Positions 1 to 64,000 of a DNA stretch of 64,000 nucleotides are shown one piece after another; position 1 is the stretch's first letter; the number at the start of each line of letters is the position of its first letter. Both the position numbers and the translations under genes were made by a program. This DNA comes from a virus. Its lineage: Duplodnaviria > Caudoviricetes. Location of the stretch: the IMG/VR virus record IMGVR_UViG_3300030419_006251, positions 1 to 64,000 of that record. The stretch is one strand, 5' to 3'. Under the pieces are notes generated by a model that had not been told where the DNA came from, did no database searches, and was given only the letters and a program-made list of their open reading frames with translations.

Positions 1-23
1 CGAGCGAAGTGCCCGTGTAATAA

Positions 24-317
24 CTAGAGCTTTCCTGCGTTAACCCACGCGCCGCCGGTGATCTTTTCTAAATCTCCCATATCGTAAAAGGCCTCAACGG
101 TCATTTCTATTTGACGAGCAGCGTGATCCGGTCCTATTAACATCAGGCGGATCCTGTTGGCCTCTGTGTATTCCGTTTTTGTCAGCATGTGTTTTTGAGT
201 TGTAATAGACAATATCAGCGCGTGATGCCATCTTCCTATATCAACTTCCACACCATTCTCCACCAAAAATAGCGAGCTTTTCCATCGTACTAAATCACCG
301 ACGCGCAGGAGCACCAT
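24..317 (-). CDS. hypothetical protein
   Basis: 97-aa ORF on the common coding strand, packed 3 nt from the next gene; no recognisable motif. Confidence 0.6.
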   Translation of the reverse strand: MVLLRVGDLVRWKSSLFLVENGVEVDIGRWHHALILSITTQKHMLTKTEYTEANRIRLMLIGPDHAARQIEMTVEAFYDMGDLEKITGGAWVNAGKL

Positions 318-320
318 ATA

Positions 321-557
321 CTATTTATGTTTAACAATCACTAAATCTTCGATAAACTCCCATCTTTTTGTGTTGCTTCGTGTCCAAAGCACCCTAACCA
401 TGCCAACTCTGCTGTTTGCAAACTCCTCAGTTCCGTGTTCAAGTACGAGGCCTACGCCAAGCTCGTTTTCTGGATCTGTCATCATCGGATACCCAGCAGC
501 AGATGGCTTAAGCCAAACTATATCACCTATACCAAGTTCCCTCTTTTGCTTATCCAC
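321..557 (-). CDS. hypothetical small beta-rich (SH3/KOW-like) protein
   Basis: 78 aa; 'LGIGDIVWLK...GVGLVLE...VRVLWT' pattern typical of small phage SH3-like folds; fold call is tentative. Confidence 0.55.
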   Translation of the reverse strand: MDKQKRELGIGDIVWLKPSAAGYPMMTDPENELGVGLVLEHGTEEFANSRVGMVRVLWTRSNTKRWEFIEDLVIVKHK

Positions 558-574
558 TGCATGGTTTCTCCATC

Positions 575-937
575 TTAATGTGATTGCTGTTCGCCATCTT
601 CAAAAGTTATAATGGTTTTATTCGTGGGGTGCGGCTTAACATGGACTTTGAGAAAATCATCAATTGAGTCAAATATAGCTATTCCTCCGCGCGGAGGGGG
701 ATAGAGCCAATGAACAATACAGTGGCCGGTGCCTAGCAGCACACCCTCTATCACAACTCCTTCGCCAGATACGCCCGATTCATCACTTTGACGACAGACC
801 GTAAATGTCCGAATGCCTCTGGGGGCAAGTCGGGGTGGCGGCTTGGGGCGTAAATCGTCGTCAACCTCGTCTGTACTCTCAAACTTTTTAGTATCAGAAG
901 GTTTATTTTTGCTTGCTTTCGGCATTAGCTCTCCCAT
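575..937 (-). CDS. conserved hypothetical phage protein
   Basis: 'RTFTVCRQSDESGVSGEGVVIEGV...VHWL' resembles a widespread uncharacterised phage/bacterial family (recognised by eye only). Confidence 0.6.
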   Translation of the reverse strand: MGELMPKASKNKPSDTKKFESTDEVDDDLRPKPPPRLAPRGIRTFTVCRQSDESGVSGEGVVIEGVLLGTGHCIVHWLYPPPRGGIAIFDSIDDFLKVHVKPHPTNKTIITFEDGEQQSH

Positions 938-1340
938 AGTCGTCCTCTATTCTAACTGGTTTATCCGATAAATGATTCCCGATTTCAATTACTTCGCAAT
1001 CTTCCACGGCATATATCCTGTATGGACAGCCCGACTGAACCATTAGCGTATCGCCAGCAACAAACTCTTCCGTTTTTAGAGGATACAGCACTGGGTCGGC
1101 AAACGAATGTTCGGATCCATAGGTCACATGTGCGCGCCCGGTCAGGAAAAATAGAGTCTCTGCCTTGAGCGCATGATATTTTAGACTAGTTTTGTGCCCC
1201 TTCTTGATATACAGAATCTTACCATGAATAAAATCATGGCCCGACCAAACAAGTTCGTGGCCCCAAGGCTTGTCTTGCTCACGCGAGATGGTCTTCCACG
1301 CGGTCTTCGCATGTTTTGCATCTTTGATTTTTTTTGGCAT
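903..1340 (-). CDS. cupin domain protein (mannose-6-phosphate isomerase type II C-terminal-like)
   Basis: 'DKPWGHE', 'TSLKYHALKAETLFFLTG', 'EVIEIG', 'RIEDDYGR' motifs. Confidence 0.8.
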   Translation of the reverse strand: MPKKIKDAKHAKTAWKTISREQDKPWGHELVWSGHDFIHGKILYIKKGHKTSLKYHALKAETLFFLTGRAHVTYGSEHSFADPVLYPLKTEEFVAGDTLMVQSGCPYRIYAVEDCEVIEIGNHLSDKPVRIEDDYGRANAESKQK

Positions 1341-1615
1341 TATGCGTCACCAATCGGTTCCATGGATTCTAACGCCATCATATCAAACTCTTTCATAAGA
1401 CTTTCGAGAGCTTGCATGGCAGCTTTATCCTCAGACAGCCTACCTTCGAGTGCCTTGTTGGCGACATTAAGCTCGTTATTCAAGCGTTCGATTTCTTCCA
1501 AAAGTAATTCGTTAGATTTTTCCAAGATTTCAACTTTTAGCTGTAATAGGTTAAATTCTGCTTGTTTCTTTTGGCTGCTTCTGAAGCCCAAGAAACGCAT
1601 TAGGGATTTGAACAT
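1340..1615 (-). CDS. hypothetical coiled-coil protein
   Basis: 91 aa, heptad-rich, AAGGAG RBS upstream, preceded by ACTATTTA motif. Confidence 0.65.
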   Translation of the reverse strand: MFKSLMRFLGFRSSQKKQAEFNLLQLKVEILEKSNELLLEEIERLNNELNVANKALEGRLSEDKAAMQALESLMKEFDMMALESMEPIGDA

Positions 1616-1634
1616 TTTTTCTCCTTATCAATAT

Positions 1635-1642
1635 TAAATAGT
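1635..1642 (-). promoter_or_regulatory. putative late-promoter motif ACTATTTA
   Basis: Same octamer recurs in short intergenic gaps just upstream of many structural/tagged genes. Confidence 0.5.
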
Positions 1643-1651
1643 TTGCTATAC

Positions 1652-1680
1652 ATCATAACACCAATTTTACAAATTGTCAA
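1652..1680 (-). promoter_or_regulatory. sigma70-type promoter
   Basis: TTGACA-17 nt-TATGAT with TG extended -10 on the minus strand. Confidence 0.75.
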
Positions 1681-1682
1681 AG

Positions 1683-1886
1683 TTATTGTGTTTTTTTCTT
1701 ACCATATCTTTTATCTTTTTTTTCCTTCAATTTGATGAGACTATGTAATACTTCTTTCTTCTTCTCTATCTCTATGATTCGGGCGCGCATCTCTTCTTGT
1801 TTTTTAGCCCTGAGAGCAAGGGCGCGAATTATTGCTAACAACATTACGATGGCGACACAAACGATAATAAAAATTACTTCACCCAT
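1683..1886 (-). CDS. small membrane protein (N-terminal TM helix, basic tail)
   Basis: 'VIFIIVCVAIVMLLAII' followed by Lys-rich coil; GGAGG RBS. Confidence 0.65.
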   Translation of the reverse strand: MGEVIFIIVCVAIVMLLAIIRALALRAKKQEEMRARIIEIEKKKEVLHSLIKLKEKKDKRYGKKKTQ

Positions 1887-1922
1887 ATCATACCCTCCAG
1901 CACAATGTAAATAGCGAATATT

Positions 1923-2153
1923 TTAATTTAGTGAACCAAGTATAACCGCTAGCGTTAAAAGCACCACAGTGCTTGCCATAATAGAGAGTGCGGTCAATCC
2001 AATCATGAGAGATTTGGCCTCAATCCCTCTCCATTTTAACCTCTCTCTAAATGTTGTTCCCTTCATCTCTTCGAATTTTAAACCTTCATCTCGAAGTGGC
2101 GCGGGCTCTGTCCTTACTATCTTTAGATATTCTTTTTCATATTTGTTAGACAT
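1923..2153 (-). CDS. small membrane protein (C-terminal TM helix)
   Basis: 76 aa with hydrophobic C-terminus; abuts the upstream gene. Confidence 0.6.
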   Translation of the reverse strand: MSNKYEKEYLKIVRTEPAPLRDEGLKFEEMKGTTFRERLKWRGIEAKSLMIGLTALSIMASTVVLLTLAVILGSLN

Positions 2154-2154
2154 A

Positions 2155-2718
2155 TCATTCTATCTCGCACGGACACGCGCGGCCCTCCGCGCTCATTAGG
2201 GAAGAGTATGCCTGCAGTGTGTAACATTCATCCAAATCCTTTTCGTATGCAAGTTCATATTTTTCAGAAATTACAATAGAACTCGTACCCACTCTTTCCC
2301 AGTCGGCTACAAAATAGCTTCCCTCCTCAAGACTGTCTCTGCCATACATCTTTCGCCAGTCTCCATATGTTTCACTACTATACTCATAGAATTTATAGCA
2401 ACTGTTATCGCCCACAACTTGATTCAAAATTACATTGCTAGTGTCTAGAGACCACCAGTTGTTTACAAACTCATCTTCTTCAGAAGCCTCGTAATGTGCT
2501 GTGTCTTCTGATGTGGTGGCGCATGAGATGAGAACACAACTCAGAAATATGATAAATCCAGCGAGCCACAAGAACGAAAGCACAATCATGATCAAGTCTT
2601 TAAAGGCGAGGTCTTTCCAATATAACCACGCTCTAAAGCTCTCAATTCGGGCCTGTATCCATTCCTGTATCTTGCTCATCATCTGGGAAATACCTATATC
2701 CAATTTCAACCCACGCAT
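2155..2718 (-). CDS. putative lipoprotein / membrane-anchored protein
   Basis: Hydrophobic stretch ending 'FLSCVLISC' (lipobox-like), several Cys; true start probably downstream of 2718. Confidence 0.55.
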   Translation of the reverse strand: MRGLKLDIGISQMMSKIQEWIQARIESFRAWLYWKDLAFKDLIMIVLSFLWLAGFIIFLSCVLISCATTSEDTAHYEASEEDEFVNNWWSLDTSNVILNQVVGDNSCYKFYEYSSETYGDWRKMYGRDSLEEGSYFVADWERVGTSSIVISEKYELAYEKDLDECYTLQAYSSLMSAEGRACPCEIE

Positions 2719-3661
2719 TTGCTGGTGGAATCACATCAAAATTAACCTTTTGAGATGTGGCATCGTAGTGCCAATCCCAATTTAACTGCTGATCGATAAA
2801 AACTCTGATGGAGTCTTCTATCGGTTCGTGGGTAAGCGCCCACTCTTCGTGCGGCTCTAACTGATTCGATGCATCGGCAACGCCAGGGGACCAGTCTTCA
2901 GCACAAATATCCACAATGACTCCGCCGAAATAATTTGTTACATCCATATATCTGTCGCCAACATTCATAGTGCTTGGCGCTCTTTCGCACACCGAAACTG
3001 ATGGATCTTGAGTAACAATGCTAGAAATATATGCAGATCCATTTCTCTGTATACCGTACCAGCTTTTGAAGTCGTCAACATTTGCGAAATGATCATCGCT
3101 TTGGTCTTCCTCATCAGAAACTTGAACTACCAGTAGAGCGGCATCTGGGCGTAACCATGTTTGTGCGTAGGAGTTATTAACAAGATATTCGTATGCTGCG
3201 TCTAGGCCCTCCTCTCTGTGGCCGACGCCCATAGCCTCATACATATCTTTGGCGTCTTCAACATCGTCGCCAGGAACGAGCGGGAACTGTGCTTCCACGG
3301 AGGCTTTTGTTGGGTCATTGGAAGTCATAGCCAGTCTCCAGCCGGATGCTGGGAGTGCGTTCATCATAGCCTCGATGCCGGCCAATAACTCATCATCGTA
3401 TATATTCATCGATCCGGAAGTGTCAATTACCCAAAGAATGTCAACACCATCGACACTCATAGGTTGGACGAAAGAGTCGATCCATATTTCACCCGGATCG
3501 GAAGGCACTTCTGTCTCAATGTATACGGGCACCTCTACTTCGACATAAACAGTTTCGCTCTCGCCGCCGGTAACTATGGAATAATCCGGAGACATACAGG
3601 ATAAACTTGTAGACAAAAACACTGCTGTAAACATTAACATCAAGCGCCTTGCCCAGTCCAT
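2642..3661 (-). CDS. VWA (von Willebrand factor A) domain lipoprotein
   Basis: MIDAS motif 'DILWVIDTSGSM', 'VVQVSDEED'; signal peptide ending 'SLSC'; acidic DTG-repeat tail. Confidence 0.8.
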   Translation of the reverse strand: MDWARRLMLMFTAVFLSTSLSCMSPDYSIVTGGESETVYVEVEVPVYIETEVPSDPGEIWIDSFVQPMSVDGVDILWVIDTSGSMNIYDDELLAGIEAMMNALPASGWRLAMTSNDPTKASVEAQFPLVPGDDVEDAKDMYEAMGVGHREEGLDAAYEYLVNNSYAQTWLRPDAALLVVQVSDEEDQSDDHFANVDDFKSWYGIQRNGSAYISSIVTQDPSVSVCERAPSTMNVGDRYMDVTNYFGGVIVDICAEDWSPGVADASNQLEPHEEWALTHEPIEDSIRVFIDQQLNWDWHYDATSQKVNFDVIPPANAWVEIGYRYFPDDEQDTGMDTGPN

Positions 3662-3678
3662 TGTATTTCTCCTTTTTT

Positions 3679-4470
3679 CTATTCTGCCTCTTCGATCAGT
3701 ATCTCATATACATCTAAAAACTTTATAACCTTAGTCAGTTCTAAATCATTAACCGGATGTAGCCAAACTATGTCCTCTGTAAGTTGAGGTCCGATGAACC
3801 CTTGGTTCACATCAATAGCTCTTAATATTCCAACAACGCGGCCACGGTCATCGAATATCGCCGAACCGCTAGCGCCCGGCCATGCATAGGATTGCATTAT
3901 AATATTTCCGTGTTCTATGCCCGCTGCCAGTCCAAATATCGTAAGCAAGTCATGGTGTCCGGGAAAACCAGTGTATACCAGCGATTGCCCAATCAAGGAA
4001 CTATGATCTTGCAGTGCTTCAAACTCTATAGCTGTACGGCTCTCTAACGGCGAAGGAAGCAGCAGCACAGCCATATCCTGGCTTCCCTCGCTCTGTACAT
4101 ATGCTGTAATCGCCATACTTTGCTCACCGTCTTGTGCGACTATGATCATAAATGGCATATCTCTAACAACATGAGCAGCGGTGACTACAACCAAATGATC
4201 GCCCATACTAAAGTATGTGCCCGAACCTCTTACTGACATGTCTGGCGCATACACTTGTACTGCTGCGTTTCTGCTTCTATCTGCAACTCGGCGCATGCGC
4301 CTAGATTGGCTTGTTTGAACAGTAGTTTCCGATGCTTCAACTATACACTCAACGGCTGGAGTTTGAACGACTATCGAGGGGTTTGTCGCGGGAACTGCTG
4401 GACCACCACAGCTTAAAAAAACCATGCTGACTGCTGCGAATACAATCTTTTTTATACCCACCATGTGCAC
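3679..4470 (-). CDS. trypsin-like serine protease, lipoprotein
   Basis: 'VTAAHVV' (His), 'QDMAVL' (Asp), 'PGASGSA' (Ser); signal ending 'FLSC'. Confidence 0.85.
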   Translation of the reverse strand: MHMVGIKKIVFAAVSMVFLSCGGPAVPATNPSIVVQTPAVECIVEASETTVQTSQSRRMRRVADRSRNAAVQVYAPDMSVRGSGTYFSMGDHLVVVTAAHVVRDMPFMIIVAQDGEQSMAITAYVQSEGSQDMAVLLLPSPLESRTAIEFEALQDHSSLIGQSLVYTGFPGHHDLLTIFGLAAGIEHGNIIMQSYAWPGASGSAIFDDRGRVVGILRAIDVNQGFIGPQLTEDIVWLHPVNDLELTKVIKFLDVYEILIEEAE

Positions 4471-4614
4471 TTACCCCTCATTAGTAGGTAGGTGCCAAAA
4501 TGCTAAATTTCACCGTTGGCGCGATTTAATAAAGGGTTTTTTTAAGATCGCAGCTTAAAGTGAAAATTCTAAAGGTTAATTATTGCGGCGACGGCCATCG
4601 TAATTGAGGTTTTT

Positions 4615-4854
4615 TTACCTTTTGTCGTCATCACATTTTTTTCGCTCGTCCGGACTTTTATTTTGTAAATATTTAATGGTAGAGCAAACATCCAGGCCAA
4701 GCGGGGGAGTAAAAAATGGAAAAAGTGCATGCAAGAACTGCATTAATGCGCCGGCCATTAGCCTTAAAGAGATGCCTACAGCGGTGACAAAATGTTCACA
4801 ATAATTTTCTCCTACTTCGGCAGGATGCTTGGTAAATAACTCTTTAATCTTCAT
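4615..4854 (-). CDS. DUF6356-like small protein
   Basis: 'FTKHPAEVGENYCEHF...LHALFPF' pattern. Confidence 0.7.
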   Translation of the reverse strand: MKIKELFTKHPAEVGENYCEHFVTAVGISLRLMAGALMQFLHALFPFFTPPLGLDVCSTIKYLQNKSPDERKKCDDDKR

Positions 4855-7003
4855 CTTCTACAGGTGCCTCATCGTCCATGTGTTCATTAGGTGCGCGCAA
4901 GACCTTAAATCCTGCTTGTGTCAGCTTGTCCATTGTGTGCTTCATGTCTTCTGGATCGTGGTGAATCGCAATTCCTCCGTGAGATTTCCAAGGTTTAATA
5001 TTCGTCATAAAGTCATCAATCAGAACATTTCTTTGACCATCGGACATGGCCCATTCATATTTATCATGCGACATAAAAACCTGCTTCGGGCTCGGTCTAA
5101 GATTCTTCGCGATCCACTTTTCTTTGCCTCGTTCAGAACCTTTGCCCATCGGCGCGGTGAGGATCATTGGCTCATATTTTTTAATGGCATTCCACAGTTC
5201 CCGGCCTCCGGGCATCCAAGGCAGATTTGCCCAGAAATCTTCATCGTCTCTGAGTCTTTCGTACATATATTTTATTGCGGCCTTTCTAATTGTCGTTGAG
5301 CCATCACCATTCTTTTCAATATGTTCTTCTTCAATAACATCCACATCTTCTCGACGCATAGCCATGCGTAGTTGACCTAAAGAATTAAGACTTCCTGAAC
5401 CACCAACATCATCTGGCAACTTGTCGTTATTAACATCGTCGTTAATTTGCTTTATGGCTCCACGAACAAAGTCCACCAGAACTCCATCCATGTCGCAATA
5501 AATTTGGTGAGGCGCTTGTTGAGCTTCCGTCAAGAATTTGCGCCAATTGTTAAATATTTTTTGCTCCGCAGTTACGGAATAACTACTCTCTCCATCGATA
5601 CTCCACTCGTCTTCTTCCTCATCTCCGAGATCTGCTATTGTGTTGAGGTTCTTTATATATTCTTCGTCAGAAACCTCGGACCCGGGTCCGTGTTCGTATG
5701 CCGCAGCGTCAACATCGCGTGTTTGAAAAGTGTTGTACGGTACTGGATTGTCCTCCGGGTCGTCGGGGTTGCCGCCATAGGGATCCCTCGGATGACTACC
5801 ATGCTCACTGTCTTCGCGCTGGCTCTTAAGATCGCGCATCTGCTGTGCGTCCCAAGCGGTATGTCGGCGAGTATTTTCCCAGTTGCCGGTCTCCGGATTG
5901 AACTCCGTATAGGCCCGATCTGTGGTGGTTGTGACGGTGGGATCGGGATCGATGTAGTCTCCGTCTGGATCCACGGCATCGGGATAGCCGTCGCCATCAT
6001 TGTCTACCCCAACAGTCAAATCATCATAGTGCCTGCTCTTTTGGGCGCGAGACCATATAAGGCCGGCGTATGGCTCCCAATGTCTCTCGTGATGTTCTTC
6101 ATCACCGTGATGGGACAGGTCTGGGCCAAATGCCGCTTCCATACGCTTATTGTGAATTTGATCCATAGACTGGCTGCCGATGTTGTCCAGTCGACGCTGC
6201 ACCATGTCGAGCGCTCCTTCCCCGCCGACTGTATTCCAATCGAGTGGCTCGTCGGGATCGAGGCCCATCTTTGCCGCTCCGGCGCGCATGACTTCCGAAG
6301 ATCCCGGATCGTATCCGGCTCGGTGTGAGCCCCAGAAGGCGCTATGGGGTTCATGCTCGTCAGATGCGTGTCGAATGAGCCAATTTACACTTATCCCTGT
6401 CGTGCTAGGATCTATTCCAGCATAGGGGTTGATATTCATGCCAAGGACATGGCCATATTCGTGCCCCATGGTATCGTAAAGAGCTGCTCCGGAGCGCGAT
6501 GCCGCGTCTATCCTAATTCCAGTATCCATATCTGAATGTGCTTCGTCGTAGTATGCGCCGCCCGCGTAGCCTCTTGTGCCTCCATCGAGGCCAACTTGAA
6601 TCTCACCGCTTTCGGGAATGGCTGTGTGACGCACAATCTTGTTGGGGTCTAATACAGAGTTAATTTGTGGTGTTATATGTTCTGTATAATACGCCAGTGC
6701 GTTTTCTCTGGTTGGCTCGATCGATGTCCCGGGGAGCAAGTCTGTCTGAATATAATCAAGCCACGATAAGGTGCCTGCTCCGTGTTCCTGTTCGTTTTGT
6801 CCAACGCGATAAGAGTCTTGATAAACAGAGATAGCATTCAACTGTGCTGCTCGTACTCGCTCGTCGTATTGCTGTTGGGTCATTGGGCCCGCGGTGGTGG
6901 CGTTCGGTGTCGCGACGGTTCCATCGGGATAGCCGTCGCCATCGGTGTCTACTCCGGTCTGTTCAGTTATAAACCTTCGCCAATTTTCAAATAGTAGTTT
7001 CAT
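4844..7003 (-). CDS. tagged multidomain protein: zincin (HExxH) domain plus C-terminal HAD 5'(3')-deoxyribonucleotidase-like domain
   Basis: N-terminal 'MKLLFENWRRFITE'; 'GHEYGH' and 'EPYA'; two DxDGDGYPD motifs; internal 'IFNNWRKFLTE' then HAD motifs 'IYCDMDGVLVDF', 'ILTAP', 'K', 'LIDD'. Confidence 0.8.
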   Translation of the reverse strand: MKLLFENWRRFITEQTGVDTDGDGYPDGTVATPNATTAGPMTQQQYDERVRAAQLNAISVYQDSYRVGQNEQEHGAGTLSWLDYIQTDLLPGTSIEPTRENALAYYTEHITPQINSVLDPNKIVRHTAIPESGEIQVGLDGGTRGYAGGAYYDEAHSDMDTGIRIDAASRSGAALYDTMGHEYGHVLGMNINPYAGIDPSTTGISVNWLIRHASDEHEPHSAFWGSHRAGYDPGSSEVMRAGAAKMGLDPDEPLDWNTVGGEGALDMVQRRLDNIGSQSMDQIHNKRMEAAFGPDLSHHGDEEHHERHWEPYAGLIWSRAQKSRHYDDLTVGVDNDGDGYPDAVDPDGDYIDPDPTVTTTTDRAYTEFNPETGNWENTRRHTAWDAQQMRDLKSQREDSEHGSHPRDPYGGNPDDPEDNPVPYNTFQTRDVDAAAYEHGPGSEVSDEEYIKNLNTIADLGDEEEDEWSIDGESSYSVTAEQKIFNNWRKFLTEAQQAPHQIYCDMDGVLVDFVRGAIKQINDDVNNDKLPDDVGGSGSLNSLGQLRMAMRREDVDVIEEEHIEKNGDGSTTIRKAAIKYMYERLRDDEDFWANLPWMPGGRELWNAIKKYEPMILTAPMGKGSERGKEKWIAKNLRPSPKQVFMSHDKYEWAMSDGQRNVLIDDFMTNIKPWKSHGGIAIHHDPEDMKHTMDKLTQAGFKVLRAPNEHMDDEAPVEDED
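5977..5998. repeat. 22-bp direct repeat, copy 1 (encodes DGDGYPD)
   Basis: catcgggatagccgtcgccatc identical to 6922-6943. Confidence 0.9.
6922..6943. repeat. 22-bp direct repeat, copy 2 (encodes DGDGYPD)
   Basis: catcgggatagccgtcgccatc identical to 5977-5998. Confidence 0.9.
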
Positions 7004-10000
7004 TCCGGATCCTCCACCGACGAAATTTGCTGTAGTCTCTTAATTGTAAAGTTAGAAATACCTGGGATCGATTGCATACCCGGCAACAGTTCTTTCTGTA
7101 CATAGTTACGGGGTGGAAGATTGCGGTTAAGTTGAAACTTAATTGAAAGGTTGGTTATAAATGTGTGAGGTAAATCTCTTGTTGTGCCGGGCACAACACT
7201 GACGATTGTAACTCCCGGAATGCCACGAATATCGGTGAGCGTTTGGTCGCGATTGCCGCCCTTTCTTTTATGAATATTAATGCCGCAAATCGCCTCATAA
7301 ACATTCTGAATGTACGCTTCTTCGAGTGTCGGAAGTTCACAAACTTCCTCGGCCGGCAACTCGCAGGCGACGGTTTCTCCGCGTGTATTGTGTACGCATG
7401 GTGCTACGGAGCCGCACTCGGGACATTCCTCGCCGATCGTAACCTTTATTTTTAAAGCCTCATGCAAAACCGCTCTTATTGTTTCTCTTAGAGCACTAGA
7501 GTTGTACTGGTAAAGCTCGGATCTCGGCACCATGCCCACCGCGTCTGATAGGGCCGGGCCGGCCTCCGGATTGGCGATATTGCGTAACCAATAATTACTA
7601 TTAATAAGGTTTTCTGGATCGGTTGCTTCTGCGTTTTCATTCCAAAAATCTTCCCAATTTATATTACTGGTGTACAAGCCATCTGGATCTATCTCGGTTA
7701 AATTTCCTAAAGCATCGTGATACATAGTTATGCCGTCGCCGCCTGAATCTTGCCAAAATTGCCAATGCAAGTGTGGACCAGTAGAAGTACCCTCGTTACC
7801 AATGGTCCCCAAGAGGGCGCCGGCAGGAAGTCTCTGTCCGATTTCGTAGTTTACGACACTGCCCATGTGACTGCTGCTGCCATAGTACCATGACTGTGTT
7901 CGGTTGTCCCACCATCTTAGCACTACTTGTGGTCCATGGCCCGGGGCCTCTCTTATAGATACGACTTGTGCGTTCGCGGGTGATCTTATCTGACTAGCTG
8001 CCTCAGTTGCTGCTAGCATTATGTCACTATCGTTGGCCGTGTGCACATCAATACCTTGTTGTTGCAAGTGATGTAGTTCCCAAGCAAATCTTTCAGGATC
8101 AGATAGCATATTGTCCCTAGTTAGCCATCTCGGAAAAGCGATATCTGTGCCTGCATGAAACCTTTCTTGTTGGTGCACTGGGTGGAATCTATTGCCTTGA
8201 GGGCTCGTTACTATACTTGCTGGTGAAGTAAGTGGGCTGTAATCTTCAGGATCGTTGGAATACATCTCTCTGGCCTCCATCTCTAGGCGCAGATTCGTTT
8301 CAGCGGAATAGTCGTCCAGGCTTCCACCGGGATTTTCTTCTAACCACCGGGCTGCAGCCATTGCATCGGCAAGATCGGAATCCTCCTCAAAACCGCCCTC
8401 GCCTCGTTCTAGCCGTTCGTATTCCGCATCAGTTAAGTCATCGTTGTCATCAGTGTCGTCAATTCCGAAATCGTGCTCATGTTCGGGGTCGTCGTCGTCC
8501 CTGTGCGGAAGGCCGGCGCCCATCGACGGCAAGTCTTCAGGGCCGCCTCGACCATATAAACTTTCCACTATAGCGTGTCGAATTGAATTTCTTAATTTAT
8601 TACCTTTCATAGTTTGGGCCGGCCTCTCCTTATAAATAGATTCATAAATCACATTTCGTATTGCCTCCTCAAGCTGCCGTCTTGAGTTCGGAGGATCAAT
8701 CGTAAGTGCCCTCGCGAGGGCGGCGTCATAATCGCGGTTAGCCGGTTCCTCGGCTGTCTCTGCGTTAATCTCCGCATCTGCGACCGGGGACATCGGTGAT
8801 AGCTCTTGTTCCACGCGCTCTGCCTGTTCAATATCCGCATCAAGCATCCTTTCCGCGCTTCCCTCGGCATCAGTAAGGGCGTTATATAGCTTGCTGTAAT
8901 TTGGGCCTTCCCATTTATATTGCCGAAAGACTGCGCCGGGGGCCCCAGCCTCTCTCATGGCCTGCTGTATATACCCGGACCAGTGCCTTGGTGTGCCGAC
9001 TGAAGAGTGTTCCGGAGGTACTGATGTTAGAGAACCTTGCTGGAGTGGACGGAGATACTGGTTGATGAGCACCCTTCTCTCCAGCTTGTTCATTTCATCC
9101 CAAGATTCGTTTGTCCACAATATTAAAGCTTTGGCGCCGGCTGCTCTCGGATTAAATCTAGGGTCGTCTTCTGGAACATCATCGAATCTCATAGCATATG
9201 TGTCTAAAGCATTTAGAAATTGATCTGCTGTGCCTCTGCTTACTGCTGCAGCTTCTGCCTTCTCTTTATTCTCGATTGCCTCTTTAATTGCTGGACCCCA
9301 TAGACTTTGGAACGCTTTTGCAATTGTTTTAATTTCTTTATCAACATATTCCATAAATGCAATTGCACCTTTAATTTCGCGTTCAGAATCAACAGAAAGA
9401 ATCCTGACTCTGATTCCAAAGCCTAAATATCTAGAGTCTTCATCGTCTGCTTCTGGCAACCCTGCTTGCTCTGAAGCGGTTGGTGTAGCAAGAACGGTTA
9501 TAAACTCCACATTCTTTGCAAAGTCTGGGAGTACATCCTGATCGGGCGGCGCCTGGTATCTCTCCCCAAAGTCAAGCGACAATTGCTTACCGGCATACGC
9601 TTCCGCTTCCTTTTGTATGTCGCTAAGGGCCATGGCTATTTTATGCATGCCTAGACCTGTGTGCTTAACTGATGGCGGTGTGCCGAATCCAAGTGAGAAC
9701 CGCGTGCCGCCGAACGCTGTCTCAAGATCAGCCACCGTCCAGCCTGTTGCTCTATCGTGCTTTCGGAGCGAGGCTGGCATCAGCGTGGATGTGGGGATAT
9801 AGTTGATAGAACTTTGCCCCACGCCGGGAGATTTGGTTACAAACAACATTTCGCCATCGCCATCATCCGATGGAGGATAGAAGTTAAAATGTTGAAGTCG
9901 ATCGGCCAATTCCTCTGCTGGGGTGGGTAGGGGTTCGCTATGCTCTTCGTCCCAGCCAGTGGGATAATTAAGCTTATCGAAATAATTTCTTTCTATGTGA

Positions 10001-12162
10001 CCTTCTTCAACTAGCGACAGTCTGATTGCTTCCCGAATGTTCGGAACCTTTTGGTCGATATCATCCTTAATATAATCAATAAAGTTCTCGTAGTCGTCCG
10101 GCGTATAGCCGTCCTCCATGCTCCAGCGGAATCGCACTTGTAAAACTGTTGTTGGGCCCTTTTCACCTATTGCGCCGCCTTTTTGAACATTAACCTCCCA
10201 GTCTGTCTCTTCTGAGTAGATGTCCAAATTGGCTTCGATTACGCTTTCAAATTGTCTTCTCTTCTGGTAGTCGCCGCCCCAACTCTTTGGAATTATGTAT
10301 GGATTTCCGTCCTCATCTGCCCCTCTAGATGTGTAACTATTGCCGTAATCTTCCATGATGCCGTTCCAGCCTAGAAGGTTTAATTCGATTGACAAGTCTC
10401 CACTGGCATAGACATAGGGCTCTTCCCCGTCATCATTAACCTCGGCGTGAGTGCTACAGTATTCCAAACTGTTGGCAGCATAATTATTAAGCTCGTCAAC
10501 TCTCTGCTCATATTCATCAAAAAGGCTTTCCTGCTCATCTTCGTCATGACGCTCAACATTCTGATACAAGCTATAAGACTTAAACTTTGGATCGTACTGC
10601 CTAAACAGCGCATCCAAAGTGGTGCCGTCCTGCGTATCTTCATATGAACCACCATACCTAGTCAAACTGTACCAGTTGGGGGCATGCAAGCCTCCCTGCT
10701 CTGGGTGGCGCCCAAGAAAACCATTGTCTCTAAATGTCTGTTCTTGACTCTCTGCGGCCCACTTGACCATCGACTTGACAAAGCCGGGAGGAACTGCACC
10801 ATATGTTCTGTGTTCTGGGGCGATAAACTGCATATCAGTGTCGCTGTCTTCAAACTTTCTGAATCTGACGCGACCCTTTGCAACAATACCTTTAATTCCG
10901 CGCTGTTTGTCTCTAAAGATCTCCTTATCATCGAATTCGGATATATCTCCGATTTCTCGGGCTCTCTCTTCCCTGTCGCCTTCCTTTTTCTTCGGCATCA
11001 AAGACCATTCCTTGCCCTCAGCCTTAGCAACTACTGCGTCCATCACAGCCTGATCGGTTAGCAAGCCGCGAACGGCAGGGTCCAGTCCTCCATACACAGG
11101 GTCGGCATCGAAGATTGCTTGGATTGCGAATTCAAGCATATCCTCGTCCTCGCTAGTTTTGATATTGTCAATTATTTTGTATATCGATGACCAGCGAGGC
11201 TGCATGGTGGTAATATGATTTTTGATATACTCTTCTGCTTGGTACGCTGCGTGTGCTTTAAGTAACTTGCTGGTGGATCGATCCACATCGTATGCCGCTT
11301 CAGGATCGTCTGCGGTATCGTATTCTTCGTACAAACCGGACATAAGCATCTCGTACATTGTCGTTGGGACAAGGTATGCAATGGGTCCGTGGCCCTTGGC
11401 TTCTGCCACAGCACAATGAAAATGGCTATGTCCTTCGCTATGGCAAGACTTGATACTGCCGATGTCACTCATGCGGAGTACATCGACAGGGTGTCGCGAG
11501 ATAATAACTGTGTAGTCAACCTCGTCGCCGCTGAACAGGCCTTCAATCTCATTCCAATTATTATCTTTTGTATAATAAGTCTGTTTCTTGTGCCACCACT
11601 CCAACAGCTCTCTGTCTAATTTCTTCTCTTTGACAAGCTTGGCAATTGCTTTGCCCATTCCTAGCTTGTCTGTGCGCTGAATAACCTCGCCCTTGCGCGG
11701 TCCAGCTGGGATCTTCTTTTCGTAACTTTTGGCGAGGTCCAAGTCTGCAACTTCAATATCTTCTTCATAAAAGCCACCTCCCTGATCTGCAAGTCTTTGT
11801 CTCTTTTGCTTGACTTTGCGTGTGGGAAACTTGTTGGAGGTATGCATACCTCCCTCCCATGGGACCAGTTCACCAACCTTCCAGCCATCCTTTTTGAGGA
11901 CGCGAACGACCTTCTTAAGATTCAACGCATCTTCAGAGTCGAACGGCATCGCCATGCGCATCTTGCCGTCAAACAGTTCATCAAACGAATAGTCCATGAC
12001 CGATGCATCGCGCATCCATTTATAGATTTTATCTGCGGTGTCGCGAGAAATCTCGTTGAGTATTTGTAAATTTTCTTGGAGTTGAGAAGACTTATTTCTG
12101 CGTGACTCCTCTATCTTAGTTCGCGCTTGAAACTCTCTCCAAGCCTTGAAATATTTTTCCAT
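7000..12162 (-). CDS. 1720-aa tagged multidomain protein with M23 metallopeptidase domain; paralog of 41659-44277
   Basis: N-terminal 'YFKAWREF'; 'SRHPVDVLRMSD...SCH...CAVAEA.GHG.IAY' shared with the 872-aa ORF; M23 motifs 'HAGTD' and 'STGPHLH'. Confidence 0.8.
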   Translation of the reverse strand: MEKYFKAWREFQARTKIEESRRNKSSQLQENLQILNEISRDTADKIYKWMRDASVMDYSFDELFDGKMRMAMPFDSEDALNLKKVVRVLKKDGWKVGELVPWEGGMHTSNKFPTRKVKQKRQRLADQGGGFYEEDIEVADLDLAKSYEKKIPAGPRKGEVIQRTDKLGMGKAIAKLVKEKKLDRELLEWWHKKQTYYTKDNNWNEIEGLFSGDEVDYTVIISRHPVDVLRMSDIGSIKSCHSEGHSHFHCAVAEAKGHGPIAYLVPTTMYEMLMSGLYEEYDTADDPEAAYDVDRSTSKLLKAHAAYQAEEYIKNHITTMQPRWSSIYKIIDNIKTSEDEDMLEFAIQAIFDADPVYGGLDPAVRGLLTDQAVMDAVVAKAEGKEWSLMPKKKEGDREERAREIGDISEFDDKEIFRDKQRGIKGIVAKGRVRFRKFEDSDTDMQFIAPEHRTYGAVPPGFVKSMVKWAAESQEQTFRDNGFLGRHPEQGGLHAPNWYSLTRYGGSYEDTQDGTTLDALFRQYDPKFKSYSLYQNVERHDEDEQESLFDEYEQRVDELNNYAANSLEYCSTHAEVNDDGEEPYVYASGDLSIELNLLGWNGIMEDYGNSYTSRGADEDGNPYIIPKSWGGDYQKRRQFESVIEANLDIYSEETDWEVNVQKGGAIGEKGPTTVLQVRFRWSMEDGYTPDDYENFIDYIKDDIDQKVPNIREAIRLSLVEEGHIERNYFDKLNYPTGWDEEHSEPLPTPAEELADRLQHFNFYPPSDDGDGEMLFVTKSPGVGQSSINYIPTSTLMPASLRKHDRATGWTVADLETAFGGTRFSLGFGTPPSVKHTGLGMHKIAMALSDIQKEAEAYAGKQLSLDFGERYQAPPDQDVLPDFAKNVEFITVLATPTASEQAGLPEADDEDSRYLGFGIRVRILSVDSEREIKGAIAFMEYVDKEIKTIAKAFQSLWGPAIKEAIENKEKAEAAAVSRGTADQFLNALDTYAMRFDDVPEDDPRFNPRAAGAKALILWTNESWDEMNKLERRVLINQYLRPLQQGSLTSVPPEHSSVGTPRHWSGYIQQAMREAGAPGAVFRQYKWEGPNYSKLYNALTDAEGSAERMLDADIEQAERVEQELSPMSPVADAEINAETAEEPANRDYDAALARALTIDPPNSRRQLEEAIRNVIYESIYKERPAQTMKGNKLRNSIRHAIVESLYGRGGPEDLPSMGAGLPHRDDDDPEHEHDFGIDDTDDNDDLTDAEYERLERGEGGFEEDSDLADAMAAARWLEENPGGSLDDYSAETNLRLEMEAREMYSNDPEDYSPLTSPASIVTSPQGNRFHPVHQQERFHAGTDIAFPRWLTRDNMLSDPERFAWELHHLQQQGIDVHTANDSDIMLAATEAASQIRSPANAQVVSIREAPGHGPQVVLRWWDNRTQSWYYGSSSHMGSVVNYEIGQRLPAGALLGTIGNEGTSTGPHLHWQFWQDSGGDGITMYHDALGNLTEIDPDGLYTSNINWEDFWNENAEATDPENLINSNYWLRNIANPEAGPALSDAVGMVPRSELYQYNSSALRETIRAVLHEALKIKVTIGEECPECGSVAPCVHNTRGETVACELPAEEVCELPTLEEAYIQNVYEAICGINIHKRKGGNRDQTLTDIRGIPGVTIVSVVPGTTRDLPHTFITNLSIKFQLNRNLPPRNYVQKELLPGMQSIPGISNFTIKRLQQISSVEDPE

Positions 12163-12192
12163 TAATTTTGGCCCTAGTGACAGCTGTCATAA

Positions 12193-12200
12193 TAAATAGT
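12193..12200 (-). promoter_or_regulatory. putative late-promoter motif ACTATTTA
   Basis: 30 nt upstream of the 1720-aa gene, just downstream of a terminator. Confidence 0.55.
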
Positions 12201-12219
12201 TATTTCTGTGCGATAAAAC

Positions 12220-12244
12220 AAAAAAAAGAGGGCTTTATGCCCCC
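12220..12244 (-). terminator. intrinsic terminator
   Basis: GGGGC-ATAAA-GCCCT hairpin followed by C and T8 on the minus strand, right after the 12250 stop. Confidence 0.65.
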
Positions 12245-12249
12245 TAGTT

Positions 12250-12564
12250 TTAATTGGCCGTAAGAATAGGTATACCCGGAGGTAAATCGCCCGAAACAAT
12301 GCCGCCATGTTTAACCAGAATAAGAGACACGCGCTCGGCTGGCACCCATCCATATACAGTGTTTGTAGGCGCTTGAGGATCCTCGGCCCACTCCAACAAA
12401 AGCGGCTCAGCCTCGCTGGGATATCCGACCTCTACTTCGGTATACCTTTCCGCATTGTCTGTGCGCGGAGTACAATAGGCGCGCTGGTTAGCCTGCACAC
12501 TCATCGTGAATCCGTCGGCGCAACGAATAGGCTCATTTTTTTTCAATATCATCAGTTTCTCCAA
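12250..12564 (-). CDS. conserved hypothetical phage protein
   Basis: 'CADGFTMSVQA...YCTPR...EVEVGYPS...VYGWVP' resembles a common uncharacterised phage family. Confidence 0.7.
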   Translation of the reverse strand: MEKLMILKKNEPIRCADGFTMSVQANQRAYCTPRTDNAERYTEVEVGYPSEAEPLLLEWAEDPQAPTNTVYGWVPAERVSLILVKHGGIVSGDLPPGIPILTAN

Positions 12565-12899
12565 AATAATTGTATAGCTACAATCAAAAACGACAGCAGC
12601 ACACAGGTTAAAGTTTTAGGTGTAAACATGCTTTCATTCATAAAATGCCATGTTAGCAAAGGAAATGTTAAATACGACATTCCAAAGATTAATAGTCTAG
12701 GCCCCCAAAGCTCATTCATTTCTCCGACAACCATTCTAACGCCGTACCAGAAACAAAAGCTGGCCGGTGTTGCAAAGAGGAATATGGCGTGGAATGGCTT
12801 ATTCTGCCACCACTCCCAAACGAACTGTGAGTTCAACTGGAACCATACGAGAGTCTGCCCTATAACAAACAACAGGCAGCCCAGCAGAATATTTGTCAT
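12552..12899 (-). CDS. four-TM small membrane protein, DMT/SMR-like
   Basis: 115 aa, four hydrophobic segments; 'LTWHFMNES..TPK...VLLSFLIV' resembles the SMR/DMT C-terminal pattern. Confidence 0.55.
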   Translation of the reverse strand: MTNILLGCLLFVIGQTLVWFQLNSQFVWEWWQNKPFHAIFLFATPASFCFWYGVRMVVGEMNELWGPRLLIFGMSYLTFPLLTWHFMNESMFTPKTLTCVLLSFLIVAIQLFWRN

Positions 12900-12903
12900 G
12901 CTG

Positions 12904-13128
12904 CTATCTCCTAGTGTGGTATAGCGAAAGCGTCGTTTCTGGCAAATGAGTGCTATTCATATGTGCACCCTTTACCATAGCAACAATAGTCTTGCCCGGC
13001 AACTCTCTCGCTGCTGCAAGCTCTGCTTTATCTGAGTCGGGAGACAAATCGAATACTTCAGTTTCTGCTCGCTCCGTAGTTGGATTAATCGCAATTACCG
13101 TCCAAATCACAGCTTCCTCCTTTGCCAT
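12904..13128 (-). CDS. hypothetical protein
   Basis: 74-aa ORF in the packed operon. Confidence 0.55.
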   Translation of the reverse strand: MAKEEAVIWTVIAINPTTERAETEVFDLSPDSDKAELAAARELPGKTIVAMVKGAHMNSTHLPETTLSLYHTRR

Positions 13129-13390
13129 CTGGCTCTATATTTAAGTAAGTTCTAAGTTCGGTGTATCCACCAATGAACTGTTCATTGAGATTGTGCAAGT
13201 CTCTCTCCACAATCATCGGCACAGTCTCGTGATCATATCTGCTTTTCGCCTCCTTTAGAAGCTGGCCGGCTATGGGTGAGAAAATATAATTGATGTTTTT
13301 CTCCTCCAAAAGACCGATGGCATTAATACAAAACGGACACGAGGTGGTACCATGAATTATAAAATATCTTTTGCTAGTCTTCATTGTCAT
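13085..13390 (-). CDS. glutaredoxin
   Basis: 'CPFC' active site, 'TVPMI' cis-Pro motif, 'FIGGYTEL'. Confidence 0.9.
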   Translation of the reverse strand: MTMKTSKRYFIIHGTTSCPFCINAIGLLEEKNINYIFSPIAGQLLKEAKSRYDHETVPMIVERDLHNLNEQFIGGYTELRTYLNIEPDGKGGSCDLDGNCD

Positions 13391-13752
13391 CCTTTTAGAA
13401 GCTGTTTGTTGTTTAATAGTTGACTCTCAATCGCGGTGGGCGTGCCGACAACAGTAATATCGATTCCGTTTTGTCCACGATTTAAATGGATTTTGCTAAA
13501 ATCCTGTCTAGGATCTAATCCGGCTGGCAACAGGCCTTCGTTCAGTGATCTCTTGACTTCCGCATCTTCACGAATACATACGATATGCTGCGGGTTGATA
13601 TACACTTCACGCAGATGGTAAGATGGCTGACTGGAGCCACCTGTATATTTGTTATTTTTCTTAACTTCAACGAGTTTAATCACCGGCCACACTCTCATCT
13701 TTGTGAGAACACGGATAGAGGTTTTTAGTTTCAACCATCCAATATTCACCAT
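13387..13752 (-). CDS. hypothetical protein (weak FlbD-like pattern)
   Basis: 'EVYINPQHIVCIRE'; true start likely downstream of 13752. Confidence 0.55.
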   Translation of the reverse strand: MVNIGWLKLKTSIRVLTKMRVWPVIKLVEVKKNNKYTGGSSQPSYHLREVYINPQHIVCIREDAEVKRSLNEGLLPAGLDPRQDFSKIHLNRGQNGIDITVVGTPTAIESQLLNNKQLLKG

Positions 13753-13930
13753 AGATTAACACCTTTCGGCGCCCATTAATTACTGTATCCTCTTCCATAT
13801 TTGAATCCGCGACTAAAACTAATTGAGGCTTCTCTGTTTTCTTTGTTTTATTCGGATTGCCATTTGAACTGGTCTGCCATAGCGTCACAGATGAAGGAAT
13901 ATAGGCCATGTCTCCATGACTAAGCATCAT
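13676..13930 (-). CDS. hypothetical protein
   Basis: 84-aa ORF overlapping its neighbours in operon fashion. Confidence 0.55.
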   Translation of the reverse strand: MMLSHGDMAYIPSSVTLWQTSSNGNPNKTKKTEKPQLVLVADSNMEEDTVINGRRKVLIYGEYWMVETKNLYPCSHKDESVAGD

Positions 13931-14324
13931 CGCTTTGTTCCTGTAGGGTCTCAGCGCCGTGCGTGAGTTCCTCTTCCATTGCGACTAGAGAAGCCTCCGC
14001 ATCTGCAACCGCCTCTTTCAGTTCGCCAATTTTCGACTCAACAGACTCCGGTTCAGGCTCGGTCTTTGCCTTAAAATATCCGGCAAAAATACTTAAGGTA
14101 TCCGAGAGTCTCAAATCTAAATCAGCCAGCCGTGCTCGTACTGCCTGTACTCTGTCCACAACCTGTTGTGCTTGTTCGATCGGCGCAGTTCTTAAAGGCT
14201 CCTCGCAAGAAGTCAGTGTCTGACTACAAGCGCCCCCAAGCTCTTCCGCCACATCCTCGATTAATTTATATACTTCTCTTGGAACTGCATCAAGCTCCGC
14301 AGAGTATGTAATGTTTACACGCAT
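13920..14324 (-). CDS. hypothetical coiled-coil protein
   Basis: 134 aa, AGGAG RBS, first gene after a sigma70 promoter. Confidence 0.65.
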   Translation of the reverse strand: MRVNITYSAELDAVPREVYKLIEDVAEELGGACSQTLTSCEEPLRTAPIEQAQQVVDRVQAVRARLADLDLRLSDTLSIFAGYFKAKTEPEPESVESKIGELKEAVADAEASLVAMEEELTHGAETLQEQSDDA

Positions 14325-14366
14325 TATTGTTCTCCTTTTTTTGCAATATTGCTAATGAATTTACTC

Positions 14367-14408
14367 ATACTGTATATACAGTATAATGCTATATGACTGC
14401 TTTGTCAA
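14367..14408 (-). promoter_or_regulatory. sigma70-type promoter overlapped by an 18-bp perfect palindrome
   Basis: TTGACA(14408-14403)-17 nt-TATACT(14385-14380); palindrome ATACTGTATATACAGTAT at 14367-14384. Confidence 0.75.
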
Positions 14409-14413
14409 TAATT

Positions 14414-15010
14414 TTATCTATATTTTTTTAAATAACGCTCTTCAATTAAAAAGGGCGTCTCTTCGGCCACCGGTAATACTAGATACCTTTTTGACCCTTT
14501 CGCAGCACTGACTATCGGGGCCGCGAAAGGCTTTATAACAATCAGCGGCACACTATCATACTCAGATAAGCCCAGCGGCTCTAGTGCTGGCTTTCGTATG
14601 GAAGTCAAGTCTCCTTTATTATACAACGGAGATGTTTCGTGTTCTTGTAAGACCTTTTGTGCATACTTGTTTTGTGTTAGTTTTCTGTACTCGCTATCGC
14701 TTGGCACAAACTGATCATCAGATAAAAGCCTGTAGGAAAGGTCACTAAAATAAGGAGGGTTCTCCTTGTAATACTGTGCACATATAATTGCCACTTTTCT
14801 TTCTTCTTCTGTCCAATTGTTTGAGTTGTCGCTCTTAGTAGTCGTATAATTAAATTCGATGTTCTTTAGTGCTTCAAGTTGTTTGCTTGTCAGGCCCCTA
14901 TCTTCGTCCCAAACCTTTAAAGATAAAACGAACTGGCGCGCTTTGGGAGCTAAATTAAACTCATTCAGCAACCTTTCAATTAGTTCTGCGCTGGCGTCTA
15001 TCCTTCTCAT
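14414..15010 (-). CDS. hypothetical protein
   Basis: 198-aa ORF, no confident motif. Confidence 0.65.
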   Translation of the reverse strand: MRRIDASAELIERLLNEFNLAPKARQFVLSLKVWDEDRGLTSKQLEALKNIEFNYTTTKSDNSNNWTEEERKVAIICAQYYKENPPYFSDLSYRLLSDDQFVPSDSEYRKLTQNKYAQKVLQEHETSPLYNKGDLTSIRKPALEPLGLSEYDSVPLIVIKPFAAPIVSAAKGSKRYLVLPVAEETPFLIEERYLKKYR

Positions 15011-15013
15011 TCA

Positions 15014-15286
15014 TCATTGTATAATTACCGATTCCCATATTTGCTTGGCCGCCAACATTAGTATACCGGAAATTAATATCCACTGTATCTTTGCTGTACT
15101 CTCTTTCCACTGTTCTAATGCTCTGATTCTGGCATATAAGCCCTCATCCGGATTGTAGACAGCTTCTTTGATTTTGCCAATATCTTCGCACATTTTTGCT
15201 TGATTTTGGCTTAAAGCCTCAATACCGTTAAGCAATCGTTCTAATTTAGTATTGAGTTCAATGAGGGTATCTGTATAATCTTCCAT
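15014..15286 (-). CDS. coiled-coil protein with C-terminal TM helix (XhlA/holin-like candidate)
   Basis: Coiled coil then 'IQWILISGILMLAAKQIW'; ACTATATA motif upstream. Confidence 0.55.
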   Translation of the reverse strand: MEDYTDTLIELNTKLERLLNGIEALSQNQAKMCEDIGKIKEAVYNPDEGLYARIRALEQWKESTAKIQWILISGILMLAAKQIWESVIIQ

Positions 15287-15294
15287 TGCAATAT

Positions 15295-15302
15295 TATATA
15301 GT
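15295..15302 (-). promoter_or_regulatory. putative late-promoter motif ACTATATA
   Basis: Variant octamer 8 nt upstream of ATG. Confidence 0.4.
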
Positions 15303-15313
15303 CTTTTAAAGGA

Positions 15314-16885
15314 CTAATCAACCTGAATTATTGCATGTCCGGTCGTAATAAGAGTGCCGGCGACAGAAACTGCATTCTGGAGTGCTGAACGGGTAACTTT
15401 CACCGGATCAATAATTCCAGATTGAAACATGTTTGCAACTTCTCCCGTTGAAAAGTTGTATCCCTCAAATTCTGAAAGGTTTAATATCTTGTCCTGAAGT
15501 ATATCTGCTGATTCGCCGGCATTATCAGCCATTTGTCTAAATGGTGCACACACCGCCCTCTTAATGATCTCCACGCCCAAACCTTGTTGTTCATTGCTGG
15601 TTTCAACCTGTACATCCGCTCCTACCCTAATGAGAGCAATTCCCCCTCCAGGAACAATGCCCTCCTGTTGTGCAGATTTGACCGCCTCTAGAGCGTCTTC
15701 GATACGATGCTTTTTCTCTATCATTTCTACTTCCGTGGCGGCGCCGACATGTATAATAGCTACCCCGGAAGCCAGTCTGGTTATCCTTTCTTGAATTCTC
15801 TCGCACTCATAAAGCGAATCAGTTGCAGATAGCTCGTTTTTTAATTGTTGAATGCGAACTTCAACTTGCTCGTAATCCCCATGGCCTCCAACAATAGTGG
15901 TGCGATTTTTGCCAATCTCAATGGTTCTGCATTGGCCTAGGTGCTCAATTTTCACATCTCTCAGATTTAAATCCGTAGATTTCGTCACATATGTAGCGCC
16001 CGTTGAGAGTGCTAGGTCGCTCAGTATATTTCGACGCTCTTCCCCGTAACGAGGAGCCTTAATTGCTGCTACTTTAAGCGTACCTCTCATGGAATTCATA
16101 ATTAAAGCAGCCAACGCTTGTCCCTCTATGTTTTCCGCGACTAGAATTAAAGGTCGTGATTCTCTTGCGGTGACTTCCAACACAGGAAGAAGCTCTTCGA
16201 CACTATCGATTGTTCCATCGGCAACCAATACAAACGCGTTCTCATAGTTTGTCACGCCGCGGCGCTCATCAGTTATAAACGACGGAGATGCATACCCAGA
16301 ACCAAATTGAAACCCCTCAACCACATCTAGGGAAGTCTCTAAGGAGCGTGCCTCTTCGATTGAGATGGCGCCGTCTTTTCCAACAAGGTCAACAGCTTTT
16401 GCAATTAGCTTTCCTATACCTTCGTCACCATTCGCAGAAATTGTGGCGATATGTTCTATGTCTTCAACGCTTGAAATCGGTTTTGCTATGTTGTGTAGCT
16501 TGTCAACAATAACGCCGACCGCCTTATCCATACCTCGCTTTAATTCAACCGGGCTGGCGCCGGCAGTCAAGTATGCTTGAGCTTGAGTTAGTACTGCCCT
16601 AGCCAATACCGTTGCGGTGGTTGTGCCATCGCCGGCCGTATTGTTTGTCTCTGCAGATGCTTGCTTAATAATTTCAGCACCAGCGTTTTGCATAGGGTCT
16701 TCTAATGTCACAAACTGTGCTACAGTAACGCCATCCTTTGTAATTATGGGCCGCTTGCCCTTCTCTTGTAATATAACATTGCGACCTTTTGGTCCCAGTG
16801 TTGCAGCAACATTGTCTGCTAATATATTAACACCATCTAAAATTCTCTGGTTTAAAGTTGAACCAGAGTCATATTTTTTTGTCAA
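15314..16885 (-). CDS. groEL: chaperonin GroEL (phage-encoded)
   Basis: 'TLGPKGRNV', 'ITKDGVTVA', 'AGDGTTTATVLA', 'IVPGGG', 'GIIDPVKV'; no GGM tail. Confidence 0.97.
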   Translation of the reverse strand: MTKKYDSGSTLNQRILDGVNILADNVAATLGPKGRNVILQEKGKRPIITKDGVTVAQFVTLEDPMQNAGAEIIKQASAETNNTAGDGTTTATVLARAVLTQAQAYLTAGASPVELKRGMDKAVGVIVDKLHNIAKPISSVEDIEHIATISANGDEGIGKLIAKAVDLVGKDGAISIEEARSLETSLDVVEGFQFGSGYASPSFITDERRGVTNYENAFVLVADGTIDSVEELLPVLEVTARESRPLILVAENIEGQALAALIMNSMRGTLKVAAIKAPRYGEERRNILSDLALSTGATYVTKSTDLNLRDVKIEHLGQCRTIEIGKNRTTIVGGHGDYEQVEVRIQQLKNELSATDSLYECERIQERITRLASGVAIIHVGAATEVEMIEKKHRIEDALEAVKSAQQEGIVPGGGIALIRVGADVQVETSNEQQGLGVEIIKRAVCAPFRQMADNAGESADILQDKILNLSEFEGYNFSTGEVANMFQSGIIDPVKVTRSALQNAVSVAGTLITTGHAIIQVD

Positions 16886-16902
16886 CTAACACCTCTCGTT
16901 AA

Positions 16903-18480
16903 TTATTCTTTGGCTGTTATAGCCTGTTGTTGTTCTAAATCTTTGGCTGCATATTCTTCCGCGCCAGCTTTGAGCACTCCTGCCGTCTCTGCGGCGGCAA
17001 GAGCCTGCGGCTTGTCACCGGCAACAAAATAAGCATTAATTTGCTGTGACAATGTTTGCACCTGTGCAAACATGTCAAAGATTTTCTGGTTAAGTACATC
17101 GGCATAGTTTTGCGCTAGCTCAACTACCGCTTGTTTACCAACATATATGATACCTACATAACCAAATCCATCCTTGTCATAGCCCTTTTCTTTATAATAG
17201 TTGGCGCTAATCACAAATTGCGTTTCGCCTGCGGCGCCGGTATAACCTGAAGTGAGAGCAATTAGTTGCCAAAACTTTTCCGGACTTTCTTGCAACGCTG
17301 CTTGTAGAAGTTCAACCGATTCTGCGTATGTTCGATACCCTTCGTGACCAACGGACCCGGCCGACTTGTTCCTAGGATCGCCGGGCGGGAGCACAACAGA
17401 AGGTTTATTTACACGCTCGCCAGTTTCTTTCCAAATTAAGTCAAGCTTGCTGCCTCGACCTTCGCGGTCGACCAATTCAAACTGTGCAATCAATTCTTTA
17501 ATGTATGTTGCATCAAAAGTTTTAATCATGTATGCGTATAATTTCTTCTGATCCGCCATAAGGCGTGCGACGACCTCATCTTCTAGAAATGCAACATTTT
17601 GCTCGTTTTCCATTTCGCCAGTCTGAGCAGGAGGATTCTCTAAATCAGCAGGTAGCAGTACAAGCGGTATATTGTGCTTGTGGCTCATGAGCGACTCAAA
17701 AAAGGTCTGCGCAGAAAAATCAAATTGAAAGAATCTAATGTGCTCTTTGCCTTCTAGTTTTTGGCCGGCCTCTTTTTCTCTAAATGATTTAAGAGCAACC
17801 ACATAGGTCATCTTGCCTTCGGCGCCGGCTTGTGCAACATATTGACCACTGCCCCTTTGTTGTTTTAAGCCGCCGGGATCAATAAAATGGTCGACCAAAT
17901 CCTTATAACTGCCATGTACATCGCCGGGCTTCTCAGTCAACAGCTTCAAGCTAATCGGATTGTCGTCTTTGTCAATTAAATCTTGAATTCCCGCTGTTCC
18001 TGCTGGAACCTGCTCGCCGGATAGGAGTGCCGATAGGAAACCTTCAAATGTAAATCCGGCCGCCGATGCGTTGAAGTGGACCATAATATTTGTGAGTGTG
18101 TCTAACAGGACAATGTTTGTAAGGATTTCTGATATATCCTCTGTTTGCGGGGGATTCTCCAGAAAGTTGTTAATAAGTTTTATCTTTTCAGTCAGCGTGG
18201 TGCCGTGTTTAACTAGGCGGCCAAGCAAATTCTGGATAATTTCTCTGTCTTGAGAGCCCTCTTTCCCCCACATCTTCTCGGATATGCGAATGACTGGCAT
18301 TGTGACAGACAACTTCTTTTGTTCCGTTTCTGTTTCAACTGGTGACTCGTTTTGTTCCAAAAGAACATCCGAGGTAGATTCCATAATCTCTTCAACAAGA
18401 CGGAACATATCGTTGATATTCATTTTTTGTGCAGACGGCTCAAAATATTCGTTTAATAAATTTTGTAGTTCTTTGTCCAT
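16903..18480 (-). CDS. late hypothetical protein, possible PD-(D/E)xK nuclease-like domain
   Basis: 525 aa; 'GFTFEGFL...IQDL...ISLKLL'; N-terminal L/I-x-E sites (LLNE, IMES, LLEQ). Confidence 0.55.
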   Translation of the reverse strand: MDKELQNLLNEYFEPSAQKMNINDMFRLVEEIMESTSDVLLEQNESPVETETEQKKLSVTMPVIRISEKMWGKEGSQDREIIQNLLGRLVKHGTTLTEKIKLINNFLENPPQTEDISEILTNIVLLDTLTNIMVHFNASAAGFTFEGFLSALLSGEQVPAGTAGIQDLIDKDDNPISLKLLTEKPGDVHGSYKDLVDHFIDPGGLKQQRGSGQYVAQAGAEGKMTYVVALKSFREKEAGQKLEGKEHIRFFQFDFSAQTFFESLMSHKHNIPLVLLPADLENPPAQTGEMENEQNVAFLEDEVVARLMADQKKLYAYMIKTFDATYIKELIAQFELVDREGRGSKLDLIWKETGERVNKPSVVLPPGDPRNKSAGSVGHEGYRTYAESVELLQAALQESPEKFWQLIALTSGYTGAAGETQFVISANYYKEKGYDKDGFGYVGIIYVGKQAVVELAQNYADVLNQKIFDMFAQVQTLSQQINAYFVAGDKPQALAAAETAGVLKAGAEEYAAKDLEQQQAITAKE

Positions 18481-18488
18481 GTCGATAA

Positions 18489-18496
18489 TAATTAGT
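18489..18496 (-). promoter_or_regulatory. putative late-promoter motif ACTAATTA
   Basis: In the 18-nt gap between the endolysin stop and the 525-aa ATG. Confidence 0.5.
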
Positions 18497-18498
18497 CT

Positions 18499-19428
18499 CT
18501 AATCTTTGAGTTCGTCTAAAAGAGTTGGCAAATCTAGGCCTGCACAGTCAATTTTTCTTTTAGTGAAATTGTAGTGGTTGCAGAATCCTTTGAACTTGCC
18601 ACGATCGCAGTCTTTGTGTACTCCCGTTTCGACATATCCTGTTTTTGAGTTTTTTGGATACTCCAGCGGGATGCCCAAGCCTTTGTGTATAGCATACCAC
18701 AATGCCTGCAAAGCTTTAATTTGTATAGGATAAAAATCCAAAAATGGATCCAGCTTTTTACCATGTACCCAGGCGTGCTCTTGGATTGGCCTTTCGCCGA
18801 AGCCCTTCTTCTTATACCAGTCTTGATATTTGGTATAATATCCATTGCTGATTTCAACGCCTATGCCTTTTTTGTTACCGTGTGTGTGACCTGCGTGCCA
18901 TGCAGCGTGTTGAGTGTCGAGCATTTGATAAATTGTGCCGTCGTTGTCGATTAGAAAATGTACAGAAACACCTCTCCTGTTGAGCACTTTTGCGCATGAT
19001 TCCGAAGATAAGCACACATCCCAATGATTGACAAACATTGTAGGCTTCCTATCTTCTTTGCCGCTATAATCGTAGTATGTTCCGTCCCGAGAAGCGAACC
19101 CGTCTGGATCGTCCCACAGCACCACCTTGGGCCAATCAATATCAATGAACCCTCCATTGTGTACAATGTGATTATCGTCGCGACACATCGTTTGGCCTAG
19201 GCGATACAGCGAATTTGTTGGAATATGCTCAGAGATGTTTGCTTCTCTCGCTGTCCATATCCTTCTGTATGTCATTGGGCCAACGAGGCCATCTGCTGTC
19301 AGATCGTGCGCCTTTTGCCATTTTTTAACCGCTTTTACTAGATCTTCGTCGTTATATTTCTCTCCAAACCAAGAAGGCGACCAGCCCAACTTAGCCGCAG
19401 AAGATTGATTATAAAAAACTTTATCCAT
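18499..19428 (-). CDS. endolysin: peptidoglycan-binding domain plus N-acetylmuramoyl-L-alanine amidase (Amidase_2)
   Basis: 'AVKKWQKAHDLTADGLVGPMT' (PG_binding_1-like); 'NHWD', 'SVHFLID', 'AWHAG', 'IGVEI', 'NHY...KIDC'. Confidence 0.88.
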   Translation of the reverse strand: MDKVFYNQSSAAKLGWSPSWFGEKYNDEDLVKAVKKWQKAHDLTADGLVGPMTYRRIWTAREANISEHIPTNSLYRLGQTMCRDDNHIVHNGGFIDIDWPKVVLWDDPDGFASRDGTYYDYSGKEDRKPTMFVNHWDVCLSSESCAKVLNRRGVSVHFLIDNDGTIYQMLDTQHAAWHAGHTHGNKKGIGVEISNGYYTKYQDWYKKKGFGERPIQEHAWVHGKKLDPFLDFYPIQIKALQALWYAIHKGLGIPLEYPKNSKTGYVETGVHKDCDRGKFKGFCNHYNFTKRKIDCAGLDLPTLLDELKD

Positions 19429-20048
19429 TATATAACCTCGTCGGCAATTCCATACTCAACTGCCTCTTCCGCCGTTAAGTATACATTAACCTTGCGCGCA
19501 ATCAGCTTCTTTAAAAACCTTTTTGTCATATCTGTTTCGGCAACCAGGGCATCGATGTAACGCTCCTGAAGCCAGCGAATTTCATCCATTTCATTCTCTA
19601 GGTTATGAATAGCGCCGATATGACCACCGGTAACACCGTGGATCATAAGTCTACAATTCTTTGCGATCTTTCTCTTGCCCTTGGTGCCGCCGGCCAACAA
19701 TAACACTCCAGCAGACATTACTTTACCAAGAGCCACAGGATGAATCTCGCAGCTTTCTCTAATTAATCGCATAGTGTCGTATATTGCGAACATATCGTGA
19801 GCGCTACCCCCCGAAGTTGATATTAAAAATTCAATTGGTTCATTATTCGCGCCATCACTTTGCAATGTAAAAGAGCTATTTCTCAAAAGCAACAGCGAGC
19901 CAATCAGCTCTGCCATCTTTTCTTCCTCCACATCGCCAAAAAGTCCGACGGCTCGTAGCTCGGATTCAGGTACTGGTACAAGAACTGTACCTTCTGGAAG
20001 CTCTTCTTGTTCGACTGCTTCTTCTTTTTCTTCTCTATTGAGTTTCAT
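19428..20048 (-). CDS. clpP: ClpP-family protease
   Basis: 'ISTSGGS', 'GKVMSAG' (catalytic Ser), 'RLMIHG' (His), 'YLTAEEAVEYGIADEVI'. Confidence 0.92.
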   Translation of the reverse strand: MKLNREEKEEAVEQEELPEGTVLVPVPESELRAVGLFGDVEEEKMAELIGSLLLLRNSSFTLQSDGANNEPIEFLISTSGGSAHDMFAIYDTMRLIRESCEIHPVALGKVMSAGVLLLAGGTKGKRKIAKNCRLMIHGVTGGHIGAIHNLENEMDEIRWLQERYIDALVAETDMTKRFLKKLIARKVNVYLTAEEAVEYGIADEVI

Positions 20049-20094
20049 TTACACCTCTATATGATATGATATTTGTTTTCGGTTAAGTTGTTAA

Positions 20095-20478
20095 TTACTT
20101 ATTCTTATTTTTGTATAATGTAGTCAGGTGAATCATCGCACTATCCCAATCGTGAAAATCCAAAGCATTTCTGTATCTAGCCGGATAGCTAGCTACAAAA
20201 TTGTCGATCGAAGTTTTTCTCCAGACAGACACTAGGTGCTCCTCAATGTTTAATTGAACCTTAAGTTGATTCTTGACTTCGTTTGGCAGTTCCGAATCGG
20301 ATATGAGTCTTTGTTTTGCCTCTCTCACGAAAGCTATGGACTCCGAAGTTGCGCCAAGCACTCTCAAGCAGTCAAATTCCGTCTGCTTTATCAAAAGATA
20401 TGATTGTGCAAAGGCCTTAAGATAGCTAAAGAGTCGAGCTATTAAGAAGCCACCAAATAGCCAAATTATATTTTCCAT
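20095..20478 (-). CDS. hypothetical protein with N-terminal hydrophobic anchor
   Basis: 127 aa, GGAG RBS. Confidence 0.65.
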   Translation of the reverse strand: MENIIWLFGGFLIARLFSYLKAFAQSYLLIKQTEFDCLRVLGATSESIAFVREAKQRLISDSELPNEVKNQLKVQLNIEEHLVSVWRKTSIDNFVASYPARYRNALDFHDWDSAMIHLTTLYKNKNK

Positions 20479-20495
20479 ACAAGCTCCATATAAAC

Positions 20496-20520
20496 GAAAA
20501 GCTGCAACAAGCAGCTTTTC
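20496..20520 (-). terminator. hairpin, probable intrinsic terminator
   Basis: GAAAAGCTGC-TTGTT-GCAGCTTTTC 10-bp stem followed by GTTT. Confidence 0.65.
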
Positions 20521-20532
20521 TTGTTCTATAAC

Positions 20533-20561
20533 ATTATAGCACTATCGCCGGCGAGTGTCAA
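20533..20561 (-). promoter_or_regulatory. consensus sigma70 promoter
   Basis: TTGACA-17 nt-TATAAT with TG extension, overlapping the stop of the 648-aa gene. Confidence 0.8.
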
Positions 20562-22488
20562 GTAATCTTGCAGCAACTCTGCGAGTTAATTTCTCGATTA
20601 AATCGTTTTGGCGCTGTAATTGCTCTTCCGTGGCTTCCTTTTCTTCTCCGGTGGCGCTTTGCTCTCCTCTGGTGTCGCCCGCACGGTAGGGGTGCATCTG
20701 GTCCACCACGGACGAGGTGCTTCTTTTTCGACCTCGATGGATCATATCTTGCGTGCGTTGTGCATCATCCTTGTCGGCCGATTCTTCAAGCGGAAGGCCG
20801 GAACTGTTGCCGCCCATGTGCTGACGAGAAGACTTGGCTTTGCCTCCTCCAGTGTGATGTTCGCCGGCGCTATCTTTATAATAGCCACCCTTCTCAAAAT
20901 CACGATTAGAGTTCGAACCCTTGTCGGCTAATCCTGCGCCGGAAAAGTCAGAGTGCGCACCTTCCTCGATGGTGTCATCGCCCTCATGGGTTTCGGCGTC
21001 CATGGGATGTGCAGATTTTGGTGGACTCAATCTCTCGCGAGCTTCTTCGGAAGAGTAAAATTGACCATCGTCGCCTCTGTAGAATTTCAGATCGCTTCCC
21101 CCTAGGGTGTCGCCGCCTACGCGAATCTCAGCCGCGTCGGTGCCTTGGAGACTCTCGGGGCCAATGTTCAACAAGTGGCCGCCGCCACCTCCGAAGAGCG
21201 ATCCGCCAAGACCCTGGGACTGACGGAGGTAGTGCTGGAACTCATCGCCACTGAGGCCCCGTTGACCACTCTCGAAACCGCTATAGTCGGTCCGCGGAAC
21301 TGGATCCACTGGGTTTCTCTCATTATAATCTGCCTGACTAGCATAACTTTCTCCGGACAACTCGTCTAAAAAGGTACCATCTGGCTGCAGCACCAAGCCT
21401 TGAGATTCAGAACCAAGTTCAGACGGCCATGCGCCTTCTTCGGTTCGAACGCCAGTGACTGGATCGGTGCCATACCAAGCGTCTCTCGCTCGCGGGTTAG
21501 TTAAAAAGTCCGGACTCATATCTTGATAAGCACCTTCAACATTACTCGATTGAAGCGCTTGGGCCATGGTCGGATCGTCTTGGTAGAGATACGGGTTGTC
21601 TGCTGGGCGGTCTCGGAAAAAGTCTCGCCGCTGGTCTGCCGTCATTGCGTCTACAGCTGCTCTTTCTTGTGCGCTGCGCCCTTGGCCTCGCGCTGCGCGG
21701 AATGCCCGTCGTGTAGGTCTCCCCTCTCGACCTCGAAGGCGAGGATCTGGCCTCGTTGTTGATGTTACTGTAGCCTGATTCTGCTCTTGCATGATTCTAG
21801 CTAAATGCTTGCGAACTTGCATGCGAAGAGCATCGTTCGAATTTCGGGGCTTTCTTTTAACCTCTAAAACGACCTGTTTTCGTGCAACAGGTCGGCTTCG
21901 TCGGCGCGAACTTACCGCCCTTGCTTTTCTACGGCCTTGGCCGTTACTCTTTTTTTTTACACCAGAGCGTCGACGGGGTTGTGCCGCCTCGCTCAAAAGA
22001 CCAGCCACTTGGCCACGAATATATCTACGAAGCTTAGCCTCTGCAGTCATGGCCAACTCATCTTCTGGGCCTTCATCGCCAGGAAGTTCGGCGCCTTGAT
22101 CCATACCAAGAGGCATATCTCCCATATCGGGCATACCTTCGGCATCGGCCATAGCAGATTCTTCGCCTTCCACATCGACCTGAAGTCCAGAAGCATCTTC
22201 AATTGCGTCAGCGATTTTTTGTACCAGCTTCTCTACAAAGCCGCGATCTGCTTCTCCGACAGCGCCACCTTCGCCGCCTTCGCCGCCGGGCATGCCGAGA
22301 TCTTCTGCTCCAAGATCGGCTGCCTCTCCGGGCATTCCAGCCATTGGATCTTCTTCCATGGCCTCCTCGTCATCCAGCTGTTCATTTAGCTTCAGATTTG
22401 ATATTAATCCTGGTGCGAGTGGTTCGATGTTCGCAAGCTTCATGAAATGACGAATTTGCGATTCTTTTAAAAGTGTTTTCTTGCTCAT
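20542..22488 (-). CDS. low-complexity acidic/Arg-rich protein, probable head core/internal or scaffold-like protein
   Basis: 'MSKKTLLKESQIRHFMKLANI'; many (L/I)xE sites; acidic, Arg-rich and Gly-rich blocks; ACTATTTA upstream. Confidence 0.6.
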   Translation of the reverse strand: MSKKTLLKESQIRHFMKLANIEPLAPGLISNLKLNEQLDDEEAMEEDPMAGMPGEAADLGAEDLGMPGGEGGEGGAVGEADRGFVEKLVQKIADAIEDASGLQVDVEGEESAMADAEGMPDMGDMPLGMDQGAELPGDEGPEDELAMTAEAKLRRYIRGQVAGLLSEAAQPRRRSGVKKKSNGQGRRKARAVSSRRRSRPVARKQVVLEVKRKPRNSNDALRMQVRKHLARIMQEQNQATVTSTTRPDPRLRGREGRPTRRAFRAARGQGRSAQERAAVDAMTADQRRDFFRDRPADNPYLYQDDPTMAQALQSSNVEGAYQDMSPDFLTNPRARDAWYGTDPVTGVRTEEGAWPSELGSESQGLVLQPDGTFLDELSGESYASQADYNERNPVDPVPRTDYSGFESGQRGLSGDEFQHYLRQSQGLGGSLFGGGGGHLLNIGPESLQGTDAAEIRVGGDTLGGSDLKFYRGDDGQFYSSEEARERLSPPKSAHPMDAETHEGDDTIEEGAHSDFSGAGLADKGSNSNRDFEKGGYYKDSAGEHHTGGGKAKSSRQHMGGNSSGLPLEESADKDDAQRTQDMIHRGRKRSTSSVVDQMHPYRAGDTRGEQSATGEEKEATEEQLQRQNDLIEKLTRRVAARLLDTRRR

Positions 22489-22526
22489 TTAAGTGGTCTC
22501 CTGGTATTAAAGCACGATGTCATAGA

Positions 22527-22534
22527 TAAATAGT
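22527..22534 (-). promoter_or_regulatory. putative late-promoter motif ACTATTTA
   Basis: In the 74-nt gap upstream of the 648-aa gene (AGGAG RBS follows). Confidence 0.55.
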
Positions 22535-22562
22535 CCTTAAAAATAGTAAATGCACATTTAAT

Positions 22563-22796
22563 TCAGTTATTGATCTTGGATTTGAGTTTTTTGAGGGCCT
22601 TCTTTTCTATTTGTTGAATCCTAACAAACGAGAGGCTTTCTCTTTCTGCGATTTGTCTTAGCGTCATATTACCATTTTTCTTTATAGCAATGTTGGTGCA
22701 ATTAAAATCTTCCTCGTAATCAATCCACATTCTGCACGATTTATTTGGGCAACCTACCTTATGCTTAATACATAGTTCTGCACATTCCTTTATCAT
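22563..22796 (-). CDS. small sigma70 region-4-like HTH protein with Cys-rich N-terminus
   Basis: 'MTLRQIAERESLSFVRIQQIEKKALKKLK' matches the sigma r4 pattern (TL.EIG..LG.S.ERVRQIE.KAL.KLR); five Cys in the N-half. Confidence 0.8.
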   Translation of the reverse strand: MIKECAELCIKHKVGCPNKSCRMWIDYEEDFNCTNIAIKKNGNMTLRQIAERESLSFVRIQQIEKKALKKLKSKINN

Positions 22797-22801
22797 CTTT
22801 T

Positions 22802-23116
22802 TTATTCTCTTTCTTCTGCAATTATATCAAATATATTATCAATCTCGGCCTCGTTAAAGCCAAATTTCTTTAGATTCTCTGCGGCTCCTCGCTCTTCTCT
22901 TGCCAGCATTGTACGCCGCGACTTGCTAACCTTAAGACTTTGGCGCGCGCTGGCAAACCATCGTAGGAAATCCGCATCATCATTAATGTAAGCCTCGATG
23001 ACAGAATTGAAAAACAAAGCTTGTGTTAAGCTGTCGCGATGAAGCTTAATTTTCAACTTTACCTTTGTATCTTCAAGTGTAGAAAACACAACCCTATCTA
23101 GCTCACTCTTGCTCAA
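22802..23116 (-). CDS. hypothetical protein, possible ribbon-helix-helix DNA-binding
   Basis: 'RVVFS' strand, then two helices 'EDTKVKLKIKLHRD' and 'LTQALFFNSVIEAYI'. Confidence 0.5.
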   Translation of the reverse strand: MSKSELDRVVFSTLEDTKVKLKIKLHRDSLTQALFFNSVIEAYINDDADFLRWFASARQSLKVSKSRRTMLAREERGAAENLKKFGFNEAEIDNIFDIIAEERE

Positions 23117-24138
23117 GTTGGGTACCTGCCTAATATGTGCGTACCGCTTTCACTTTGGCCGGCCGGGGTCTGTGTGATAAGTCTCACGCGGGCCTGAAAC
23201 TCTATAATGTTGCGTGCTCCCGAATACGACAAGCCCGATCTAATTCCCAATTCTAGCTGTTCAATTGTGTTCTTTGCCGGGCCCTTAGTGGGGACTACAG
23301 TGGAGACACCCTCTACGGAGGCGGTTCTTCCGCGCCAGTCTACCTGTGCTTCTTTGCTAGCCATCCCTCTATAAGCTTTAAAAGACTGGCCGCTCTTGTC
23401 GTACATGACCTCGCCCGGAGCTTCAGTGGTACCAGCCAACAATGAGCCGATCATTACAAAGTCGGCACCGCATGCAATTGCTTTAACAATATCGCCGCTA
23501 TTTTTAATACCACCATCGGCGATAATTTTTGCATCTCGATCGCTCTGACTACAATCCATGACGGACTGCAGCGTGGGGATCCCGTGGCCGGTTTGGACGC
23601 GTGTCGAACATATCGATCCGCCGCCGATGCCAACTCTAATAGAGTCCGCGCCCCAATCATTCAAATCATTAAAACCTTCTACTGTCGCGACATTGCCAGC
23701 CATAATGTGAAAAGAATCACCATGCTTATCTCGCAATGTCTTAAGCGCGCGTTCCATAAGAATATGATGGCCATGCGCAACATCAACACACAACAGTTGT
23801 GCGCCCATTGTTTTCGCCAACTCCGCCCTCATTAAATAATCATCGGATATTCCGATGGCGACTCCGATATTAATATCTGGGATGCGCTCTTTTGCATACA
23901 TAACTAGATTGGCTTGTTCGGCCGGAGTGTTATATCGGTGCAATATGGCCATGGCGCCGGCTTTGTGCATTGCCATTGCCATCGACACACTACTAACCGT
24001 GTCCATAGGGCTAGCAATTATAGGCGTATTCAACTGCACTTCTCCTAGAGAATTGCCGATATCAATTTGACTTCGACTTTCGATATTTGAATACTGCGGC
24101 TCTAACAGCACATCATCGTAACTTAACCCTTTTCGCAT
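23113..24138 (-). CDS. guaB: IMP dehydrogenase / GMP reductase family (no CBS domains)
   Basis: 'LSYDDVLL', 'SPMDTV', 'CVDVAHGH', '[11 protein letters not shown]' catalytic Cys, 'IADGGI', 'YRGMAS', 'EGV'. Confidence 0.9.
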
Positions 24139-24422
24139 TGCTCCTCCTTATTCTTCACTTTTTGCAAGGTCTCCATTATATCCGCCATCATTTCATGTGC
24201 GGATTCCCAACAAGACGGGCAATATAAGTTTACCCTGTTTTGCGACTCTCTCACCACCACATTCCAACTGCTCACCATTTCACGATCTGTCTTATCGAAT
24301 TCGGACTCGCACATGTAGCACTCATCTGGCAATTTATCGAACATCATCATCTTTTCGGCCAAGTCTTTGTTGCCTTTTTTCTTTTGCGCTTTGGCTATGG
24401 CTCTACGCTGTTTGCGGTTCAT
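24123..24422 (-). CDS. hypothetical Zn-ribbon protein
   Basis: 'MNRKQRR' start; CYMC and CPSC pairs. Confidence 0.7.
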   Translation of the reverse strand: MNRKQRRAIAKAQKKKGNKDLAEKMMMFDKLPDECYMCESEFDKTDREMVSSWNVVVRESQNRVNLYCPSCWESAHEMMADIMETLQKVKNKEEQCEKG

Positions 24423-24910
24423 GCCCTCTCCATAGAAAAAATTTTCGGCCGATTATCGCGGGGGCGATGTGACATACTATCAAACACTACCACCGCCGAT
24501 GGAAAGGGCGCGGAGTTCGAACTGTTACCAAACTTGAGTCGGCCCTTCACCAAGTGAATTTCTGAAGCGCGCATAACATACTTATGCCAATACTTGGTAT
24601 CCGTTCGCGCGGGAATCAGCATGACGACTCTTGTGTCTATATCCTGTGCTGATTCGTATCCTTTTTGAATCCACTTGTCAATTCCTCTTCCATACGGAGG
24701 ATTAACAAACGCAGTAAATCCGGTCCAGTCCTTGCTTAATCCATTTTCAGCCTCGGTAAAGAAATTGGCACACTTCGTATTATGAATACTGGCACACGGA
24801 TCTAAGTCAAACGGGCCAAAACGCCAGTTCAGCCTATCAAAAAATGCCTGCGGAGTTGACCAATTTCCTGTATTGCTGGAAAACATTGTTCTTTGAGTTT
24901 TCTTATTCAC
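24419..24910 (-). CDS. dam: phage-type DNA N6-adenine methyltransferase (Dam family)
   Basis: 'WSTPQ', 'FDLDPCAS', 'FVNPPYG', 'LIPARTDT', 'GRLKF', 'APFPSAVVVF'; start adjusted to GTG at 24910. Confidence 0.9.
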   Translation of the reverse strand: MNKKTQRTMFSSNTGNWSTPQAFFDRLNWRFGPFDLDPCASIHNTKCANFFTEAENGLSKDWTGFTAFVNPPYGRGIDKWIQKGYESAQDIDTRVVMLIPARTDTKYWHKYVMRASEIHLVKGRLKFGNSSNSAPFPSAVVVFDSMSHRPRDNRPKIFSMERA

Positions 24911-25367
24911 CTGTACTCCCCAGAGCCCCATCACCTCTGTCGCTAATTGTAATCGGATACCAGTTATAAAGGTTGTCTCGATTAGTCTCTATTGCTCTAA
25001 AGTGTACCACGGGCACCATAACTACTTGCGCAATTTTAGTACCCGGCAGAATATGCTGCTCTTCTGTGCCTACATTGTGAAGGTTAATGAACACCTCACC
25101 ATCATATCCCGAGTCAATCACACAAGCGCCGACTAACAAGCCTCGCTTTGCGGCAACGCCGGAACGGTTCTTTACTTCTAACATATAACCATGCGGGACA
25201 CCAAACTTTAGACCCGTTGGCAGTACCATGCTGCTACCCGGCTTGATCGTCGCCATAGTAGTGCACGGCTCTTCGGGACTAAAATGTATGTCCAGGCCAG
25301 CATCGCTCGGATTAGCCCTCGTCGGAGGAGTTGCTGACGGCCTCACTCGATAATATTCCAATAACAT
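24903..25367 (-). CDS. dut: dUTPase (trimeric)
   Basis: 'DAGLD', 'NRSG', 'VIDSGYDGE', 'IAQ', 'RGDGALGSTG' motifs I-V. Confidence 0.95.
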   Translation of the reverse strand: MLLEYYRVRPSATPPTRANPSDAGLDIHFSPEEPCTTMATIKPGSSMVLPTGLKFGVPHGYMLEVKNRSGVAAKRGLLVGACVIDSGYDGEVFINLHNVGTEEQHILPGTKIAQVVMVPVVHFRAIETNRDNLYNWYPITISDRGDGALGSTGE

Positions 25368-25588
25368 TACTTGCTTCCTTTCTTATTGTTTTTTGGTTTT
25401 ACAAAGTCTGGGTGCCAGACTTTAAGTTTAAATTGTGTGCCGCCAGCTCCGCACCGTCGAATTTTGACTAGAAGTTTATTATCTGAATTTTCAGAAAGAA
25501 GCTTCTCCTTTCGCGCAGCAGCGGCTTCGTAGGTGCTTTCAATACCCACCTTTTTCCACGATTTGTTATTTTCTTTATTTGGATCCAT
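25367..25588 (-). CDS. hypothetical basic protein
   Basis: 73 aa, AGGAGG RBS, first gene after a sigma70 promoter. Confidence 0.65.
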   Translation of the reverse strand: MDPNKENNKSWKKVGIESTYEAAAARKEKLLSENSDNKLLVKIRRCGAGGTQFKLKVWHPDFVKPKNNKKGSK

Positions 25589-25609
25589 TGATCCCTCCTT
25601 GTTGATTAT

Positions 25610-25638
25610 AATTTAACACAAATTTTGCAAACTGTCAA
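25610..25638 (-). promoter_or_regulatory. sigma70-type promoter
   Basis: TTGACA-17 nt-TAAATT with TG extension, overlapping the HNH stop codon. Confidence 0.6.
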
Positions 25639-26294
25639 CCCAAGTCTGCAATTAAAACCTTGAGAAACTCTTCCTTTTGCTTTCTGCTGTGTCGCGACAG
25701 CAATCCTTGCGGAGTAATTTTAGCCACTCGACCAAACTCATCGAATATCCAATTATCCTTTGCTACCTTGTTGCACAACTGGCACTGAGGAATTATATTG
25801 CTATTGTTCATCGCCATCGTAGGATCCTTGTGTCCTTTCTCCAATACGACAATCTCGCGAGAATACCTGTGTGGCATTCCTTCTGTAGATCCGCATGTTG
25901 CACACGAATCGTTATACCTTTTCTTGATTAGGGAAAAGCTTAGGCTGCTCTCGTCTCTGCGACTGTTGTTAAAATATGGATTAACCTTTTCTAGATCCAC
26001 TAACACATATTCTCCCTTCTTAAGCTTGCGGCCTTCATATATCGAGCCGGCCTGTAGTATATTAAAGCCCGATTGCTTTCCTAGATGTCTCAGTGATTGC
26101 AAATCTTTCGTCTGCTTATTCATTCTTCCACATACTACTCTCTCCGCCTCGGCTTTGGTGATAACTCTTCCTCTATTTTGAAAAAGAAACAAGAGTACTT
26201 GTCCTTTTTGGGAATTTTCTCGGGGGAGCTTGACACCGAATTCCGACAGACCGGAAGCTTTAAATGTACTTTGCAATTCTTTATAAGTTTTCAC
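25635..26294 (-). CDS. HNH (His-Me finger) endonuclease with N-terminal winged-helix-like region
   Basis: 'CATCG...EKGHKDP...NIIPQCQLCN'; GTGA overlap with the dnaE stop. Confidence 0.8.
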   Translation of the reverse strand: MKTYKELQSTFKASGLSEFGVKLPRENSQKGQVLLFLFQNRGRVITKAEAERVVCGRMNKQTKDLQSLRHLGKQSGFNILQAGSIYEGRKLKKGEYVLVDLEKVNPYFNNSRRDESSLSFSLIKKRYNDSCATCGSTEGMPHRYSREIVVLEKGHKDPTMAMNNSNIIPQCQLCNKVAKDNWIFDEFGRVAKITPQGLLSRHSRKQKEEFLKVLIADLG

Positions 26295-29200
26295 GCCAAA
26301 AGCCTAAAGTTATGATATACTGAGCGGGTAGAGAACCCCCATTGTGGATCGTGATCTAGACGAGCCATGTATGGACGGTTGATGTGCACAACATCTCGGC
26401 CCGGGCGAACGCCCCAGCACTTAATGCTGGTGCTGTTGCTAGAGTCATCAACCACATCAACAATCCAGTAGTCTTTCCCATTTTTAGTCTTTCTGGATGT
26501 TACTTTTCTGGGTATGAACCAAGCCAACTGAAGATCCGGATCGAACTCAGAAATGGGCGGGACGAATCGTTCTTCTAGATTCTTGCGTACATACTCGCTC
26601 ATAACCAATGCAAACGGAAATACTCCAGTTAAGTCAACAAGGTATTGAATTTTCTCTTCTTCCGTGAATTCACCCTCTTCTGCATACAAGTCAATATTGG
26701 CGTCTAGGTTTTTTGGCTTTCGAGGCCTGTCCACTGCGACGGCGCTCCAAAAGTGCTTGGCACCGGAAAAGCGCTCATCGATTAAGCAATCCATCGCCCC
26801 GCTTCGAATAAGAACATCGAGTGCCTTTTTGTTAAGCTTGCTGTAAGTTATATCTTCACTAAACAAGAAGTCCTCGACAACTTGGAAAGGTCTATTATTG
26901 ACGATCTGTTCAATCGCTGCTTCTCCCAAACCTTTAATAGAAGTCAACGGCTGGATTAAAGTCTTGCCGTCCGCGGAAATTTCCCACACGGCGCCGGAAG
27001 TATTGATATCAAGGGATCTAATCGAAAATCCCATACTCTTTGCAATGTTGATGGCTCGCTCTTTTCTCCGTTCCGGCTCTTTATCCAAGAACGCGGCGAC
27101 CCATTCAGCAGGATAATAGTGACACAACCACGCACACTGATAGCTCAAGATAGAGTACGAGACAGCATGCGACTTGTTGAACCCATAGCCAGAAAAGTAT
27201 TCGAAAGTATCCCAAAGCTTTTGAGCATCGACGCGATGAATCTTTTTCTCGATGCATCCCGCAACGAACTTCTTATAAATCTTTTCTTTGTCCCTCGCGC
27301 CTTTGCCGGTGCCCTTCTTCGTCAACAGTTTACGCAGTTTGTTACCCTCGTCAAGCGAAATATCTTTGCCGAGCTTGTGAGCTAGAATTGCAATCTGCTC
27401 TTGGAAAATTAAAAAGCCGTAAGTATCTTCTGTTACCTCTTGCACGATCGGATGCAAATATCTAATATACTGTGGATTCTCTTTGGCTTCGACATACTGA
27501 TCGTCAACATCGGCACTGAGTGGGCCAGGACGATAAATCGATGTAATAGCAGACAGGTCAATAAGGCTTGTCGGTTTTGCTAGCCTGCAGAACTCCTGTG
27601 CGCCGGTTTCAGTGAATTGGAATATGCCGGCCCATTTGCCTTTGTGAAAAACATTCCTATACACATCCTCATCTTCAAGATCTAGAGAGTCAGGATGTAA
27701 GTGTTGATTATAATAATCTCGTACATGCGCGAAGGTTGGGTTCTCTATTCCGTGGTGACGACGAAGCACATGTTCTATGCAGCCCTCAATCATTCTAAGA
27801 GTGGACAATCCGAGAATATCAAACTTAATAAAGCCCATCGGCTCAAGATGTCTAACATTTTGACCCTCGCTCCACGGAGTCTGCCTAATACCGCCAGAAT
27901 TAATCAGAGGCATGTATTGATCTAGATTTTCTCCGACAACAACACCTCCAGCATGCCGAGAGCATGACCGTACTTGTCCATATAGGATATCAATGTGGTT
28001 GGCAATCTGAGGGTATTTTTTCAAGAAAGCCTGTAGGCTTTCGCTGAACTCTTTTACCTCTTCGAATGTTGGAACATAGACACCGGCCTTGATTCCGTGC
28101 TTCTTTTTTGCCGCAGGAGTCGCCTCGTAAATCATTTTACCAGTAACTTGGTTAACTTCGGTAAAAGGAATTCCATAAAATTTAGAAATATCTTTTACCA
28201 ACGAGCGAAGTTGCAAGGTGTTCCAGTTTGAAATCGGTACAACTGTATCATCGCCCCATTCCTCAATCAGTGTCTCTTTCAATTCCATCGGTTCGGCCAC
28301 ATCGTAATCGATATCGGGATAATCAGTAGCATCAGCACGCAAGAATCTAGAAAACAGTAGTCCATATTTAATTGGGTCAACCTGAGTGATCCCCAATGCA
28401 TAAGCTACTAATGAACCCGCTGCTGATCCGCGGCCTGGGCCAGTCAACATCGCACTCGTTGCCTTGTCTGAGATAGCTTTCATGGTTAGGAAATATTTAC
28501 TGAATCCCCGATCATCAATAACCTTTAATTCGCTTTTAAGCCTCTGTGCATATTCTTCATTATCGAATAATCCAAGACTGTTTAAGCCATCAACGCTCAA
28601 CTTAATAAGGGCTTGAGTATCTGTGAGGCCGGCCGGGACGACGAAATCAGGAAGTCTGACTGTATTGTCGGGTGCGAATTTTTCAATTCTTTGATGTGCA
28701 ATATCGTGTGTGTTCGTGATAGATCTCATCACCACATTGTCGTCATATTCAAACTCACACTCTGCGGAATACTTCTTATAGCTCTCCCAAATTTGATCTC
28801 CGTTTTTTGGATAAAGCTCGTAGCCTACCTCTTCGACACCAATTGGCAGTTCCGAATCCATATACTCCGGTAGGCCGCCTTTCCCCAGCCAGCCTAAGCG
28901 AGTATAAAGTTCTCGATCCTTCCAAGCATCGGGATTAGGATAGTGGCTGTCAGCAGTTGTTATAAGCTCAACTCCAAGCTCTTGAGCAACCTGAATTACA
29001 TATTGGTTAAGTTCGTGTTGTTCTTTAATATTGTTCCACTGTACTTCGGCATACCAGCGATCACCAAAAATACTGACCATACGCTCAGTTGTTGTACGCA
29101 TCGCGTTAAGTACGGCTTCGGAACCTTCTTCTCGATTTTCCCAATAATTACCAGCATAAACCCCACCAAGACAAGCAGAAGCAGCAATAATACCCTCGTT

Positions 29201-29737
29201 ATATTTTTCCAAAAGTGCATAGTCAATACGCGGATACCGGTAAAAGTTTTCAGACTTATAGGATTCCGATACCAACTTAAATAGGTTGTTCAAGCCGGTT
29301 TGGTTCTGAGCGAGGAGAACCAAGTGGCGCCGTCTCCGGAGAATGTCTTGAGTTTTCTTAGATGCCCCCTCGTCCTCAACAGTGGCTCCGGATGCTTTTT
29401 CGACCTTAATTGCCCGGGCGCGCTTTTTGTCTTCCATTGCTTTAGCATATTCTTCTTGCCACTCTTCCACAGAAGGAATAAAATATGCCTCTACGCCGTA
29501 AATTGGCTTAAAGTCTTTACCAGACTCTTGCATCTTGCGTGCATGAAGCACTTGATATGGCAATCCGTTCATATTGCCGTGATCTGTTAAAGCCAGAGCC
29601 GTACAGCCATTCTCGTATGCAAAATCCATGTGTTCTTGCGGATATCCGATGGCGTCAAAAATAGAGCCAGCGACAGAGTGAGCGTGAAGACCGACGAAAG
29701 GAATTGATGGTTTATTCTTGATCAAAATTTTCTCCAA
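26291..29737 (-). CDS. dnaE: DNA polymerase III alpha subunit (family C, DnaE) with PHP domain
   Basis: PHP 'LHAHS', 'TDHGN', 'VEAY', 'DSHY'; 'GRGSAAGS', 'PDIDYD', 'KFDILGL', 'YRPGP', 'FNKSHA'; C-terminal OB fold. Confidence 0.97.
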   Translation of the reverse strand: MEKILIKNKPSIPFVGLHAHSVAGSIFDAIGYPQEHMDFAYENGCTALALTDHGNMNGLPYQVLHARKMQESGKDFKPIYGVEAYFIPSVEEWQEEYAKAMEDKKRARAIKVEKASGATVEDEGASKKTQDILRRRRHLVLLAQNQTGLNNLFKLVSESYKSENFYRYPRIDYALLEKYNEGIIAASACLGGVYAGNYWENREEGSEAVLNAMRTTTERMVSIFGDRWYAEVQWNNIKEQHELNQYVIQVAQELGVELITTADSHYPNPDAWKDRELYTRLGWLGKGGLPEYMDSELPIGVEEVGYELYPKNGDQIWESYKKYSAECEFEYDDNVVMRSITNTHDIAHQRIEKFAPDNTVRLPDFVVPAGLTDTQALIKLSVDGLNSLGLFDNEEYAQRLKSELKVIDDRGFSKYFLTMKAISDKATSAMLTGPGRGSAAGSLVAYALGITQVDPIKYGLLFSRFLRADATDYPDIDYDVAEPMELKETLIEEWGDDTVVPISNWNTLQLRSLVKDISKFYGIPFTEVNQVTGKMIYEATPAAKKKHGIKAGVYVPTFEEVKEFSESLQAFLKKYPQIANHIDILYGQVRSCSRHAGGVVVGENLDQYMPLINSGGIRQTPWSEGQNVRHLEPMGFIKFDILGLSTLRMIEGCIEHVLRRHHGIENPTFAHVRDYYNQHLHPDSLDLEDEDVYRNVFHKGKWAGIFQFTETGAQEFCRLAKPTSLIDLSAITSIYRPGPLSADVDDQYVEAKENPQYIRYLHPIVQEVTEDTYGFLIFQEQIAILAHKLGKDISLDEGNKLRKLLTKKGTGKGARDKEKIYKKFVAGCIEKKIHRVDAQKLWDTFEYFSGYGFNKSHAVSYSILSYQCAWLCHYYPAEWVAAFLDKEPERRKERAINIAKSMGFSIRSLDINTSGAVWEISADGKTLIQPLTSIKGLGEAAIEQIVNNRPFQVVEDFLFSEDITYSKLNKKALDVLIRSGAMDCLIDERFSGAKHFWSAVAVDRPRKPKNLDANIDLYAEEGEFTEEEKIQYLVDLTGVFPFALVMSEYVRKNLEERFVPPISEFDPDLQLAWFIPRKVTSRKTKNGKDYWIVDVVDDSSNSTSIKCWGVRPGRDVVHINRPYMARLDHDPQWGFSTRSVYHNFRLLA

Positions 29738-30635
29738 TTTGGTTTAATTCGTTATATTTTAATATCATTTTATGAGGTCGCTTAACTAATCGTCTGTTAG
29801 TTGACGAGATGAAATCACAGTACCCCTGCCAGCTATCAACTTGATGATACCAGTCAATCGATGTATTTACATCTTCTTTAATTATAACTGATTTAAATAC
29901 TTTGTCAAGTGGAAAAGACCTCGCGGACCATCTTTCTTCTATTGGCAACACTTCGTTTGAAAGGCCAGAGTTTGGAGGCCTAATACCTGTGGCTGATTCT
30001 CTAAGCTCTTTGCGTATTCTTATAAAATCTTCACCATTAAATGTGAAGCCCAGATGAAGTCCGTCTCTGATGGTTTTGTTGTCATAAGATAAATTAAACC
30101 TTTTGTTCGAGGAGATTTGTTTTCTATGTTCTCGTAATACGCTATTATCATAAATGCCGTATGGAAAAGCAGCATAATATTTGTCAGGAATTACCCACTT
30201 GCTCATTCTCTTGCTTATCCAGTATGCAGTTTCCGCTCCGTACAACACACTCCACCCTAAACAATCTCGTTTATCCCGATCTTTGGGGTGCACGGGTACA
30301 TAATATATCGGTATCAATTTTCGACTTTCCGAGGGATGCCTATCGTGACGGCGGCCGAACCACACAGGATCTTGTACTGCCTCACCAAGCTCATGCCTAA
30401 TAAGCGGCTGCATTTCATAATGACACACGATCCATATTGTTTCACAACCTGCCCATGCGCATTCCATCACGGCATGATGTATCGCCAAATAATTTGGCGA
30501 AAGTGGCATCATACAATCGTGCCACGGGAACCCAAAATCTAAGGGCTGGCCGGCCACGGGGATTATGCCGGCAAGGTGAAACGAATTAATGTTCTGTCTT
30601 CCGGTCCTCATACACTTCATACTCGCTGTAGTCAA
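29712..30635 (-). CDS. divergent sugar-phosphate nucleotidyltransferase-like (GT-A fold) protein
   Basis: 'LAGIIPVAG...MMPL...AGCETIWIV' aligns by eye with the RmlA/GalU N-terminus, but GxGTR and PK are missing. Confidence 0.6.
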   Translation of the reverse strand: MTTASMKCMRTGRQNINSFHLAGIIPVAGQPLDFGFPWHDCMMPLSPNYLAIHHAVMECAWAGCETIWIVCHYEMQPLIRHELGEAVQDPVWFGRRHDRHPSESRKLIPIYYVPVHPKDRDKRDCLGWSVLYGAETAYWISKRMSKWVIPDKYYAAFPYGIYDNSVLREHRKQISSNKRFNLSYDNKTIRDGLHLGFTFNGEDFIRIRKELRESATGIRPPNSGLSNEVLPIEERWSARSFPLDKVFKSVIIKEDVNTSIDWYHQVDSWQGYCDFISSTNRRLVKRPHKMILKYNELNQIGENFDQE

Positions 30636-31371
30636 AAATCATATTTTCCGTATCTTTGTACAAATCTCTAGTAAGTTTATTTATCTCTCTATGTGACGGC
30701 TCAATCTTTAGTGGATTGTATCTGTTATTTCCCGTTTTTTGAGATGAACCGTTCTTGGCGCCTACAATTCCCGCCTCCCTCATCAAGTGTAGCGATTTAA
30801 ATTTAGCATAAATTTCAGAATATTCTATGTCGTTCACCTGTTCTTCGGTTAGATATGAAATCGCTACAAAATCTTTTTTGTCATGATTGCCATCAATCCT
30901 TTCAGACGGATAAAAGTGTATACGCCTAACAAAATCCGACTCCGATTCCAACAAATGATGCTTGTGACACATTCCACTTCTGACATCAAACCAATCTATC
31001 GCCTCGTATCGATGTTTCTGCTTTTTATGTGGAAGACCTAATCCGATTATACCCTGCTCGTCGAAAAGTCTTATTTTCTTAAACCGAAATAGAATTATCC
31101 TAGAAGTCTTGGTGATAATATTTAGAATATTATCTTCTATCCTGATTGACCGTACCTTATCTGACAGCGGAACGAGACCTTCCAGGGACAAGAGAAACAA
31201 AAGCTTTCTGTACTTTTCAAGTTTGGAGCTACCATCTTCGTTTTTCTCGAAAAAGTGTGGCGGCGATGGCTCAACAAACAATATTGGTAATTTGTTGTTA
31301 TAACAATATGCTACAGCACTATAAGTGCCGCCAACCACAATTGTATCAAAATCATACTGATGCGTTTTCAT
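30586..31371 (-). CDS. divergent FAD/NAD-binding-like protein
   Basis: N-terminal 'FDTIVVGGTYSAVAYC...LPILFVE' beta-alpha-beta pattern with an incomplete GxGxxG. Confidence 0.5.
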   Translation of the reverse strand: MKTHQYDFDTIVVGGTYSAVAYCYNNKLPILFVEPSPPHFFEKNEDGSSKLEKYRKLLFLLSLEGLVPLSDKVRSIRIEDNILNIITKTSRIILFRFKKIRLFDEQGIIGLGLPHKKQKHRYEAIDWFDVRSGMCHKHHLLESESDFVRRIHFYPSERIDGNHDKKDFVAISYLTEEQVNDIEYSEIYAKFKSLHLMREAGIVGAKNGSSQKTGNNRYNPLKIEPSHREINKLTRDLYKDTENMIFDYSEYEVYEDRKTEH

Positions 31372-31657
31372 AAATGGTGCAAAGAATATAGTTTTCTAAG
31401 ATTAAATGTAACTTTTGCTCCTTATATTCTAGCTCCTTGATCATAGAACGCTCGACAATTGCCATGGTGTTCTCTGAAGCGGGCTTATACTTTACATCAG
31501 CGGCCCAATCAACAAGCTTCACTGTTGCATACTCTGATTGCTGCGGCCTATAGTCTTCTGGTAATAAAATGTTGTGTTCAGATTTTTCTTTTTCTTCTTC
31601 CACAAGTTCGATCAAATAGTGTCGATTTACTGGTAAATAAATAGTCTCTAGTGTCAT
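31352..31657 (-). CDS. groES: co-chaperonin GroES-like
   Basis: 101 aa; 'LPVNRHYLIELVEEEKEKSEHNILLPE' and 'LHLILENYILCTI' match GroES termini. Confidence 0.7.
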   Translation of the reverse strand: MTLETIYLPVNRHYLIELVEEEKEKSEHNILLPEDYRPQQSEYATVKLVDWAADVKYKPASENTMAIVERSMIKELEYKEQKLHLILENYILCTIYENASV

Positions 31658-31678
31658 GTTTTTATCTCCTTTATTTTA

Positions 31679-34096
31679 TTAACTGCACTTAGAATAGCCG
31701 CATGCAGTACATGACACACACCCGTCTACATAGACTAGAGTCTCCTCGTTGCAAGAGGAGCAGAACTTGTCTCCAGGCATTGTACCATCTTTAATATAAT
31801 TTTTTAACACTCTGGCGACACACTTTGCAAATGAGAACATATCACTGTCGCGATCTTTCTGCATCTGCTCAACAACATACTGCACAGAGGCTCCGTGGCG
31901 CAAGCCCAAAGAAATCATTCTTGTAAATGCCGAGTGGTTAGGGTTGTCGAACACCTTAACAATATCCTTTATCACTATCTCATCACCATTTTCTCCGAAC
32001 CTAAGATCATAAACGGAATTCATCGTCTTGCGGTGATGCTTGATCAGTGCGCCTTCGGTATATTTCTTGGGAATCTCAACATAATTCGCCAATCCTCCCA
32101 TGACCTCATATGGTTTGTCGTCCATGAGTCCAACTAATATTGTCCACTTTTCCCCTTTGATCGTGGTGTGGTGTATTCTGCATTCTAACTCTTTCGGCCT
32201 GGAAGGTGCTGTGTGTTGTGGAAACAGTGCGTCAGTCTTGGTTTGAGTCACCAGAACTCCCGAGCGGGAACCGTCAACATAGACAGTAATTCCCTTGAGG
32301 CCGCGGCGCCAACCTTCAAAATACAGATTTGATACGACTGCCGGATCTGTATCCTTTGGTAAGTTAATAGTTGAACTGATCGAATGATCGATAAACTTTT
32401 GGATTGTAGCTTGTACTTCTATTCTGCGAAGCCAGTCGATCTGATCGCTTTCAACAAAAAAACTAGGCAATGTATCTGTGTCGTGTTCATTGATCCACTG
32501 TTGAACATTGTGATGAAATACTGCATATTCTATCCATCGATCCCCCAGTTCGTCCACATAGTCAGGTTCAGTATCTGTCTCGTTGTGGGATAACTTTCTT
32601 CGACGCGTATACTTGTTTCGAAATACTGGCTCTAGTCCCGAACTAGTTTGTGATAATATTGACACTGAACCTGTCGGAGCATTTGTCAAAATTGAAATAT
32701 TTCTTCGACCCACTTGGCTCATAAGGGTTTGTATGTTTTGTGGCAAATTCTTAATGAATGCGTTATTACGCTCTTGCTGCCAGTTAAAAACTTCAAACGA
32801 GCCTCGCTCTTCTGCCAGACGCGCACTCTCTAAATACGCCGAGTTTCTGAGTGTTTCGTAAATTTTTCCGATTACTGTGTTAGCTTTTTTGGAGTCGTAA
32901 GCCAGATTCAAGCATGCAACTGCATCTGCGAGGCCGTGGGTACCCAGACCGGTTCTTCTGCCCGTCGCACACGCAGTCCGAAGTTTGAGCCACAGTTCTC
33001 TCTCGTCTGGAGTATCACATACTTCAATTATTTTATCTAATTTTTCTAGTTCAAGTTCTACCAAATCGTCTGATAGTCTCATTGCCATTGCGGCAACCTC
33101 GGACAACTTTGAAAAATCAAACTCAGCTTTTTTATTAAATTTGTTTTTGACAAAGCTCTTGAGATTAATGGAGATGAGCCGACAAGAATCGTGTGCCGAC
33201 AGGGGAATCTCTCCACAAGGATTAGTAGTGATCGTCTTAAAGCCTTGTTGTGCATATTCTTCTGCTGGTAGCGACTTGGTTATATTATCCCACATAAGCA
33301 GGCCGGGTTCTGCGGTTTTTGTAGCGGATTCCACAATAGAATCCCACAACTCCTTTGCTTGAACTTCTTTTGTGTGTGTTGGTTTGTCCGATCCAACGGG
33401 AAAATGCAGCGTAAATGTTCCGTCTTCTTCTACCGCCTTCATAAAACTGTCGCTTATCTTAACAGAGACATTTGCGCCGGTTACTTTAGTCAAGTCATGT
33501 TTCATAGTAATAAATTTTTCAATATCCGGATGACGGATATCCATAGTAATCATCAAGGCGCCGCGGCGGCCATTCTGACCTATCATCCTACAGATATACG
33601 AATAAAGATCGGCGAAAGACCACGCTCCAGTAGTAGTACCGGCAGAATTATTTACCGATGTTCCCTCTGGGCGCAAATCGCTAATATCAACACCGACGCC
33701 ACAACGACGCTTAAATAAATTAGCAAGATTTTTTCCGGAGTCAACAATTGAAGAGATGTTGTCTGCTGGTGATTCCACCACCACGCAATTTGATAAGGAT
33801 ACATTGACATAATTGTTTCCAATGCCCATCATGGGCGAACCTTGTGGCACGATATATCTAAAATTCTTAAGATATTCATAAATCTTGTCAACCGAGAGAG
33901 CGCGTTCGCTGTTAAAAGCTTGCTCGACCCTGGCAAACTCAGAAGCCATTCTTCTATGCATGTCGTCGGGCGTTTTTTCTACATACCTTCCTTTGTTATC
34001 TTTAAGGGCATACTTTGTCATCCAGACATTCGTTGCCAATTCATCATTCTCAAAATACTCTAAAGTTGCATCATGAACTTCTTTTTTACTATACAT
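31679..34096 (-). CDS. nrdJ: class II (adenosylcobalamin-dependent) ribonucleotide reductase
   Basis: 'KYALKD', 'SLSNC', 'GVGVDISDLRP', 'TTNPCGEI', 'RRTGLG', 'APTGS', 'KGITVYVDGSR'; C-terminal Cys-rich tail. Confidence 0.95.
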   Translation of the reverse strand: MYSKKEVHDATLEYFENDELATNVWMTKYALKDNKGRYVEKTPDDMHRRMASEFARVEQAFNSERALSVDKIYEYLKNFRYIVPQGSPMMGIGNNYVNVSLSNCVVVESPADNISSIVDSGKNLANLFKRRCGVGVDISDLRPEGTSVNNSAGTTTGAWSFADLYSYICRMIGQNGRRGALMITMDIRHPDIEKFITMKHDLTKVTGANVSVKISDSFMKAVEEDGTFTLHFPVGSDKPTHTKEVQAKELWDSIVESATKTAEPGLLMWDNITKSLPAEEYAQQGFKTITTNPCGEIPLSAHDSCRLISINLKSFVKNKFNKKAEFDFSKLSEVAAMAMRLSDDLVELELEKLDKIIEVCDTPDERELWLKLRTACATGRRTGLGTHGLADAVACLNLAYDSKKANTVIGKIYETLRNSAYLESARLAEERGSFEVFNWQQERNNAFIKNLPQNIQTLMSQVGRRNISILTNAPTGSVSILSQTSSGLEPVFRNKYTRRRKLSHNETDTEPDYVDELGDRWIEYAVFHHNVQQWINEHDTDTLPSFFVESDQIDWLRRIEVQATIQKFIDHSISSTINLPKDTDPAVVSNLYFEGWRRGLKGITVYVDGSRSGVLVTQTKTDALFPQHTAPSRPKELECRIHHTTIKGEKWTILVGLMDDKPYEVMGGLANYVEIPKKYTEGALIKHHRKTMNSVYDLRFGENGDEIVIKDIVKVFDNPNHSAFTRMISLGLRHGASVQYVVEQMQKDRDSDMFSFAKCVARVLKNYIKDGTMPGDKFCSSCNEETLVYVDGCVSCTACGYSKCS

Positions 34097-50525: not shown

Positions 50526-51806
50526 TTAATAATAGTCAGTTGTTTCTAATATAACATTGGACTGAAACTCTGATTCTTCTCCGACCTCAAGTTTTTGCTC
50601 TCCAGGCAGAAACCTAATCGGATCGAGCCGATCCCTTATCACATGATAACTGAACTGTTTATTAATATAATCTAATGCGGCCGGCATGTCAATGTTTTTT
50701 TCAATATGAATTGCATTTTTAATTAAATTTTTGACAAAAATATCATTAAAGATACCTTTGTTCTGTAATTCTGATTGCTTTATCTTGCAGTAATACCGAA
50801 TCCAAAATGCATTATCGTATTTGTCATTCAACTGAGCTAAGTTAAGTCTTTCTCTCTTATAAAATATGGGTGTTCCGCTATCGTGATCGTGATGTGATGC
50901 GTATCTATTGTTGTCCACAAACGAATTCCATGTCATAAGGATGAATTTTTTAAGAAGTCCAATATCTTTATAATAAATTTTATAGTAATGTGTGTTCGCC
51001 AATTCTTCTTTTGATGTAAATCTATTTTTCATATACTCTGCCATCGGATCGGAATCTATGTTTGCTACTATTTGCCAAGGAGCATTTCTGTCAATCATAA
51101 AGCCGTGCTTCATGGCAGCTTGTCTGTAGAAATCAAATATTTTCTTATCCATAAAGATCGATTTCTTTTCGTCATCATCAAAAGCGGAATCCTCCAATAT
51201 AATAGCCAAGCCACTACTTTGTAGCGAGCAGAATCTTGATGCCATAACCGCAGTAGCAGTCAAAGGTACCTTTCCAGACACCAGTTTGGTGAACTCTGTC
51301 ACTTTTTCCATAAATTGTTCTATGGTCACTAAGTCATTCTTTTTCTTTTGATAAGACGCCTCTAGAGTTGCAGCTAACACATGTTTTTCCAGATTTCCCG
51401 AAAAGCTCATGAAAGCAGCTTTTTGCAGATCCTCAAACCGAGTCCAGGCCCTTACAACTTCCAAATTTATATCGGATGCTGTTACTCCGCAAATTCCTGA
51501 GTTGATTAAGTCTTGAAACTCTCTCATGAATCCTTTATAAGCGTCGACTACAAAGTCTAAAGCCCGCGGAGCGTTAGAACTGATCGTCTTAGTTTTAAAG
51601 GCAGCCGTCCTAGATGCTATTGGAGAAATAAAGTTATCTTCGGAATCAATTCTACCGTAAAACGACAGCTGTTTTGAAATAAAAAAATCTTCGACGCCAG
51701 AAACAAAACGACCTTCTTCGAACATAGCATTATCTCTATATTCTTTGCGATGTTCGAATAATTCTCTAGCGCCTCTTGTTGTATTTTTTGCTTTAAAGTC
51801 GGCCAT
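50526..51806 (-). CDS. hypothetical protein at the end of the baseplate operon
   Basis: 426-aa ORF contiguous with the tail genes; no confident motif. Confidence 0.65.
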   Translation of the reverse strand: MADFKAKNTTRGARELFEHRKEYRDNAMFEEGRFVSGVEDFFISKQLSFYGRIDSEDNFISPIASRTAAFKTKTISSNAPRALDFVVDAYKGFMREFQDLINSGICGVTASDINLEVVRAWTRFEDLQKAAFMSFSGNLEKHVLAATLEASYQKKKNDLVTIEQFMEKVTEFTKLVSGKVPLTATAVMASRFCSLQSSGLAIILEDSAFDDDEKKSIFMDKKIFDFYRQAAMKHGFMIDRNAPWQIVANIDSDPMAEYMKNRFTSKEELANTHYYKIYYKDIGLLKKFILMTWNSFVDNNRYASHHDHDSGTPIFYKRERLNLAQLNDKYDNAFWIRYYCKIKQSELQNKGIFNDIFVKNLIKNAIHIEKNIDMPAALDYINKQFSYHVIRDRLDPIRFLPGEQKLEVGEESEFQSNVILETTDYY

Positions 51807-51808
51807 TA

Positions 51809-54800
51809 TTAAGGTTCCTGTTGTTCTGCCGGAAGGTCTGAGGCAAAGGCCGAAGCATCTTCGACCGAGAACTCTGCACCAGCACTATCCATATTAGTGG
51901 GGTCTGTGTTTGCTGCAGCTAGCTTACAAATTTCTACCCGACCTGCGCTATGCCACACGCAGCGAAGAGTTGTTTCAAAAAATTCTGGGGTGATTGTGGA
52001 ATCAACATCAATCACAACATAGTAGCCGCCCAACCCAAGAAGCAGCGGAGCGTCTTCGTAGTCTGAATTCCAGTCCCCGGAACCAACACTGTCTGGGTTT
52101 ATGTAAATAAACTGACCCGGTAGGAAAAAGGTGTTTCCTTGCATAACGATTGTTGCTTCATATCTTCCTCTAAGTTGGTTGTATCCGAAGGCACCGTGGC
52201 CCAATAATCTTGATTCTGCTAGATATGCCTGATCTGTTCTGGTGAATTTGATACTTTTTACTAGTCCTTGGTTTTGGCCCAAATAAAAATGAAATATGCC
52301 TCGACTCAAATCGCCCGGCAGGGTTTCGAGGCCGGCATATTGCTCATACTCCTTTAAGTTATCTGTCATCGCGGCAGCTTCAGCATCCGATTCAAACCCC
52401 AATAAAGTGCTCGCCTCATATCCTCTAGCATACAAGGCTATAAAGTGATAAACATCTGTATTGTCTTCCTCGGTGGCATACAAAGTGGTCTTGCTGCTCT
52501 GAAGGCTTGCATTAATTTTGTCCAAGTCGTATCTCTTCTGTAAAGAAGATTTGTAAAAGTCTGGATCTCTAATAAATTCTAGCGGACTTTCATAGGCGCC
52601 ATTACTATTCTTATAAGCAGGTAAGGTAAAATTAGTAAATCCTATATCAAATATTTGTCTTGAGAATCTGGATGCTGGTGAGGCTTCCGCAATTTCAATT
52701 CCCTCGGTTGCGTTAACTCCCTCATAACATTTGTCTCCGCCAAGAATATCGAGAACCAAGGACTGTAAAGCCTCTTTCAGAAAAGATTTTAAACTATATG
52801 AATAAACACCAGGACGCATAATCTTATTTAGGAACCATTCGTTAAATCTGGTCAAGGTAATTGGAATATCTGCCAAATTAATGTATCTTGTTTTCATAGA
52901 CACCGGATCAAAATATTCTATGCAGCCAAGTATAATATTAATTTTATCTAGTTTGCGTTCTTTAAGTTGTCGTATGTCCTCAACAAAACTATCAATAGTG
53001 AGGGGTTCGCCGTCCGGGCCCTTTAGCTCTCCGTCTGTCCATAGGTCATCGAGGCCAAAGCTTCTATTCCATGTTGGTGCCCATTGGGCGCCGGTCTCTT
53101 CAGCAGTATACGCAAGATCTCTAAATCGTTCCATTGCGATGTAATGATCTTCCGGCTGAAACGGCTCCCTCCACAATGCTTTTCTGACTGCCCAGTCAAC
53201 TATGTCTCCAAAATATACAAAATTAATTCTATACCTACCGGCGGTGGGGTTTTCAGGAGTCGCGCGATTGCCGGCTTCGGGGTTGGTTGTGGTATCGAAG
53301 TACAATTCCTTTTCTACTGCTTCTTCGTTTAGTTTATTGAAGTCGGACCCCCCAGGATCTCTACCGTCGTGGCCTGCGCGCCAAGCATCTGAAGCTTCGC
53401 CACCGGGAGTATTCGCTGTGTTATTGTGTGTCGCGATATCGCCAATAGAACCGTTCATACTATTGACGCTAGCTGCAAAGGGATCGCCAGCTTTAATGTT
53501 TTCCGAATGGGCATATGTAAATGCAGCGTTACTGCGAGAGTACTCTGCACCGGTGGAGGCCCACGGTGGCAGTCCAGGGACGACGGCCATCCGGTTGCTC
53601 GCATCATATTGCGCGCCGACCATATCGGGACTAACAAAAACTGTTTTGATTCTCGGTATACCAGTGTCTTGGTCCACAAGACTTGTTGCGCCGTGTGGCG
53701 CTCCGTATGATAATGGAAATTTAGTAGGCTGGCCATACCCCGCATCGGTTATTCCGGTCCTTAATTTTCTACCTCGGAAGGCCGGCACCGGAGTACGCTC
53801 AGCGTGGGCGGTGGAGCCGCCGGCGGCTACAATATCATAACCCCACTGATCTGGTATGTGAGTCTGATCAGCCAACCAGTTCATGAGCGTCTGATATCCG
53901 ACGCCTCTAGATAGATTACGCATTTCTTCCAACAAGTTGTCCAATCTACCAACCATGTCGTCGTCTTCGTCTGATACCTCATCAGAACCTAGTTGAGTAT
54001 CTCTTGTATCTTCTTCTATTAATTCATTACCAAAAGCATCCGTCATTGTACTTACATTTCCGCCAGTTGTGACAACATGCGTTCTGCCTGTAGCTATAGC
54101 TTGACGCATTGCCTCAATCTGTGCTTGTCTTGTTCTCTCATAGATAGACAAAAATAAATCCGTGCTCGGATCTTCTAGCAGGCCTTCGATCGCAGCACGG
54201 TATCTGATATCTAAGCTGAGCGAACCATCCTCATTATAGGAGATCACATGATCGACAATCGTTAGGTACAGAATCACAGAAGCGCTTCGTAGTGCATTTC
54301 TTTGAGCTTCGCTAAACGGTGCACCGTCTTTAAATTCCCATCCGACGACTGCTTTTAATTCAAAGTACTCCGGATCGTATAGGTACATCCACTTGCAAAA
54401 ACCCTCTTCTTCGGAGCCCGATGTAGTTGCAGAATGGCTGGTACCTGTTGCGGCTGTTCGCATTATTAAATCAACAAACTGATAGTAGCCATCAATTTCG
54501 GTTGGATCTTCACCGTCTCTTGCGTGTGTCATGACTGGGAACGGCCCTTTCTTGTCAAACAATTCCTGAACATCGTTGAGATGTAGGCTCAAATTGGCTG
54601 ATAATAAGTTAGCTGCTTCGGCAGGATTTGTTCCTTCGTACTTCCAACTAAACCCTGTAATTCCAACTCCCGTGCCGCGTCCTGCGCGTGAATTCATCAT
54701 CCGCTCCACACGACGAAACTCGTTAGTCGGTCGTTCGGACTCATCTGCCATTATTCCCATGATATTATCAGGAAACAAAAGCTCCACATCCCAAGATTTG

Positions 54801-55147
54801 CCCGCGAGACTGACATCATCGCTGGTCGTTTGGCCTCTTTGGCCTACATAAGTCTTATACAATCTTACTTTTGGCACCAAAAAAGAAAGCTGGTATGGTG
54901 TTAAATCCATTGCGCCGGCCAAATCTGTTCTGCCTGTCAAGATGCTCATCATTAGCGTGGGAGAACCATACATCGCAGTGAACGCAGTATACTCGCAATC
55001 CTCGTTCAGTCCAGCTATGCCATCTTGTATTGGCGCTGAGGTGGCAGTGGACTGGCGAGTGGCCCAGTTCCGCTCGTCTCTTAACCAATGCAATAACCAA
55101 CATTGTTCTAGATTTTTTCGTCTTGTTATATTATCTTGTTCACCCAT
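51809..55147 (-). CDS. baseplate hub-like protein (gp27/late-control D-like C-terminus)
   Basis: C-terminal 'YEATIVMQGNTFFLPGQFIYIN...GGYYVVIDVDSTI...FETTL'; position after the LysM-like and tube-initiator genes. Confidence 0.65.
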   Translation of the reverse strand: MGEQDNITRRKNLEQCWLLHWLRDERNWATRQSTATSAPIQDGIAGLNEDCEYTAFTAMYGSPTLMMSILTGRTDLAGAMDLTPYQLSFLVPKVRLYKTYVGQRGQTTSDDVSLAGKSWDVELLFPDNIMGIMADESERPTNEFRRVERMMNSRAGRGTGVGITGFSWKYEGTNPAEAANLLSANLSLHLNDVQELFDKKGPFPVMTHARDGEDPTEIDGYYQFVDLIMRTAATGTSHSATTSGSEEEGFCKWMYLYDPEYFELKAVVGWEFKDGAPFSEAQRNALRSASVILYLTIVDHVISYNEDGSLSLDIRYRAAIEGLLEDPSTDLFLSIYERTRQAQIEAMRQAIATGRTHVVTTGGNVSTMTDAFGNELIEEDTRDTQLGSDEVSDEDDDMVGRLDNLLEEMRNLSRGVGYQTLMNWLADQTHIPDQWGYDIVAAGGSTAHAERTPVPAFRGRKLRTGITDAGYGQPTKFPLSYGAPHGATSLVDQDTGIPRIKTVFVSPDMVGAQYDASNRMAVVPGLPPWASTGAEYSRSNAAFTYAHSENIKAGDPFAASVNSMNGSIGDIATHNNTANTPGGEASDAWRAGHDGRDPGGSDFNKLNEEAVEKELYFDTTTNPEAGNRATPENPTAGRYRINFVYFGDIVDWAVRKALWREPFQPEDHYIAMERFRDLAYTAEETGAQWAPTWNRSFGLDDLWTDGELKGPDGEPLTIDSFVEDIRQLKERKLDKINIILGCIEYFDPVSMKTRYINLADIPITLTRFNEWFLNKIMRPGVYSYSLKSFLKEALQSLVLDILGGDKCYEGVNATEGIEIAEASPASRFSRQIFDIGFTNFTLPAYKNSNGAYESPLEFIRDPDFYKSSLQKRYDLDKINASLQSSKTTLYATEEDNTDVYHFIALYARGYEASTLLGFESDAEAAAMTDNLKEYEQYAGLETLPGDLSRGIFHFYLGQNQGLVKSIKFTRTDQAYLAESRLLGHGAFGYNQLRGRYEATIVMQGNTFFLPGQFIYINPDSVGSGDWNSDYEDAPLLLGLGGYYVVIDVDSTITPEFFETTLRCVWHSAGRVEICKLAAANTDPTNMDSAGAEFSVEDASAFASDLPAEQQEP

Positions 55148-55161
55148 AATGTAAACCTTTA

Positions 55162-55518
55162 TTAATACCCGTAATATTTTAAAATTTTATTCAATGGCAT
55201 AGGAATTTTTAACCTATCCCCTATTCTACAGTGTGCGTCGGTAGGTTTTAAATTATACCATGCAATTATCCACCAGTATCTAGAATCTCCATAATAATGC
55301 GCAGCCAATTTCCAATATTTGTCTCCATGAGACCAAACATATTCTACTTCGGCCAAGCGCCTTCTGAGAGCTTCGTCTGGATACCTCATCTCAGCGGTAA
55401 CGAAATGTTTAATTCTTTTTCGATTGCGCGATTCTCTAAGCTCCTCATATGCCTCTTCTGTGCCCGGCTGTCCTCCATTAACGAAGGTATTACGACCTCT
55501 AAATCTTGATCTTGACAT
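55162..55518 (-). CDS. LysM/tail X-like baseplate protein
   Basis: 'YVWSHGDKYWKLAAHYYGDSRYWWIIAWYN...GDRLKIP'. Confidence 0.78.
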   Translation of the reverse strand: MSRSRFRGRNTFVNGGQPGTEEAYEELRESRNRKRIKHFVTAEMRYPDEALRRRLAEVEYVWSHGDKYWKLAAHYYGDSRYWWIIAWYNLKPTDAHCRIGDRLKIPMPLNKILKYYGY

Positions 55519-55551
55519 TAAAATATTCTCCTTTTTCTATTTTGTTCAAAC

Positions 55552-56388
55552 TCACAACTCATCTCCATCGTCTCCGCCATCTGAACCATCCTTATTCGCA
55601 AACCCTGCACCATATGTATTTCCCCAGGCGCGTGTCCAAGTGTTGTTCGCGTCGACCAATATATTTGGAGAAGCCTGGTGCATTACTGAAAGGCTGCAAT
55701 TAAGATCATAAACTTTAGGATACAATACTCCTTCGCCATCTTCAAAAAATCCAGCATCGAGCCTAGGATTTATCCCGTAACTTTCAATTGCACAAATTAA
55801 ACCTTTTATTTTTGTATCACCCCAAAACTTTTTTTCTATAATAGCAGCATTTGGATATCCCGGCACATCATCTGGTATGCCAGATCTTATTAGGTTTGCC
55901 AGTTCTACCGTTACCAGCGGAGGGGCGCTAATGCACCATCTTCTGCTGCTCAAGGCGGCGCCGGTTCCTTGGGCGACATCGGCCTGATTAGGGTTAGACT
56001 GCGCCTGACTAGAATTCGAACCAAAGGAGCCGACAATATCAATCGAAGGTCCATAGCCCCTATTCTCATACACTGGATATAACATCTGTGCTAAAGCCGA
56101 GATCTTCATGACATTAGCTTTAGCCTCATCTTTGTCTTTTGCTACTGTTTGCCACGATACAGACATCATTCTTTCAGTATTGGCAAAGTGTCTAATCGGA
56201 TCTGCTTTTCCATATGGCTGTTCCGATGACCAAGCCGAATTAAAGTTATCGGTAAATCCAGTTATATATGCTTTGAAATCTGCGCGGACACCATTGTAAA
56301 TGCTTACAAACGACAGTGCCATACCGCTATTTTTAGCATATGTTTGCTCTACTGTAAATCCTTCAAATTGTATATTCTCGTTTGCCAT
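55552..56388 (-). CDS. tail tube initiator / baseplate protein (tube fold), paralog 1
   Basis: 'FKAYITGFTDNFNSAWSSEQPYGKADPI', 'PPLVTV'; follows the tape measure. Confidence 0.65.
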   Translation of the reverse strand: MANENIQFEGFTVEQTYAKNSGMALSFVSIYNGVRADFKAYITGFTDNFNSAWSSEQPYGKADPIRHFANTERMMSVSWQTVAKDKDEAKANVMKISALAQMLYPVYENRGYGPSIDIVGSFGSNSSQAQSNPNQADVAQGTGAALSSRRWCISAPPLVTVELANLIRSGIPDDVPGYPNAAIIEKKFWGDTKIKGLICAIESYGINPRLDAGFFEDGEGVLYPKVYDLNCSLSVMHQASPNILVDANNTWTRAWGNTYGAGFANKDGSDGGDDGDEL

Positions 56389-56395
56389 AATTTAT

Positions 56396-57199
56396 TTATC
56401 CTTCTGATTGACTTTCTTCGGACTCAACCTCAAAAAATCCTACATCTAAATTTGGAGTAAAATTAAATCCATTAAGAGTACCAGTGAGTCCTCGGCCTTC
56501 GTCGGCTGGACCTTGTGATACTAGGTTCGTAAACTTGATAGCCATCATCGGCGGGGCCCTTAAAGATGTCGCACTTCCATGTTTTGTCTGTGTTGGATAT
56601 AACATTCTTATTAGATTTGTACATTTTCTTAAATTTTCGATTCCTTCTTCTTTGTTAGAGGCGATCAAGTCCCAACTTATTGTCATTGTTCTTTGCGTTC
56701 CCTGGAATATTTTAATCGGATCCATACGACCATACGCTCGCTCCGAACCCCATTTAGAACTAAAGTTATCGGCCAGAGAAGTTAAAAAAGCTTTAAAATG
56801 TAATCTAGTTTCAGTTGGGATATGCACTATAGTAACGAAGTTTTGCGCCTGATTTGCATAATTTGATTCCACCGTAGCGCCGGTGGAGAATAGCGGAGTG
56901 GGAGCCGCGCCGGCGAAAGCCTTGTAAATATCTCTAGAGTCTGATGGTGCGCCTCCGTAAGCGTTTCCAAAGGTGTCACTATAGTAATCAGCTTCAGAAG
57001 ATTTGCTTGAACCTGCGTGCTCTGTACTTAATTTAATATTGCTTTCATCATTGATATCTAGGCCATATGGAAAGCACTTCATATCCTCTGAATCATTTAG
57101 TTGTAGGCCCGTGAGACGGTCCCAGCCCAATAAATGATCGTGCACTACAGTAAGAGTGCACTTTACGGTCAACAATTTTGGTATCAGGCTTACAGACAT
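56396..57199 (-). CDS. tail tube initiator / baseplate protein (tube fold), paralog 2
   Basis: 'FKAFLTSLADNFSSKWGSERAYGRMDPI', 'APPMMAI'. Confidence 0.65.
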   Translation of the reverse strand: MSVSLIPKLLTVKCTLTVVHDHLLGWDRLTGLQLNDSEDMKCFPYGLDINDESNIKLSTEHAGSSKSSEADYYSDTFGNAYGGAPSDSRDIYKAFAGAAPTPLFSTGATVESNYANQAQNFVTIVHIPTETRLHFKAFLTSLADNFSSKWGSERAYGRMDPIKIFQGTQRTMTISWDLIASNKEEGIENLRKCTNLIRMLYPTQTKHGSATSLRAPPMMAIKFTNLVSQGPADEGRGLTGTLNGFNFTPNLDVGFFEVESEESQSEG

Positions 57200-57206
57200 T
57201 ATAAAA

Positions 57207-57214
57207 TAAATAGG
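57207..57214 (-). promoter_or_regulatory. putative late-promoter motif CCTATTTA
   Basis: Variant 7 nt upstream of ATG. Confidence 0.45.
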
Positions 57215-57241
57215 TAAAGTTTAAAAATTAATCAATGTTAT

Positions 57242-59587
57242 CTATCCATGACCTTGCTCGCGAAGCCTCTGATCAACCAACGGCACAACCTGTCTTGCCA
57301 AGGTCGCGCCAGCCATCTTGAGAGTAACTTCCACATTCTGCGGGCCTTGATATCCGCCTCCGCCTCCACCTCCGCCGGTGCCGTGTGTAGTGGCCGCTAT
57401 TTGAGCTACAGCCCTAACTAATGCAGACAATTCATCTCCATTTGATACTGTGCTTGCTACTGCCAACTTATTTGCCTGTTCTACCAGTCTAGATACTTGC
57501 GCCACATCATCCGATGTTAATTGTACTGCTGCTTGAACTACTTGTGAAACCTTTGCACTGGCAAAAGTATTAATAGACGCCCTAAAATCCATGGACTTGT
57601 TTACATCGACTTCCTTGATTGCACTAGCGATGTTTCTAATTGAATTTGCAATCTTATCCATTATAGAGGTATCAACACTTTGTAATCTGCTGAGCGCCAT
57701 TACTGCGCCGGACATCGCTCCTCCAATTGGTAATGCCGCGCGGCCCATAGTATCAAAACCAGCTGCAGCTTCTCGGGCTGAGGTGCCTGCTCGACGCATT
57801 CTTGGCCCAAACGAAGCCATGGCATCATATAGAGAAGGGGAATGCTGTGGTTTTAAAATTGCTGCAGCCAACATGCCCACTGCTGCAACAAGGCCCAGTC
57901 CTCCCAAAAGGCCGCCGCCAATAAGTGCAAGTTGTAGGCCCCTGGCGGCGCCGGTGGCTAATGTCATTGCCGCTGCTTGCGCCTGTAATCCCATCGTTAC
58001 CATGGGTAATATTGCACCAACTACCTTAAAAGCCCCCCATGCATAAAACAGCTTTTGACCTAATTCTTTATAGCGATCAATATTTTGTGATATATGTGTT
58101 ACCATTCTCTGCAGCCATTCCATAAGTTCCATCAAGCTTGGAGCCAAGGCGGCCAAGGTTGCATTCCATTTCTGTTGCATACTCATTAAAGCCATCTGTT
58201 GTTGCGCCATTTGTTCTGCACTCATGGCGTTCGCATCGGCTGCTCTGGCACTCCTTTCCAAATGACCAGACATGAGCAATGCCAGTTCGCCAACACCCTG
58301 TAGGCCTGCGGCATCTGCGATTGCTCTCTTTTCATAGTAACTTAATTCTTGAAAACTTCCGGCAGCCATCATGATTCCTTCTCTTAGCTTGCGGAATCTC
58401 TCAGTAGGATCAACAGTCATTAACATATCAAGCGAGTTAAACAAGTCTCTACCCAAAATAGCATTAAGGCGACCTGCAGCTTCTGCCGCTCCTTCAAAAG
58501 TATCAAACTGACCAGTAATAGCCATCAGTTGGTTCATCGAAAGACCTGTATCTTTTGCAGCAATTCTCAAATCCTTAAAAACATCTACCATTTTACCGCC
58601 ATAAACTGATAGATCCATGCTCATTTCAGCAAACTCTTGCTGAACAATTGCTGGTGGGACATTTAAGGCCCTTGCGAAAGAATCTAAGCCTCGAACAGTT
58701 TGGGCCAATTGGCTTCCAGATTGTCCTAAGACTTTATTAAGCATTTGCATGCTTTGCGCGGCATCTTGTGCCGATGTGCCATTTTGCATTAATAAAGTTA
58801 CTGTATTGCCTAGACTTTGTTGTGCTCGGGCGGACATTCTGCTAAACTCCGATATACTGGTATATAATGCAGTATATGCTTCGCCCGTCTGTTCTGCGGT
58901 GACGCCGGCTCTAAGATTTGCCATAGTGACGGCTTCCATTTGTGATTTAAAATTGGCCAACTCGCCAGTGCTGGCTCCAATACTTCTTGCAAATGAGTAT
59001 TGCGCTTCGTTGAGTCCAACCGCAACATCCCAAGCCTTTTTCAGTATAACAAGAAATCCTTGCTCTATGAAATTGGCCGCAGTATTGGCTGCAGCACCCA
59101 TTGCACCAAATCCCGCTGCAGCGGCTTGGCTAGCGCTCCCCACACCCTGCAACTTTGAGGCCATGGCTATTAGTTGAAAGATAAAATTTTCAGTTGCGTC
59201 AGCATTAACTCCCAAAGCCCCCGTAAGGTTTCTGATGCCTTTGTTTGCGGCCTCAGTCATTCTATTTTGGTTTTGTTGCGCCTTAGTCAACTTATTTAAA
59301 GTGGTTGTGTGCTTTCTTAACCTAACCTCTAGAGCTTTAATTGCGTCTTTGTTGCCTTGATTGGCTGAAATCTGCTGTTGTATCAAAGCAATTTGCTTCT
59401 CCTGAGCCTTAATTAAGGCTCGGGTGGCGCGACTGGCATATTCTGAGGATTGTGCCGTACCTTTTGTCGCACTAGCCATCTGAGATAACGCGGCGGCGGC
59501 TTTTTTTCCACTGTTCTCTATGGACTTTAAAGCTTCGTCTAGTTCTTCGGCGGTTTTTACATCTTTTCCTGTTGGTTTATCAGCCAT
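57242..59587 (-). CDS. tail tape measure protein
   Basis: 781 aa, Ala/Gln-rich helical; follows tube and chaperone genes. Confidence 0.8.
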   Translation of the reverse strand: MADKPTGKDVKTAEELDEALKSIENSGKKAAAALSQMASATKGTAQSSEYASRATRALIKAQEKQIALIQQQISANQGNKDAIKALEVRLRKHTTTLNKLTKAQQNQNRMTEAANKGIRNLTGALGVNADATENFIFQLIAMASKLQGVGSASQAAAAGFGAMGAAANTAANFIEQGFLVILKKAWDVAVGLNEAQYSFARSIGASTGELANFKSQMEAVTMANLRAGVTAEQTGEAYTALYTSISEFSRMSARAQQSLGNTVTLLMQNGTSAQDAAQSMQMLNKVLGQSGSQLAQTVRGLDSFARALNVPPAIVQQEFAEMSMDLSVYGGKMVDVFKDLRIAAKDTGLSMNQLMAITGQFDTFEGAAEAAGRLNAILGRDLFNSLDMLMTVDPTERFRKLREGIMMAAGSFQELSYYEKRAIADAAGLQGVGELALLMSGHLERSARAADANAMSAEQMAQQQMALMSMQQKWNATLAALAPSLMELMEWLQRMVTHISQNIDRYKELGQKLFYAWGAFKVVGAILPMVTMGLQAQAAAMTLATGAARGLQLALIGGGLLGGLGLVAAVGMLAAAILKPQHSPSLYDAMASFGPRMRRAGTSAREAAAGFDTMGRAALPIGGAMSGAVMALSRLQSVDTSIMDKIANSIRNIASAIKEVDVNKSMDFRASINTFASAKVSQVVQAAVQLTSDDVAQVSRLVEQANKLAVASTVSNGDELSALVRAVAQIAATTHGTGGGGGGGGYQGPQNVEVTLKMAGATLARQVVPLVDQRLREQGHG

Positions 59588-59600
59588 TAATTAATACCCC

Positions 59601-59951
59601 TCATTCAAACGGCCAATGAAGCCCGGTCAGTCTCTCAAAATCACTTATAGAGCGCTGCAGTACTGCTTTGTTTTTATAAGTTCGCGGATCGTCTAAACCA
59701 TGCTGGCGCCACGAGTCCATATATCTCTTTTCATTTGCCAATGCTCTTACAAAAGAATTAACTTGTGCTGGATTTCCTCTAATTTTAACTGGCGGCGCGC
59801 CGGCGCCGCCAAACATGTGACCAAGAATCTTTTCTACGGCCCAGCCAAACATACGCAAAAACCCGCCCTCTTGAATTTGTCCGGATTGGGCACCAGTTAA
59901 ATCAATTACAATCGGCGTTACTTTATCTTCGTTTATTTGTTTATTTGCCAT
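59601..59951 (-). CDS. hypothetical tail-module protein
   Basis: 116 aa between the chaperones and the tape measure; ACTAATTA upstream. Confidence 0.65.
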   Translation of the reverse strand: MANKQINEDKVTPIVIDLTGAQSGQIQEGGFLRMFGWAVEKILGHMFGGAGAPPVKIRGNPAQVNSFVRALANEKRYMDSWRQHGLDDPRTYKNKAVLQRSISDFERLTGLHWPFE

Positions 59952-59968
59952 AATATAAGTCCATAAAA

Positions 59969-59976
59969 TAATTAGT
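59969..59976 (-). promoter_or_regulatory. putative late-promoter motif ACTAATTA
   Basis: Just downstream of a terminator, upstream of the tape-measure operon. Confidence 0.5.
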
Positions 59977-59990
59977 TATACACAAAAGAA

Positions 59991-60018
59991 AAGCTGGAAA
60001 AGTTTCCTCTTCCAGCTT
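59991..60018 (-). terminator. intrinsic terminator
   Basis: AAGCTGGAA-10 nt-TTCCAGCTT 9-bp stem followed by TTCTTTT. Confidence 0.7.
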
Positions 60019-60024
60019 AAGAAG

Positions 60025-60210
60025 CTATCTTGTGCTTCCCCTTTTTGCGTCCTGCTGGGCGCGTTCGATCTGCTCGCGCTCATCTTCGAAATGCTTTGCT
60101 AGTCTTTCTACAAACCAGCGCCGCAAAGCAACAGGTAAATTGTAAGCCTCAAAGAAAGACCAACTACCATGATGCTTTAATAAGAAAAATTCTTCATAAA
60201 CATTTGCCAT
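60025..60210 (-). CDS. small tail/baseplate assembly protein (T4-like gp51 type), possibly a frameshift extension of the upstream chaperone
   Basis: 'MANVYEEFFLLKHHGSWSFFEAYNLPVALRRWFVERL' resembles the short gp51-like pattern (F.LM.HH..S..E...M...R). Confidence 0.65.
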   Translation of the reverse strand: MANVYEEFFLLKHHGSWSFFEAYNLPVALRRWFVERLAKHFEDEREQIERAQQDAKRGSTR

Positions 60211-60214
60211 ATAC

Positions 60215-61084
60215 TCATCGGTTAGGCCAAAAAAAGTCCGCCGTAAACGGTACCTCCAGTCGGGAATCTGTCCCGCACTCGGCGCACACAAAGGGCAGAG
60301 CCATATCAACATTTGGAACTAGACTATTATAAGCTACTCGCAAATATTGCGCATCCAAAGTAGGCATATTGTCAATAAAATTATTTAATTCATTTTTTGA
60401 ATTATATCCATCGACTGACACGACAAATTGTTTCATCTGTGTTGTGATTGGAGTTTCTTGCAGTCTATGTTTTTTACGATTCTCCACCACCTTCATTACA
60501 TGTTTCTCATCGTAACCATTTAACAGTCGAACTTCTGCTTGATATCCAGTTTTAGGCAACTTAATCAGAAATGTACTGTTCTCTGTTGGGCCCTCGATAT
60601 TCATATCAGCCCAAGAATCTCCATAGTTAATTCCAACCTCCATAAGATCAAAGTTGTTCGAACCTTCTGCACTACAGGCTGGGCAAATCGCCCTTGTTTC
60701 ATAATCAGCTCCGTATGCGTGTATCCTGGTTTGTACAAGAATTGCGTTTTTGTCGCCGATAAGAAGACTATTGACATCGACATTTTTGTCGACTAACACA
60801 CTCTGTATAAGTCGTTCGATGGCCAAGCCTTTCTTGAGCAAAGAGCGAGAAGTTAATATATCCTCGTCCTTAGCAGTCATGTGTCGAATCTCGACAACCT
60901 CTTGATTGTGCAGAGGATGATCCTCGGCGTAATATTTGCCCCGACTTGGCAACTCTACAAATTCGGTCGGAACAACAAATGATAAACCCTGCTTTTCTGC
61001 AGCGGCGTTAGCGGTCTGTACGGCCGCAGATGAAGGATCCGATGGGGCGGGGGCCCCAAGACGATCCCGATTGTTTCTAGACAT
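60215..61084 (-). CDS. baseplate hub/tail assembly chaperone (T4 gp26-like)
   Basis: 'FVELPSRGKYY', 'IRHMTAKDEDIL', 'LIGDKNAILV..RI.AYG', CPAC and CAEC pairs. Confidence 0.8.
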   Translation of the reverse strand: MSRNNRDRLGAPAPSDPSSAAVQTANAAAEKQGLSFVVPTEFVELPSRGKYYAEDHPLHNQEVVEIRHMTAKDEDILTSRSLLKKGLAIERLIQSVLVDKNVDVNSLLIGDKNAILVQTRIHAYGADYETRAICPACSAEGSNNFDLMEVGINYGDSWADMNIEGPTENSTFLIKLPKTGYQAEVRLLNGYDEKHVMKVVENRKKHRLQETPITTQMKQFVVSVDGYNSKNELNNFIDNMPTLDAQYLRVAYNSLVPNVDMALPFVCAECGTDSRLEVPFTADFFWPNR

Positions 61085-61150
61085 TTACACCTCGTTTTTA
61101 TTATACTATCATGAAACGATTGTTTGTTAAAATGATTTAATTTATGTTAT

Positions 61151-61837
61151 TTATTTCCAGATTCCAGTTGGGCCATAGTTTGTGATAACTTGAGACCTGT
61201 CGCTATCGTCGATGTCGCCGGCTGGACCATTTGAGCGCACATAGGTCGCCCAGTCATACCTTATTGATGTATCAACAGTAAGCATTTCATCACTTCCGTA
61301 ATCTAAACCAGATAGTCGAACACTTTTAAAGAAAGCATTATGCAGGGTCCATCTTTCAACTTCCAAACCATTAGCGTTGACAAGAACAATAGCAACATCG
61401 CCTAACTGATCAACCATAGCCTGTTTTCCTAAAGTCATTAGGTTCAGATCGACTCCTGTTCCCGCGCCTGTTTCCGGAGATGTAGACGGGCCAGCAGCAG
61501 ATGGAAAATTATATCCGGCTTGATTGAGCATTTGTAAAAATACATCTGCTGCTCCGTCGGCGCCGATGACATCAACAAAGGAAATACTAATTTCATTCCA
61601 CTCTACTCTGCCAGGATAATAAAACTTGTGATTAAGATATGTATGTTCTGTTTCTGAAACAGATAGAGACGGGCGGTCCACTCTTTTACATGCATACTGC
61701 AAAGAACTTCCTCCAGAAGAGATCGCGCCGCCGCCGCCATTGGTGGTCGATGGTGTGGATCCGAGGTTCGTAAACGAAACATACCATCTATAAGCTCTTT
61801 TAGGTTCTTGAGATGCGTTTCTCCAAAATTCTGCCAT
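61151..61837 (-). CDS. tail tube protein (T4 gp19-like)
   Basis: 'KRVDRPSLSVSETEH.YLNHKFYYPGRVEWNEISISFVD', 'WTLHNAF', 'LDYGSD', 'IRYDWA'. Confidence 0.85.
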   Translation of the reverse strand: MAEFWRNASQEPKRAYRWYVSFTNLGSTPSTTNGGGGAISSGGSSLQYACKRVDRPSLSVSETEHTYLNHKFYYPGRVEWNEISISFVDVIGADGAADVFLQMLNQAGYNFPSAAGPSTSPETGAGTGVDLNLMTLGKQAMVDQLGDVAIVLVNANGLEVERWTLHNAFFKSVRLSGLDYGSDEMLTVDTSIRYDWATYVRSNGPAGDIDDSDRSQVITNYGPTGIWK

Positions 61838-61859
61838 TTAAAATGTTCTCCCTTTGTTG

Positions 61860-61867
61860 TATATAGT
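61860..61867 (-). promoter_or_regulatory. putative late-promoter motif ACTATATA
   Basis: Between the sheath stop and the tube RBS (GGGAG). Confidence 0.45.
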
Positions 61868-61879
61868 CTTCATTTGTTT

Positions 61880-64000
61880 TTAGTCTTCAAAAGATGCTCC
61901 ACTTTTTGTAATAATAAAGTCAATTGCAATAAATTCAATCGCTCTAGCCGGCTTAAGGTAAACCTGAGCATAAAGAATGTTTCTATCGATCAGATCATCC
62001 GTGGTTGTGGTTTCATCTAACTTGACCAGATAATCGGTTAACCCGTAATTTGCCTTAACTCCCTCAAGGAAGGTATCAGCAGCTGATTTGAACTTGGCCC
62101 ATGTGTCGGAAACATTTGGCTCGAACAGTATTGTTGCTGCAATGATAGAAATTTCTTTCTTAACATGTAGAAGCAGACGGCGAACATTGATTCTATCCAA
62201 CGCGGAGGGAACCGCTTGAAGGGTCTTCTGACCAAACACCACAATTCCTTCTGCTGGGAACTTAGCAATTGGGTTGATGCTGTGCTCATACAAATCATCT
62301 CTCTGTTCAGATGTTAATCTAGTGTGCACATTCAACACCTTGAGGCCTGCTGCGCCGGTGTCTGAGCCCATGCTATCAAGCCCACCTCGTTTGAACCCGG
62401 CTGGGGCAAACCATGGTGCATTGTTCTCAATAGCTTGCGAGTATCCAAGAACACCGACAGCAATCGCAGAAGGCGGCAGCCAAAGTCTTCTTTTAGAACG
62501 AGAATCTTGAACCTGAACCCATGGATAATAAGCACAACCATAGCTGCTATCAGCCTCTCTGGATTTAAGATTGCTCACAATTGTCGTAACATTTCCGCGT
62601 CTTGCAGAGGCTGAATCACTAGATTCTGTACGCGGTACGAATCCACCTTCGATATCAATGATGGCCAAAGCATCCGCTCTATCTTCGCAGACCGAGAGGA
62701 GCTTATCTGTAAGGTTACGCTCAGTAAGCCCGGGCATAGAAAGGATATTGAATTCCACATACTCGGGATCTTGCAAAATCTCAGCTGCTCTCATGACGGT
62801 GTTATAAGCATAATTAAGTGTTCGGTCGCCACTACAATCATCAAGGAATGTGTTTCTAAAAGGTTCTGCTTCTTGCAGATCTAGTCCGTCATGACCACCA
62901 TGGAACATAGTAGTAAAGCGGTTGTAACCCATGTCGCAAAGGCCGCGGCGGTCATCAGAAAATGCGCCCGAAGCTGCTGTCCAGCTTCTCATCGCCGCAT
63001 CTGGGCGTACCGCAACAGAATTTTCGCGAGCGGAAGTTGTCTGACGGGAACCGGAAACATAATAAGCTCTGGGCTTCTGTATTTCAGAAGTGGCAGAACT
63101 AGGGCCAGCATTGTCTTCCAACTGAATATCGTCCAGTGTAAAGACCCAAGCATATTCCATATCATTTGCGTATGGGTCATCAACATATGAGGTATAATAA
63201 GATGGGACATGGCGCGCCACATCTTTCAGACTACGGTCAATGGAGTGAAGCGGGCCTTCGGTGCCTCTTGTTTTCTGGCGAGACCAGTCGACTCCAAAGC
63301 TTCTATGGTAATTTGCGTCCCATTTGTCTGCAATCTTAATAAGCTTTGGTGCGGGAAAATCAAACGATGCAGAATATGGCACGAGTCCGAGATGAAGTAG
63401 CGGCTGGGATGCCTCCGGCACATCTTTACCAGCCGTATGTGCAAAGTTTGCTAAGCCTACAACGGGGATGCTTCCCGATGCGTCAATAAATGCATTTGTG
63501 AATGCAGAACCGGTTGTTCCGGTAACTATTGCATTTTGCCCTCTGTGGTCCGCACCTCCGGAAAAGCCTGAGACCGTAAACTGTGAGATGTCGGTTGTTA
63601 TCGTCGTGTTTCCGGCATCTCCAGTCGTGGCCTGTGTAAATGTAATTGACTGAATACCATCTCCAGTACCAGTGATGGTGCCGGTTGTAATTTTGTCTTT
63701 TAGTGGCGAAGTAGCTGAGTTCAATGTATCTTTAAATTCATTTAATACAGTAGCTTGTGAATTTGAATTCAAGTTACACCTAACAGCGATACAAGTGCCT
63801 TCTGCCAATAAAGTTGCGGATGGGGTGCCTGTACCTAAATCAGAAGATGCGTCCAAAATAGTGCCTGAAGCAACTGCGTCAGTTTCCGAGGCGTCGGAAA
63901 GTATAAATATCCCTACCGTGCCATCTGCTGCTGTCATCTTAACATATTCACCTTCTGTGAATTGGTTGGCTGTTGCATCGTCGCCGTCTGCCGTTGTTAT
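61880..64000 (-). CDS. contractile tail sheath protein (5' end lies beyond the window)
   Basis: 'CAYYPWV', 'LPPS', 'PWFAPAG.KRG', 'INPI', 'GIVVFGQKTL', 'LDRINVRRL', 'FEPN', 'KPARAIEFI'; frame open to base 64000. Confidence 0.95.
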   Translation of the reverse strand: MTTADGDDATANQFTEGEYVKMTAADGTVGIFILSDASETDAVASGTILDASSDLGTGTPSATLLAEGTCIAVRCNLNSNSQATVLNEFKDTLNSATSPLKDKITTGTITGTGDGIQSITFTQATTGDAGNTTITTDISQFTVSGFSGGADHRGQNAIVTGTTGSAFTNAFIDASGSIPVVGLANFAHTAGKDVPEASQPLLHLGLVPYSASFDFPAPKLIKIADKWDANYHRSFGVDWSRQKTRGTEGPLHSIDRSLKDVARHVPSYYTSYVDDPYANDMEYAWVFTLDDIQLEDNAGPSSATSEIQKPRAYYVSGSRQTTSARENSVAVRPDAAMRSWTAASGAFSDDRRGLCDMGYNRFTTMFHGGHDGLDLQEAEPFRNTFLDDCSGDRTLNYAYNTVMRAAEILQDPEYVEFNILSMPGLTERNLTDKLLSVCEDRADALAIIDIEGGFVPRTESSDSASARRGNVTTIVSNLKSREADSSYGCAYYPWVQVQDSRSKRRLWLPPSAIAVGVLGYSQAIENNAPWFAPAGFKRGGLDSMGSDTGAAGLKVLNVHTRLTSEQRDDLYEHSINPIAKFPAEGIVVFGQKTLQAVPSALDRINVRRLLLHVKKEISIIAATILFEPNVSDTWAKFKSAADTFLEGVKANYGLTDYLVKLDETTTTDDLIDRNILYAQVYLKPARAIEFIAIDFIITKSGASFED

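What the first reader, a model, noticed from the sequence alone, without database searches (positions are those of the whole stretch)
4844..7003. Tag-zincin-tag-HAD polyprotein, architecturally twinned with tag-zincin-tag-Nudix at 38915-40330
Seen: both proteins have a GHExxH motif, a downstream 'EPYA', then 'LNTIA', then 'VT..xIFxxWRx[FY]LxE', then a different nucleotide-hydrolase domain (HAD DxDGV here, Nudix box there). Knowledge: HExxH plus a downstream Glu are zincin Zn ligands; HAD 5'-nucleotidases and Nudix enzymes act on nucleotide pools, caps and signalling nucleotides. Inference: a duplicated zincin-tag chassis has captured interchangeable nucleotide-degrading modules, perhaps injected to sanitise dNTP pools or destroy immune second messengers. 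The zincin may process the polyprotein or cleave host defence proteins.
Basis: partly seen in the sequence, partly recalled or inferred. Interest (0 to 1): 0.75.

Follow-up and report, generated by a model that had tools for sequence, protein, structure and literature searches.

The report
Two-tag fusion proteins for phage-head cargo
Two genes of an uncultured 200-kb T4-like marine phage each join a rare zinc-protease-like domain to a nucleotide-cleaving enzyme through a second copy of a short address tag that closely mirrors phage T4's capsid-loading signal, so they are probably two-part cargo proteins that are loaded into the head, cut apart there and injected with the DNA.

Summary
ORFs 4844-7003 (719 aa) and 38915-40330 (471 aa), both on the minus strand, share this layout: N-terminal tag, HExxH domain with a conserved Glu ('EPYA'), 'LNTIA', a second tag, then an NT5C-type HAD nucleotidase or a Nudix domain.

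The window is the start of a complete 200,760-bp IMG/VR myovirus that has a T4-type capsid protein and a T4-type prohead protease. The tag (M..F..W[RK].[FY][LI].E) has the same spacing as T4's capsid targeting sequence MKTYQEFIAE and ends in that protease's L/I-x-E cleavage motif. This scan had already read the tag that way on this same genome (e1-5390400, e1-5390390).

New here:
- A complete related phage encodes the Nudix and the HAD as separate tagged proteins. Their N-terminal tags align exactly on the internal tags, so the 'twins' are in-frame fusions of two tagged genes.
- The HExxH domain is a very small, virus-only family. It occurs with Nudix, with HAD, or alone followed by another tagged gene.
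- At least 200 different tagged proteins occur in IMG/VR.

The zincin fold is only weakly supported. Packaging, cleavage and substrates are inferred, not shown. I rate it a new variant of a known kind, of moderate to good interest.

The parts
4844..7003 (-). ORF P0001, 719 aa: tag, zincin-like domain, tag, NT5C-type HAD nucleotidase. Its start overlaps the stop of the upstream tagged 1720-aa ORF.
   Evidence: orthologue P0011 (715 aa) on two independent metagenome contigs
6962..7003 (-). N-terminal tag MKLLFENWRRFITE (aa 1-14), ending in I-T-E
5576..6961 (-). Zincin-like domain plus acidic/TSP3-like linker (aa 15-476). HEYGH at 6449-6463, EPYA at 6065-6076, LNTIA at 5633-5647.
   Evidence: family profile match E = 1.6e-104
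5525..5563 (-). Internal tag QKIFNNWRKFLTE (aa 481-493), preceded by V-T-A-E. Predicted cleavage after E493.
   Evidence: It aligns residue for residue with the N-terminal tag of a free-standing 210-aa HAD protein of phage G001 (44% identity, E = 1e-51)
4847..5524 (-). NT5C-type HAD 5'(3')-deoxyribonucleotidase module (aa 494-719). Motif I DMDGV at 5480-5494, ILTAP at 5150-5164, LIDDF at 5009-5023.
   Evidence: phrog_2643 E = 8e-21; phage homologues annotated 5'-3' deoxyribonucleotidase; motifs
38915..40330 (-). ORF P0002, 471 aa: tag, zincin-like domain, tag, Nudix. Its stop overlaps the start of the tagged SET-domain gene.
   Evidence: five orthologues with the same architecture (P0003, P0007-P0010)
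40289..40330 (-). N-terminal tag MTKYYKKWREFLTE (aa 1-14), ending in L-T-E
39338..40288 (-). Zincin-like domain (aa 15-331). HETAH at 39845-39859, EPYA at 39587-39598, LNTIA at 39365-39379.
   Evidence: H158, E159, H162 and Y247 invariant and E245 near-invariant in 11 family members; AF2 pTM 0.68; best structural neighbours are gluzincins at Z 4.2-5.1
39290..39328 (-). Internal tag KLIFDKWRNYLKE (aa 335-347), preceded by V-T-E. Predicted cleavage after E347.
   Evidence: V332, E334, K335, F338, K340, W341, R342 and E347 invariant in six orthologues; aligns with the N-terminal tag of the free-standing 140-aa Nudix of G001
38918..39289 (-). Nudix hydrolase module (aa 348-471); Nudix box at 39101-39169
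   Evidence: Pfam NUDIX E = 1.4e-15; full G-x5-E-x7-R-E-U-x-E-E-x-G-U box; substrate class unresolved
7000..12162 (-). Tagged 1720-aa protein (MEKYFKAWREF...) with an M23 peptidase domain. It is first in an operon with P0001.
36322..38301 (-). Tagged 659-aa protein (MKDIFQEWRAF...), no known family
38520..38918 (-). Tagged 132-aa SET-domain protein (MTYHKKWKMFLSE)
41659..44277 (-). Tagged 872-aa protein (MSDFHHKWRQFLAE) that also ends in a tag-like tail ...MYNKWRKYLCK*

Best explanation
The two ORFs are paralogous two-module precursors of phage-head internal (ejected) proteins.

Proposed history:
- Each arose when a tagged gene for a rare HExxH (zincin-like) protein fused in frame with the next tagged gene downstream.
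- That downstream gene was a Nudix hydrolase in one case and an NT5C-type HAD deoxyribonucleotidase in the other.

Proposed function of the tag:
- The roughly 14-residue tag is this phage lineage's counterpart of the T4 capsid targeting sequence.
- An aromatic pair (W8, F/Y11) targets the precursor to the scaffolding core of the prohead.
- The [LI]-x-E that ends the tag is the cleavage site of the phage's gp21-type (Peptidase_S77) prohead protease.

Proposed processing:
- The N-terminal tag is removed after E14.
- The internal tag is cut after E347 in P0002 and after E493 in P0001. It may also be cut after the invariant Glu that occupies the former start-Met position.
- One zincin-like protein and one nucleotide hydrolase are therefore released in equal numbers inside the capsid and leave with the DNA at infection.

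Shown: the architecture, the paralogy, the fusion origin, the family distribution, the T4-type head genes and the motif conservation.
Inferred: packaging, cleavage, ejection and enzyme activities.
For: Genome context:
- The genome is a complete 200.8-kb myovirus. It has Peptidase_S77 (E = 1.7e-29), a Gp23 capsid protein (E = 2e-57) and a tail sheath.
- The protease keeps the GELxHP and SSRGLGS blocks that it shares with T4 gp21. The T4 gp23 cleavage site LTE65|A aligns with LRE58|A in this capsid protein.

Match to the T4 signal:
- The T4 capsid targeting sequence is MKTYQEFIAE (PMC8442874). Residues 4 and 7 serve targeting and residues 8 and 10 serve processing. Asp at position 10 blocks processing. 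gp21 cuts after L/I-x-E (PMC9026906).
- Here W8-x-x-F11-L12-x-E14 has the same spacing.

Tag distribution and conservation:
- The tag heads at least 6 unrelated proteins in this genome and 201 unique ORFs in 109 IMG/VR stretches.
- Among 82 tagged ORFs not constrained by the seed pattern, 64 have [LIVM]-x-E, 65 have Glu at W+6 and none has Asp.
- Four of four complete tag-bearing genomes tested encode Peptidase_S77.
- In 596 Gb of prokaryote genomes, only one true N-terminal tag was found.

Fusion origin:
- Phage G001 (complete, 204 kb) has no zincin domain. It has a free-standing tag-Nudix of 140 aa (57% identity to P0002 aa 341-466) and a free-standing tag-HAD of 210 aa (44% identity to P0001 aa 483-699, E = 1e-51, tag aligned on tag).
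- P0005 is a tag-zincin protein that stops after LNSIA. Another tagged gene starts 27 nt downstream.
- The internal tag is invariant or nearly so in six orthologues whose zincin halves are only about 45% identical.

Other tagged cargo fits virion-delivered proteins and injected effector-type enzymes: M23 peptidase and SET here, SLT transglycosylase and others, protein kinase, and a Fic-motif protein read directly from its sequence.

A CTATTTA motif lies 14-67 nt upstream of the scaffold-position, adaptor-like, sheath and tailspike-like genes, and also upstream of the two tagged operons.
Against: - There is no proteomic, structural or genetic evidence of packaging or cleavage, and no cultured relative carries the tag or the zincin domain.
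- Similarity to the T4 signal is at the level of a 7-residue pattern, too short for a statistical test of homology.
- [LI]-x-E occurs about as often as chance predicts in both proteins overall, so only its position and conservation count.
- P0001's upstream site is T-A-E, a poor match to L/I-x-E.
- The CTATTTA motif also precedes a PhoH-like gene, its timing class is unknown, and no T4-type TATAAATA late promoter is present.
- The direction of evolution (fusion here versus fission or loss in G001) is not rooted.
Confidence: 0.55

Rival explanations
1. The proteins are packaged, or act in the cell, as uncleaved bifunctional enzymes. The internal tag would be a relic of the fusion that now serves as a helical linker or as a second targeting element, not as a cleavage site.
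For: - Internal tags are rare elsewhere: among 305 tag-containing ORFs in IMG/VR loci, almost none has a convincing internal copy.
- T4 IPIII is cut only once despite having other possible sites (PMC8442874), so a motif alone does not guarantee cleavage.
- In the AF2 model the internal tag is a helix, H331-349.
Against: - A relic linker should drift. Instead W, R, [LI] and Glu are invariant across orthologues whose zincin halves are about 45% identical, and Glu is never Asp.
- The stretch before the tag is modelled with pLDDT below 50 (residues 324-336), as expected of an exposed junction.
Confidence: 0.2
2. The zincin-like domain is an autoprocessing metallopeptidase. After delivery it would cut its own precursor, or other tagged precursors, to release the hydrolase. 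This is what has been proposed for the zincin-like peptidase domains of phage and plasmid 'polyvalent proteins', and it is the first reader's idea.
For: - HExxH and a downstream Glu are conserved in all family members.
- Gluzincin endopeptidases dominate the top structural neighbours.
- Weak feature and fold hits point to 'large polyvalent protein associated' domains.
Against: - The same tag sits at the junction and at the N-terminus of many proteins in genomes that lack the zincin altogether, such as G001. Tag removal therefore cannot in general depend on it.
- The junction matches the specificity of a protease that the phage demonstrably encodes.
- All structural matches are below the level the tools treat as reliable.
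Confidence: 0.1
3. The tag has nothing to do with the capsid. It could be a shared N-terminal module for another purpose, such as docking to another phage machine or chaperonin, membrane targeting by an amphipathic helix, or a degron. The two ORFs would then be ordinary cytoplasmic fusion enzymes of nucleotide metabolism.
For: - No direct evidence of packaging exists.
- The phage encodes its own GroEL.
- Tagged genes sit beside replication genes such as the DnaB helicase, ribonucleotide reductase and polymerase, not in the head module.
Against: - The exact spacing match to the T4 capsid targeting sequence, and the terminal Glu that is never Asp, are what a gp21 substrate needs.
- The tag co-occurs with Peptidase_S77 in all complete genomes tested.
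- The cargo set includes cell-wall enzymes typical of virion-delivered proteins: M23 and SLT.
- In T4 the internal-protein and alt genes also lie outside the head gene cluster (for alt).
Confidence: 0.15

Closest known systems
[quoted passage not shown]
   Same: - A short N-terminal propeptide is shared by otherwise unrelated proteins.
- The spacing is the same: aromatic, two residues, Phe, Leu/Ile, one residue, Glu.
- It ends in the gp21 L/I-x-E site, and the phage encodes gp21- and gp23-type head genes.
- The cargo set is diverse and shuffled between related phages.
   Different: - The tag is 14 rather than 10 residues, with an invariant Trp in place of Tyr.
- Most cargo proteins are recognisable enzymes rather than small basic proteins.
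- Two proteins carry a second, internal copy at a domain junction, and I found no description of that for T4 in the papers read.
- Packaging is not demonstrated.
T4 Alt (ADP-ribosyltransferase packaged in the head and injected)
   Same: It is an enzyme delivered with the DNA and trimmed by gp21 at L/I-x-E-type sites at both ends (PMC9026906). It is encoded outside the head gene cluster.
   Different: Alt has a single catalytic module, lacks the IP-type CTS and is unrelated in sequence. Here two modules would be separated by the cut.
Ejection/inner-body proteins of phiKZ, 201phi2-1 and SPN3US, processed by gp21-like proteases
   Same: Many head-internal proteins are cut after Glu at short motifs by a diverged gp21 homologue, sometimes at several sites within one precursor (PMC9026906).
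   Different: Those phages use S/A-x-E and have no common portable N-terminal tag. The capsid lineage and proteins are different.
Polyvalent proteins of phages and conjugative elements with zincin-like peptidase domains (from my own knowledge: Iyer et al. 2017)
   Same: They are multi-module proteins thought to enter the cell with the DNA and to combine a zincin-like domain with effector enzymes. There are weak structural and feature hints.
   Different: Those are very large proteins without a capsid-targeting-type tag. No significant sequence or fold match was obtained, so this is a resemblance, not membership.
Free-standing phage Nudix hydrolases and NT5C-type 5'(3')-deoxyribonucleotidases (phrog_1198, phrog_2643)
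   Same: The C-terminal modules belong to these families and keep their catalytic motifs.
   Different: The one cultured-phage homologue checked for a tag, the HTVC008M nucleotidase, has none. The other cultured-phage hits cover only the hydrolase domain of the query and are not fused to a zincin-like domain.

Membership tests
T4-type CTS-bearing head internal proteins | Short N-terminal propeptide shared by otherwise unrelated proteins of one phage | tested here: met
   Six or seven unrelated ORFs in this genome carry it: 6 strict hits against 0.01 expected. In IMG/VR there are 201 unique tagged ORFs in at least 64 sequence groups.
T4-type CTS-bearing head internal proteins | Propeptide ends in the prohead protease motif L/I-x-E, with Glu required | tested here: met
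   All strict copies end in [LI]-x-E. In 82 tags unconstrained by the seed pattern, 64 have [LIVM]-x-E, 65 have Glu and none has Asp. The rule is taken from PMC9026906.
T4-type CTS-bearing head internal proteins | Phage encodes a gp21-family prohead protease and a gp23-type capsid | tested here: met
   PF03420 E = 1.7e-29 and PF07068 E = 2e-57 in the same genome. The capsid protein has an aligned LRE|A site. Four of four complete tag-bearing genomes have PF03420.
T4-type CTS-bearing head internal proteins | Sequence homology of the tag to MKTYQEFIAE | tested here: inconclusive
   The [YW]-x-x-F-[IL]-x-E spacing is identical, but the segment is too short for a significance test.
T4-type CTS-bearing head internal proteins | Protein is present in the virion, with the tag removed, and is ejected with the DNA | not testable with these tools
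   This needs virion proteomics or a cultured member.
Zincin (HExxH) metallopeptidases, gluzincin type | HExxH motif on a helix | tested here: met
   H158, E159 and H162 are invariant in 11 members. They lie in the modelled helix 152-168.
Zincin (HExxH) metallopeptidases, gluzincin type | Third zinc ligand (Glu) on a downstream helix, close in space to the two His | tested here: inconclusive
   E245 is near-invariant (Asp in one member) and starts helix 244-262. It lies 87 residues from the motif, and its geometry could not be measured.
Zincin (HExxH) metallopeptidases, gluzincin type | Zincin fold or profile match to a described peptidase family | tested here: inconclusive
   - No Pfam, PHROG or NCBIfam hit.
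- Foldseek on PDB, AFDB and BFVD found nothing at E <= 0.001.
- In VIA-align, the nine best matches are metallopeptidases, most of them classic gluzincins (neprilysin, ECE-1, PPEP-2, anthrax LF, PepO, Zmp1), but only at Z 4.2-5.1.
- The PDB profile gives small zinc proteases at E = 0.06.
- Atlas models match at TM 0.3-0.4 to U49, M91, M48 and M3.
Nudix hydrolases | Nudix box G-x5-E-x7-R-E-U-x-E-E-x-G-U and Pfam PF00293 above its cut-off | tested here: met
   58 bits against a cut-off of 21.1. The box is intact at aa 388-410.
NT5C-type HAD 5'(3')-deoxyribonucleotidases | HAD motifs I (DxDxV/T), II (T/S) and IV (DD), and a family profile match | tested here: met
   DMDGV, ILTAP and LIDDF are present. 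phrog_2643 scores E = 8e-21. Pfam NT5C scores only 14.9 bits, below its cut-off of 24.8, so membership rests on the PHROG profile and on phage homologues.

The most novel reading that the evidence does not exclude
The tag may be more than an address label. It could be a portable 'joint' that lets a large clade of marine T4-like phages assemble and re-assort head-delivered enzyme sets. In this reading, in-frame tag-to-tag fusions create polyproteins that the prohead protease resolves into equal numbers of partners. Tag-like tails left at ORF ends would be scars of that shuffling. The zincin-like domain, a previously undescribed virus-only family, would be an injected metalloprotease that works with the co-delivered Nudix or nucleotidase in the first seconds of infection, for example against host nucleotide-based immune signalling or nucleotide pools.
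Probability: 0.25. Interest if true: 0.8.

Novelty: new variant of a known kind. Interest (0 to 1): 0.6.

Why it matters
If the reading holds, T4's capsid-targeting principle is not a peculiarity of the T-even phages. It would be an old, widely used delivery system in abundant uncultured marine myoviruses, and it would carry recognisable enzymes into the cell ahead of any gene expression. The enzymes seen include Nudix, deoxyribonucleotidase, SET methyltransferase, kinase, Fic and cell-wall hydrolases.

The two fusion proteins would be the first examples I know of in which the targeting signal also serves as an internal processing site, which would fix the ratio of two co-delivered proteins.

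The tag also gives a simple sequence handle for listing candidate injected effectors in metagenomes. It suggests a natural design rule for loading two proteins at once into T4-type capsids.

Tried and rejected
- Foldseek of the zincin model against PDB, AFDB clusters, BFVD and the ESM Atlas found no match at E <= 0.001, and TM scores were at most 0.4. The best BFVD rows are crAss-like 'morphogenesis' or structural proteins at probability 0.82-0.84 and E about 0.1, which I treat as leads only.
- The full-length P0002 fold, made with six orthologues, was poor (pLDDT 43, pTM 0.28) and was not used.
- Complex prediction of the scaffold-position protein (aa 190-413) with P0002 aa 1-40 returned no answer, so it is evidence neither way.
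- A search for a T4-type late promoter TATAAATA found none on the coding strand and 4 on the other strand, about the chance level.
- tblastn of both proteins against 50,697 cultured-phage records hit only the HAD or Nudix parts and never the zincin part. The Pelagibacter phage HTVC008M nucleotidase has no tag.
- NCBIfam gave no subfamily for the Nudix domain; every equivalog is far below its cut-off.
- I rejected a nucleotide-level element (promoter, ribosome-binding site or recombination box) as the cause of the tag, because codons vary synonymously between copies.
- I rejected an assembly artefact as the cause of the fusions, because both architectures recur in independent metagenomes.
- A literature search for the tag strings found nothing relevant.
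- My first grouping of tagged ORFs chained unrelated short proteins into a '73-member family'. Only 6 of 201 have a Nudix box, so the count of 64 groups is approximate.
Full report
**What is there.** The window is the first 64 kb of a single-contig, CheckV-complete IMG/VR virus record of 200,760 bp with 42% G+C. Nearly all genes lie on the minus strand.
- Window genes include a tail sheath, a DnaE-type polymerase, a DnaB helicase, ribonucleotide reductase, UvsX and a GroEL.
- Outside the window the genome encodes a T4-type major capsid protein (PF07068, E = 2e-57) and a T4-type prohead protease (Peptidase_S77, E = 1.7e-29). A long scaffold-position gene lies just upstream of the capsid gene.
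- The nearest capsid proteins are those of uncultured huge phages, Flavobacterium phage immuto, Microcystis phage Mel-JY01 and Rhodothermus phage RM378. This is therefore a distant T4-like myovirus.

**The observation.**
- The N-terminal halves align at E = 1e-6 (24% identity). The LNTIA-to-second-tag segments align at E = 5e-4.
- P0002 ends in a Nudix domain (Pfam E = 1.4e-15) with a complete Nudix box. P0001 ends in an NT5C-type HAD nucleotidase (phrog_2643 E = 8e-21) with DMDGV, ILTAP and LIDDF motifs.
- The strict tag occurs six times in the proteome against 0.01 expected from shuffles. Codon usage differs between copies, so it is the peptide that is conserved.

**What the tag is.** The same leader heads a 1720-aa M23-peptidase protein, a 659-aa protein, a 132-aa SET-domain protein and an 872-aa protein.
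- T4's capsid targeting sequence is MKTYQEFIAE (PMC8442874). Residues 4 and 7 are needed for targeting and residues 8 and 10 for processing. Asp at position 10 blocks processing. gp21 cuts after L/I-x-E (PMC9026906).
- The tag here reads W8-x-x-F/Y11-L/I12-x-E14, which is the same spacing.
- T4 gp23's cleavage site LTE65|A aligns with LRE58|A in this capsid protein. The protease keeps the GELxHP and SSRGLGS blocks it shares with gp21.
- A degenerate DNA pattern for the tag finds 109 stretches in IMG/VR. These hold 201 unique N-terminally tagged ORFs of many unrelated kinds. Pfam recognises Nudix, SLT transglycosylase, protein kinase, AAA_33, transglutaminase-like, cytidylyltransferase-like and alpha/beta-hydrolase domains among them.
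- In 82 tags whose downstream positions were not fixed by the search pattern, 64 have [LIVM]-x-E, 65 have Glu at W+6 and none has Asp. That is the signature expected of a Glu-specific processing site.
- All four complete tag-bearing genomes tested encode Peptidase_S77.
- In 596 Gb of prokaryote genomes, only one true N-terminal tag turned up, on a short MAG contig.
- This scan had already read the tag as capsid-targeting-like on this same genome (e1-5390400, e1-5390390). I reached the same reading before I looked those notes up.

**Origin of the twin architecture.** The internal tags are the N-terminal tags of formerly separate genes.
- In the complete 204-kb phage G001, seven tagged genes cluster at 2.3-9.7 kb: 8 forward pattern matches in the genome, none on the reverse strand or in the control.
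- One is a 140-aa tag-Nudix protein, 57% identical to P0002 aa 341-466. A further tagged gene at 10,152-10,784, with a variant tag, is a 210-aa tag-HAD protein, 44% identical to P0001 aa 483-699 (E = 1e-51); its tag lies exactly on P0001's internal tag. G001 has no zincin domain.
- The converse also exists. P0005 (353 aa) is a tag-zincin protein that stops shortly after LNSIA, and 27 nt later the next gene opens with MQKLFENWREYLNE.
- A partial relative, G002, has a tagged protein with a Fic motif fused to a Nudix domain.
- In both fusions the former start-Met position is an invariant Glu (V-T-E|K... in P0002, T-A-E|Q... in P0001). The tag could therefore be excised on both sides, but this is an inference.

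**The zincin-like family.**
- An exhaustive HMMER pass over 1.84 billion cluster representatives found only four relatives. A profile search of 5.8 billion sequences found nine matches, two of which are the window's own P0001 and P0002.
- Five relatives are tag-zincin-tag-Nudix orthologues. P0011 is a tag-zincin-tag-HAD orthologue found on independent contigs. The rest are stand-alone or truncated.
- H158, E159, H162 and Y247 are invariant, and E245 is nearly so.
- An AF2 model reaches pTM 0.68 with a confident helical core.
- Foldseek finds nothing significant. An all-against-representatives VIA-align search puts neprilysin, ECE-1, PPEP-2, anthrax lethal factor, PepO, Zmp1 and thermolysin at the top, but only at Z 3.2-5.1. 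Atlas models point the same way at TM 0.3-0.4.
- I therefore call the domain zincin-like, with the fold not proven.

**Mechanism.** The most economical reading has four steps.
1. The precursor is targeted to the prohead core by its tag or tags.
2. The gp21-type protease removes the N-terminal tag.
3. The same protease cuts at the internal tag.
4. One zincin-like protein and one hydrolase per precursor stay in the head and are ejected with the DNA.

Supporting context is a CTATTTA motif 14-67 nt upstream of the scaffold-position, adaptor-like, sheath and tailspike-like genes and of the two tagged operons. Its timing class is unknown, and it also precedes a PhoH-like gene.

What the enzymes do after entry is open. 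The Nudix domain is generic, and nothing here speaks for or against action on immune nucleotides.

**Rivals.** Three alternatives remain:
- an uncleaved bifunctional fusion;
- zincin autoprocessing, which the tag's wide use in zincin-free genomes makes unlikely;
- a tag function unrelated to the capsid.

**Verdict.** This is a new variant of a known kind: T4-type capsid targeting, here with tandem tags that make two-part cargo precursors and with a new zincin-like family. No experiment yet shows packaging or cleavage.

Noticed in passing
window 41659-41700 (minus strand); also L009 4640-4678 and L024 5743-5775: Three large tagged ORFs end in a tag-like tail just before their stop codon: ...MYNKWRKYLCK* here, ...VVKRWKQFLRG* in G001 and ...LFENWRGFLKED* in another phage. 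Here the ATG of the next gene (WavE-like, untagged) lies inside the tail's last codons. These may be scars of tag-to-tag recombination, or C-terminal propeptides like those of T4 Alt.
   Followed up: partly
window 12193-12199 and 44285-44291 (minus strand); further copies elsewhere in the genome: The motif (a)aCTATTTA(t) lies 14-67 nt upstream of the scaffold-position, head-tail adaptor-like, tail sheath and tailspike-like genes, a PhoH-like gene and both tagged operons. It is roughly ten times more frequent in intergenic DNA than my own rough estimate of chance. It may be this lineage's late-type promoter or leader element. TTGACAT (a -35-like motif) clusters instead at 182-198 kb among small genes.
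   Followed up: partly
window 35546-36325 (minus strand): A 259-aa nucleotidyltransferase-like protein (MTPAP-like/NTP_transf_2, weak Pfam hits; phrog_36119) starts with a degenerate tag, MKAFLDSWSKF...ITE. A 280-aa relative in G002 carries a canonical tag (MKMTDFNRKWGKYLTE).
   Followed up: partly
L007 11357-11716 and L008 9774-10133 (close relatives of the window's first 12 kb): The precomputed annotation gives PF26761 (Acb5) for a 119-aa gene a few kb downstream of the zincin-HAD orthologue. The ORFs I tested in the corresponding part of the window had no such Pfam hit.
   Followed up: partly
window 2642-4470 (minus strand): Two apparent lipoprotein or secreted-protein genes lie directly downstream of P0001: a Trypsin_2 serine protease with a signal-like N-terminus, and a 339-aa protein with a Cys-containing leader. 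The order is conserved in relatives L007 and L008.
   Followed up: no
window 15314-16885 (minus strand): The phage encodes a GroEL-type chaperonin (phrog_5725, E = 3.5e-145).
   Followed up: no
L005 2404-3393: A 329-aa tagged protein combines a Fic motif (HPFDDGNGRSGR) with a C-terminal Nudix domain 52% identical to that of P0002. Only a degenerate tag remnant (FWKGTLSE) lies between them. This is another fusion partner for the same Nudix module.
   Followed up: partly
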